Positions 1 to 64,000 of a stretch of 64,000 nt of DNA are shown here, in pieces; within the stretch, counting starts at the first letter, position 1, and every line of letters starts with the position of its first letter. The notes beneath the pieces were generated by a model. It had not been told where the DNA came from, did no database searches, and saw only the letters and a list, made by a program, of their open reading frames with translations. Origin of the DNA: Podarcis vaucheri. Its lineage: Eukaryota. The translations under genes were made by a program, and so were the position numbers. The stretch lies in the NCBI GenBank assembly GCA_965113315.1, contig OZ220382.1; one strand, written 5' to 3'.

Positions 1-1557
1 TTCTGATTGGCAAGTCCTAGGCTCTGTGGTTTAACTCACAGCACCACCCGCATCCCCATGGCTCGCATACTGGGTTATAAAATGGTATCTATTTTTGCCC
101 AACCCTGGCAGAAAGCCATACTACACATACCAGTTCTCTGTCGTGTCTGAAGAGGACTCCCAGGCCTGAACATACACAGATCCATCCAGCTAGCTCACAA
201 AATTAAGCCAAGCCTTAGACAACAAGGTTTCATGGCTCCGTAGCTCAATATAAGGCATTATTTCATCCCTAGAAACTCAGCTTTCAGCCTTCCATGTCAG
301 CCCACGTCCATTGATGGGAACTGTCCCTGTTTGCATTCGCACCTATCTATCTGTTTACTCACTATGCAAATTATCTACTGAGCATGTTCATATTTTCACC
401 GTGGTCCAAAAACAAGGCTTAGTGTATGCAAACTGACTGACCATGGAAATGGAATAAGCACCATGCATGAATTGATTTTTTTAAAAAGCAAGTGTAATGA
501 GTTTGGAACCAATCCGGGAATAAGATTGAATGTCCCTAGATGAAGTGTAGAAAAATATATATAGGGGGTGGTAGAAATTCACTGAATTTTCAAGTGTGCA
601 ATTGCAATTTTGCTCAGTGCACATATGAGAGAACTATTAATTCATGCGCTGAATGGGGGAAAGGCAACTAAAACAGGTGGTCTATTACCAGTTCCATTAA
701 ACAAGAAATTTATGCGTTACATATCCATCTTGAGGCAATTAGGCTGATCTCCCTCCCCCCCCCTTTTTATGGCTTCATTGAAAACTTCTGGCAATGAAGC
801 AATTAAAAAGTAACTATCCAAGCATTTATCTAGGATATCAAAGACAACCAGCTCAGCCTTTGAATCAGAACCAAGTTGCTTCACCCTCCACTGGGGGTGG
901 GGTGGGGTGGGGGACTATTGACAACTGATAAAGCCAATTTCTCAGCTGTCACACAAATATAATGCAACTTTTATCCACTGTCTGCCAAAATCACACAGTG
1001 TGGAATTGCTTACTCATTATCTGCTTAATTTTCTGTATGAAAAAATATATATTTTAAGGCAAAGGCTCTACTCTTAAGGGCTGGTGGTCTCTAAATCAAC
1101 AGGAAGAGGGAAATACTATATGGCTATGCTCTGCCTCTATGGTCAGAGACAAAAATGCTCCTAAATGCCAGCTTTTGGAAACCTCAGATGAGGAGAGTGC
1201 TCTTGTGCTTTAAGAAGCCTAAATTTGTCTGTGTTCATAAATAATCATATGCAAATTCAGTGCAAATTTATGACATGGGCCCATGCCCTGAAGTACCTAG
1301 CAATGCCCTTGCAGCAAAGGGAACAGGTGGCAGAGTTAAACCACACACAACTGTTCAGTGAGAGTCAGAAGCTCAGAACCAGGAGGTTGGGGCCAAAAGT
1401 CAGCCATTAAAGCTAAGGGTTTGAGCTGAGGAACACACCTAGAGTCAGAATAAACCAGAGCTTTGAAAAGCTATCATTGCCCAGGCAAGCTTCCCTCCCT
1501 CCTGTTGCAGAAAGCCTGTACAGGAAGAATGAATCCAATAATTGGGAACATTCTGTG

Positions 1558-1804
1558 GTGTGGTGTAGTGGTTAAGAGCGGTAGTCATGTAATCTGGGGA
1601 ACCGGGTTCGCGTCTCCGCTCCTCCACATGCAGCTGCTGGGTGACCTTGGGCCAGTCACACTTCTTTGAAGTCTCTCAGCCCCACTTACCTCACAGAGTG
1701 TTTGTTGTGGGGGAGGAAGGGAAAGGAGATTGTTAGCCGCTTTGAGACTCCTGAAGGGGAGTGAAAGGCGGGATATCAAATCCAAACTCTTCTTCTTCTT
1801 CTTC
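1558..1804 (+). mobile_element. tRNA-derived SINE (Squam3/MIR-like) with (CTT)n tail
   Basis: A box TGGTGTAGTGG, B box GGGTTCGCGTCTCC, CORE-like GCTGGGTGACCTTGGGCCAGTCAC, (CTT)n tail. Confidence 0.85.
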
Positions 1805-1982
1805 CTCCACATGCAGCTGCTGGGTGACCTTGGGCCAGCCACACTTCTCTAAAGTCTCTCAGCCCCACTCACCTCACAGAGTGTTTGTTGTGGGGGAGGA
1901 AGGGAAAGGAGAATGTTAGCCGCCTTGAGACTCCTTCGGGTAGTGATAAAGCGGGATATCAAATCCAAACTCTTCTTCTTCT
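1805..1982 (+). mobile_element. Headless second copy of the same SINE, in tandem
   Basis: Repeats 1622-1804 with diagnostic differences and has its own (CTT)n tail. Confidence 0.85.
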
Positions 1983-2479
1983 ATTGTCTGTGGAGATCCT
2001 GCAGCTTAGCTCTCATAGTTTACCACATTGGTCAGCCATGAACCAAGCTGGTGGCTTTCAGCTTCATCTCTGGTAGCTCCTGATAATAGGGGTTAGCACA
2101 CAGAGAGCACTACAGAGAAATATTTTTACTACTGCAGTATAGTGGTGTTTCAGATTGCATGTGCAAATGCTTACAGACACTCAGGGGCAGCCATGGAATT
2201 GACCCCAAAGGAAGCATTTTGAAAGCAATTGCGGCTAACCCTTTATCTGGAGAAGGGAAATGGAATGAAAACTATATCTTGCGACAGGAATTAATATAGC
2301 GTCAGTAAGACAGAACTTTATCTGCTTTTGTTTAGACATGTAGGTGGCCATGAATCTTTCAGGAGGCTTTTTGCAGAGACTCTAACACAAACAATCAGAG
2401 AAAACTACTTGGGCAATGGCTGCACAGGATGTGAGCAAGCCCTAAAGCAGTTCAAGATGAGAGAAAAAGAGAAATAGGT

Positions 2480-2803
2480 ATGTGTGTGTGTGTATTTCTC
2501 ATGAAAACCCGCATGCATTTTAGTATTTCTCCTAGTATACAAATTTTCATTTGTCTGATATACACATTCTGATGAACCAGTTTACTTAAATATAACATGG
2601 TTTTCTATGTTGTTTTCACTAATTTTATGCACTTTTGTGGACATTTTACCCCAGCATATGCTGCTGCTTTTTTTTTGGCAGGAGAACTGCCCTGCAAAAC
2701 TCAATTTTGAAGAATAGCTAGGTTTTAGTTCTCGTACTGTTTTGGTTGTAGCCTAGGTTTGCCTTTAAAAATGAGTTGAATCAAATTTCTTCCCCCACCC
2801 CTA
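2480..2803 (-). repeat. Unclassified old interspersed repeat (related pieces at ~15165-15780, 17650-17925, 22125-22270, 24385-24600, 40995-41335, 61820-62200)
   Basis: Recurrent AT-rich motifs such as ttctcctaatatacac, gttattttcactaat, ggagaactgca(c/g)tgcaaaat and aaatttct(t/c)cccc(c)a(c/t)ccct in several copies. Confidence 0.6.
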
Positions 2804-3868
2804 GGTCAAAATTAAGGGAGAGAAGAATAACAGAGACCTCATTGTGAGAGTTTACTATAGATCCCTAAGCCAAACGAAGGACATAGATGATGCCTTCCTG
2901 GAACAGATGGCAAAGCATGCAAAAGGAAGGGAGATAGTAGTAATGGGGGACTTCAATTACCCGGATATTTGTTGGATGTCAAACTCAGCCAAGAGCATAA
3001 GGTCAAACAGATTCCTCACTGGCCTTGCAGACAACTCCATTGTCCAGAAAGTGGGAGAAGCAACATCTTTATCAACATCTTTATCAACGACTTGGATGAT
3101 GGACTCAAGGGCATCCTGATTGCATTTGGGCAAAAAAAATGAGAGGCACAAATACAAGATGGGTGACACCTGGCTTGAGAGCAGTACATGTGAAAAGGAT
3201 CTAGGAGTCTTGGTTGACCACAAACTTGACATGAGCCAATAGTGTGACGCGGCAGCTAAAAAAGCCAATGCAATTCTGGGCTGCATCAATAGGAGTATAG
3301 CATCTAGATCAAGGGAAGTAATAGTGCCACTGTATTCTGCTCTGGTCAGGCCTCACCTGGAGTACTGTGTCCAGTTCTGGGCACCACAGTTCAAGAAGGA
3401 CACTGACAAACTGGAACGTGTCCAGAGGAGAGCAACGAAAATGGTAAAAGGCCTGGAAACGATGCCTTATGAGGAACGGCTAAGGGAGCTGGGCATGTTT
3501 AGCCTGGAGAAGAGGAGGTTAAGGGGTGATATGATAGCCATGTTCAAATATATAAAAGGATGTCATATAGAGGAGGGAGAAAGGTTGTTTTCTGCTGCTC
3601 CATAGAAGTGGACACAGAGCAATGGATCCAAGCTACAAGAAAGAAGATTCCACCTAAACATTAGGAAGAACTTCCTGACAGTAAGAGCTGTTCAACAGTG
3701 GAATTTGCTGCCAAGGAGTGTGGTGGAGTCTCCTTCTTTGGAGGTCTTTAAGCAGAGGCTTGACAACCATATGTCAGGAGTGCTCTGATGGTGTTTCCTG
3801 CTTGGCAGGGGGTTGGACTCGATGGCCCTTGTGGTCTATTCCAACTCTATGATTCTATGATTCTATGA
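2804..3868 (+). mobile_element. CR1 LINE fragment with two internal deletions, same subfamily as 45013-48575
   Basis: ORF2 pieces (VYYRS...[10 protein letters not shown]; [20 protein letters not shown]) near-identical to the long CR1, with 3' (ATTCTATG)n tail. Confidence 0.97.
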
Positions 3869-4099
3869 CTGGAGGGGCAGTTGAATATAATTTCAATATT
3901 GCTAATGGGATGTTCTCCACTGCATCCAGGGGCAACAGTCTAATTGTGGGGTGCAAGACAACTTACCTGGCACACATAGCTCTGATCCTCCAACAGAAGT
4001 ATATAGCCAAGGGGCTTAGGAAGAATAAATAGCCAGGGGGCTGCTGCAGCTTTTCCCAACACCTGCTGGCAGAAGCAGGGGACACACTCTGTAAAATGC

Positions 4100-4236
4100 T
4101 GGGCTGGGAAACATTTGGCCCTCTGGATGTTGCTGGACTACAACTCCCATCATCCCTGATCACTGGCCACACTGGTTGGGGCAGATGGGAATTGGAAATC
4201 CAGCAACCTTTGGAGAGCCAAAGGTTCCCCAGCCCT
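4100..4236. mobile_element. hAT-like MITE (ggactacaactcccatcatccctga family; further copies ~5056-5180, 7570-7640, 50852-50970, 56160-56287, 56655-56765)
   Basis: Imperfect palindrome with the shared core seen in many copies. Confidence 0.7.
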
Positions 4237-4252
4237 GTTTAATGGTATAGCC

Positions 4253-4276
4253 GTGTGTGTGTGTGTGTGTGTGTGT
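4253..4276. repeat. (GT)n microsatellite
   Basis: Direct observation. Confidence 0.95.
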
Positions 4277-4919
4277 GCTCGTGCTAGGTTCCATTTTAGG
4301 TAAAATTATCTGTTTCATGCACTTGCTAGCATTTCTTCCCCTTCCCAACTGTGAAAAGTGTTTATATTTATGTAATAATCCATACCTGAGGCTCATGCTG
4401 AGTAAGTGTTATGCTGAGCCTGGCTGATAATGATTAATATGCAGTTTAAGACTCCTTTGGTCCTGCCGGAGGAAGTGCCACTGCAGTTGGGTGAGATGCT
4501 AAAACTTTGCTTGTCCTGTTTGTAGAAATAACAGGCAGCTGGCCAGAGTTCACATTGCTACACTACAATGGAAGGCCATGCTCTCATCAGCAATGATTCA
4601 TGCATGGTATATATTTGGCCACTGTTTTGCACATTTATCCTGAGATCCTATACACCAGGGATGCAGAACTGTGGCCTTCCAGATGTTTCTGGACACATTT
4701 ATCCCATGGCCCAACATTCCAACCCCATGCTGGTCTTTCATTTAGAGGCAATCCAAGCTGAGTAGCAGTCAACCCCAAAGGGCAGCTATAGCCATTTGGG
4801 GAAGTCCACTCTAACCCTAAGTTTCAAGATACCTTCAGTTACATGTGTACCAAATTCCAGCTTTCTGGTTAGCATGAAACTAGCTTAAGAAGTTTTCACC
4901 TTGGGCATTTTGGAAATAA

Positions 4920-5049
4920 TGGGTTGTATTAAACTAAGTTCTACTCAGAGTAGTTCTACCCATTGAAATTAATGAACCTAAGTTATTCATGTCCATTAAC
5001 TTCATTGGTTCTACTAGCATGAACAGAGCTGGCATCAAATGCTACCCAA
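4920..5049. mobile_element. Old palindromic MITE (Harbinger-like)
   Basis: Ends tgggttgtat...gctaccca with an internal palindrome (cccattgaaattaatg...cattaacttcattgg). Confidence 0.55.
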
Positions 5050-5672
5050 TCTCAAGGATAAGGAACTTGTGTGCCTCTAGTTGTTGCTAGACTTCAACTC
5101 CCATTATCCCTGACCATTGGCCATGTTGGCTATTCGGAGTTGGAGGCCAACATGATTGGGAAGGTCACAGGTTCCCCATCTTTGGTACACACACTCACCT
5201 AACTGAAATAAGTCCCACAGTACCCAACAGGGCTTACATCTGAGTGTGCGTATATAGGTTTCTGCATTATTGGTCTAATCACATGGGCTGCATAACATGG
5301 AAGATATGATGAAAGTTGATAGTATAATTATTGATTGTTTTATTTCTCACCATTGCTAGCCCTTTTCACATGGTCAACAACCACATAGGCTGAAAGCTTG
5401 GAGGGTAGGGGAATTGCACCCACTGCTCCCACATCTAATCACCACACATCTGTAGGCTATGACACAGAAACGATGAGTGTGTGGACACTGAGGGCAGGGA
5501 CAGAACGTGCAATCTCCTGGACCTTCGGTGCAGTGGTGGCTGGTGCCAGTTGGGACTGACTGAGAGGAAAATGGGGAGATCAATAGCAGGAGGTGCTAAA
5601 GCAGGCAGAGCCATTTGTCCCCAGGTTTGTCCCCATGCTCCTTCCTGCTAAGTTATACAAAACCAAAGCTGT

Positions 5673-5873
5673 GGGCACACCCACACCACACTTTTCAAGT
5701 ACATTCAACACACATTTAAAGCACATGGCCTCCTCAAAGTATCCTGGGAACTGTAGTTTGTTAAGGGACCTGGGACATAGGAATCTGTGAATGGGAATCT
5801 GCAGTTCTAAGTATTTCTTTAGGAAAAGTTATGTGCTTTAAATGTGCATTGAATGCATGGTGTGTATCTACCC
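5673..5873. mobile_element. PIF/Harbinger-like MITE (catttaaagcac family; other pieces ~33420-33580, 52307-52490, 57425-57560)
   Basis: Inverted ends gggcacacccacacca...tggtgtgtatctaccc and inner inverted pair cacatttaaagcacat/atgtgctttaaatgtg. Confidence 0.65.
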
Positions 5874-6137
5874 TGAGATTGAAGAGAAGGCAGCAAATGG
5901 CCAGGACACCCCCATGACTGATAGTAAGAAGGCAAGTAGGTCAGAGGTGGTTGAAGAAAACCGGATGCTGGTGGAGCAGTGCTTTGGATGCCCTAATGGA
6001 CCAACCTCCACAGCTTCCAAGTGTTCAGCCCACATGATTTCCAATCATGTGAAAAAGGGAACAGAATATGAGTTTTATAGAGTAGCATAGACAGAAAGAA
6101 AGATGGTAGGTTGATGTCTAAAGTCTAAATGTTTGCA

Positions 6138-6190
6138 AGGGAGGGAGGGAGAGAGGGAGGGAGGGAGGAAGGAAGGAAGGAGGGAAGGAG
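6138..6190. repeat. (GGGA)n/(GGAA)n polypurine microsatellite
   Basis: Direct observation. Confidence 0.9.
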
Positions 6191-6231
6191 AGATGAAATG
6201 TAACAATGTTTTAATGTAAGTCAACACATTC

Positions 6232-6395
6232 AGGGTATGGTCTGAAGGCACACAAGGCCACCAACTTGCCAAAGCCAAGAGGGTCTGAGCCTGCTCAGTG
6301 CCTGGATGAGTGATCACATGTGCCTTCAAACTACTTGTATGCCATCTTAGGTTCCATGACTGAAGAAATATGAGATACAAACTCAAGGAAATAAC
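6232..6395 (+). mobile_element. Possible degenerate 5S rRNA-derived SINE (SINE3-like)
   Basis: aagccaagagggtctgagcctgctcagtgcctggatgagtgatc resembles the 5S internal control region aagctaagcagggtcgggcctggttagtacttggatgggagacc; A-rich end. Confidence 0.4.
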
Positions 6396-7837
6396 ATTAA
6401 AAACAAATAATCAATATTCAAGTTTCATTCTGGTTGGAAATGGAAAACTAAAGGATTATGCAGTTGGATTTCCTGAATTTTGAGGAGGGCCTTGAAGGAC
6501 AAGAATGAGGTGGAACCACCAAACTCCTCAGGGAGAGAGTTCCAAGCATGAGGGACAATGAGGTATGTAGTTGCTTAAGGAAGCAGGAGACATTTGACTA
6601 GTTGTGAGTGTTAAGGGATCTGAAAGTCATAGGCAAGCATACGAAACAGAAATAAGAAGAGAAAACTGGGATGGTCCATATTTCCCATTATAGCTCTAGC
6701 TGTGAACTTTGCTCCTTCAACTCTATCGCTCCTTAGGTAATTCAGTAAGGATCAATCTATGTTACAGGATAATGAAACAGCAAACAGGAGGATTAGTTCC
6801 AGACATCTGGTCCATGCCAAGAATAACAGGTCCCCAAGGACTGACTTTCTTCACTGCAACAGGATTCATCAGATGCGCAACAGCAATTATATGAAATATA
6901 ATCATTGAACTTGGCCATACCATATTGGCTGCTCTTGCTGCCTTGCTGAAACAAAGGCTGCTGGGGGGGGGAGGGCTTCTGTGTTGCCACTTCAGGATTT
7001 CCCACCCCACCCCAAGCATCTGCACGTGTTTGCTTCAGCTGTCTGTAAAGGAATTTGTTCACAAAGTATAGAAACTGAGAATGGAATTATGTAACCACCA
7101 ATATTTTACAAAACAAAATAGAGGCGGTGTTATATAACATCCTTATTTTCAAAGGAAGGATAGCATAGAGTTCTTCCCTTCCCACCCGCACTATGGCACT
7201 TTTCTAAAATCTCTTGTTTGTTCTTGTCTTACTTTACAATATCTTGCCTTGCAATGGCTTTGTTTTTTGTTTTGCTTGTTTGTTTTGAAAAAAGAATCTG
7301 CTTGTAATTGCTTCATGGATGCAAGGGTTTTCTGCATTCACCACTGGTCAACAGTGATGGTCCTGTCATTGCAAGAATGCTTTTTTGAGGACGGGGAGTG
7401 AGGTGCAGTATTTCAGGTTTTGTAGAATGTGATAAATATGGGCACCAGGCACCCAGCTTCTGTATCCTCTGACCAAATGATTGAGATATACATTTGGAGC
7501 TGCAGAGGTTGGAGGTGGGCTTCTGAAAAGAGATGCCAACCCACAGCCTATTGGGAATGCTGTTTAGTGCAGAGCTCTTCAACCTCAAGTTGCACGATGT
7601 TGCTGGAGTACAGCTCCCATCATCCCTGACCATTGACTAACACTGGTCTAGTACTGCGACCACTTGGACCACTGCATATCAGTATGAACAGCTGTCATAT
7701 CTATGATGGGTGACCTCAGTCTTCACCGGCAATGAAAACAGACTTATGCTCCTTCCCGGCTCTAGGGATTCATAGTAATACATACTTATGCATCTGTCAC
7801 GCCATAAAAAAACAACAATGAACAAGCCCTGACAATC

Positions 7838-7985
7838 AGGTAGCTTCATGTTAGAGCACACAGAAGGTCCAAGCTTCGACCCTAACATCTCCAGGTAAGG
7901 CTGGAAAAGTCCCATATCTAAAACTCTGGTGACCTACTGCCATTTGGAGAAGATAATGAACTAGCTGGAAGGTGGCTTCATGGTC
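7838..7985 (+). mobile_element. Degenerate tRNA-derived SINE (family also at 19655-19835 +, 21888-22082 -, 26600-26680 +, 40165-40350 +, 62725-62783 -)
   Basis: Best copy at 40165: gctgtagctcagtggtacggtatctgcttttcatgcagaaggtctcaggttcaatccctg (A/B boxes) plus shared 3' body. Confidence 0.65.
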
Positions 7986-9904
7986 CTGGCCTTGAGCTGA
8001 GACGAGGAGGAGGAAGAGCCAGCTGAGCACAAGGCTGCTAAACCACCAGCTGCAGAAGTGAACTAGGTCCCTAATGCTGATGGTTCAAAGCTGAGAGATC
8101 TTGAGCCTGGTGTTTTGGAACATGAAGATCCCAAACCAGGACTCTGACAGATGCCATCCTCCCAGCCTTACTCAGGAGATGAATGGAGGGCATCATGTAT
8201 TGCTATGCCTACCCAATTATGCAGGGAGCTCACCAGGTGGAAGTCCAGAGAAAGGTAAATAAAAGCTCATCTTCAGGCCATGGCTGGACCTTTATGAACC
8301 TCAAGGAGGAGGAAGAGAAGCAAGTTGCTTGTGTGGAGCTTTCCATGGTGTTGTATTGACCCAATGGATACATGGAACAGTGGGGAAAGGAGGACAGCAA
8401 GTGTCAGTCCAGCCTCCTACTTTCTATATAGTTGATTGACAGGAACTTTGAGGGGTTTTTAAATTTAAAACCCCCCATACATAAACTTTTCCATTTCCTC
8501 AGAGTTTAGGAAGGCGTCCAGGAAGACACTTTTTTAAAAAAAGAAACACCCGTCCAGTTTTCTTTTCTTCAATGTCTAGCATCAAGTTGTCAGTGCTTAC
8601 AAAGTCTCTTTTTATAAAAGGCTACAGCTGGAACTTTCAGGGGGAAATGCAACACCATTTATTTCAGGGATAAGGGAAAACGCAGCAGACGTTGCCTAGA
8701 CTTGGAACACGGCATTCATTCGTCAATACGTATCAATCCTGCTAACAATCATGACTCCAAGCCAGCTTGTAACAGACTTAGTGTGATAAGAGGGAACACA
8801 GTACGGATTTCTTGGCTTCTCTCCATCCCATAGTTTCCTAGGCAGGATAAGTTTAAGTGACTTTTGGAAGCACTGCAGTGAGCTGTGAATGATGGATGAA
8901 ATGAAAAATCTTTGCTCAGTGCACAGAGAGTAGAGGCGACGCTCGCCAAATCCCTTCTCTGCTGTGTCACTTATTATCTAGACACTTGATATGTGTCTTC
9001 GTGCGAGACACATCCCCCCGAATCCCCAGCAAGCCCTACCTTTTCAAAAAGAAAAAGAAAAAAGAGGGAATATTTAAATGTAGTTTTCCCCTCTGATACT
9101 TCTGCATCATTTATTAATGTGCTTTCCTTGCTATTTTCTGCCTATTTTGGTGACCTTACTAGCTACAGAGGCATTATGTGCACAAGGATCAAACTGTAGG
9201 CTACAGTTTGCTTTTGGAAAAAGATTAAGAGCACTTGAAAACTAAGCCAGGAGATGTTTATGAGTTTTCATACCATTACATACACAACAGATCAACAAGA
9301 CAGTCTGTTCTGCAATGAGTACAATCAGAAACAAATACGAGGTGTGAAATCTGGCCCTTCTTTTACTTCCACAGAGGTTCCCACTTTTCTACCCCATAGG
9401 CTTGGATATCCACATCCATGTTATAGGAAATCTTGGAAATCTCTGGAAATTGGATGTGCATCCTAATGTGGGATTATTTTCAGTAGGATACATATTTCAA
9501 TGGAGAGTCTCTCCATTGACTTTCCGTGGGATGTGCATCAACATGCAGATTGAAGCATGGCTGCTATCCATTACTTCTGGGATGCATGTCAAAGTACACA
9601 TCTAAATACAGCTGTTGTCTCTTGCTTTCACTGGGGTGCATCACATTTCTAGCTTTTTATCATTTCTCCCCCCCCCCAAAAAAAAAGAAAGCCCTTGGGG
9701 AAAGCTAGCCAGATAGAATTGGTGGTTTCTGGTTAATTTTCAGATCAGAAATTGAATCTTCCAAAGTATCATGCCATTTTTAATCAGGACTCTGTGCCAA
9801 TCCACAAAAAATTGAATGTCTGGATAAGCCAACATATAGACATCACTAGAGACAGATATATCAACCCATAAATAATAATTTTGAACAAAGATACTTTACA
9901 TATA

Positions 9905-10146
9905 CAGTGGTACCTCGGGTTACAGACGCTTCAGGTTACAGACGCTTCAGGTTACAGACTCCGCTAACCCAGAAATAGTACCTCAGGTTAAGAACTTTGC
10001 TTCAGGATGAGAACAGAAATTGCGTGCCAGCAGTGCGGCGGCAGCGGGAGGCCCCATTAGCTAAAGTGGTGCTTCAGTTTAAGAACAGTTTCAGGTTAAG
10101 AACGGACCTCCGGAACAAATTAAGTTCTTAACCTGAGGTACCACTG
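9905..10146 (+). mobile_element. Tc1/mariner (pogo/Tigger-like) MITE
   Basis: TIRs CAGTGGTACCTC(G/A)GGTTA, TA target duplication, internal ttcaggtta repeats. Confidence 0.93.
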
Positions 10147-11048
10147 TATGGACAACAGTCATCAGATGTTGAGTAAATCAGCAATGGACACACATGTGTG
10201 AGCCAGACTTTAGTCTCCTTTCAGAACAAACTGGGGAGAGGAAATGCAAAGAGGCATTTTGTTGGTGAAGCTAAGATTTTTAAAACTAGGGAGGAATCGC
10301 TGGAGCTGATGCCAAAAAGTTAAAACTGTCCAGCGACCCAAGCTATTCTTAGGCACAAACCAAGGGTTGGCCAGATTTGCCTGTTTCTGTACAAAACAGG
10401 TGCGCTGAGACCAGAGACATAGCTTTCTGCTGAGCTGTTCGAATTACAGGGGGCATCCACTACAGTTACCCTTGTGTCTCATTCTGATTTGAATCAGGAT
10501 CTAAATTAGGTTCAAAACAATCAGCGTTAGTGCTGAAAATTGGTGATTTCAATCAAGAATGTAGTGGAAAGAAGTAAAACAAATAAAAATGATAGACTTA
10601 GCCAGCTGTTCTATTTTTCCCTTTTTTAATCTCATAATCACCCATTATTGTCTTCTAAAAAGTCAGATGCTTTTGATTTTCTTTTCTTTCCTTTTTTAAA
10701 AAAAGATCATCTATGATTTCCAAAAAAAAAAAAAAACCAACCCCCCCCCCAACAAAGTATATGTTGTCAACAGTGCCATGTACAGAGGGTAAGGTTCCTG
10801 GATCAAAATTTCATAAAAAAGGAGACCCTGTTGCATTTACAGTGCTCAGAAATAAGTGGCATTCACCAATGTCCCATAAAAAAATGTGGTGTTCTACAGT
10901 AAGATCTGTTTATTTTGGAGGGAAGGGAACAGGAGGGAAGGGAAGTGTTTCTTATATCACTACTACGAGATGTGTGGTGTTTACCACCTGCAGGCTTACA
11001 GAGCAGAAGTAGCAGAACACCTAGAAGCACTTATCATTTACACTTATC

Positions 11049-11051
<3 letters not shown>

Positions 11052-11096
<45 letters not shown>
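11052..11096. repeat. (TAA)n microsatellite at the L2 tail
   Basis: About 15 TAA units. Confidence 0.95.
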
Positions 11097-11097
<1 letters not shown>

Positions 11098-12572
11098 TTT
11101 TATTTATACCCCGCCCTCCCCAGCCAAGGCTGGCCTCAGAGCGGCTTACAAGCAATAATAAAAACAAGTTAAATGATTACAACTTAAAAACAAAATTAAA
11201 AAATACAACATACAACAATATTGAATCATTAAAATATTAAAATGTAGCCTCATTGCAGAAGGAGAAGGAAAAGAAAAAAGAAAGAGAGGGAGGGAATCAA
11301 ATTGGCTCCAAGCCAAAGGCCAGGCGGAACAACTCGCCCCGCAGAAAGAAATCAGATCCTGCAGAAAGAAAATTAGGCCCCGCAGAAAGAAATCAGATCC
11401 TGCAGGGCCCTGGTCTCGTGAGGCAGAGCGTTCCACCAGACCAGAGCCAGAGTTGAAAAGGCCCTGGCTCTGGTTTAAGCCAATCTAACTTCCTTAGGGT
11501 CCGGGACCACAAGGGTGTTGCTATTTATGGACCTTGAGGCTCTCCGTGGGGCATACCGGGAGAGGCGGTCCCATAGGTACGAGTGTCCTAGGCCGTGAAG
11601 GGCTTTAAAGGTCAAAAGCAGCACCTTAAATCTGACCCTGTACTCCACCGGGAGCCAGTGCAGCTTGAAAAGCACTGGGTGAATATGCTCCCATGGCAGA
11701 GACCCCGTGAGGAACCTCGCTGCAGCATTCTGCACACGCTGGAGTTTCTGGGACAGCTTCAAGGGCAGCCCCGTGTAGAGCAAATTACAGTAGTCAAGCC
11801 TGGAGATGACGGTCGCATGGATCACTGTGGCCAGGTCGGTGCGGGAAAGGTAAGGGACTGTCAGGGAACTGACATCGGAGCTAGAGGCGGAGGGAAGGCT
11901 CTCAAATGATGCTGGAGAAGGGCCCAGCAGGGAGAGAAGCAGCTCAGCCGATGGGGAAGCAAATCAGTGCAACACCAGGGATAAAGGGGGGCAGATGGGG
12001 GAATCGGAGAGAGGGCTCCAGGACTCTTCACCGGACACCAGCGGGGAGAGCACGGGTCCTCCGCTACCCACGCCCTCCCTGCGCAGAAGACTTCCGCGCA
12101 GGGAGAGTAGGAGGAGACTTGGCGTCAAACAACTTTTGTGTTGGAAAAGGTTTAAGAAATGCCCACTGAACAGATTCTGTTAGCGACTGAGGCAGCCACG
12201 AAGTGAAGGGCTGTCCAGACAGAAAGGTTTAACAAGGCAACACAGCCAGGAGTTGCGGTAACTTACGCACGAGCAACCCCACACTCATTACAGGGACCAA
12301 CTGCTTGATGCAGCGAAGGTGGAAAAATGTCGCCTTGGCTGTTGCTGTAACTTGCGCCTCCATGGAAAGGGAGGCATCAAGGATTACACCCAAACTCTTA
12401 ACGAAAGGCAATGGCACTAATTGGGCCCCCGCAAGAGAAGGGAGTTGGTCCCTCATCCCCATGCCATCCCAACCCACCCATAGGACCTCTGTCTTCGAAG
12501 GATTTAGTTTCTATCGGCTCCCACGAAACCATGCAGCCACAGCTTCCAAGCATCTGGTCAATTTGACAACCT
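11097..12572 (-). mobile_element. L2 LINE 3' fragment interrupted by a solo LTR
   Basis: SRLDYCN...LQRVQNAAAR...LHWLPVEYRVRFK (11475-11825) and VKSLGVILDASLSMEAQV (12293-12477); 3' UTR ending tttatttataccccgcc on the + strand. Confidence 0.93.
11859..12292 (+). mobile_element. Solo LTR (Gypsy-like), 434 bp
   Basis: TG...CA termini, perfect 5-bp TSD GGGAC (11854-11858 / 12293-12297), cleanly splits the L2 coding sequence. Confidence 0.85.
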
Positions 12573-13719
12573 AAAGGTGATAACCTGCTATTAGACAAGC
12601 TAATCTACACAAAAAATAATGAAGAGAAGAGAGATAGAAAAATACAAGGTCCTCTCTCACAGATGTGTCTTTAAATTTTGCTCCATCTAGAAAAAGATGT
12701 GTTCTCTAACTATCCATCCATCAGTTGTGCCAGCAAACATTCCTCATAACAGCCCGATATTCAATCCAGGTTAATATCCGTTTATTCCTCCCTCTGCTGA
12801 TGTTTTCCCAATGCTCAGTCCAGGCAGCCCAGATTCATTATTTTCCTTCCCATCCAAGAAGTCTAAAAGAGATTCCCCAATTTTAATTATAAATAAGTGT
12901 CAGCCATAATATTGGTCCAGTCCAACCTCACAACTTCCAGGCTAATCCCCCCCCCCAATTAATTTCTTTGCGGTGTTTCTATAATATAACAATATTCCAC
13001 TTCCATTTCCAGTTGCCATAGTTTTCCATCCTTATCTTTTAGAAAGAAGCTGCTATTATAACCTATCAGTAATCACTGATCATTTCCTCTTATCACGCCT
13101 AACGATTAACTACCAACAAGAGTCAAGCTGGGAGGTGATGATAAGCCAATCACATATTGGCTATCTCTTGTCAAGTGCCTGCTTTCCTCACTACCACCAC
13201 CCTCTCCAGGTATCAGTTATCATGTAAATTAAGCATGTGGATTCGGGGCACAAATCAACACATCTGTCATCCTAGCATCTCTTTGCAAATGTAGTCATCT
13301 AATGAAAAAATAGCATGCCCAGGGAGAATGCTCTTGTCAGTTTCCATACTGTCTACTGCTAATCAAGGCCATTTGGCAATGAGAATACCAGCCCCCACAA
13401 GAGATGGCAAAAGGCAGAAAATAGCCTGGGACATGATACATTTTGGCACCTGAGAAACACAAAATGGGTGCTTCCCCACCAGAGAAGAAGGGAGTGAGTG
13501 AATATCTACATCTGGAACAATGGAGGCAATAAAGATCTACGGGAACAAGGAGGGAATCAAATCAAGTGGGAATTAAAGGGGAGCTCCTGCCATTTCTTCC
13601 CTAGAGTTGGGAGGAGGGATTGGGGGTGTGTGCCAAAGAGGAGACAGATCCAGCCTCCAGGGAGTGAACCACAGCAGTTGCTGCCACTGTGGCAGCAATA
13701 GCAACAGTAGGTGATGCAT

Positions 13720-13953
13720 TCATAGAATCATAGAACTGTAGAACTGGAAGGGACCCCAAGAGTCATCTAGTACAACCCCTAGCTATGAAGGATTCTCAGC
13801 TAAAGCATCCATGATTACCCAACCTCTGCTTAAAACCCTCCAAGAAGGAGAGTCCACCACCTTCTGAGGGAGTCTGTTCCACTGTCAAATGGCTCTGACC
13901 ATCAGAAAGCTCTTCCTGGTGTTTAGCCAGAATCTCCTTTCTTCTAACTTGAA
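13720..13953 (-). mobile_element. CR1 LINE 3' end (older subfamily), inside a hAT-like remnant (~13425-14037)
   Basis: tcatagaatcatag tail; C-terminal ORF2 remnant; host ends ...gggttggccctg like 60430-60473. Confidence 0.85.
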
Positions 13954-15317
13954 GCTTGGAGGCCAGATCTGCTGTCCCTGTGCCTCTCGCCACCCGAGGC
14001 AGCAGCCTCACCTTGCTTCATGGGTGGGTTGGCCCTGCTTGGGCATAAGGTATCCACCAGAATGAAACTTAAAGATGTAAAAAAGTTTGAGTGTATGCTT
14101 TGCATAGTATCCAAACAGCCTGAAAAAAGAATTAAAAAATACGTGGGAGTTGTATGCTGTATGGCCTAGGATGACTCCAGGGGTCCAGAAGGATAGGCCT
14201 GGTTACCCTCCAGAAGTCTGAACTTACCTACCCTGATATAGAGCCTACGGACCAATAGCATCATCATGTTACTGTCCCTGTCCAAATGCAAACACAGCAA
14301 CAAGTCCTGCCTAGAAGCGGGTAGCCCCACCCCTGTATTTGTAGAATCTAAAGCTGAATGAGCAAATTCATTAGAACACCTTATATAAAACATGTCTCTG
14401 TTTTTAAGGGCCTAGACCCATCAATCATGAAAGGGAAGCAGACCTTAGAGGAAGGCTGAAAGTTCCCATCAGAACATCCAATTTCTGGATTAGATATAAT
14501 GAATGTTTGCCAGGAGTCAGGCGAGGGCTGGGCTGGATAGGCAGACTTATTTACCAAAATCATTTGAATACATTGCAGAAAACCCAGTTCTGTCTCTACA
14601 TGTCCAATTCGCGAACAGAGAAGAAGGCTGAAATCCACTGAATAAATTACCTGTTGTTAATTAATTATTCACCCAGCTCTAGTCATTGTCTCCGGATCAG
14701 TGAACTATAATTTGTAGCTTAATCATGGATGGCTGTAATATATGTAAATTCCGTACCCATAAACTATTCAGCTTGGGCAGTGAAGGATGGAAAATGCTTT
14801 GAGTTAGCAGAGAATCGTACGAAGCTTGAGCAGTAAAGCATGCAGCAACATTTGCGAGCCACATAATTGGAGTCCCTTGAAGTAAACTGTTAGGCTGGAG
14901 CGCTGCTAAAATTAAACTGATATTTATTTACATGCTGGCCAAATAGATCTCTATTGGAGGGGGGAGCAAAATGAGGGTCAGTACTTTACAAGGATTCCCT
15001 CCAAAGCCACGATGGACATCTATGAACTTTGTACATAGAGATGCATTCTGACCTCTCTGCCCACAGTTCCTGTCCATGCCCAACATCAGCACATGACATT
15101 AGCACAAAGCTGTTAGCACACAATGCTCCAGCACTGCCCCCAAGCCCTCTGTTTTGCACTGAGCAGGTAGGAATAACCATTCCTATCTGTCAATCCTGGT
15201 TTCTTTCAGTTTCTCATTTTTCCAGTCTTATGTTCCGTTCTCTATATTTCTAGATAAGTATGCAAGTCCTCACGAAATTTCATCAACATTTAGTGCAGAT
15301 TGCTCCTAATACACACT

Positions 15318-15503
15318 GTTGTTGTTGTTTAGTCGTTTAGTCGTGTCCGACTCTTCGTGACCCCATGGACCAGAGCACGCCAGGCACTTCTGTCCTCCAC
15401 TGCCTCCCGCAGTTTGATCAAACTCATGCTAGTAGCTTCAAGAACACCATCCAACCATCTCATTCTCTGTCGTCCCCTTCTCCTTGTGCCCTCCATCTTT
15501 CCC
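15318..15503 (-). mobile_element. RTE-BovB LINE 3' end
   Basis: (GTT)n tail, agtcgtgtccgactcttcgtgaccccatggac, ccatccaaccatctcattctctgtcgtccccttctcct; TSD about cctaatacacac on both sides. Confidence 0.9.
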
Positions 15504-18234
15504 TAATACACACACTTTTGCCTAAAGTGCACTTTTTTTTTGCAAAGCAATGTTCCCCAATAGAATCCATTTTTTTGCATGTTATTTTCACTAACATATG
15601 CATTTTTATGAACATTTTGCCCTAGTTATGCATATGCATTTTTTGTACATTACTTGGCTGGAAAACTGCAGTGCAAAATTTGGAGAAGTGCAGATGTCGA
15701 AAGGTGGCTATGTTTCTGTTTGTGTATTTGTTACAGGACGTGTGACTTTGGGTAGGTTTCCTGCTCAGAGCTTTTTGGAAGTATTTATCAGTATGTAAAT
15801 GTTTCTAAATAAATAAATAATGCAAAATGAATCACGTTTCCATCCCATCACTATGTTCAAGCAATACTGCCAGCTGTAATTTCTTACAGTGCTCTGGCTG
15901 CATTGCTCTGGTGCAGGGTGGTGGACCTCAGGCCCAGGCCCTCTCTGTCTGGCCCTCAAGAAAATCTCTTTAGGCTGCACACCTATTCAGTCATACCCCT
16001 CACCTGGCTTCCTTGACATCTTCCTTGAGTGTTTTTGTTTGGCTGGAATGCACCCTTGAACTCTGATAAAGCCTCTCACTTGCCTGGATGGAGGATAGAG
16101 AAGGGCATGTGGATTTGTGTCAACTGCTGCTGACTAAAACTGAAGCTAGGCCATAGGGCAGCCATTTTGTGACTGGCACCCACGGCACTTTCTCAGAATT
16201 CCAAATGTGCCAACTCTGGTTCACAATCCTTGTGCTACACAAAGTGCCAATGTAGATTACCATTTAAGTGCATCGGTGCCCACGATGTATGGTAAAACTG
16301 ACAGGGTGGCAAAGATGACCAAGTTACCCAAGTTAGATCACCTGCTGGCAGCACCCAACCATGTGACTTTTCTGCCTAAGGAACCCAACATCATATTGTT
16401 ATACTCTAGGGGAATTTAATTAACACTTTCTCATTATTAATGCTCTATTGTTGCCCTATTGAAACCAATTAGGAAATCCCATTTCCCCCCCTCCCTTCCA
16501 CTCTCATAAAAAGAAGCCCATTAAGCTAATCTAGATGCCCTAATCTTTGATAGCCAACTGTGGGGAAAGTAGCATGATGCACGATCTTGACCTTTACCAA
16601 TACTGTATATTTTGATTGGCTGCCTGTTCTGCCACTTCTCGTCCATTTAGCAAAGCTGTAAACAAGGGAAAATGCTGAATGGCACAGCCTAGCAAATTGC
16701 AGAATGTTGAAAAGGTCAAAATAGCACAGCAGAATGTTACTATCCTGTAATTTACAGAGTATATGAGCCATTCACATTCTAATAACTCATTCTCATGACA
16801 AGCCCAGCAAAAAGACCATAAAAGTCACAGTGTGAATCCATTTCCAAAAGTTTGATCTTTTCTTTTCTTTTTTTTTCTAATAAGGGTGAGAATGGGATAC
16901 AAACTTAACCCAGTTTTAATTTCTGTTCCTCCCTCTAGCACCTAAATGCAAACCTCCACCCCACCCGCAGCAATGCCTCGAATAACACCTCATAAAAACG
17001 AATGTTGGCAAGTTCTCAAAGCCTAACCATGAGCAAGAAATACATTTCAGCCGATATCATTTTCTATTTGTTGTTTTCTGAAAACAGGTTGAATTGCAAA
17101 TCGTTCAAGTGCATTCATTAATGTAAAACAGAAAACCTATTGCGTTGGCAATGGGAAAACTTTTCCACCAATAGACTTCTCTCCCCTCCACCCCCATAAT
17201 CAAGTTACCGGTAAGTCTGCCAGTTTTCTGGGAGCTTCCCAGGGACCTGTGTGTGCTAACCTTTAAATGACTTTAGGCAGAAAGGATACATGTTTCTCAC
17301 CATCATTGACACCACTGGTTCTATACAATAGGGGCTGTGATACTGATATAACCACATTCCAGGTTCTACTTCAAAGTTGTGGGGGGGGGGGGAGAGACAA
17401 GCATTTCTCAGTAGCAATGTACCTTGGATTGAGTGTGGGATTAGAAGGGCTTTTAGTCTGATGACCCAGCAGAGCTCAACTGCCACAATGGGGGCTTACC
17501 AGGCCTATGCAGAGCTTGTTCGAGGCGCTCAGGGTGGGAGTCTTGCTATAATAAAGTTATAAACACAAACAGAAAAAGCAGGCAGTCCCTAATGGGGGCC
17601 CCTGGTCCTCCAAGGCCTGAGACAAGTGCATGCAACTGCCCTCCCCCTCCCCCTGGCCTGCTGCTTGCTTTTGGATTTTGAAGTTTTGTCTCATAGATAT
17701 ACACATTTTTTTCAATCAGGGTCTCCTAACGTCATGCAGTATTATGTGGATTTTCATGCAGACTTCCCCTCAATATATGTATCTACATGCACATTTTCTG
17801 ACTGGAGACTTGCACTGCAGTTTTGAAGGATGCTTGTGTATCAGTTCATGTACTATTTGGGGAGGTGTGAAGACAGGTATGTTCACATTGAAATGCAAAC
17901 TGAAGCAATTTTCCTCTCTCACTTCTGCAGAGCTCCCTTGTTTGCCAGGAAGGGAGCTTGTTCCAGGTTTTTCCCCTGGCAGAAGAAGGTGCCCTTCTTT
18001 CTGGAGAAACCTAGTCAATGAATGTCAGTTGTCCTGACCTGGGAAGCATGGCTACATGAATCTGGAACTGTTGAGGGAGAAGCAATAGGTGGATATTCTG
18101 GAGAAATACCAGGAGTGGAGACCTTGAGGAATCATTCTCTGGGGCTGTGCCCCAGTCAGAGGAGAACCACCTATCACCACCAGCATCAATAATCATCACC
18201 ATTACCCATTTGATTAAGGTGACATACATGGTTC

Positions 18235-18498
18235 TCCCTTTCTCCATATTATCCTCACAAAAACTATATGAGGTAGGTTAGACTCAAGGGCAGTGACTGG
18301 CCCAAAGTCATATTAATGGCTGAGTGAGGATTTGAACGCTCATTTCCCTATAGTCCAACACTCTAACCCAGCCTTTCTCAACCTTGGGTCCCCAGATGTT
18401 GTTGGACTACAGCTCCCATGATCCCTGACCACTGGTCCTGCTAGCTAGGGATGTTGGGGACCCAAGGTTGAGAAAGGCTGTTCTAACCACTACACACG
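18235..18498 (-). mobile_element. MIR/CORE-like SINE interrupted by a MITE
   Basis: tatcctcacaa...gaggtaggtt...gtgactggcccaaagtca...ggatttgaac...ctctaaccactacac. Confidence 0.75.
18369..18480. mobile_element. hAT MITE, 112 bp
   Basis: Perfect 26-bp TIR CAGCCTTTCTCAACCTTGGGTCCCCA; 8-bp TSD ctctaacc/ttctaacc. Confidence 0.92.
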
Positions 18499-18641
18499 CA
18501 AGTTCTCTTGGAATAGAGAACTTGGACTACAGCCCTGTACCCTGAAAGAAGGTAGTGGTGAAGTTACAGTTTTCTGTGAACAGGTTGGGACCAAGAAACT
18601 GGTCTATAAGTGATCCTGAATGTTACTGAAATAAATATATT

Positions 18642-18794
18642 CAGTGCTTTTTTTCTGGGGTGTTGCAGGGGTATGCATACCCCTAAACATTTTGTGAATC
18701 TATGTTTGGCCTCATTGAGGGGCCATATTTCAATATGAGTAGGAAAATGAGAGTACCCCTAAATATTTTTTTTCTTTTTTAGAAAAAATCACTG
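18642..18794. mobile_element. hAT MITE
   Basis: TIR CAGTGCTTTTTTTCT / AGAAAAAATCACTG; 8-bp TSD-like aatatatt/ggtatatt. Confidence 0.8.
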
Positions 18795-20811
18795 GGTATA
18801 TTTAATTGTTAGCAAACCCCATAGTCCTCTTTGAAGTGCGACAATAGATACTGGGGAGTTTAAGGTACCCTCCTTCCGGGTTACCTTTGATCTGAGCCAA
18901 CAGAGCTGTTTTTACATTTTTAGTGGGAACAAATACTAATGAATTGGTAAGAGCAGGATTGATCCCAATGCTGCTCCCTGGCTCCAACTAGGCTCCAAAG
19001 GAAATCTTTCACCTCCTTATCAAAGTGTTGGAGAGCCCAGCCATGTCCATAATGGAATCAGATCTTTAGGACTGAAAGCTTTGAGCAAATCAATCAAGGC
19101 TGATGCTTTGATTTAAGCACACTTTAAAGAACTTTCCAAATGAATAATGGACTATCTAAATATTTTATCTATAGGAAAATGGCTTGGGGAAGTTTGCAGA
19201 ATTGTTCTTATATTGGAAATTCTTTTATTTTAAAAAATTAGTTTATGTTTTTAGCGTTAAGTTTTCTGATACGTTTTGCAAGAAGTCATTAATAAATGGA
19301 ACAAATGAGTCAATAAAATTCTGGGAATTGTTCAGTATGTCAGACCAAATGCTGGTCAACGAAACAAAGGCTGAATTTTTAAAAAACCTCAATCCTAAGA
19401 ATGTGAAAGTGTTAACAAATACAGGAGAGAAGGATGTTTACTTCAGATAAGACTAAGATGCTTTACAAAGTAAAATAAGTTCAAATGGTACATAGAGGAA
19501 CACTCTTTTAATTAATCAAATTTATCATCAAAAGTGATGGCAGTGGCAACAAAATCATAGACAAGACTAAACAAAAACAAAAACCCACAAATATAGTTAA
19601 TGAAAAGCAGAGGAACAGGTGAAATGGTTGGGCAGAAGCCACCAGGAACAGAAAAGCTGTTCCAGTGGCAGAGCACCTGCTTTTCACATGGAAGATTCCA
19701 GGTTCAATCCCCAGCATCCTCAAGAAGGGCTGGGAGACATCTCTGCCTGAAACCCAGGTGAGCTGCTGGGCAGTCATTGTGCTCAGCACTGAGCTATTTG
19801 GACCAATGGCCTGATGGTATAAAGCCACTCATTGTCTTAGGTTAGCTCAAGCATAGAAGAAATGGAAAGGGTAGTTTAGCTTGTACACAGAGTGTCGCCA
19901 AGGCTGGTTGCTTGGCATCCATCTGTCTCGGGAGTCAATGGAAGAGTGCATCTTTGCTGGGTCCCCAACCAGTGGTAGATTTTGTCCTTTGAGACTGATT
20001 GGGCATACAGAGGAGTCCAGTGGTAAGTGGAGCCAAAGCCAATGACAGGCAGAGCCAATTCGAGTTTGTCTCCATCATCCTCCCTGCTGAATTCTTGAAG
20101 AGTTAGTTGACAGCCAGTGCCGCCCTCTGGACTGAATATAAATACAGGTGGAAAGCAGACTGAAATTGGTGGGGCAATGCCACATTTACTCTAATAAATC
20201 TGCCTCAACTGGCCCCAACAATTGCCCACAATTGCCACCTGTTGAGAAGTCTGCCTAGTAATACTTTTCATATTGTTACACCCACTGAGATCCTGTAGGA
20301 TGGAGCACCCTGACAACCACACATCTGCTAATACTCTTTCCTGTCTTACCAAGGCAAAATGAGTCTGCAGTAATGTGCCTATTGTCAAAGGACTATGTGA
20401 TCTTTCTAAAATAACTGTGAGACAGAACTTATGAATGTGAGATTGGCTGTCCTCTTGGGATTAATTTATTGTCTGCCTTAGCATGGCAAAAGGAAATTAA
20501 TATGATTTGGAGAATCTTCTTCATTTTGTAGCTCTCTTGAAATCTTATTCTAAATTTCGAGCACCGTATAATGGGAGCTGGGGAGAGAAAATATGTGGAA
20601 AGCAACTCCAGCTTTCAGTTTCTGTCTCAGTTTGACAGGATTGTTTTGATCTTTGTCATCATATAAAGGAATGGAAGAAAATGCTTCTTAGTAAGAACAA
20701 AGCCAACTTTAGGTATTATCTGAAGCCTAGAGACTGCAATTAGGTCACATAACTAGTTGGACTTACTGAAGAGCCTGCTTAGATTCCATTTATTTTGTAT
20801 GTTCCTTGTTC

Positions 20812-20985
20812 CAAGTACAGCAGCAGGGATCATTCTGTTCCTAACTCAAGAGTTACTTCTGTTAGTGTTGAAGCCTACCAAGAGGAAGACGGGTGGAGGT
20901 GTTGCTTAGCAACCTGACAGAGTGACATGATGTTAGCTGGGTGTGCCCTGATTGGTTGTGTCATTCTGAGGGAGTTTTATGCAAC
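20812..20985 (+). repeat. Unclassified repeat carrying an RFX X-box and CCAAT box (inverted relative at ~53490-53667)
   Basis: Colinear similarity between the two loci; GTTGCTTAGCAAC at 20901-20913 and CTGATTGG at 20948-20955. Confidence 0.55.
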
Positions 20986-21656
20986 AGAGCACTAGGGGTT
21001 CAGCCTCCTCCTGGGCTACATTACTCCCTGGGGTTGCTTCACATCCCCAAGGGCTGCCCACGTTTCCCCTGTTACCCACCAACTTTGGCCCCTGGCCTCA
21101 CCCAACCCCAGTATGTGACCCGTGGAATGTTGGGTTGGGAAAAGTTCCCTTCTCCTGTCATTAACTCCACTGTGCTTTGTATGAAGAAGCCCATTCTTTT
21201 GTCTGTCCTGTTTCTCCTGCAAAATATTTTCATTAGATGACTTACTTACTAGTAATATGGGAGAGAAAGGAAAACCCATCTTTCTCTCTTTCCACTTTTT
21301 CCATAACTGAATAATTGTCTATCATGCCCCTACCCTGAGTACTGTTAAGAACACATCATTTTACAAGCATGTTTGCTCCATGCACAGTAAGAGCTGGCTG
21401 TTGCATGTGCCATTTCAGACACCTGTGGCACCATCCATCATCTTCTCAAGGACGCACAGGCCCATTGTCTTAAATAGCCAGTTAGCAGAGTTCCTTGACA
21501 CTACGCAAACCCATTTTCTGCAGCTGTTGTGGCAATAAATTCCACCCTTATAAACGAGAGCACTGCAAATTGACTTGCATGTAGTAACGCTGGCAATAAA
21601 CTTTTCTGGCTTTATTCATTTTCTCCAGACTGTTATCCCCCCAAAATGCAACTTAC

Positions 21657-21731
21657 CCAGCTGGACATCTATCATGCTCGTCTGGTTCTCCATAGGGTAC
21701 ATCGGCTGAGGAGGCCTCTTAGTGACTAAGG
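21657..21731 (-). CDS. IL1RAPL2: Internal coding exon of interleukin-1 receptor accessory protein-like 2 (Ig2-Ig3 linker; probably equivalent to mammalian exon 6)
   Basis: Minus strand shows a strong acceptor (ccctcttttgtctcatttttctcttctAG), a 75-nt phase 1-1 exon and a TGG|GTAAGT donor. Translation xLVTKRPPQPMYPMENQTSMIDVQLG matches recalled human IL1RAPL2 ALLTDKPPKPLFPMENQPSVIDVQLG better than IL1RAPL1 ([26 protein letters not shown]). Neighbouring exons not seen in the window, consistent with very large introns. Confidence 0.88.
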
Positions 21732-22271
21732 CTAGAAGAGAAAAATGAGACAAAAGAGGGATGAAGGAAACTTCAGACAAATGGCAGAATAAGGAAAACA
21801 GCTGTCACAAATGGCTGCATTTTTGTAGTCTTGGTGCAACAAACATTTATTATATTTATTGTTTTGGTAGTGTCAGATTGCAGTAGGAATATAGGGACAT
21901 AGAAACCTGCCTCATGCTGAGTCAGACCATTGGTCCACCCAGCTTAGTATTTCTGACACTGCCTGGCAATTGCTCCCCAGGATTTCAGATAGGAGCATCT
22001 CCCAACCCTGGCCAGAGATGCTGGCAATTGAAGCTGAGACCTTTGGCATGGGAAGTAGATGCCCAACCACTGAGCTATGGCCCTTCCCCCTAAATAAGGC
22101 CACGTGGGCAGCTAAGATTGGACAAACCTGTTAATTTAACTTCTTCAAGTTTCTTTTTTTTTAATCTTAAATTCAGTTCTTCACATTTGTGCAACAATTT
22201 GCTTTTTAAAAAATCCTCATGGAAATTTGCCAGCAGTTTAGTACAATTTTCCCCCTATTGTATTTCTGTAT

Positions 22272-22648
22272 AACAACAACAACACCTTTATTGTCATTGT
22301 ACAACCTGTGTACAATGAAATTAAACAAGCCTCCCTCCCTCTCCCCCCAACACTCAATCTCTTATCAAACAACACACCACCTCACAAGTCAATTATACTA
22401 TGTTATTTTCCATTCAAGACCCTAACAGCCCACAGATAGAAGCTATTTTTTAGCCTGTTGGTACGGCTGATTATATACTTCTATAACTCCTGCCTGAGGG
22501 TAGAAGATTAAAGAGGTGATGCCCGGGGTGTGAGTCATCCCTGAGAATTTTTCTCGCTCTCCTAAGGCAACGATCCCTTGCGCTGTCATCTAGCGGACTC
22601 AAGGGACAGTCCATATCATGTGCTGTATTCACCACCCTCTGTAGAGTT
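22272..22648 (-). mobile_element. Rex1/Babar LINE 3' end
   Basis: Minus-strand translation LQRVVNTA...RCLRRARKILRDDSHPGHHLFNLLPSGR...RTNRLKNSFY; typical ctttattgtcattgtaca end. Confidence 0.85.
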
Positions 22649-22667
22649 TAGAATGGCATATACTCTA

Positions 22668-23414
22668 AAAAGGACTGACAAACCCGGGACCAGGAGGAAG
22701 GGACACTGGAAGAAGATTGGATTGTCTATTTCTTTTTTCTATCATTAGGAATGCTTTATAAAATTGATGAATGTTAGAAAAATGTTGAAATGAAATTACT
22801 TGGCTCTTGTAAAAATGTTTAAAGAATTACCATATGTTTTGCTCTATAAGACTCACTTTTTCCCTCCTAAAAGGTAAGGGAAAATGTGTTTGCGTCTTAT
22901 GGAGTGAATGCAGGCTACACAGCTATCCCAGAAGCCAGAACAGCAAGAGGGATTGCTTTCACTGTGCAGCGATCCCTCTTGCTGTTCTGGCTTCTGAGAT
23001 TCAGAATATTTTTTTTCTTGTTTTCCTCCTCCAAAAACTAGGTGCGTCTTGTGATCTGGTGCGTCTTATAGAGCGAAAAATACGGTAGGTAAAAAGGTAA
23101 TGTTTATGAGAAGTTGGTAAAAATAAGATTTAAGTCTTAAGCTTTAAGGATTTTATAAGATAAGATGAAAATAGAGTAAGGTAATGTAATGACAGAATAC
23201 TATGAATTATGGAAAGGATTTGCTGTGACAACTATTAATCAAGATACAAGAAAAGGGAGGAGGAGGAGGTCATAGAAAGAAGGTAATGAAGGTGGAGAAT
23301 TTGAAAATAATGGTTTTATTTTTTCTCTTTTTTCTTTTTTCTGTTTTGTCTTTTTTCTTTGTAATTTTATAAAGAAAAAATTCTTTTTTCAATAAATATT
23401 ATTAGAAAAAAATA
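22668..23414 (+). mobile_element. L1-like LINE 3' end with 19-bp TSD
   Basis: TSD TAGAATGGCATATACTCTA (22649-22667 / 23415-23433), AATAAA at 23391 then A-rich tail, purine-rich 3' UTR. Confidence 0.8.
22830..23085. mobile_element. Tc1/mariner (pogo-like) MITE nested in the L1
   Basis: TIR CC(G/A)TAT(T/G)TT(T)(C/T)GCTCTATAAGAC at both ends, TA flanks. Confidence 0.85.
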
Positions 23415-25507
23415 TAGAATGGCATATACTCTAGACTCCTGGAATTATAATCACCTCACCAAGCTAAGGTGCAGACCTATAGAAGCTCTACCTTCCCCAA
23501 TCCACTTCTAATAAAATAACATTCCAGTATTCATATCAGACTTTCAGAGCAGATTTTCAGTTATCTCCTTCCTTACATATAAGCAGGATACATTCAGATG
23601 AAAAGTTCTGTTTACCCAGACAGAATAACCATGAGTGGATCTCCTAAGACTTATGTTGCTTACACGTACAATTTTATTAGAGCAAAATGGGAAATTCCAT
23701 TTGTAAGAATGGAATTGGCGCAAGGCACCTCATTCCAAACTCAAAAGTGACACTGGGCCCCTAGGAAACATCCAGCCCACTGAAACAATTAAATTACTTT
23801 TGGAATAGCTGAGGAGCAGAAAGTTGATGGCAGGAACCTAATAATCAATTTCTTTTGCTAACGCACTCAGGACCTCTGAATGCTATTAGAGGAAGAAGGA
23901 AGAGCTGTCATTGCTACCTAATCATATATGGTGCTATCTCTGCTGAGAATTTTCAAAAGCTGTGGGATGGATCATAGCACAATTCTCAAATCCTAATTTG
24001 CTTCAGTATAGATACATACTAAGGACTAATTTATGTGGCTCTGGCCAGAAAGTTCAATCTAGGGCACAATTCAAGATACTGGTAAATGGTTTTAAAGCCC
24101 TGAATGGCTTAGGGCCAGCACTGCCAACTCCCATATCAACTTGGCTGCTCCCTAAGATCTGACCCTGCTCTGTGTCCCACCTACAGTGGGAGCAACAATG
24201 GGTAGCAAGAGTTTTCTTTCCATACTCCTCTCTCCTATCCCTTTTTCCTTTTGTGCTGTGCCTTTTAGACTGAAAGCCTGAGCTCAAGGCCTGACTTTTT
24301 TTTTAAAGTTTGGGTGAGGAGTATGATGAAAATAGGGGGGAATCCTTCAATCTAGTATAAAATGAAGGAGTTTAGGAGATAGAAGTACCTGGACAAATCT
24401 GTCAATTTTGGTTCTCAGAGTTTCTTATGCCCCCCCCCATCTTATATTCCATTCTCTAATTTTCCAGGATAATTTACAATTCTTTTTTTTTAAAAAAAAA
24501 AAAAACCTCAGGAAAATTCATCAGCTTTTGGGGGGCAAATTTCTCCTAATAAATGCATTTTTGTATGTAGTTTTGACTAATAGACTTTTTTTTGCAATTT
24601 ATTTGTGAGTTGCTGTGCCCACCAGTTGAAGCTGGACCACAGGGTGGGAGCTAAAAAGGTTCCTCACTTTGGATTAGCGTGTAAGGTTTCACAAAGTCTA
24701 GGAGTCGGTGGGTTGATAAAGGGGTGAGGTTTGCTGTAGGTGGTAAGCAACACAAGCAGAAGCAAAACATGCATGTACATATATATGTGTGTGTGTGTAT
24801 CTTTGTGTGCATATGTGTGTGTGCATTCATTTGATATTGCTTGAATTTCACTTCCCCTTACACAATCATTCTTCTCCTGAAAACTTGGGGCATAAAAGTC
24901 AAGTACATTTGAACCAGAAGTACATAAAATTATGTATAACCTAATAGCAACCATTTTATCTAATGCAAACTCTTCAGGAGAAATCTTTTGCTGTTTGGTT
25001 TTGGCTGACTGCAAAGATTCTATGTGTACTTACTTTCCTTTCTTGAGCACTTGAAGCTGGGGTACGGCTTACTGCTTAAAGGCAACCAATTCCTGATAAG
25101 TTTGCATGGTGTTTCCCACCCTCCCCTGTAATTTTTGTACAGCTTTTTCCTTTTGCAGGAATTCTTGGAGAAGAGGCAATCTGCAACATGGTGAAACAGT
25201 AGGGTGCTATTGTGAAAGGGCAGCAGAAGACACAAGGACCATTGACATCCATCCTAAAGAATGTAATGAGCTGTCGTTCTGCAATGGGCAGAAGGAGCCG
25301 TTATCCCTCATTCTGATATCGAGGTCCTGACCTATGCTAGAAAGTCTCGAATCCTAGTATGCTCCATTCTGAAGAAAAGTAGCTCCATTAAAAGACTGAA
25401 CTCATACATGAAGTAGCTCCAGAACCTGCTGTGTATATATATGCCTGTGTGAATGAACCCTTAAGAGTTATAAACCTCAGACTTGGGATACTCTCTTTAG
25501 GCAAAGG

Positions 25508-25707
25508 CAGTGGTGGCTGTGCTCACTGGGACTGGTGGGGTAGAAGGCAGGGAAACCAACAGCAGGATTTAGCCAGAGCCAATGGCGGACAGGGCCACCC
25601 TCTCACTGGTTGTAAGGAAAGCAAGCAGGTAGGTAGGGGGCTGGATGAGGGCAGACGGAGGTTGATAGGGCAGTAGCCCATTCACCCTAATGGAGCAGCC
25701 TCCAGTG
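25508..25707. mobile_element. Old DNA-transposon remnant with CAGTGG(C/T/A)GGC ends (relatives ~5531-5670, 19990-20120, 26030-26298, 42650-42990)
   Basis: cagtggtggctg...cagcctccagtg termini and shared gggactgg/agagccaat internal motifs. Confidence 0.55.
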
Positions 25708-26794
25708 GCTACAGGACAGATGGACAAGGTCTGAAGGTCTAGGAGGGAATGAGATCTGAGGCAGGTGAAACCCTGTTGCTCATGCCAGCCATGATCTGTG
25801 TATCTGGGATCTGAGTTCCTCAAAGGGCCACCTTCCCACATATGTGATGACAGAACATTGCATGCAACATCTAAGGCAGAATATCTGCTAATAGATGTAA
25901 CACAGGTTCTCTGCCTCACCTTCTCAACAGGACTTGCAACGGGGTGTGAAACTGGAGAAATAGTGAAAGGGAAAAGAAAGGTCCCTTTCTTAGGGTTCCT
26001 TATCTTTGAATTGGACTTGGACCAGGCTGCAGTGGAGGCCAGGCCATTGAGGTGGATGGGGCAACAACCTCAGTCTGTGTTCAGCCAGCCCCCACCTGCC
26101 TTCCTTCTTATTTTCATCCAGTTCAAGGCATGGTACTGGCTGTCAGATTCTTCATCCTTAAGTCTTGGTGTTGCTTTTATAGAACTCAGTGGGGAGGGTA
26201 ATAGACAAAACTAGAATTGCCTGAAATTGGTTCTGGCTCCACCTATTCCTGGCCTCTCTGCCTCCCCATTAGCCCCAAATGGTTACCAGCCACTGCTGCT
26301 GGACAGCCCTTCAAATAGAGAACACTTTTGAACAGAGGACTGTCTCTGACAGCCCTCTCTAAGGAAGGATGTAGGCATTTCTCCCTATCAGTAACTGGTC
26401 ACAAATGGCTGTTTGTTGCTGAACAAATGAGTGTTCTCAGGTCTCCCCTTTTACCTCTCCATACTTAGATATGAGGTAGTATCACAGGGCAGTGTGATTG
26501 TTGTGTTTTCTTTTCGGTGCAACCTTCAGGCCTGGGTACAGTGAGGTGAGAGAATTTGACAAAATGGAGGTCCACACTTTAATACGGTGGCACGAGGGGA
26601 AGGGAAGAGTTTAACAGGCGGAAAATCCCGGTTCGATTGCTGACAGCTCTAGGCAGGGCTGTCCCCTGTCTGAAATCCTGAACAGCATTGTTCAAAACAT
26701 ATTTGAAACCTGAGTTAGGATCCTGGGTAAGCCCAAAACAGCTTCCCCCCAGACTCAGGAGAGGCGTTATTAATTATACCCTTTTAATACTCCT

Positions 26795-27164
26795 TAAAGG
26801 TAAAGGTAAAGGGACCCCTGACCATTAGGTCCAGTCGTGACCGACTCTGGGGATGCGGCGCTCATCTTGCTTTACTGGCCGAGGGAGCTGGCGTACAGCT
26901 TCCGGGTCATGTGGCCAGCATGACTAAGCCGCTTCTGGCAAACCAGAGCAGCGCACGGAAACGCCGTTTACCTTCCCACCGGAGTGGTGCCTATTTATCT
27001 ACTTGCACTTTGATGTGCACTTTGACGTGCTTTTGAACTGCTAGGTGGGCAGGAGCTGGGACCGTGCAATGGGAGCTCACCTCATCACGGGGATTCGAAC
27101 CACTGACCTTCTGATCAGCAAGTACTATGCTCAGTGGTTTAACCCACAGTGCCACCCACATCCC
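26795..27164 (-). mobile_element. Sauria (Squam1) SINE, full length
   Basis: (AAAGGT)n tail, tRNA-like head; degenerate TSD tttaatactcct/tttaacacttct. Confidence 0.95.
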
Positions 27165-28280
27165 TTTAACACTTCTTATTTTATACCAAATGGTTAACTT
27201 CAACACTGATTTGCCAAAATGACACAGGCATTTAATTTTTGAAGGAATCCTTTTGTGTCCACTTCAAGCTTGGCCTATTGATGTCTTATTGCTACTCTGC
27301 TGGCAGAGCAAAAAACCTCAAAGGTTTTCTGTTTTTATTTTTAAAAAAAGAAGTAGGGGGAAAACTCCTAAACTGGTATTTGTCTGCTCCCTTAAGAAAC
27401 ATCTATTATTTAGCAGGAATGCACAACAGCAGTTTCTGTAATTCTCTGCATAACCTCATAGAATAAACTGGTCCCATTTTTCTGCACCTATTGACAGGGG
27501 CAACTAAAAGTCCATACGGTTAAAATATGTGGCGAGGCTTTGATAAACTAAAAGTTATTATATTGTTTTCCCCCTGGTTCTTAAAAAAAAAAATCATTCC
27601 CCACAAGCAATTTAGAGAAGCCAATTATGAGCAGGCTACACAGAAGCCCCATCATTAAACAAGCAACTACTCCTGGTGCTCATGAGGACCCAAAGGAGGA
27701 AATGCATTAGGTATCACTATAAAATGATGTGGAAATATTATTTCTCTATCTGCAATTCAGATGAATAGCAGGTGACAACCTCCACCCCCTCAGGTGTGCT
27801 CAGAGCAATTGCAGTAATGCTGGGACTATTAAAAGAATTGTAGACCTATTTCCCAAATGCAAAAAAACATGCAGAGGCAAAGAGACCTGCCTTTTGCCAG
27901 GCAGAACATGGCAAATATTAAAGAGGATGTGTGTGCTCATTTTAAGATTGTTAATCCACTGTTACCATTTCCATTTTACTTCCCTCCCCCCCAAAAAAAA
28001 GAATCACCAAAATGGCCTCCTCCGAGCCTTGAACAACTCGGAGTCCCACCTGAACCGTTATAACCCAGGTTGATACCACATCATCTGGAGGGCTGCTGCT
28101 AGACACAACCTGTGCAACAGAGATTGGGCAGATACCCTTCCTTTTCACCTTTAGGTGAAATACTTCATTATGCCAACAGCTCATATGGAGCTGCTTAATT
28201 TATTTATTTAATTTTTTTTGGAGTGCCCAGTCATTTTAATAACTGTTTTGTATTTGCTGTGTTTTATATTCTGGGTGATG

Positions 28281-28625
28281 GGGATGCGGGTAGCGTTGTG
28301 GCTTAAACCACAAAGCCTAGGACTTGCCGATCAGAAGGTCGGCAGTTCAAATCCCCGTGACGGGGTGAGCTCCCATTGCTCGGTTGCTGCTCCTGTCAAC
28401 CTAGCAGTTCGAAAGCAAGTGGAAGTAGATAAATAGGTACCGCTCTGGTGGGAAGGTAAACGGTGTTTCCGTGCACTGCTCTGGTTCGCTAGAAGCAGCT
28501 TAGTCATGCTGGCCACATGACCCGGAAGCTGTATGCCGGCTCCCTCGGCCAATAAAGCAAGATGAGCGCCGCATCCCCAGAGTCAGCCACGACTGGACCT
28601 AAAGGTCAGGGGCCCCTTTACCTTT
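28281..28625 (+). mobile_element. Sauria (Squam1) SINE, full length
   Basis: GGGATGCGGGTAGCG head, ACCTTT tail, TSD tata(t/c)tctgggtgat. Confidence 0.95.
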
Positions 28626-29984
28626 ATACTCTGGGTGATGTATGGATAGTTTTATAAATAGATAAATATTATTTCAATAGCGCTTGACTGGAAATGCTTG
28701 ATTCCCTCTCTTCCTTAGTATGGAGACAATACATAGAGTATAGTGAAATATGGATCATGATATCTCACTTAGAAGGGAAAACACACACACAAGATGAATC
28801 CCACCCTTCTATAGTCTCTTAAACTTAGCATCATTTTCAGTTTGCTTTCAACTATTTTCTTGGGGAAAACTGTACAGCAGAGTTTATCTGGCAGCAAAAT
28901 CCAAAGACAGCTATCAGGAGACCCAAATGCATTTTCTGGCTCTGGAAATGAATTAGTGGTGGATGTTTGCCAAAAAATGTCAAGCTTTCTCAGTTGGCCC
29001 GGTAGTGATATGATTGAGCCAGAAAAATAGATATAAATATTAGGCAAGGAAGGAGTTGCATGGTCCTGTTGAGTACATAACATTTGTAGGCTTGGGACTC
29101 TGAAAACCGCTTTGCTATACACGGCCTGCTGGAATTCACACTGATCTCTTTAGGCATTTTAAACATTGCTTTCATGAACGGCATAAAACACTTTCAGGGA
29201 GCAAGTGGTCACTGAACCAAACAGATACGTGAAATAAGTAACCCATGGCTGAATGAATTCAGAGACTATTTTCAAGGTTGGAAACAGCACACAAAGGTTA
29301 GCTGTTTTGTCCTAACAGCTTATGAGGGGGCTTTATCTTTGTGCTGATTGGTAATGGTGGATCAGATTCCCTAAAAGGCAATTTAGCTGCCGTTATTGAT
29401 TTTCTGCAATGTGCTGTCTCTGGGGGGTAATGGGCATGCTTATGGTGTCCTTCAAACAAAGGTGGGTGTGGGGGGACCTGTGGAACTTAAGGTGTTGTTG
29501 GACCCTAAGTCAAAACACCATGGCTAGTAATTATTCCTAGAGCTGCAGCTACCTTCTGCCATATGCTGAAGAGGCACCTCATTCCCCTGCCCTATGACAG
29601 TTAAGGTATTTTGTTTTGTAAGATCCCACATCTTGCTGAATTTACAGTGCTGTGTTCCATGACTTGCTCTGTAATAATTGTAATGGGTAGAATTGCACTA
29701 TGACAAACATTCCATCTGAGCATGTATTGTAGCTTGTCAGGCAGAACAATCCCATCTCTCACCCCCTTGCATGATGTTCTGGGGTTTCTACCAACACCCT
29801 CCCCCCAGCCAATTTTGGGAGCATTGGGGGATGTGCAGGAGAGGATTGGGGGTGTGAGAAAGCTTCATTACACAAGTGGAAACCCTTTCACAAGGTTTCC
29901 ATCAATGGGGCTCATTAGATGAACCCACCCACTGGTTTTATTTGTTAAAATTGTGCATATTCTGTTGTGGTAACTCTCCATAAA

Positions 29985-30137
29985 GGGACGCGGGTGGTGC
30001 TGTGGGTTAAACCACAGAGCCTAGGACTTGCTGATCAGAAGATTGGCGGTTCGAATCCCCGCAACGGGGTGAGCTCCCGTTGCTCGGTCCCTGCTCCTGC
30101 CAACCTAGCAGTTCCTTAACTCTCCTTAACTTTACCT
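29985..30137 (+). mobile_element. Sauria SINE with 3' half deleted
   Basis: Intact head to ...ctagcagttc, remnant tttacct tail, TSD taactctccata (29971-29982 / 30138-30149). Confidence 0.92.
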
Positions 30138-30185
30138 TAACTCTCCATAGGTGTTTCTGCTGAAGCGGTGGTAAGAAATATTATA

Positions 30186-30420
30186 CAGTGGTACCTCGGG
30201 TTAAGAACTTAATTCATTCTGGATCTTAACCTGAAACTGTTCTTAACCTGAAGTACCACTTTAGCTAATGGGGCCTCCTGTTGCCGCTGCACTGCCGCCG
30301 CACAATTTCTGTTCTCATCCTGAAGCAAAGTTCTTAAACCAAGGAACTATTTCTGGGTTAGCAGAGTCTGTAACCTGAAGCATCTGTAACCTGAAGCATC
30401 TGTAACCAGAGGTACCACTG
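30186..30420 (-). mobile_element. Tc1/mariner MITE (same family as 9905)
   Basis: CAGTGGTACCTC TIRs, TA flanks. Confidence 0.93.
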
Positions 30421-32129
30421 TAAAGGATTCAAGTTTTCCCTGCAAAAAAATCTCCAAGAAAGGTTGGAAATTTACTACTGGCAGGAGAGCAGGGGAAAAC
30501 AGCTTGTACAGCTGCTCCAAGTGTCTCACCACCCCCATTCAATCACCCTCCATGGGTTTCTGCTTCCTGGCCAGCAGAAACATTCCATGGGGGGGGGGTT
30601 GCTCCATTCTTCCACCCACCTACCTGTCAATTTTGTTCCTAGGGTCCTTCTACCCTCCAACTGCCACCAGCCTCCCCACAAGCAGGGAGCAGCATTATTT
30701 CTGGTGGGTGGGGGAGAAACTGGATAAAAATAAACCATCTCAAGCAACTTCCAAGACTAGCAGGAAGAGCACTGAGAGGTCCTGCAGCAGCACTGGGTGC
30801 TGGGAGCTACCCAGCCACTGACCCACTGACCACCACCCCCAGCTCAATTTTCCAGTCACTGGAGGTAGGCAGGGTGCATGTGCATGCACAAAGTGCCTTG
30901 CTGCTTGGGGAAAGGGACTGGAACGGACAGGATTCACAGAGAAAAAGGCACTTCCCAGCCTCTGTCAAGAGTGCCCTCCTTACTTTACATCATCTCATGT
31001 ATAGATGTGAAGCCTGATAACACAACCCCTGCATAAGTAGGGGAACGCCTGTACTTGTTGTGTAAGCAAAGGAGAGCTCACCCATAAGTAATCCATAATA
31101 CAAAATGGGATCTGCAGTTTTTTGTAGGAAGGAGAAATATGGAATAATTTGCACATTATGCATCAGGCCGTAAGGCTCCCACTGAGTTCAGCTGAGTCAA
31201 ATTGCAGTCCTTGGGCTCATGTATTTTCAGTGTGTGGCAAAATACACACTAATTAGCACAACTTTGAACCCTTGGCAAAACAGTTAATTTCTTTCTGAGG
31301 GAGAGGTAAAACTTAATTTCCAGTACTCTGCTTATTGTGATAACAACTGGCAACACAAGCTGTAATGAATAATTGATATCTGTAGGTACTGCGAGCAGAT
31401 TTATTTTGGATATTTGCTGTTGTTGTTTCTAAAAAAACTGTTGATAGTTTCTATATTTTGATAACTTTACTATGTCTACTTCTTTTTAATGTCTCTTGAT
31501 TTTATTGGTATTTTCTTATGAATATTTTATATTATTTTATGCAAAGCACTTTGAGATTTATTTTTATTAAGTGATATATAAATCCGGTTAAATAGAATAA
31601 ATAAAAATAGATTGTCATTTTGCTGTTGAAAATTGAGCTGGGCCTCACGGCAAGCATTGAAAATGAAGGATTGCTAAATTATGAGGATCAGCAGCAGCAT
31701 GGGGTGGGTGGGTGAGCTGAAGAAAATGTTTCATTTCCTTCCATCTTTACAAAGAAATGCCAACTTCCTTCCTCTAACCAAAAACTCTGGCACTGTCTCC
31801 CCATTAATCAGCAGAAGGCTTCTCCTACTAGTTATTCAGGAGGCTGGCATCCATCTTGACAGCAGATCTTGTACATTTGAATAGCATCCGCTGGGGGCAA
31901 AATCATGGCATGCCAAGATTTTTTTGCAGAAATTAATTCATCTCTGAAGTTAATTCTATGTTCATGTCCAGCTCAAATACACAACCTCCCAGATAACATT
32001 TCAGTACGAATCTTATGCAGTACGATACTCTTGTGACTGACAAGGGAAGCAAACTAACCGAACATAACGCAGAGGGGAAGTAATAATTTTATGCATGTTA
32101 CTGGGTTGGGGGTGAAGGGAAGCCCTTGG

Positions 32130-32337
32130 GAATTAGATGATCCACTGGGAAAGGAAACTAATGCTGACGAAGACAGAATTGGGATTCAATGTGACCTTGG
32201 TAGATTGGAGAACTGGGCCCAAACTAACAGAATGAATTTCAGTAGGGACAAATGTTTTCCTGCATTTAGGCAGGAAGAACCGGCTGCACAAACATAAGAT
32301 GTGGGACACCTGGTTTACCAGTAGTGCATGTGAAAAA
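32130..32337 (+). mobile_element. Old CR1 RT fragment
   Basis: EDRIGIQCDLGRLENWAQTNRMNFSRDKC aligns with CR1 ORF2 [29 protein letters not shown]. Confidence 0.85.
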
Positions 32338-33030
32338 TGGTGGCCCCATTTCTGCTCTAGTCCTGTCCGAATCAGCACTCAGTGAACTAAGTTTGCTACT
32401 GTAGAGGAAGTGGTGGTGGTGCTGATGGCTAGTCAAGATCTAAGTATGTCTTTTGGATTCCTTGAATTAGAGCAGTGTTTTAAAATGTGATGTTTGTTTT
32501 CCAGAAGCTTACTTCAATTAGTCATGCCGGGTAAACTTCCCTGAAAGGCAACTTCGTCATCAATCTGCAAGCTTTCATGAAAACTGCAACTGCATGAAAG
32601 TATTCCTCTGACACATACTCAGTTTGCATAACGTGGCATTGGGGCCTAAAAGACCTCTATAATGTTCTGCATGAAGTGAATGTGTACCTTAGAGCACTTC
32701 CCATAATCCTCTTCAATACACAGGAATTTCATGGCAGATATTGCTTGGGAATAGGGATGTAAGGAGAAGGCATGGAAGGGGCAGCCAAGTGCACTGGCCC
32801 CGGCCTTAGATTGTCAAACTAGTTGGAGAGCCCTGTCAGGATCCTGCTGGACTTACACTGTCATGCCAAGGACAAGACTCCCACCTCAGGCCTCAGACAA
32901 GCTCTGCATGGGCCTGGTAAGCAGGTGCAACCAGCCCTGTTTCTGTCCTGCTGCAGTTCGGCTTCTGCTAAAACCTACTTTGCTTGTCTCATTATTTGTT
33001 ATGGCTGAAGCCAACATAATTAATTAAGTA

Positions 33031-33272
33031 CAGTGGTACCTTGGGTTAAGTACTTAATTCGTTCTGGAGGTCTGTTCTTAACCTGAAACTGTTCTGAACC
33101 TGAAGCACCACTTTAGCTAATGGGGCCTCCCGCTGCTGCCGCACCGCCAGAGCACGATTTCTGTTCTCATCCTGAAGCAAAGTTCTTAACCCGAGGTACT
33201 ATTTCTGGGTTAGCAGAGTCTGTAACCTGAAGCGTATGGAACCTGAAGCGTATGGAACCCGAGGTACCACTG
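33031..33272 (-). mobile_element. Tc1/mariner MITE (same family as 9905)
   Basis: CAGTGGTACCT TIRs, TA flanks. Confidence 0.93.
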
Positions 33273-34554
33273 TAATGAACTACACAATCAATTTCAATGC
33301 ATTGCAATGGAAGGGAAATGCCAAAAACAATGCAGAAAAGAACACAACTATTTATGTAACCTTTTGGGGGGCCCTGTTCACCTCACAGATACAATTTTCA
33401 GAATTCCTTGGGTGGAGTAATTGACTGTTAACTACTCTGGGAATTTTGGCTTGGTGAGGGGAATGGAGGTTTCATAACCAAGCTCAGTGCCCAAAACAAA
33501 CTACAGTTCCCATGATGATTTGGGTGAAGCTATGGCTAAAGTGGAACTATAGTGCTTTAAATGTATAGTGCAGATGAGGCCTTGGAAAAAGTGATGCCCT
33601 TTCTTTCCACTCTGCAAGGATAAAGATGACCTAAGGTAGACTATCTGTGCCTAATGCTCAGGCAAGGGCTTCTTTACTGCTTGCATAAAATAAGCTCTGA
33701 CAAGCTGCACCAGGCAGGTGTACTGCCCAGGGCAAGTAAAGCATTAAGAACAGATATGTAGCATTCAGCCTTAGGCTGAGTCTGCCCCAAATGCTCCCAC
33801 CAGCCTAGTGTGACAAGAAAGAGACTTGCAGCATTCATTGTCACTCTTAGATCTGAAATTGTGTGCACAGGGCTCAGCCTAATTCCAAATCAGGGCACTT
33901 TTGCACAAGCCTATGCCCTCTAATGAGCAGTCTGCACTGCATCCGGGGGAATTATTCTGGGGAAAAGCCAGGTAGGTCTCCCCACTGCCAAGAGGCATTC
34001 CCATATAAACAGTGGAAAGCCAGCCATACTACAGCTTGTATCAGACTCAGAGAGAGACTGTGCTACAGTGGCAGAGCAAAAGTTTGCCTTGGTTAAAATA
34101 CTCTTCAGTTAAAAAAATCATATAGTACAATGACAGAATAGAACTGCATGTAGGAAGACCTAAGTTCAGCCTCTTGCATCCTCAGATAAGAGCAGGGGAG
34201 GGGAAACTTCTTCATCCAAGGGGGCCACATACTACTGACATATTGATTCTGCTCAACAGCTGAGCATGTATCAGTGTTGCTGTATGAAGCATATCTGCAC
34301 CCCGATTCTTTTAGGGGAGGTCCAATGGCTTCTATTTATTTTTATGGAGTTATTCAACAACTTCTATACACCACTTGATTGTAGGAGAACCTGTCAGGTT
34401 TGCTGAAGTTAGTTGATTTTTAGCGTGGTGTCCTTGTTATTGTTAAGCGTGATTTATTCTACTTGTTATTTTTGAATTGGGCCTGGAAACTGCTTGGCAG
34501 CCAGTATAGTTGGGCCAGGATTGGTGTAATATGCTCAGACTGCCTTGCCCTGGT

Positions 34555-34783
34555 GATAAATAGGTACCGCTGTGGCGGGAAGGTAAATGGTTTTTCCATG
34601 TGCTCTGGTTTCTGTCATGGTGTTCCGTTGCACAAAAGTGGTTTAGTCCTGCTGGCCACATGACCCGGAAAGCTGTCTGTGGACAAATGTCGGCCCCCTC
34701 GGCCTGAAAGCGAGATGAGTGCCGCAACCCCATAGTTGCCTTTGACTGGACTTAACCATCCAGGGGTCCTTTACCTTTACCTT
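34555..34783 (+). mobile_element. Sauria SINE, 5'-truncated
   Basis: gataaataggtaccgct...ggaaggtaaa...(ACCTTT)n tail. Confidence 0.9.
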
Positions 34784-35162
34784 ATTTTAATTTTGGACCG
34801 TGGTTTGTCAAGAAATACTCAAATAGCCTATTCCAACTTTCTCACAGATTTGCATACTATGGAATAATCAACCGAAAAGGTTCAACTCTCAAGAACTCTT
34901 GACATGGATACTAGTGGCTGCAAAATGGAAAACATAACGGGACTTGCAACTTGCACTCTGGTATAAATATAAGTGGAGTTTAGCACTAGCAGAAAAAATA
35001 ATGCATTAATTACATGTTGATGGGATGTTATCATATATAAAGCAACAAATATAGACACACAGCACTCCCTCTCCATGGTACAACATGAATCTGACCAGGA
35101 GCAGTTAATTAGGAACTATGCTGTGTCTCCATCTGTGTTCAATCAATAGAAGATAGATGATT

Positions 35163-35562
35163 NNNNNNNNNNNNNNNNNNNNNNNNNNNNNNNNNNNNNN
35201 NNNNNNNNNNNNNNNNNNNNNNNNNNNNNNNNNNNNNNNNNNNNNNNNNNNNNNNNNNNNNNNNNNNNNNNNNNNNNNNNNNNNNNNNNNNNNNNNNNNN
35301 NNNNNNNNNNNNNNNNNNNNNNNNNNNNNNNNNNNNNNNNNNNNNNNNNNNNNNNNNNNNNNNNNNNNNNNNNNNNNNNNNNNNNNNNNNNNNNNNNNNN
35401 NNNNNNNNNNNNNNNNNNNNNNNNNNNNNNNNNNNNNNNNNNNNNNNNNNNNNNNNNNNNNNNNNNNNNNNNNNNNNNNNNNNNNNNNNNNNNNNNNNNN
35501 NNNNNNNNNNNNNNNNNNNNNNNNNNNNNNNNNNNNNNNNNNNNNNNNNNNNNNNNNNNNNN
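35163..35562. other. Assembly gap (400 N)
   Basis: Run of N. Confidence 1.
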
Positions 35563-36010
35563 ATAGAAAAGTTAGGAGCCAAATGGCTCCTGGGACCTGG
35601 GTTATGGGCCCCAAAACAGAATGTCTAGTCACCAATGGGGGGTGTCAGTAACACTTTTTATTTATTATTTTGATAGGCATGAATTAATATGCAATTCACA
35701 TGACACGTTATTAATATCACATTTTAAGCAGAAATTATTCATACATGTTTAATTTGGTGTTTACAATAAAAAATATTGGTACCATGCTTCAGTTTTCAAA
35801 ACACTCTTCTCTTTATTGTTAAACTTCTTAACATATTGGCTATCCTTATGATGTACTTCAAGGCTTCAAAGCACATTCATTTCAGTGTTCCTTGAGTGTC
35901 AGCCAGGTGCAAAAAAAAAAAAAAATGACACCCAGACTTTTTAAGGTGCTCGCAAATAGAGAATCTTTAGGTGCAAAATGCACCTGGCCCCCTGCTAATT
36001 TTGAACCCTG
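35563..36010. mobile_element. Probable hAT non-autonomous element, left end lost in the gap
   Basis: Subterminal ttaggagccaaatggctcct / ttaggtgcaaaatgcacct motifs and end gctaattttgaaccctg. Confidence 0.55.
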
Positions 36011-37789
36011 ATTGATGATAGATATCAGTGAAACCATATATCACACAAACTCTACAATCCCCCCCCCCGCCCCGGTCACCTCATTCAAAGGATATGCACC
36101 TGAACCCCTGGAACCTCAACACAACTTTGACATTTAAATTTATTTTTAAATTTGAGACTCATGCATGGAAATTAATATGGAAAAAGGTAAGAGTCATCCA
36201 AAGTGGTTCATTTAGGAAACACACACACACAAAAACAAAAACAAAAAGACACCATTGTTGCATTTCTGACTAATCTAGTAGCAATTTGGCATTCAGGAGA
36301 TTGAACTGCCTTTCCTTTACTAACACAGCAATATCAACCTGACAAAATGATTACGCCTGCATCCGTCATTTGAAAGAGCTGAAATAAAGTCAATATAACA
36401 CAGTGCTGTCAGAGGATAAATGTCTCCGGCTTTGAAAATAAACATCTCACACTTATTTTCCATAAAATGTCTCAGCATTCAGCTGGGAGCAAGGGAGACA
36501 TCATTATCCTGTGACATAGTTCTGTTCTATTTGAATTTTTTTATTCAAGTAGGAAATCCATCACTTGTCGGCAACAACCGGAGAGCATAATGATTCTCGA
36601 TTTTAGATTCCCTGTTCCAGCACGTCTTGCTAACTTTGCATTAAACTTTCAGTTTCTTCTCCTTGTGTTGGAGAGGCAGCTTGGCTGAAAATCTCCTGCT
36701 ATGTCACTGAGCAAATAAATAAATGCAGGGGATCTCCTAGATTGGCTATGGTTTTCCCCTTCCCTGTGTGGGGACTGGGTACACACATCAGGCATCTGGT
36801 TGGCTACTGTAAGAACAGGATGTTGGACTAATGCCCCGAGAACAATAGGCTCTTCTTATGTTATTAGCTAGTATTAGGCATCAGTTTGTCAGTAAGGGAT
36901 TCCTAGACTGATTCTGCTTCTTATGAACATAAGAGTGTAAGAAGTAGCCCTCTAGATACCTATGAAAAGCCTGCAATCCAGACAGGAGCACAACAGCACT
37001 GTCCTCTCATGTGCTTTCCAGAAACCACTATATTTTATTGTTGTAACTTGAAGCAAAACTTGCATCTTTCTTAGCTTTCACTGCTACATTGGGTTTGCAA
37101 TACTCCTCATCTTTGGTTTAGAACGATGTGGGGTGGGGGGGGGGTGAACAGCCTGCTCCTCCTGGCTTAATTGCATAGAATTGCATATTTCTATTGACTC
37201 ATGCAGGGAAAAAATGCAATCATTTGAGGACAAACATTTTTCACCCTTTCCTGTGGCTTGTATGTAGGTCAGGGAGGGGGCCCCCAGGCCAAAGGCTCAA
37301 ATGCCCCCTTCCAGACCACTATAAGGCCCTTGGGACTGTCTCCAAGCCATACTCTCCACCACCAGCCCTCCAAAGTTCCACCTCCCTAGCCTGTACCCCT
37401 CTCCAGTCTTGTTTGTGGTCTCAGTGTGTTTCTGGCTGGCTAGATTGTATTCTTAAATTATGATAATGCCTCTTGCCTGCAAAGATGAAAGTGTGTGTGT
37501 GTGTAAAAACCACTTATTTTTGCATGGCTGGTATGCAGCCTCTAACGCTCTGTCTCTGGCTGTGCCTATTACTTGCATGTGGTCTCCAGAAGGTTGCACA
37601 CAGTGGAATGCAGCCCTTGGATTGGGGGAAAAAAGGTTTCCTGCCCCTGACGTAATTGGTGAAGTCAAGCTTAAATTTCCCCTCAAAATTCCTCTGTATT
37701 GCCATTGAGGTACAGATGCTCTGAGATCATTTTCATTCATGTTCTTCCTTTTTATCCCCCATCCCCCATCGCTCCTCTTCGGGAACAGT

Positions 37790-38850
37790 GTGATATTAGT
37801 GTTATATGCTCAAACCATCTTGCCCCAGGGAACCACCTGGCTGCTGAATTCCGCCCTAGCTGATGTTTCCAACCCATCTTCAAAGTCAGCCCTCCACACA
37901 ACATGATGAAGGTTGCCGGAGTACAGACAACAGAAATTAGGTTATCCCTGCCCAGAGAGGGAGGTGCTTGGGCCACCGGCCAAAGTTGATGGAAGGCACT
38001 CCCACCGAGGCCGCCTGAGCCTCAAGCAACAGCAGTGGATCCAGAAGTACCCACTAGCTTCTTTGGAAGGAAGGTAACAGCATCAAAAGCAGGCAACTTC
38101 ACATCCATCCGGTTTAGGGAACCACCCACTAACAGTGCCCCAATCTTATCTAGATTGAGCTTATGTTTACTGGCTCTTGTTCAGTCCATTACTGAAGCAA
38201 GACCAGCAGATCAGTCCAGCAGTTCTAGTGACACATGTGCAGTTGTCATGGGGAAGCAGAGCTGAGTGTCATCAGCATATTGTACTCCAAAACTCTGGGT
38301 GACCCCCTCAATGGTTTCATGTAGATGCTAAACAGCATGGGGGATAGAACTGAACCCCACATTGAAGGCTCCACAGGGCTGACTCTCTAACCATCATCCT
38401 CTGAAAACGACTATCCAAGGAGGACTGGAACCACCACAAAGTGGTACCACCAACCCCTAACTCAGACTGCTGCAGAAGGATACCATGGTTGAAAGAACCA
38501 AAGGCCAATGAGAGACCAAGAAGAATTAACAGGGATGCATTTCCTCTGTCTCTCTCCTGAAAGAAGTCATCATACAGGGTGACTAGAGCAGTTTCCATGC
38601 CAAAACTGGGCCTAAACCCCAGTTGAAATGGATCTAGAAAATTTGTTTCCTCCAAGGACACCTGGATCTGGTCCTTGACCACCAGCTCAAGAACCTTGCC
38701 CAAGAAGGGGAGATTAGCAACTGGCTGGTAGTTACTTCGGTATTCTGAGTCCAGGGAAGGTTTCTTAAGGCGTGGCTTACCACTGCCTCTTTCAAGCAGG
38801 CATGGACCACCTCCTCTTGCAAGGAGGCATTAATCACCTCCCTGGTTCAG
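37790..38850 (-). mobile_element. Degenerate L2 LINE RT/C-terminal fragment
   Basis: LDPFQLGFRPSFGMETALV...LLILLGLSLAF, QYADDTQL (38260-38283), RNSAARWFPGARWFEHIT. Confidence 0.88.
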
Positions 38851-39116
38851 CTTCCATGAGGCATCCTGAAGCGATCAACTATATTTTTTATGATTCTTTT
38901 TTCTTTTCTTTTTTGAGGGGTGATGCATGCAGTACATTCCTATGAAGTAATTATTGTTTTAAGGATTGCAGCTTCTTTCGCAGTGAAACCAAAGGGAATT
39001 AAAAATATTTAAACATGGGCTTAATTGTAAAGATTAGCTTAGGTTCTGATCTTGTCTGGCAAAAAAAATCACACAGGAAGCTTACATTAGACATGATTAA
39101 GTTCTCCTAAACTGTT

Positions 39117-39118
<2 letters not shown>

Positions 39119-39154
<36 letters not shown>
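39119..39154. repeat. (AC)n microsatellite (also 43338-43364, 60633-60664; (TATG)n 41981-42006)
   Basis: Direct observation. Confidence 0.95.
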
Positions 39155-39156
<2 letters not shown>

Positions 39157-39914
39157 AGATTCTACTTTTTCACTGTAAAAATGATTCATTGATGTCAGAA
39201 TCAAAATTTCACTTCAGTTAATGAACTAAAAAGATGTTTTACACAGTAGACGCACCATTTCATCTCTACTCTAAACACTTTGGACTTTGTGTTGAGCAAC
39301 CTGTTTTGATGTTATCCTTCATTTCAAGGATATATATTCTTAATTCCCCCCTACCCAAATTCTTTTCATCTTACTAAAAGGGGGAAAAACAAAGCAAAGT
39401 GGTGACAGATGAAGCCAGGGTCCACCATCCATCTTGAAGGGAGAGCAGGAGACTTTGCATGCAAATGAAGACTATCATTCACGCCAACCTGACAACTAGA
39501 GCATGGAAAATCTGCATTCAATTAACACTCTATGACCAATAAGACCACTTCTTACAGACACCTCTTACAGAAATGACAATTATGAGTGGATTTTGAAGTC
39601 TTAGGGTGCAATCCTAACCCCAGCTGTTGCCTGCTGGGGCTTAACGGAGCAGGGGGAGGGCACAGCTACACTTGTGGGGGGAAGTGCAGGCTGATCACTG
39701 CACCAGCTTGAATTGCGCCCCATGCCATCACATGATGGCAGTGCAGTTGTCTCATGAGCCAATGGATCCCTGGCTGATTAAGCCCCTCCCTCCCTCTCTC
39801 CACCCCCCCCATTTCTGAGCTTTTTGCCTGCCCATACATTATGCATTTATGCATGCATTGAAACTTTGAAACCAACTTTCTGCAAACCAATCGAGAAAGT
39901 ATGCATCACAACAC

Positions 39915-40135
39915 TAAAAAAAGGGTGTCCTATAAACATCAAGGCAATAAAGCATGGTTAGAAACATTAGCACCAGCAGCAATAGCACTATACTTATTTT
40001 AAAGGTCTTTAAGTGTGTGTGTGTTTTGACACCTTTCCTAAAAGCTGAGAAAAAGAGGGTGGGAACTGGACCATAGCTCCACAGGGAATGCATTCCACAA
40101 TATAAGAATGATACAGGAGAAAGCCCTCTCACACT
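39915..40135 (-). mobile_element. Old L2 3' end
   Basis: ERAFS...LWNAFPVELW remnant on the minus strand plus AT-rich 3' UTR. Confidence 0.6.
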
Positions 40136-42771
40136 TGTCTGTAAAGAAGACTTTTGTAACGATGAGCTGTAGCTCAGTGGTACGGTATCTGCTTTTCATG
40201 CAGAAGGTCTCAGGTTCAATCCCTGACTTCTCCAAGAAGGGTTGGGAATGTCCTCTGCCTGAAACCCTGGAGAGCCACTGCTAGGCAGAGTAGACAGTGG
40301 TGAGCTAAATGGACCAATGATCTCACTCTGTATAAGGCACCTTCCTCTATACAGCAGCCAGGAGGACAGTGCTCTAGGGACAGAATGAGCCCCCCCTTTG
40401 GAGCTGCAGCAGGTTCCCAGAAAGTCAACTTCTGAAACCAACTCTGCAATGAACAACGCTCCCATCTATCCATAATTCTGGTCTAAGGCTCCTGAAAGCA
40501 CATTTAGATTGGAATACCATTCCAAATTTGCAGCTGGTGTTATTCATGCTCTCTGCACTCTGCAGGTGTGTTTTAGGCTAGTGCAAACAAAAACCACAAA
40601 GTTGAGACTTGGGCACTTGATAAGTTATATCAGCTCCGTGTTGCATTCTTTGGATAAGCTCAGCTCAGCTCAACCAAAGCAGCAGGATGCTCACTCTCTA
40701 AATCCCAAACAAAGTCAGATTAAACACTCCCATAAGCACTTCTCATTAGGGCTTAAGCCTTCAGAGAGCAATTCTTTGTACATGCCAAACCAGATGAAGG
40801 TACTTTGCAGCCCCCTCCAGCAAAGCAAGAAAATCCACCCTTTTTCTTTAGGATGAAATTTTAAATAAATAAACAGACTGCATAATAAAATAAACACACT
40901 GCAGCCCATAAACATGGATGTAACTAATGTTTGTCAGGGCTGGGCTGAGGAATCAGATGGTGTTATTTTGTATGAGAATATGGGTGTTGCAATTATGGAT
41001 GGGCGAGAAATTCAGTTCAGTTCACATCTGAGGGGAAATCCTGGAACACTTCCTGGAACACAGATACCCATTCAGATTTGCACTTCTCTGAATTTTGCAA
41101 TGCGGTTCTCCAGCCAAATAATGTGCACATATTAGCTGGAAGTGTGCATAAGACTGCATACCTTAGAGAAAACATACAAAGATGCATTATCTCAAGGGAA
41201 ATTGTTTTCAGAAATATTAGGCAAATTTGCCCACAAAAATGTGTATGTTAGCTGTATGTGGAATGAGGAGAAATGGATTCAAGAGTTTTAAAAATGAGAA
41301 ACCAGGAGAAACTGGAATTAACAGATTTGCTCACCATTAGTTACAAGCAGGTCTCTGTTTCCACCTGTGAAACACTGGAGTAGATGTAGATGATTACCAG
41401 CTTTGCACATAAAAGATGAAGCAACATAGTGCTGCCCAGCCATAGGCAACAAGGAATTCCATGCAGGTGACTAAGAGGAATGGCAGAGCAGGGACAGAGG
41501 GATCTAACCCATCTGTGTGCCCAGCATGGGAGCAAAAAAATCTACCAGAGGACAGAAACCCTTAGGCAAGTTCAATGTAAAATTCAGTGGGCTGCTGATT
41601 GAAAGATGGAGCACTCCACTCTACCTCTTCTTGTCTTCAGTAGGCTAGCATTGCTCTCCCCACCTGTGACTATAACTTTTGTGGGCTTCTTTAAAAGGCT
41701 GAATAGGTGACAACTGTGACTACTATTTATGACCCAATAAAAATGTACAAAAACTCCTATACAGCTTGGGTGCACTGATAATGGTAGATTTTAAATAGCA
41801 TACCCGCCATGAGGAGTTTTTTTTTTTGGGGGGGGGGTTGGCCCAAGAAACCTTACTATATCGAGCAGTGATGGAAAGACTGGTCTATTTTAAGTTCCTT
41901 TCCCTTTCACATATCTTCATTCATAAGTCTGTCCCAACGCAGTGTCTGCATCAATCTGCAGCTTTGTCAAAAAATTGTGTGTATGTATGTATGTATGTAT
42001 GTATGTTCACATACACAACACACACACATGCATTTTGTCCCCTAGTATGTATTTATTTCCTCACCCTCCATGCATATTAACCTTAAACTGATTTTTTTTT
42101 TTTGCAACAACAACAACAAAAAAAAGAAGCAGGAAAATTTAGAGAAGTGGGAAAACTGAAGGATTACCTTCTTCTGGTCTATGTATTTAGCCCAGGAACT
42201 GCAAATTAGATCAAGTAATTTAAACATGTAGACCATATGAAATCCTTGAGGATTCCTGGGATCAAGCAGAATACATGATCTGCCACTTGGGCTTCCCCTT
42301 AAGGGCAGGGCTGGTGCTCTTGGAGGAGGAGTGTGCTCACCCCTGTCTTCTGCCTTCCTCGCAGTGTCAAGAGTCATTTTAATCAAAGAACATCCAGCTA
42401 AGGCTTTCTGTTCAAAGAAAGCTGCTTGCGGGCTTGGTTGGTTTCTTCCAGATAGAGTGTGCGATGTCTGAGTAAGCTTGTCTCTCATCTGCATCTCAAC
42501 AGGTATCGGGGCAATGCTACGCTCTTAAACAAGACTCAAAAATTTTCCCCCAGTAGGAATGTGGTATTTTATAACAAGACGGGGGGCGGGGGGGAGAGAA
42601 AGCACCACAACACATTGCTATGATGTTCTAGAAATCAGTGCATGCTTATAGTGGAGGGTGGCCCATGAGGGCACTGCCTCAGCAACCTCAGTTTCCCCTC
42701 AGCCAGCCTTCCTTCTTGCTTACAACCAATTCAGTGGGTGGAACTGGCTATCACTTTCCTTCTCTTTTGTC

Positions 42772-42874
42772 TCATAAAATCATAGAATAGTAGAGTTGGA
42801 AGGGACCTCAATGGGGATTGAACCCACGACCTTGGCAATATCAGTACCACACTCTAACCAACTGAGCTAACCAG
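42772..42874 (-). mobile_element. tRNA-Ile-derived SINE with CR1 3' tail
   Basis: Minus strand ctggttagctcagttggttagagtgtggtactgatattgccaaggtcgtgggttcaatcccc (tRNA-Ile-like) fused to ggtcccttccaactctactattctatgattttatga (CR1 end). Confidence 0.8.
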
Positions 42875-44520
42875 TATCTCAAGAGTGCTGCACCTTGTAA
42901 AACCAAGTGGGGGGGGGGAGGATGCTGGAGAGACACTGAAGAACTGAATAGGTATAGCTACACTACAAACTTTGACCAGTTTCAGGGCAGTTTAATTGTC
43001 ACGGCTTCTGCTGGTGCATTTGCACGGTGCCAGTCTCCTGACTGCCTTGCCCCTTCAACTCTCCCTCCTGGTAAGCAGTAGCAACTCTGCTGCTGGGGGG
43101 GCAGGTTAGCACTGCAGCGCCACTCCACCACCTGCAACTGCCATTTCCTGGTGCTGCACATATAAATGGTTGCGTGTGACTGGACCGCGCACAAGTGGGG
43201 GAGTTGTCTACATAAATTTTGGGAACCTTAAATATGGGTGGTTCTGTATGCAAAGTGTATGCCCTACCCCTCAGCTATGCCCCCTCTCTGCAGATGTTAC
43301 TGTTTATAGCCAAGACAACATACTATCCATGAAGTCATACACACACACACACACACACACACACAGGATCTGTTCCTATTACATCTGTCAGCAAGCATAA
43401 TGTACAAGCAGAATCTGGGTCCCTTCTTTCTGCAACTGGCACCTACCAAGCTGGCAGTGAAAGATATCTGGTTGCTGGGCATGCACAAACATAGACTCTT
43501 ATATGCAGCCGTGTGAAACGTATTCTGCTGCTGGGTCAGCTGTGCCCTAATTTCTGACGGGTGCTAACTCCAGTGATCCTTGGGGCTGAGCACTTCTCAG
43601 ACTGAAGCAAATGAGAAGAATTTTATTTTATCATTTCTGCAAAGTAAAAACAAAAACAAAACCCAAGCCTCATCTTCAGCACTTCTCTGTAGAGTTTTCA
43701 CACCTCATTACCAAAGTACCATAAAGGGAACTGAACTAACACGCCATACGGCTAAGTGCCACAAGTATCTCTCCCTTTGACGGGACTGTCAGGCCGTCAT
43801 TTCAGTGTTGCAGGTTTTAGGCTGAGGAGTTCAGAACCTTTGCAGGCAAAAGCCTTGCCCTGCTTTTCAGCCTTTAATTGGCACAGCCCCTGCTGTTTGC
43901 AAATTGATGTGGTTGGGGATTTTCTTACTCTTTTGAAAAACAGACGGTGGGGTTTTGCTTTGCTGCTGAAAAACAACGTAGGCAACTGATGGCAACAAAT
44001 ACTGATATTGTTGTTATTGTTATTATCAACATTATTTTTATTATTCTAGGAACCAAGAAACTCCAAAGCGATTTTGTATCAAAGAAATGTAGCCTCTGGC
44101 TTCTGCATCTATGAATGATGAGAAACATTACTCCCAGTGACATCTCTTTGTCAGACTTGCTGAGGCTAAAGATAGACAGAATCCATTTGTATAAATTGCA
44201 GCTTTGCTCCTGACGGATTACAAAAATATATGGTGCTCGGCTTAGGTCTCAAACCATTAATATAGTTAAAATATGCCATCTTTTTTCTCCCCCTGGTGAG
44301 TACCTCCAAAGCTATCATCAATCAAAAATAATTCACTAAATATACAATTTAAGCAGCAATAGAAAGAGAAATATGGCACACTATATCACCTGTCATTGCA
44401 TCAAATGTCTCTATTTGTCAACCGGAGAAACAACTCAAGATTTTCAAGGTCTGTGATATGCACGATTCATAACCAGATTCCTTCCTACACCCAACCAATC
44501 AGCGTTGCACCCTTCCAAAG

Positions 44521-44609
44521 CAGCCTTCCCTAACATGGCGCCATCGAGATGTTATTGGGTCACAACTCCCACTGTCCCTGACCATTGGCCATGCTGGCTG
44601 AGGCTAATG
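44521..44609. mobile_element. hAT-like MITE, left part (right part ~48695-48737)
   Basis: cagccttccctaac...caactccc...cctgaccattggccatgctggctg; resumes after the nested elements. Confidence 0.7.
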
Positions 44610-45097
44610 CAGTGGTGTAGCACAGGTTGCCAGGGTCAGGGTGCCAGAGGGAGGGTGGCTGTGGCAGATCAAGACCTCACCACTGAGTTGTAGCAGTCTG
44701 ACAGGAGATGAAGGAGACCAGGCAGCATGTGCAGAATGAGGCAAAATGAAGGGAGGGTGAAAGAGGCTTGAAGCCACCCCGTGAGAAGGGCAGATCTGAG
44801 GGCTGTGCTGCCCCATTCGTAAAGGAGGAGGAGGCTGACAGAGCCTCTTGCCTCTCTTTGGTGGGCAGTGGCAGCTGCTGTGGTGCCCTCCCCCTCCCTC
44901 TTGAGTGGCCCAAGGATGGGGTGCCTTTGAGCACCCCTTCACTGGTCACAAGGAGAAGGAGATGACACCCTGAAGGTCTGGCCCAGGCCAGGCATGTGTT
45001 GGCTTGCCCACTTAGAATCATAGAATCATAGAATCATAGAGTTGGAAGAGACCCCAAGGGCCATCGAGTCCAACCCCCTGCCAAGCAGGAAACACCA

Positions 45098-48018
45098 TCA
45101 GAGCACTCCTGACATATGGTTGTCAAGCCTCTGCTTAAAGACCTCCAAAGTAGGAGACTCCACCACACTCCTGGGCAGCAAATTCCACTGTCGAACAGCT
45201 CTTACTGTCAGGAAGTTCTTCCTAATGTTTAGGTGGAATCTTCTTTCTTGTAGTTTGGATCCATTGCTCCGTGTCCGCTTCTCCGGAGCAGCAGAAAACA
45301 ACCTTTCTCCCTCCTCTATGTGACATCCTTTTATATATTTGAACATGGCTATCATATCACCCCTTAACCTCCTCTTCTCCAGGCTAAACATGCCCAGCTC
45401 CCTTAGCCATTCCTCATAAGGCATCGTTTCCAGGCCTTTGACCATTTTGGTTGCCCTCCTCTGGACACGTTCCAGTTTGTCAGTGTCCTTCTTGAATTGT
45501 GGTGCCCAGAACTGGACACAGTACTCCAGGTGTGGTCTGACCAGAGCAGAATACAGTGGCACTATTACTTCCCTTGATCTAGATGCTATACTCCTATTGA
45601 TGCAGCCCAGAATTGCATTGGCTTTTTTAGCTGCCGCGTCACACTGTTGGCTCATGTCAAGTTTGTGGTCAACCAAGACTCCTAGATCCTTTTCACATGT
45701 ATTGCTCTCAAGCCAGGTGTCACCCATCTTGTATTTGTGCCTCTCATTTTTTTTGCCCAAGTGCAATACTTTACATTTCTCCCTGTTAAAATTCATCTTG
45801 TTTATTTTTGCCCAGTTCTCTAATCTGTCAAGGTCGTTTTGAAGTGTGATCCTGTCCTCTGGGGTGTTAGCCACCCCTCCCAGTTTGGTGTCATCTGCAA
45901 ATTTGATCAGGATGCCCTTGAGTCCATCATCCAAGTCGTTGATAAAGATGTTGAATAAGACCGGGCCCAAGACAGAGCCCTGTGGCACCCCACTAGTCAC
46001 TCTTCTCCAGGATGAAGAGGAACCATTGATGAGCACCCTTTGGGTTCGGTCAGTCAGCCAGTTACAAATCCACTGAGTGGTAGCATAGTCAAGACCGCAT
46101 TTTACCAGCTTCTTTACAAGAATATCATGGGGCACCTTGTCAAATGCCTTGCTGAAATCAAGGTAGGCTACATCCACTGCGTTCCCTTCATCTACCAGGC
46201 TTGTAATTCTGTCAAAAAACGAGATCAGGTTAGTCTGACATGACTTATTTTTCAGAAATCCATGCTGACTATTGGTGATCACAGCATTCCTTTCTAGGTG
46301 CTCACAGACTGTTTGCTTAATGATCTGCTCCAGAATCTTCCCTGCTATTGATGTCAGACTGACTGGGCGGTAATTATTTGGGTCCTCTCTTTTCCCCTTT
46401 TTGAAAATAGGGACAACATTTGCCCTCCTCCAGTCTGCCGGGACTTCGCCTGTTCTCCAGGAATTCTCAAAGATGACTGCCAGTGGTTCTGAGATCACAT
46501 CTGCCAGTTCTTTTAATACTCTTGGATGCAGTTCATCTGGCCCTGGAGACTTGAATACATCTAAACTAGCCAAATATTCTTGTACTATCTCCTTAGTTAT
46601 TCTGGGCTGTGTTTCCTTTGCTGAATCATTTGCTCCAAATTCTTCAGGTCGGGCATTGTTTTCTTTATCGGAGAAGACTGAGGCAAAGAAGGCATTGAGT
46701 AGTTCAGCCCTTTCTGTGTCCCCTGTTTGCATTTCACCATCTTCTCCTCTGAGTGACCCCACAGTTTCTTTGTTCTTCCTTTTGCTACGAACATACCCAT
46801 AAAAGCCTTTTTTGTTGCTTTTAACCTCTCTAGCAAGCCTGAGTTCATTCTGTGCTTTAGCTTTTCTGACTTTGTGTCTACATGTGCTGGCTTTTTGTTT
46901 GAATTCCTCTTTGGTGGTTTCCCCCCTTTTCCATTTTTTGTACACATCCTTTTTTAATCTTAATTCAGTTAAAAGTTCTTTAGATAGCCACCCTGGCTTC
47001 TTTAGGCACCTTCCATGTTTCCGTCTCATTGGTATTGCCTGACGTTGTGCTTTTAGTATCTCCCTCTTAACAAACTCCCAGCCATCATGAACTCCCTTTC
47101 CTTTTAGTATTGTTGTCCATGGGATCTCACCCAGCACTTCCCTAAGTTTTATGAAGTCGGCTTTCTTAAAGTCAAGAAATTGAGTCCTAGTATGCTTGGC
47201 TGCTCCTTTCCGCTGTATAGTAAACTTCAGAAGAGCATGATCACTCGCGCCTAATGATCCTTCCACATCTACCCCACTAACCAGGTCATCAACATTGGTT
47301 AGGACCAGGTCTAAAATGGCTGTTCCTCTTGTTGCTTCTCCCACTTTCTGGACAATGAAGTTGTCTGCAAGGCCAGTGAGGAATCTGTTTGACCTTATGC
47401 TCTTGGCTGAGTTTGACGTCCAACAAATATCCGGGTAATTGAAGTCCCCCATTACTACTATCTCCCTTCCTTTTGCATGCTTGGCCATCTGTTCCAGGAA
47501 GGCATCATCTATGTCCTCCGTTTGGCTTGGGGATCTATAGTAAACTCCCACAATGAGGTCTCTGTTATTCTTCTCTCCCTTAATTTTGACCCAAATGCTC
47601 TCACTTTGGCTTTGAGGATCTAAATCTTGGATCTCTTCACAGGTATACACATCCCTGACATATAACGCCACTCCTCCTCCTTTCTTGTCTGGTCTGTTCT
47701 CTGAAATAGATTGTATCCCCCCATTATTACATTCCAATCGTGGGACTTATCCCACCAGGTTTTAGTGATGCCTATTATGTCATATTTAGTTTGCTGTACC
47801 AAGAGCTCAAGCTCATCTTGTTTATTTCCCATGCTTTGCGCATTAGTGTACAGACATTGAAGTCCATTAATCATTCCGCCGTGTCTCTTATTTAAGGATT
47901 TTTTCCTCCCACCACTAGGTCCGTGTGCTGTTTTCTCCATTTGGTCTATGACATTTGGATGATCATCTTCATTAATTGATAGGCTCCTACCTTCAGGAGC
48001 ACTGTCTCCCTCCCCCAC
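45098..48018 (-). pseudogene. CR1 ORF2 (APE endonuclease + reverse transcriptase) with one 1-bp frameshift
   Basis: LQCLYTNAQSMGNK...YNLFQR (47620-48018 ORF) joins [14 protein letters not shown]...GDFN...SDH...[10 protein letters not shown]...FADD (45098-47737 ORF) via a missing base near 47697; ITETWW motif reads ITKTWW. Confidence 0.96.
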
Positions 48019-48023
48019 ATTAG

Positions 48024-48575
48024 TTAGTTTAAAGCCCTCCTGATGAGGTTTCTGAGATTTTTGGCAAAAACATTTCTCCCAACCGTTGTGAGGTGCAGCC
48101 CATCACTTGCCAGAAGTCCATCTTCAAGAAACTGCAGTCCGTGATCTAAGAATCCAAACCGTTCCTGTTTACACCATTTGCGAAGCCAGCTGTTCACTTC
48201 CACTATTTTCCCCTCTCTCCCTGGGCCACGTCGTTCAACTGGAAGGACAGACGAGATGACAATTTGTGCATTTAGTTGCTTCAATTTCCTGCCGAGAGCC
48301 TCGTAGTCTCTTTTGATCTTCTGGAGGCTATTGCTTGCAGTGTCATTGGTTCCCACATGAACCAAGAGGAAGGGGTATTTGTCAGTGGGTTTTATGATTC
48401 CTTGCAGTCGTTCAGTTACATCTTGGATCTTAGCCCCGGGGAGACAGCACACTTCCCGAGACATCTTGTCAGGCCCACAGATCACTGCTTCTGTTCCCCT
48501 CAGTAGGGAATCCCCTATCACCACTACACGCCTCCTCTTGGGTTTGGTCGGGGTTCTTCCGTGAGCATCTCCAGC
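48024..48575 (-). pseudogene. CR1 ORF1 C-terminal SGNH/GDSL esterase domain (5'-truncated)
   Basis: VVVIGDSLLRG, LPGAKIQDV, VHVGTND, DGLHL motifs; ends RRALN*. Confidence 0.93.
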
Positions 48576-50504
48576 CTTGGTGAGGGAGCCTGTTATGGGG
48601 GCAGCTGGTTGTGCAGCCTTGTGCTCCTTCAAAAATCTGTGCCCAAGGCCACAGCCCCCCCTGGCCCTCCCCATGTTATGCCCCTGGGCTTATGTAAGTT
48701 GTCATCAAGAAACACTTGAGGACATTAGCCTGGGGTCAGCTGATTTTGGGGGTTTACATGATCTGTGTATGAGGAATTCATTGGGTCCACACACACCGAA
48801 GCAAACTTAACCTGATCTTCATCTATGGCAACTGACAATTTCTGTTTATTTCCCACAGTGTGAATACATGTAATATGCATTACACTGTATGCCAATAGCA
48901 AAACCACCCTCCCGGAGTGTGGATACTTATGTGGTCATAACAGCGCCACCCATGCAGAAGTGATATCAGCAGGCAGACTTTAAAGTGGAGACATGAGAAG
49001 GGGTACATTCCAAAACAGCCCAGTGAAAACTGAACATGATCACTTGATGGGAGCGTTTGTGTGGAATGGAAAACCATGGGAACAAAATGGAGCTGAAAGG
49101 GAACATGACTGGCTGGAGCCCTGAGCAGGAGCATCCTGAGCTGCAAAGTTCAGCTGCAAGGCCAACTTACATATTTGATAACTCATCTGTTCAGAGACTT
49201 GTAAACTGTGTCCAGACACACTGTCAGACTTTCCTGCAATGAAATTCGTTAATGTGGCACATCCTAGCTGCAGTGCCCTTTTTCCTGCATGACATTGAGC
49301 TACTCTTCTCTATACATTTTAGCCAAGCAATATGTTCCTCTCTTTTAAAGTTTATTTTAAATATCAGTCATGCACATAGTCTTCCATCGAAAGAAAGCCA
49401 TCCCTCTCCTGTCTACTCCTTTCCCTTGTTTGAAGCTTATTTTAATCAAAGTTGGAGCAACATTCCAAAACTTAAGCACTCCAGCTTGGAAACGAGGCTC
49501 CAGTAACACAACAATGCCTACAGCATCCGGATAAATTACTTGGCATGGGTATTCCTGTTTACTTCAACTTCAAGTGAAGGAGGCAGAATTAGTCTGCTCC
49601 CAGAGGTTAGATTAAAAGGACCTCATTTAGCAAAGTCATGGACAGAGCAGAAAAGCCAAGTGTTTGTTAAGTAATGCCGAATTTGCCAAGTGCAGCACCA
49701 GTGATCCATGCAGCCAAGAATTCCCTCCTCTGAGCAAAACTGGCCAATTTCTGAAGTGCTCAGGATGGCAAAACTGATTCTCTAACACAACATATCTGCA
49801 CCTGGCTCAGCAAGGAGAGATGGGAAGGGTGTGTGTGTTCTCTTCTTTCCAAATCCCCTGCCCCCAATATCTCACAGGCAACCAGCTTGAGCCTTGAAGC
49901 ATGAAATACGGTTGTCTTTGCTTGGATAGGCATTGAAGTTATTAATTATAACCCAGATTGCAATCCCTGTCTGTACATTGGTCTATACATTTTTAAGATG
50001 CTTTTCATTCCCCCAAGGTACCCTACAGTACAGGGCCTGTTTGCCTAGTGATGAGGAAGAGCTGAGCTCTCAACTCTTGCGCCTTCCAAGAGGCACTTGA
50101 GGCCGTAAACTGCCCTCAATGTTTTCTCATCCCAACAGCATCTTGGCCAAAGTCTGTGCCAGAAACGGTGGGTGGGGAAAGGGGGAGAGGGAGAAACTCT
50201 ATAGCGAGACCACCATCTTCCTCTAGTTTATTTATAAAGGGCCTACAATCACTACATGCTAAACAATCCATTTTAAATATGCAATACTGTGCCTGCAGGC
50301 CCACAGTGGGAAATGGACTGAAATTATAGGAAGAGAAAGGGGGTGGACAAGTAGGGTAGTGGCAGAAGTCTTTTAGCCTTAACACTATTCTAAACTTAGG
50401 TATTGTTACTGGTGAGTTTAAGTAAGGTAAAATAAGCATACAGAAGAACAATCCTTACTGAAGCAGACACAGCATGGCTTCTGCAAGGACAAGTCCTGCC
50501 TCAC

Positions 50505-50850
50505 AAATCTTAAGAGTTATTTCAGAGTGTCAACAAGCATATAGGGAGAGGTGGTTTGGTTAACATAGTATACTTGGACTTTCAAAAAGCATTGACAAAG
50601 TAACTCACCAAAGACTACTGAGTAAGCTTGACAGTCAAGGAATCAGAGGAGAGGTTGTTTTGTGGATCAGGAGCTGATTAAGTTGCAGGAAGTGGAGAGC
50701 AGGAATAAATGGACAGTTCTCCAGATGGAGGGATGTAAAAAAATGGAGTCCCTCAAGGATACCGGGACTTCTGTTTTTTAGCTTGTTCATAAACAACCTA
50801 GGGTTAGGAGCAAGCAATGAGGTGGCCAAGCTTGCTGATTATACAAAATA
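50505..50850 (+). mobile_element. Old CR1 RT fragment
   Basis: IVYLDFQKA-DKV, GINGQFS-WR-V-GVPQG remnants. Confidence 0.85.
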
Positions 50851-51420
50851 ATAGGGATAGGGAACTAGTGGCCGTCCAGATGTTGCCAGGGTTCAACTCC
50901 CACGATCCCACCTGGGGACGATTGGACTTGGAGTCCATCATCAACTGGAGGGCCACAGATTCCCCAACAGAACAAAAGCTGTGCAAATGCACCAAAGCGC
51001 AGTGAAGTTGCCATCAGCTGCCTGGCAGCACTCCCTGATTTGCTATAGAGTGGCTCAAATGGAGTATTGTTAGAGAAAAGGTGGATGCTGCTACAGTAGA
51101 ACCAAGGCCTTAAAGAGGTCATGCTGAGCGGCTGGCATATAGGTCACCATGGGGAGCTAGAGTATTCCACTGGATGAAACTTTAAAAAAAAAATTAAAAA
51201 ATGAGACCATGTCCAAGGGATTCCTGCCTGAAACAGGCAGTCATGAAGAATAAGGCTATCTGTAGCTGCAACTATGATGATTAAGTAGGATGCCTCTAAT
51301 GTCAGTTGCTGGGAACCAGAGGTAGGTTGTCTCACTCAGGTCCTGCTTGCATCTGGTTGGCCACTGTGAGAACAGGGTGATGGACTAGGTGAACATTTGG
51401 CCTCATCCACCAGGGATCTT

Positions 51421-51779
51421 GGGACGCGGGTGGCGCTGTGGGCTAAAGCCTCAGCGCCTAGGGCTTGCCGATCGAAAGGTCGGCGGTTCGAATCCCCGCG
51501 GCGGGGTGCGCTCCCGCTGCTCGGTCCCAGCGCCTGCCCACCTAGCAGTTCGAAAGCACCCCCGGGGGCAAGTAGATAAATAGGTACTGCTTACCAGCGG
51601 GAAGGTAAACGGCGTTCCGTGTGCGGCTCTGGCTCGCCAGAGCAGCGTTGTCACGCTGGCCACGTGACCCGGAAGTGTCTGCGGACAGCGCTGGCCCCCG
51701 GCCTCTAGATGTGAGATGGGCGCACAAACCCCAGAGTCTGTCAAGACTGGCCCGTTCGGGCAGGGGTACCTTTACCTTT
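51421..51779 (+). mobile_element. Sauria SINE, full length, young CpG-rich subfamily, inserted in an old CR1-like 3' UTR
   Basis: GGGACGCGGGTGGCGCTG head, ACCTTT tail, perfect 12-bp TSD accagggatctt (51409-51420 / 51780-51791). Confidence 0.97.
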
Positions 51780-53264
51780 ACCAGGGATCTTATGTTCTCA
51801 AAGTTGGGTGGAAGAACCCAGGTAGGTCAACACGGGCCTCCTAAAGAATAGCTGAGAAGCTCAGCTAGGGCACAACTGAGCAGGTGGGAACGACAGAAGA
51901 GGAAGTTCACCAGCGAAGGTGAAAAGATCAAAGAGGCTGCTCTGTCATGCATGAAAGGAAGACATAGGTCAAAGGGTTGATTTGAGTTCTTTCCCCACTT
52001 TTGAAGCTGCATATAATGTGCTTTCATCATAAAAGATGTGCGATCACACTTTTGCAACTTGGTGGTATGGTTACCTTTGTGTAGGTGGATACACTTTTTA
52101 AATGCACATCTTTCCACCTGCCCCTTACACTAGAGTTCCCTCAGGTTTTTGCTTTTGTTTTAAATGGATAATGATAACCCCAGATTTGGAAAGCTTCCCA
52201 GACTGTACATCTGCCCTCTTTTAATGCAGTGAATTTATTCATACTTGCTAACCTCTGAAATATTTGAAGGTGGATCAGCTGAGAAATCAGACTGAAAGCT
52301 AGCTAAGGCCCCACCTGCGCAATACATTTAAAGCAGTATCATAGCACTTTGAACAACCGTGGCTGAAAGTTGCTAGGAGACCCCTATTCCCCTCAGCTCC
52401 CCAAGTGGTTTAACGATCAATTCCTCTTCCCAGGGAACTCGGGGAATTGTATATCTGTGAGGGAATGGGGTTTCCTAACAACTCTCAGCCCTGATTGTGT
52501 TGGATCACCCACATGACTGGTTCAGGAAACATGGGGGAAACATGGGAGAAAGATTTATACCATACAAAAGCAAGCAACAGAAACAACAATGTAGATGTAT
52601 ACAGGAGATGAATATCGACAGTATCAAAAATGCTTTGGTAAAAATATTTCCTATCAAAATTGATATTTTAATCCTAAAATTGAAACCGTACCAGTAATCT
52701 GAGTTCTGTTTAATTTGCTGAGGCAAGTTTGTAGAGAAGCACTTGGTTCAGATTTTAGGCAGATTTAATTAACAAAATGACACCATATAGATGCAGAAAA
52801 TGGATTATATTATTTCTAACAGGCTCTGGAGCAGTTTGGTGGAAACAGAGCAAAACAGCACCTCTCTGTTGACTTCTTCATTAATTTTACGTCCCTCACG
52901 AGAGATAACAAAAAGTACATTGTCCATTTTTGAGAACTACCAGGGCCTATTATTTAGAATGGAAACTGGTTCCAAGTGTGCTCTGCAACAATCCATCATC
53001 AGATCCAGGAACAGAAAAGAAATTAACCTTTTTGCCACCATAGTAAATCTGGAGGAGGAGAAGTAGTAGAAAGGAAAAAATGTAAAATGAACTAAAACTC
53101 CAAAATGTAGACAGCTGGAAATGTCTTGTTTTCCTCATATATTGTTCCCCTCCAAAATCAAAAAATGTGATCAAACAACATGGAACTTTACAGGAGGCCA
53201 CCATTTTTTATTTATTTCTTTTTTTTAACAAAATCATTAGAGGAACAGTGCATACATGCACTAG

Positions 53265-54102
53265 CTCTTAGTCTGTTTCTAGGTCCAATGTAAAGTGCTA
53301 ATTTTAAAGTGCTAAACAATTTGGGACCAGATTTTTAGGAATATCGCTTAAATAATGTAGTTGGAATCCAGAGTGAAAATAGAAAACTGAAAAGAAACTA
53401 TGTAGGATTTTAGGAAGGCTAAACAGAGTGGTTTTGTCTTTCTTGAGTCATGTTTTGTGCATAGCAGGGAGGGACATATTCAGCTAAACATACATAGGAA
53501 AACTTCCTCTAAACTACACAGCCAATCAGAGCACATGCTGCCTCATGAAAGATCATGTTATTCTGCCTGGTTGCTAAGCAACACATCCACCCATCCCTCT
53601 GGCTCGCTGACTTTAACAGAATTAACCCTTAAGTAGCAAACTGAATTATCCCTGTTGTTGCACTTCCAGCTTAAATAGAAGACACCCTTCTCTCATATGT
53701 ACCTATCCCAAACTTAAGGTCACCTATTCTGGGTGCCTCCACTGTAGGAAGGCAGAAGAGGACCTTTTTGGTACTTTCCTCCCTTCCCAGAGAGGTTCAC
53801 CTGGTACCATCATTGCGGTTCTTTCAGCCAGGCAGAGACTGTTTTACCTAAACCAGGCCTTTTACCTAATTAGCCAAAATTGGTCCTCTCTTTTGTTTTA
53901 TTTTTTAAGGATCTGTGTTTTAACTTTGTGGCTTTGTTTTCTTGTTGTATTTGGGTTGTTTTGATTTCTTGGGTTTATGTCTTGCTCTGTATTTTGAATT
54001 GGTTCAATACTTAAATTTCCAATAAGCTGCCCAGAGATCTTCGTGTGACAGGACAGCATGCAAAATGTTGTTAATAATAAAATAAAATAAATAAAATAAA
54101 AT
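53265..54102 (+). mobile_element. Old L2 3' fragment interrupted by the X-box repeat (~53331-53667)
   Basis: aaagtgctaaacaatttgggaccag...ttcacctggtaccatcattg...(AAAAT)n tail. Confidence 0.6.
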
Positions 54103-55250
54103 AGACCTGAGAATGTCAATGTCACCTTGTCTAGGGCTATATCCCTATGGGAATGACCACCCCCCCCATTCTCCTTCTGGACAACAGGAGAAGGGTCTTT
54201 GTGCCTTGCTTACATCTCAGGGAATTTGGATGTAGATGGACGTTTGCCTGACCAAGCAAGACAGTTCTTTTGAATTGCTCAAGTTTTCTCCCTTCTTCAT
54301 CTTTTATAATCTAACAGTTACATGTTGCCTTGTGAATGCCAATCTTTTAATGCAAGGAAGGTTCCACATTATCTCCCCCAAATACGCTGATACCAGGAAC
54401 TGAAGAACGGAAAAAGCACAAAGCCCGTTTCAGTCAGTACATTACCGCAATTTCTTTAAATGTGCTACATTCTTTCAACACTCTTGGCTTTAACAGCCCT
54501 TAATGCAACATCTGGCACAGGAAAAGAAAAGAAAAATCAAATGAGAGATGATTGGGGGAGGGGGACCGCTCAGGAAATGCAAAACTTCTCTTGCTGCCAT
54601 TCTCAATAGGATAACATCTTTTGCTTCTGTGTGATGCAAAGAAAAGCCGATTGGGGGGATCTGATGTATCATCTCCAACAAAATGATTTATCAGAATTAA
54701 ACATCTACTTGCAAGTATTTTCTCCTTGGCCAAATCCTCTTGGACAGGCATCCAGTGCAACAAAAGGAATTTAATCCTGATGCAAGTGAAATACTAGTTA
54801 TGAACAGGCAGCAGGAGGAAAATCCAATCTGATAACATGAAACATATGCTTTTGTTCCTTTTTAAAGATTTCATTTACTGATCCAGCATTTCCCCTTCAG
54901 TTGGAAATGTTACTGCTCCAAAGCAGCTGAATCTGCAGTAACATCAGATTTGTAAAGTTGTTACCCAGTAAGGAATCGTTGGCACATTTTGCCTGCTACT
55001 ATCACACTTAGCATGGCTCTTCTGAAACTGCTTCTGGCACACAAAGATGGAATCTGGTGCCTTTTAAGTAGTTACAGTACTGTATATGAACGTGCCTTTT
55101 TAAAAATAAAAAAGTTGGTGTGAAGCTTGATTGCCCATTTCAAATGTTTGCACATTCCAGAATTTCAATGCTCCATCAACAAACTCCAATTTTCCAGGTC
55201 AAAGTCCATTGCAAAGTCCACAGACCCTGTGACGGTCCATAATTTGAATA

Positions 55251-55492
55251 CAGTGGTACCTCAGGTTACATACGCTTCAGGTTACATATGCTTCAGGTTA
55301 CAGACTCTGCTAACCCAGAAATAGTGCTTCAGGTTAAGAACTTTGCTTCAGGATAAGAACAGAAATCAGGCTCCAGCGGTGCAGTGGCAGCAGGAGGCCC
55401 CATTAGCTAAAGTGGTGCTTCAGGTTAAGAACAGTTTCAGGTTAAGAACGGACCTCCAGAACGAATTAAGTTCTTAACCCAATGTACCACTG
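55251..55492 (+). mobile_element. Tc1/mariner MITE (same family as 9905)
   Basis: CAGTGGTAC TIRs, TA flanks. Confidence 0.93.
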
Positions 55493-57782
55493 TACTGTGG
55501 ACTTGGAAAAAGTGGAGAGGAACATAGAGGATTTTCTTCCTCTCTCATATCAGGAACCATGAACCATAGTTTTGGTGAACAGAGACTCCAACATCCTCTC
55601 TATATGCCAGAATTAAGATTTGTTCAGCTCAAGTGAATGATTGTTTCAATTTATATCATTTCTTTTTAATTCAAGAGCCCCATCCATAGCTGTAGTTAAT
55701 ACACTCCTTCTATGAATTTTAACCTTGTGCCTTTGAGATATCAACCAATTTACATAACAGGCCTTCTTGCCCATTAAGGTGATATGCAAACAAGCCTTCT
55801 AGTTGACAGATGGGGCTGGGGGCTTTATGCTTAATTATAAACAGAGAGGCACTTCCAACATAAAGGTGAGTCTGCATTTACATTTAACCCTTGATCATGA
55901 AAACTTGTGAGAAAAGCTCAGAAGCTCTCTGCTACTTAACTAGTGAAGGGTTGTTGCAATGGCTGCTTCAAAGCTGCAATAAAATTTGAGGATGGTGAAC
56001 CTGCTAATATCACTTTAATACATAGGAGGGGAATTGTGGCCCTTCAGATGGTACCATTGTTCCTGATGGGTATCTATAGCTTATGATTATTGAAGAAAAT
56101 AATGTTATGCTTATAAACTTGCAGAAGACAGGTGCTGACACCCTAAGATAGAGAAAGGGAAACTGTTGTTGGACTACAGCTTCCATCATCCATTACCTGT
56201 TAGCCGTGCTAGCTAGGGCTGATGGAACTTGGAACCTGGAACATTTTGGATAGACCATCTGCAGGGAACTTTGGTTATTCACCCCTGCCATAGGGTTACA
56301 CAGGCTGGATTTAAGAGTGGCTCTGACTTCCCCACCCCACTCCTGTTCTTCATCTCCCCCCTCCCCCCTTCCTATTCCCCTTCAACCCACTTTTTCTCCC
56401 TTCCCCTTTTCCCTGCCTCACTCTGAAGGACCGAGGGAGAAGGTCCTTCCTCAGAGCAAGGCATTCTGTGAGGTGACTGGGGAGTGCCTGCAGTGCCACC
56501 ACAGGTACAATGACTGTGTAAAACAGTGTTACATGTCACTACCTGAACTTTCCCCATCTCCCATCTCAGGGTCCTTCTGCTCCTTCTCTGACAAACCCTA
56601 CCAATTCTGCTCCAGCACCACAGGGCCCATGGCCCCACTCAGCTCCCAAAGACAAGCCCTTGCATCTTCAGATGTTGTTGGACTACAAGTCCCAGCCAGC
56701 ATGGCCGGTGGTCAGGGATGATGAGAGTTGTAGGTAGCATCATCTGAAGGGCAAAAGGTTCCCCATTTCAGTGTGAAATCAGCCTCAATTAGCAAGGTAA
56801 GATTTAAAAGCAAGTAACAGAATGCCTTAATCATGTTCCCATGGACTGCAGTGCAAACAGAACAAATAAATCCATTATTGACACTTAGAGAAAGCAAAAC
56901 GTGTCCTCAGAGATTGCTCTAAGCATAATCACTGAACAATACTAAAAAAAAGATGATTAATGGATCATCCATCTGTAGTGGGACGCACTTACTTTCGGTG
57001 CTCATCCCAAATCGTTCCATAAACTGTCGGATTCTGTGTACTTTTATATAAATCAAGCTTGTCTCTAAGAGTAGGGTATCATCGCAAACCTCATAAAACA
57101 GGTTTCACTGAACCCAGAATAAGACATGATTAACATAAAGATATTATTGATTTTAACAGAATTGAAGGGGAAACGAGGAGGTAAGTGTCCTACATTTCAA
57201 AACATAATATCTCAAAATGTCATTTGCTTGCATGAGAGACCAGGAAAATAATATTGTCAAATCCCTTTAATAAACAGAGCGTGGATGCCCCATAATTCCT
57301 GCTTTTTGTTTTTGTTTTTACAACGGAAACATTATCGCAATTTCTTAATATTTTAGAATAATTCTGCTTGTAAACAAGTTATTGGGAGGGGGACAGAAGC
57401 CAACCAAAGCCAATGTTTTTTAATTCACCATACTTTTAAAATAATTGTGCCACTTTAAACAGTCATGGCTTTCCTCAAAGGATCCTGGGAAGTGTCTTAA
57501 GAGTTGTTAGGACGCCCCTATTTCCTCTCACAGAGGGGAAAGCCATGACAAACCCTCTCCCCAGGAAACTAAGATACTTTCACTAACCATAACTAGTTTT
57601 GAAATGGCACTTCAGCCTACTATGTCAAAGCATCCAGGCACTTGCTAAAGTTGAAGTTCATGGTTAAGTCCTAGATAACCACAGGATTACTGCCAAACTA
57701 CTTTCCCCTAGACACTCATGGGGTTCAGACTGGCAGTAACTGACTAGAACCAAGGTCTTGGATTTGTAGTGGATAGGCTTGA

Positions 57783-58091
57783 GTGGCAGCCGTGAAAAAA
57801 AGGTGAATTCCATGCTCGGGATCATTAGGAATGGAATTGAAAATAAAACTGCTGATATACAAATCTATGGAGTGACCACATTTGGAGAGTCACAATAGCT
57901 ATGCTCTGTCTTCCACAGTCGAAGACAGCAGTCTGAATGCCAGTTGCTGGAAACCACAGGAGGGGAGAGGATTCCTGGGCTCCAGCCCTGCTTGCATGTT
58001 TCCTGCAGCTGTCTGGTTGGCCACTGTGAGGATGGGGTACTGCACTAAATGGGCCATTGGCCTGATTCAGCAGGCTCTTCATTTGTTCTTA
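57783..58091 (+). mobile_element. Old CR1 3' end with (CTTATGTT)-type tail (3' UTR relatives at ~1090-1210, 36770-36865, 51290-51797, 62230-62440, 62930-63130 -)
   Basis: AAVKK-NSMLGIIRNGIENK...YKSM--PHLE remnant followed by the shared ctggttggccactgtgag...ggcctga(t)ccagca UTR. Confidence 0.75.
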
Positions 58092-59366
58092 GAGTAGACC
58101 AACTGAAAAACATGTCCTTTAATTCTGGTGTGTCTACTCTGTGTATGACCAACATGGGATACAAGCCATGTTTAATGAACGTCTCCTAAACTGAACAGTA
58201 TTTTGAGAGAAGGGCCAATTTTAATGGAAGAATACTCCAGCATGGCAGAGTGTTCCATCAAGTTGCCACTGAAATTTCATGGAGGGGGGGAAAGTGAAAA
58301 GGAATTTGTGATGTGCATTCTTAGGCAAAAGTCTTATGAATTTCAAAGGAAGTAAACATGCCTTTCTTTTTACCCCTTATTTTCACTTAATATTAACGTA
58401 TCAACTCATGCTATGATGGGAAGTCGTATCTCAGTGTGAATGTGTGGCACATGCTATTTACAGACAGATTTCTTGATGCATTTTCATTCATTCATGAAAC
58501 TCCACTTAAAACCTGAGGGAAGCCCTCTATATTTGAAAGAAATCTCTGTGTTGGGAAAAAATAACAAGGAAATAAATAAACTCCGCTAGAAATATTATCC
58601 CACAGAGTCTGCAAAATACGTTAAATTATGGAGAATTGAAGTGAGATGTGAAAGCTGTTGAAACCATTTATTTCCTGGAGAGTAGTAAACACCACATATT
58701 CTTTATTAATCTATATATTTCACATAAGCACATCATGACTTGATTTAATCTGTGAGCATACAACACTGCAAAGGCACTAATAGGGGGCACAATATGGTAG
58801 ATAAATATAGGCTCTGGAATAAATTCTGCAAAAAATAATAATAATCAAACCCAATAGACATGGTATGGGGGTCACCATCTACCCTCTGCTTACAGAAATT
58901 ATATTAATTATTTTTAGACATTATAATTAAACACCAGCTGTTACGATAGGAATGCTGTCAATAAATGCAACACCCCTCCCAAAAAATTGTTCTAGAAAAT
59001 AGCTTTAAAAAACATCTTTTGCAGTCTCTTCAGGACTAGAAGGAGAAAAATGAAAAACTCTTCTGATTAGAATATTATTCATTTGTTTTCTAGCATGATG
59101 TTATGAACTGCTCTTTCACCGACTTGTCTTTGTGATGTTACAAGCCAGTTCTAGTTCTCATTCAGTCAATGTGACATCATCATATTCTGCTTACATTCTG
59201 TCTGATTAGCCAGGATTCTTTCTGCAAACAGCCTTGATTTGTTTGCTGCTGCTGCTCTTATTAAGGCACTGAAGCTATAGTTCAGGGATAGCCAGTGTGT
59301 TGCCCTCTAGTTGCTGCTGGAATCCAAGCCCTAGCATGTTTGATGATGGACCCCGCTAGCTGGGAA

Positions 59367-59747
59367 CAGGGGCATATGGGGGCGCGCGTGGAGGGGGTGG
59401 TCCACCCCAGTCACTGCCCTGGGGGATGACAAGATGGCCCGCTGCCTCCCCCAGCTGTAGAGCAGCAGAGGGTGCACACGCAGTTAGTGTGGGCGCCGCT
59501 CACACTACATCCACACAGCATCCATACGGGCTGCCGCTTGCGCACAGCGTCTGTGCAGACATCTGTACAGGCTGCCGCTTGCACACGGCATCCGTATGGG
59601 TGTCTGTATGGGCTGCCACTTGAATGGCAACCATACAGGCTTCTGCATGTGCGCAGTCTGTACGGATGTCATGCATGCATCACCGGGCAGTTCACCCCAC
59701 TCCTCGCCATTCCACCCTGGGTGATGGAGAGGGTTCCTCCGCCACTG
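59367..59747. mobile_element. GC-rich hAT-like element with internal 41-bp tandem repeats, nested in a MITE (59283-59790)
   Basis: Ends CAGGGGCATA / TCCGCCACTG; TSD-like gctgggaa/gttgggga; repeat units start at 59519, 59560, 59601. Confidence 0.7.
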
Positions 59748-60630
59748 GTTGGGGAGTTGGAGTCCAACAACCCTTGGAGGCCACCTCATTGGTGATGTGT
59801 CACAAACATTTAGTTAAACTTAAATTTATGTACTGTATTTATTTAACAAAAGTTATATATCACATGATCGCAAGAAGACTTCTATGCAGTTTACAAAAAA
59901 AGCTGATGGATACACCATTCATTTGGCTGCAAAAGACTGACTCCTCCACAATTTATAAACTTATTACAAGCACATGCAAATCACCCTAACAGACTCCACT
60001 GTATTTCTAAACGCTTTGGTACTGAAGTCTAGAGTCAGGCAGTAGTTTTTGCTGGTGTCCCATCACAAGAAACAAGAAGTGCATGCAAGGTCAGCTCAAG
60101 CTGAAGGGGAAAACAGAGCCCCATCCCATTCATACATCATTTTATCTGTATGCTACCTTTCCACAGTTAAAACCATGCTCAAGACTGCTTACAACAGGAA
60201 AAAACTAATCACACAATTCAAAATTCAAAAAGTTCAAAAATCATTCCATAAACAGAAGCTTACTGGACTGAATTCAACACTGGTGATGGGGCAGACAGTG
60301 TCTTCCACAGCATCTGAGGGCAGCAAGCTAGCTTTAAGGTCACAGAGCAGTGAACATAGCACAAATAGCTCTATTCTCCAACACAGGGAATGGCAAGCTC
60401 TGTTTTCCCCATGCACTGACCAATCACTGCCTGAAGCAGCTGCCTCCCTTTGCTTAATGGTAGGGCTGGCCCTGAGTGCATATGAGCATTGCTGGTACCT
60501 AGAAGAAGTGAATTCCCCCCACCCCATATTTACAAATGTTTCAAAGTTCTCACATTCACGGTACTGAGTTATTTGTAAATTCCAAGACTCATTGGCAGCA
60601 AAAGTTTTCAGGGCAAGCAACAATGCTGTG

Positions 60631-60667
<37 letters not shown>

Positions 60668-63600
60668 CGTAACTGAAGGTATTAAATCTATGAGTCTGAG
60701 AATACCATGGCTTGCCAATGCTGATTTATGGGTGCTGTTTTGCTAATGGAAATAAATATATTATCTCAACTATAGAGGATAAGGCTCATAACGCACTAAC
60801 ATGTAATTTATGCCTTTTAAAATATTTCACTGTTAAGCTACCTCCTGGTCTCTTTACATCTGCATCACAGATCACTCTGAGGCTCCAATGTAAAAATTAT
60901 GTGTGATAATACATATTATCTCACGCATTATCCAGATACAGCATTTCCTTGATAATCCAAGTAATGAAATGCTTCGAAGCTTTTGTCATGCTTTCGCTTT
61001 GTCATATTCAAGCTATCACAGCACAAACAAAATGGGTAAAGGTGTATGTGTCCATTCATATGCATTTCAGTTTTTAGCCAGCTGTTGGGCAACTGATATT
61101 GCTGATAAGAAATGGTTAATGCTTTACAAGAAGTTTGATTTAAAAGCTGAATGACTCTGCCACTGTTCCAGACCATTAGACCTACAATACAATGCACAGA
61201 TTAAAGAGATGGATGGATGGATAGATAACTAGATAAAGTGGGATGTAATGCTATATATTTTACCCTGGGTAGCCTTTGAGAACATAATTTGATCCCCATG
61301 ATTAAAGCTGAAAGTTTCTTTCGATAAATGCCTATTGCCTTACACATATATGCCTAAATGGACTAGCATATTTTTTTTTTTAGATTGCTCAAATGGCTTG
61401 TGATTTAAACCCAGTGTGTTCCAGCTGCAATAATGGTGATGCCATAGCTCTCTTAAGTACAGCCCCCTCTGCTACTGCTTTTGTTCACTGGGAAAATTGC
61501 TAAATCACATCTGAAGGAAGTGCTTACATCCCCTAAGGTTGTGAGTATAGGCATTACTCTGAGTAAATGCAGCTGACCATGTACAAAAGGATACCTTAAC
61601 CACAGCGTGAAAGAAAATACGAAGATAATTGCATGGCTGCTCAGAAAGGAGCAACTCCCATTCATATCAATGGAGCTGCCTGCTACAAAAGTGGGGTTGT
61701 GAATTTCAGCCTTATACAGTTAGGTAATGATCCATCTACTTCAGCATTGTTCACTTTGCCCGGCAGCTGGGTATAGACAAATCAGCCCACTTCTAGTCTG
61801 TTTTACTTTTCCATGCACTCATGCACTTTTGTTTTTTTAAGGCATGAAAATCCACATTATAATACATATTTTAAAACATATTTTCTCTTTAAAAACATAT
61901 CATTTCCTAAAAGTGATTTTTTTTTCAGAATATGCATTTTTACATGTCATTTTTATATGCAGTTTTTTTGAGATTTACACATTTTAGGTGCTTGTAATAT
62001 TTTTAATTGTTTTTATCTTATTTTAAATTGCATCACTTCACTGTTTTGGTGTTTGCCGCCCTGGACTCCTCTGGAAGGAAGGGCAGGATAGAAATTTAAT
62101 AATCATCATAAGGAATTAAGAACACATTTTGACATTTATTTATTTTTTAGCCAAGAACTGTGCTGCATCCTTTGGAGAAACACTGTTCCGATCATAACCC
62201 ATAAAGACAGAATTCCTCTGTGTATCAGTGGCTGCTATCCATGGCAGAAGCAATGCTCTGCCTCCATGGTCAGAGACTGCATGCTTCTGAACACCACTTG
62301 CTGGAAACCACATGAGGGGAGAGCTGCTGTTGCACTTGGGTCCAGCATCCCATAATGGGCATCTGGTCAGTCACCATGCAAATAGGCTGCAGGATGAGGC
62401 TGGATTTAGGCCTGATCCAGCAGACCCTTCCTATGTTCTCAAATGATGGTGGTGGGGATTCCTTGCACCCTTCATTCTGATTTTCTGGCTGCTTTATTTC
62501 ATGCATTGTTTCGGCGTGTTGTATCTATTTTATTATATCCTATTTTGTTTTAAACTGTTTAGCGTAATTACCTCGAGATTAGATTATGATTTAAGAAATA
62601 CAAATCACTAATTGCCTATGTATTAGTTTACCAGCTGGTTAAGGAATACACTAACTAATGAAATCCCTACTGGTAGCAGTTCTCAAAGTTCCCAGGCTAG
62701 CTCTTTGGGTTTTTTTTAAGTGGAGATCGATCCTGGGACCTTCTACACCCAAAACAACTGGCTCTGCCACAGAGCTATAGCTCAAACACCATATTCTGCC
62801 ATGCTGCAAATGTTCCTCAGCTATACATCTCTTTGTCCATGTGTTTTTGTCCTGCTATAGTGGTTAGCTTCCATAAGCAGCTGAGGCCAAGCTGAGTGTA
62901 TGGAGAAATGCTAAAGTAGCCTCAATTATCATAAGAACACACAATAAGCCCATCCAGTCCAGCATTCTGGTCTCACAGTGGCCTACTAGAAGACTATAGG
63001 AAGCCCAGAAGCATTCTCCCCAATTGTGATTGCCAGCAACTGGTATACAGAGACGTACTGGATCTGACAGTGGAGTTGAAACATGGTAATCAAGACGAGT
63101 AGCCATTGATAGTCCTATCCTCCATGAAAGTGTCATCTTGACACACACACAAACACACACACTTCTGCCGTGACTGATTTCTAATCACAAACAGAAGCTC
63201 CCTTTCTCAATTGGTAGAAATCTCAATTGACTTTAATAAGAAACTAATTGCTGAAAGATTAGAGCCTGTTTTATGTAACAAGCTACAAAGCAAATCAGGA
63301 CAAGATGATAACAAGATGCAATCAGGAGGTATTAAAGACAGCAAAATAGCAATGAAGGGCTGGGAGGAAGCTGCAGTAAGCAAAATGATTTTTTAACACA
63401 CACCCCTCCTTGCAAACACACATCACATTGCTACAAGGAAACTGAATGTTCCCCCTAATTAAGGAGCTGCTTCACATTCTGGATCATCCTTCCAAACCAG
63501 TACAGCAAGCAAGATTAAAAGTGTTGGAAGATTTGCTGTAGTTACTGAGCTGCATATTAAGCATGCAGCATTATTAGATCTTGACGCATGCTTACCTTGA

Positions 63601-63844
63601 GCCTCCATTTACTTTTCACTTCTTGAATGCTTGGGCGTTATGAGCTCAGAAAGGAGTTGATGGTGTTTCTAGCCTGCCCTGTAACTTCCTGCTCCTTTTA
63701 AGAGGGAGTTCTCAATTGGATCACATGAGTAATTGCATTGGTTTGATAATGCACTGCAGTAGGGAGGGGCCAGCCACTGGACAGGTTGGTGATATCCCGT
63801 CTTCTAAGCAGCATTATCTGCATTGCCAGGTTCTAATCCCTGCA

Positions 63845-64000
63845 GGGCCACCCAAGATGGACAGGTCATAGTGGAGAGTTTTGACCAAACATGATCTACC
63901 TGGAGCAGGAACCGGCAAGCCACTCCAGTATCCCTGCCAAGAAAACTCCATGGACAAAGGCAACAGGCATATAAAAGTTATGATGCTGGAAGATGAGCCC
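63845..64000 (+). mobile_element. RTE-BovB-like LINE 5' region, runs off the window
   Basis: gggccacccaagatggacaggtcatagtggagagttttgacc...ggcaagccactccagtat...ctggaagatgagccc matches the recalled BovB 5' sequence. Confidence 0.78.

Follow-up and report, generated by a model that had tools for sequence, protein, structure and literature searches.

The 64-kb window, by which we mean the whole stretch of DNA that was analysed, contains on its minus strand a decayed CR1 LINE, in which the following parts were delineated:

45013..48566, minus strand: 5'-truncated, inactive CR1 LINE copy of a lacertid-like family (tblastn, ORF layout and read depth)
48027..48566, minus strand: ORF1 remnant with an SGNH/GDSL esterase domain, ending ..NLIRRALN (Pfam PF13472, E 4.7e-10)
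47623..48026, minus strand: ORF2-frame linker and N-terminal APE endonuclease (LQCLYTNAQSMGNKQDELE..), followed by a premature stop at 47622-47620
47690..47700, minus strand: 1-nt indel specific to this copy, which disrupts the frame of ORF2 within the endonuclease (EN), as seen from ORF2 pieces lying in different frames
45098..47737, minus strand: remaining ORF2, with the C-terminal part of the endonuclease and the reverse transcriptase, 879 aa (Pfam)
45013..45097, minus strand: 3' UTR with a terminal octamer repeat, (CTATGATT)x3, at 45039-45016

The hallmarks of the CR1 clade are present, namely the ORF1 esterase, the ORF2 APE endonuclease and reverse transcriptase and the 3' octamer repeats, and the Pfam domains detected across the element were PF13472, PF03372, PF14529 and PF00078. 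On the basis of these domain and 3'-end features and of the closest homologues, the element is predicted to belong to CR1 and not to L2. The ORF1 esterase matched that of ZfL2-1 ORF1p (PDB 4c1b, E 2.5e-23), and ORF1 homologues in Podarcis and Zootoca were 87-90% identical. The product of 47623..48026 is 87% identical to an intact lacertid protein, P0121, which contains Pfam EN domains, while 45098..47737 matched RVT_1 (E 2.8e-34) and Exo_endo_phos (E 2.4e-10). Repeat read depth drops steeply at approximately 48566, where loose ends are also found, indicating that this is the 5' truncation point; the apparent ORF1 ATG at 48674 therefore lies outside of the CR1 repeat. The lizard copy, with this truncation and a 1-nt indel near 47696, is dead. 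After 47696, about 30% of the contig depth and 18 of 20 RNA reads had an extra letter. No second copy of the ORF1/ORF2 junction was found within the window.

An earlier note on this DNA had drawn attention to the junction itself, which consists of the following features:

48034..48102, minus strand: overlap of ORF1 and ORF2, in which the -1 frame has 23 open codons ahead of the heptamer, after a -1-frame stop at 48105-48103
48027..48033, minus strand: slippery heptamer T_TTA_AAC, in the X_XXY_YYZ phase of ORF1 (direct reading and translation)
48024..48026, minus strand: ORF1 stop codon TAA, adjoining the heptamer (direct reading)
47938..47940, minus strand: first ORF2-frame ATG, codon 32 after the heptamer and 93 nt past it

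Direct reading and frame translation confirmed the account given there, according to which ORF1 ends AGG GCT TTA AAC TAA on the minus strand and the heptamer, within the ORF1 codons GCT TTA AAC, is in X_XXY_YYZ phase just before the stop. The ORF2 for endonuclease and reverse transcriptase was likewise found in the -1 frame and open across the site, from 48102 onwards (..QEGFKLTNVGEGDS..), and it was correct that the "M" at 48018 is a GTG codon and that the first ATG of the ORF2 frame starts at 47940. Within the heptamer, no variant of at least 10% was present in four lacertid-like runs. The stop codon of the lizard family is mostly TGA rather than the TAA of this copy, as most contigs and reads have C at 48025 on the plus strand.

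The earlier note suggested that many CR1 ORF1s end in RALN, which our survey of homologues bore out: among 120, spanning lizards to sharks, 87 terminate in LN and 55 in ALN. The last two residues of ORF1p, L and N, were invariant in 21 diverse homologues, equalling the catalytic GDS, and the residue before the terminal LN fits an NNU codon in 85 of the 87. Junction DNA was compared in the lizard family and in bird-like copies only, the latter mostly from one metagenome, and the turtle, crocodilian, frog and shark lineages were assessed by protein C-termini alone. Of 71 bird-like CR1 copies, which belong to several subfamilies, 63 had TTTAAAC followed by an immediate stop, this stop being TAG in 51, TGA in 10 and TAA in 2. 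Between subfamilies, the stop codon and spacer differ and the heptamer is constant. The candidate slip signal is preserved in bird CR1s, and the protein termini imply its presence in turtles, crocodilians, frogs and sharks. The -1 frame encoded the endonuclease in 50 of 59 bird-like copies, and the uninterrupted -1 frame from heptamer into EN that the earlier note had predicted was present in 35 of 43. In 29 of these 43 copies the -1 frame is stopped 1-2 codons upstream of the heptamer, so that the window for a change of frame is essentially the heptamer itself. Viral and genome contig collections gave no matches when searched with an ORF1 alignment or scanned with a junction DNA pattern.

U_UUA_AAC ranks with the heptamers at which mammalian ribosomes shift most readily (PMC5009743). 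We propose, on the strength of the sequence comparisons, that programmed -1 frameshifting at this heptamer yields an ORF1p-ORF2p fusion in CR1 elements and that the lizard heptamer is a fossil of this signal in a dead copy, a reading to which we assign a probability of roughly three in four. Under this model, most ribosomes translating ORF1 would stop at the UGA or UAA directly after AAC and release ORF1p, consisting of the coiled coil and esterase. We infer that a minority would slip back by one base, the P-site tRNA-Leu on UUA and the A-site tRNA-Asn on AAC re-pairing to UUU and AAA, respectively. The slipped ribosomes would then read CUR (Leu) and pass through a linker of 30-90 residues into the endonuclease and reverse transcriptase, giving a transframe sequence ..RALN-L-TNVGEGDSAPEGR. 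The product would be an ORF1p-ORF2p fusion analogous to Gag-Pol, made at a low ratio to ORF1p.

As the precedent of L1 shows, the ORF2 of a LINE need not be translated by frameshifting, or even from an AUG. CR1 ORF2 might be translated separately, by termination-reinitiation or from a downstream AUG or non-AUG start as in L1 or SART1, with the heptamer kept for another RNA-level reason, such as the context of termination and reinitiation. In the lizard lineage, the ORF2 frame has ATGs at codons 32 and 54 past the junction, which make separate initiation possible, an ATG of some kind precedes EN in 22 of the 35 EN-open bird copies, and for most lineages the folding gave no strong stimulatory structure. 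Reviews call the translation of LINE ORF2 from bicistronic RNA unclear (PMC3894237, PMC3708506) and, describing its mechanism as unresolved, give L1 and SART1 as cases of reinitiation (PMC2881922, PMC3894237). However, the positions of these ATGs are not conserved. The first one in the lizard copy (47938..47940) is not conserved among the other CR1s of squamates and birds, ORF2 N-termini vary among squamates, and in 13 of the 35 open bird copies EN is not preceded by any ATG, in agreement with the expectation that a conserved ATG would be missing. In these 13 copies the first Met, residue 44, falls inside the Pfam EN profile, position 12 of which aligns at residue 41. Furthermore, where ORF1 ends we found neither a UAAUG overlap nor an AUG in the frame of ORF2, as in the stop-start coupling of SART1; the ATG at 48020-48018 belongs to the frame of ORF1. 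Separate translation also leaves unexplained why a canonical heptamer should lie in exact X_XXY_YYZ phase with its synonymous positions conserved, and we regard it as unlikely.

Conservation of L and N at the protein level could also mean that ORF1p itself needs this terminus, the identity of GCT TTA AAC being inherited or coincidental and without a translational role. The bird subfamilies share ancestry and hence are not independent samples, which would fit such an explanation. In contrast to this, all three terminal codons, GCT TTA AAC, are the same in lizard and five bird CR1 subfamilies (15 of 15 representatives), whereas the codons of other conserved residues have a lizard-bird identity of only 0.33-0.53 (approximately 0.4), and TTA makes up only 6% of the codons at conserved Leu columns. 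Variant bird-like copies in which the Ala codon is altered (to TCT, ACT or GAT) still retain its T, and ORF2 is consistently in the -1 frame, opening right at the heptamer, with the stop always directly after it. These results support the suggestion of nucleotide-level constraint on the heptamer, synonymous positions included, in the lizard family and bird-like copies, and make a need of the protein for LN a very improbable sole cause. Two outcomes that had been named beforehand as speaking against frameshifting were not seen, namely free variation at synonymous positions and, in good copies, stops on the way from heptamer to EN. A change of frame in the RNA, through slippage of the polymerase or through editing at the T/A runs, is extremely unlikely: each run measures only 3 nt, no insertion or deletion at 48027-48033 was present in RNA reads at a depth of about 45x, and nothing in support of slippage or editing was found.

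Returning to programmed frameshifting, the region downstream of the heptamer contains three further features:

48017..48026, minus strand: 10-nt spacer including the stop, conserved in length and not in sequence (ungapped alignment A2, columns 31-40)
48005..48018, minus strand: G-rich tract GTGGGGGAGGGAGA, with its GGGGG core at 48016-48012
47983..48000, minus strand: inverted repeat GCTCCT-GAAGGT-AGGAGC, a candidate hairpin (direct reading; present in the MFE fold)

In each lineage compared at the DNA level, the GGGGG core follows the heptamer at a distance of exactly 10 nt, and it is invariant, at the same columns, in 11 of 11 sequences of alignment A2 and 15 of 15 of alignment A3. The LN ends, the constant heptamer, the late opening of the -1 frame, the missing ATGs and this fixed GGGGG together indicate that the conservation of the junction exceeds chance. 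The conserved GGGGG-containing tract is the likely stimulator. A turtle read-through protein, P0067, also implies a G-rich tract. The 10-nt spacer exceeds the usual 5-9 nt, which is a counterpoint to the frameshift reading.

Pairing of the G tract with CUCCU and a hairpin at 48000-47983 had been suggested in the earlier note. Both are present in the lizard sequence, but as a stimulatory structure they are thermodynamically unremarkable: the downstream 84-90 nt folded no better than shuffled sequences (z 0.07 and z 0.45). Most copies of the family have U rather than C at 47983, which gives a G.U pair in the inverted repeat. The downstream folds of bird subfamilies A, B and C had z values of about 0, and a bird hairpin at +31, 73% paired and with two compensatory pairs, did not rise above shuffles. 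Subfamily D has a 13-bp hairpin (z -3.9) that starts approximately 12 nt downstream; that only this one bird subfamily has a strong hairpin is a further counterpoint to frameshifting, as is the unremarkable folding of the lizard sequence. A G-quadruplex was rejected as a universal stimulator, because ViennaRNA with G4 energies predicted one only in some copies of bird subfamilies B and D and none in the lizard or in bird subfamily A. Likewise unsupported were a consistent downstream partner for the G tract, a strong local one occurring in subfamily D only, and long-range pairing with a 3' UTR motif, for which weak complementarity in bird B copies was inconsistent across lineages. A search of Rfam gave no relevant match.

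A broader version of the proposal would hold that CR1-group elements throughout the vertebrates make ORF2p only as a fusion via UUUAAAC, with the G tract at its fixed 10 nt, and not a stem-loop or pseudoknot, as the stimulator. This version is conceivable but doubtful. In it, the G tract would exert its effect by binding a protein (perhaps ORF1p itself, with feedback as a consequence), by forming a G-quadruplex or by contacting the ribosome. To our knowledge, stimulators of such a class are so far known only from arteriviruses, cardioviruses or synthetic constructs.

U_UUA_AAC serves as the frameshift site of ORF1a/1b in IBV and SARS-CoV and of pro-pol in deltaretroviruses. CR1 shares with these retroviral and coronaviral systems the heptamer, its phase, an upstream structural or accessory ORF followed by a polymerase ORF in the -1 frame, the location of the site in the overlap and conservation of the signal at the nucleotide level. 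CR1 differs from them in that a G-rich tract lies at a fixed 10 nt and at 5-8 nt neither a stem-loop nor, in an unsystematic search, a pseudoknot was found, in that the 0-frame stop directly follows the heptamer, and in being a cellular non-LTR retrotransposon without a protease to split the fusion. A 0-frame stop immediately after the heptamer is known from the luteovirus and dianthovirus sites of BYDV and RCNMV, as in CR1. Unlike CR1, these viruses use GGGUUUU or GGAUUUU and an adjacent bulged stem-loop that pairs 4 kb away; their stimulation is partly by long-range pairing (PMC5009743), the only putative counterpart in CR1 being the weak complementarity between G tract and 3' UTR in one bird subfamily. 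In PRRSV, CCCANCUCC lies 11 nt 3' of the site and is bound by nsp1beta and PCBP (PMC5009743). As in CR1, a short, unstructured motif of the homopurine/homopyrimidine type at about 10-11 nt from the site replaces a stable structure (PMC5009743), although the motif of CR1 is G-rich rather than C-rich, and we take the resemblance as a lead only.

CR1-group elements are the dominant retrotransposons in most non-mammalian vertebrates. We found no paper that links CR1 or L2 to programmed frameshifting, an earlier mention in older CR1 papers being possible, and no prior description of a canonical heptamer conserved over a whole vertebrate-wide non-LTR clade. If the frameshift reading is true, CR1 would have a Gag-Pol-like strategy of expression, unlike L1, in which ORF2p would carry the coiled coil and esterase of ORF1p, frameshift efficiency would set the ORF1p:ORF2p ratio, and cis-preference and RNP assembly would have a simple basis. 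It would also represent a widespread cellular case of -1 frameshifting in vertebrates, based on a compact cassette of heptamer, 10 nt and G tract. Annotation models that start CR1 ORF2 at its first ATG are probably wrong.

Termination-reinitiation in L1, UAAUG coupling in SART1 and the arrangement in CR1 address the same problem, the production of ORF2p at a low ratio from a bicistronic LINE RNA. L1 and SART1 make a separate ORF2p, which in SART1 needs the overlapping stop-start that is absent from the CR1 copy, whereas CR1 has a canonical heptamer and an ORF2 that overlaps ORF1 in the -1 frame. Overlapping -1 ORFs also occur in jockey and other insect LINEs. Drosophila HeT-A has a proposed frameshift in gag (PMC5009743). 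Like CR1, both HeT-A and jockey are non-LTR elements for whose expression a frameshift has been proposed, that of HeT-A, unlike the one proposed for CR1, being located within gag.

Direct reading and frame translation of the junction upheld every statement that the earlier note had made about its sequence. ORF1 ends AGG GCT TTA AAC TAA on the minus strand, with the heptamer U_UUA_AAC (T_TTA_AAC in DNA) at 48033-48027 in the X_XXY_YYZ phase and the stop at 48026-48024, and the -1 frame, that of ORF2, is open from 48102 across the heptamer (..QEGFKLTNVGEGDSAPEGRS..). The codon at 48018 is GTG, not ATG; in the ORF2 frame, ATG first occurs at 47940 (codon 32) and again at codon 54, immediately 5' of the endonuclease (EN) motif LQCLYTNAQSMGNK. 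Both the G-rich tract (48018-48005) and the inverted repeat (48000-47983) are present, but the repeat would form a weak hairpin beginning 27 nt past the heptamer. Another ATG, at 48020, is in the frame of ORF1 and, past the ORF1 stop, opens a 24-codon ORF (47953-48020, minus strand; MWGRETVLLKVGAYQLMKMIIQMS, then a stop), which is probably meaningless but could act as a trap for reinitiating ribosomes. The junction belongs to the following element:

About 48566 to 45013, minus strand: CR1-type LINE copy, with an ORF1 remnant, ORF2 and 3' repeats

This copy is dead. [quoted passage not shown] Repeat read depth drops abruptly at ~48566, indicating that ORF1 is 5'-truncated and that the ATG at 48674 belongs to the flanking DNA. 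A 1-nt indel near 47696, in the EN region, splits ORF2 into two frames (47620-48018 and 45098-47737). This indel is absent from ~30% of the contig depth and from 18 of 20 RNA reads; thus, the expressed copies are mostly other, frame-intact members of the family. RNA reads cover both strands of the element at ~15-35x, which does not prove autonomous transcription. Six further 5'-truncated CR1/LINE RT fragments lie in the window (2805-3785, plus strand; 32109-32337; 50434-50848; 38377-38814; 13811-13950; 11421-11861), none containing an ORF1/ORF2 junction; the first encodes protein 94-96% identical to the 3' part of the same CR1 family. The window also holds a run of 400 N (35163-35562), an assembly gap or masked sequence.

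A search with the ORF1 protein recovered 153 homologues from lizards, snakes, turtles, crocodilians, birds, frogs, sharks and rays, the deep lineages being represented by protein termini only. The suggestion in the earlier note that many CR1 ORF1 proteins end in RALN held for the last two residues: among the matches listed, 87 of 120 homologues end in LN, and most of those that do not are gene models with evident truncation or chimerism. Across 21 diverse homologues in alignment (mean column identity 37%), the terminal L and N were invariant, as conserved as the catalytic G-D-S. The preceding residue is variable (A, T, Y, G, S, V, D, C, L or F). Because the first U of the heptamer is the third base of the codon for this residue, an NNU codon is needed there, and among the matches listed the residue could be encoded by NNU in 85 of 87; the two exceptions are both E, from mutually close relatives. 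Several of these esterases are misnamed in public databases (homologues P0035, P0015, P0048, P0074 and P0103). One, on a contig of 2.9 kb that is probably vertebrate contamination, is entered as an SGNH hydrolase of Klebsiella pneumoniae; others are inside host gene models (NUBP1, shisa-4 and ribosomal protein S24) or, in Varanus, go by the name 'Replicase polyprotein 1a'.

At the DNA level, outside sequences came from one metagenome scan that yielded 80 CR1 loci, nearly all from a single sample and bird-like; none has an intact ORF2. The bird-like loci match the lizard ORF1 at 40-52% identity and represent at least five subfamilies, which share ancestry and within which variation is neutral decay, uninformative on selection. 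In 71 loci the match extends to the final residue of ORF1; 63 of them have TTTAAAC with a stop immediately after it (TAG 51, TGA 10, TAA 2), the other eight being single-copy point variants. Between subfamilies the stop codon and spacer vary while the heptamer is constant, and copies with an altered Ala codon (TCT, ACT or GAT) retain its final T. Where lizard and bird ORF1 share an amino acid, their codon identity is 0.33-0.53 (~0.3 for Leu), and TTA makes up 6% of conserved Leu codons. Despite this low identity elsewhere, GCT TTA AAC was identical in all 15 lizard and bird representatives, in line with the nucleotide-level constraint that had been suggested. In four lacertid-like sequencing runs, where the lizard family is extremely abundant, no variant of 10% or more occurred at any heptamer position, and the ORF1 stop was TGA in most copies.

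Relative to ORF1, EN occupies the -1 frame in 50 of 59 bird copies, the others being decayed, and among the 43 of these copies with an intact heptamer the frame is open from heptamer to EN in 35, as the frameshift idea had predicted. A -1-frame stop lies one or two codons upstream of the heptamer in 29 of the 43 (e.g. CAT TGA GAG GGC TTT AAA C), so that the only window for a frame change reaching EN is essentially the heptamer itself. The expected lack of a conserved ORF2 ATG was also borne out: among the 35 open copies, 13 lack any ATG upstream of EN, their first Met being the M of ..YTNARSMGNK.., a segment that presumably includes a catalytic Asn, by analogy with the L1 endonuclease. In the -1-frame product, position 12 of the Pfam Exo_endo_phos profile falls at residue 41; translation from residue 44 would therefore cut off the beginning of the domain. 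Where ORF2-frame ATGs are present, their positions vary by bird subfamily, and codon 22, in a CpG context, is ATG in some copies and GTG in others. The stretch from the GEG motif to EN has no conserved Met in other squamate CR1 ORF2 fragments either.

From this sequence evidence we infer, with a probability of roughly three in four, that CR1 makes an ORF1p-ORF2p fusion by programmed -1 frameshifting. Tandem -1 slippage on U_UUA_AAC, a heptamer on which mammalian ribosomes are especially prone to shift (PMC5009743), would yield ORF1p-Leu-linker-EN-RT, probably at a low ratio to ORF1p; most ribosomes would terminate at the stop adjoining the heptamer. The main rival, that ORF2 has an initiation of its own, as L1 and SART1 do, is tenable mainly for lineages with a chance ATG, such as the lizard family of the window, and it leaves unexplained both the phased, synonymously conserved heptamer and the narrow ORF1/ORF2 overlap; we consider it unlikely. 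A frame change by slippage at the RNA level was not supported, as no indel at the heptamer was seen in RNA reads. In a searchable library of about 8.4 million papers we found none tying CR1 or L2 to programmed frameshifting, although older CR1 papers may hold an earlier remark. Neither overlap nor frameshift is mentioned in a 2026 CR1-group survey or a 2014 amniote CR1 paper, a comprehensive recoding review names HeT-A and TART as its only non-LTR elements (PMC5009743), and two reviews call the ORF2 translation mechanism of LINEs unclear (PMC3894237, PMC3708506).

When the lizard junction was aligned without gaps to those of five bird subfamilies, two blocks were invariant, C-TTTAAAC-T and GGGGG, the latter exactly 10 nt past the heptamer and followed by more Gs; the sequence of the 10-nt spacer is not conserved. 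In a turtle ORF1 model (P0067) the stop is mutated, and the read-through sequence (RALN-WKFGGDGWEM) implies a G-rich tract in the corresponding position. A constant distance across a spacer of variable sequence would be expected for a cis-acting RNA signal positioned relative to the shift site, and the encoded G-E/D-G peptide may contribute to conservation of the tract.

The 84-90 nt downstream of the lizard heptamer folded no better than shuffles (z 0.07; z 0.45), z was about 0 in bird subfamilies A, B and C, and Rfam gave no relevant match. A bird hairpin ~31 nt downstream (73% paired, two compensatory pairs) likewise does not beat shuffles, and only certain subfamilies could form a two-layer G-quadruplex. 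In subfamily D, with TGA as its stop (loci L010, L020 and L008-L012), two consecutive strong hairpins follow the junction at +12 to +45 and +47 to +78 (MFE -40.5 kcal/mol, z -3.9 in L010); the first, of 13 bp, has the G tract as its 5' arm. L010, from this subfamily, was the sole folded representative with a classical-looking stimulator. Heptamer, phase, frame and conservation place the CR1 junction in the canonical -1 frameshift class; its fusion product is putative, and for the 3' structure that defines the class the folding results were mixed, as given above. Its 10-nt G-tract distance is nearer that of the protein-dependent signal of PRRSV (11 nt) than that of classical pseudoknots (5-8 nt), and natural G-quadruplex stimulators were not yet known to a 2016 review (PMC5009743); we treat the likeness of the tract to either as a lead, not a finding.

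A conserved CR1 3' UTR motif, GUCCCUUCCAACCC, shows complementarity to the G tract (GGAAGGGG) in bird B copies alone:

About 2990-3050 nt past the heptamer, in bird-like loci L005, L007 and L013: G-tract-complementary 3' UTR motif

This complementarity could reflect long-range pairing as in luteoviruses, or chance. The lizard 3' UTR motif, GGGGUCUCUUCCAAC (45041-45057, minus strand), pairs more weakly with the G tract.
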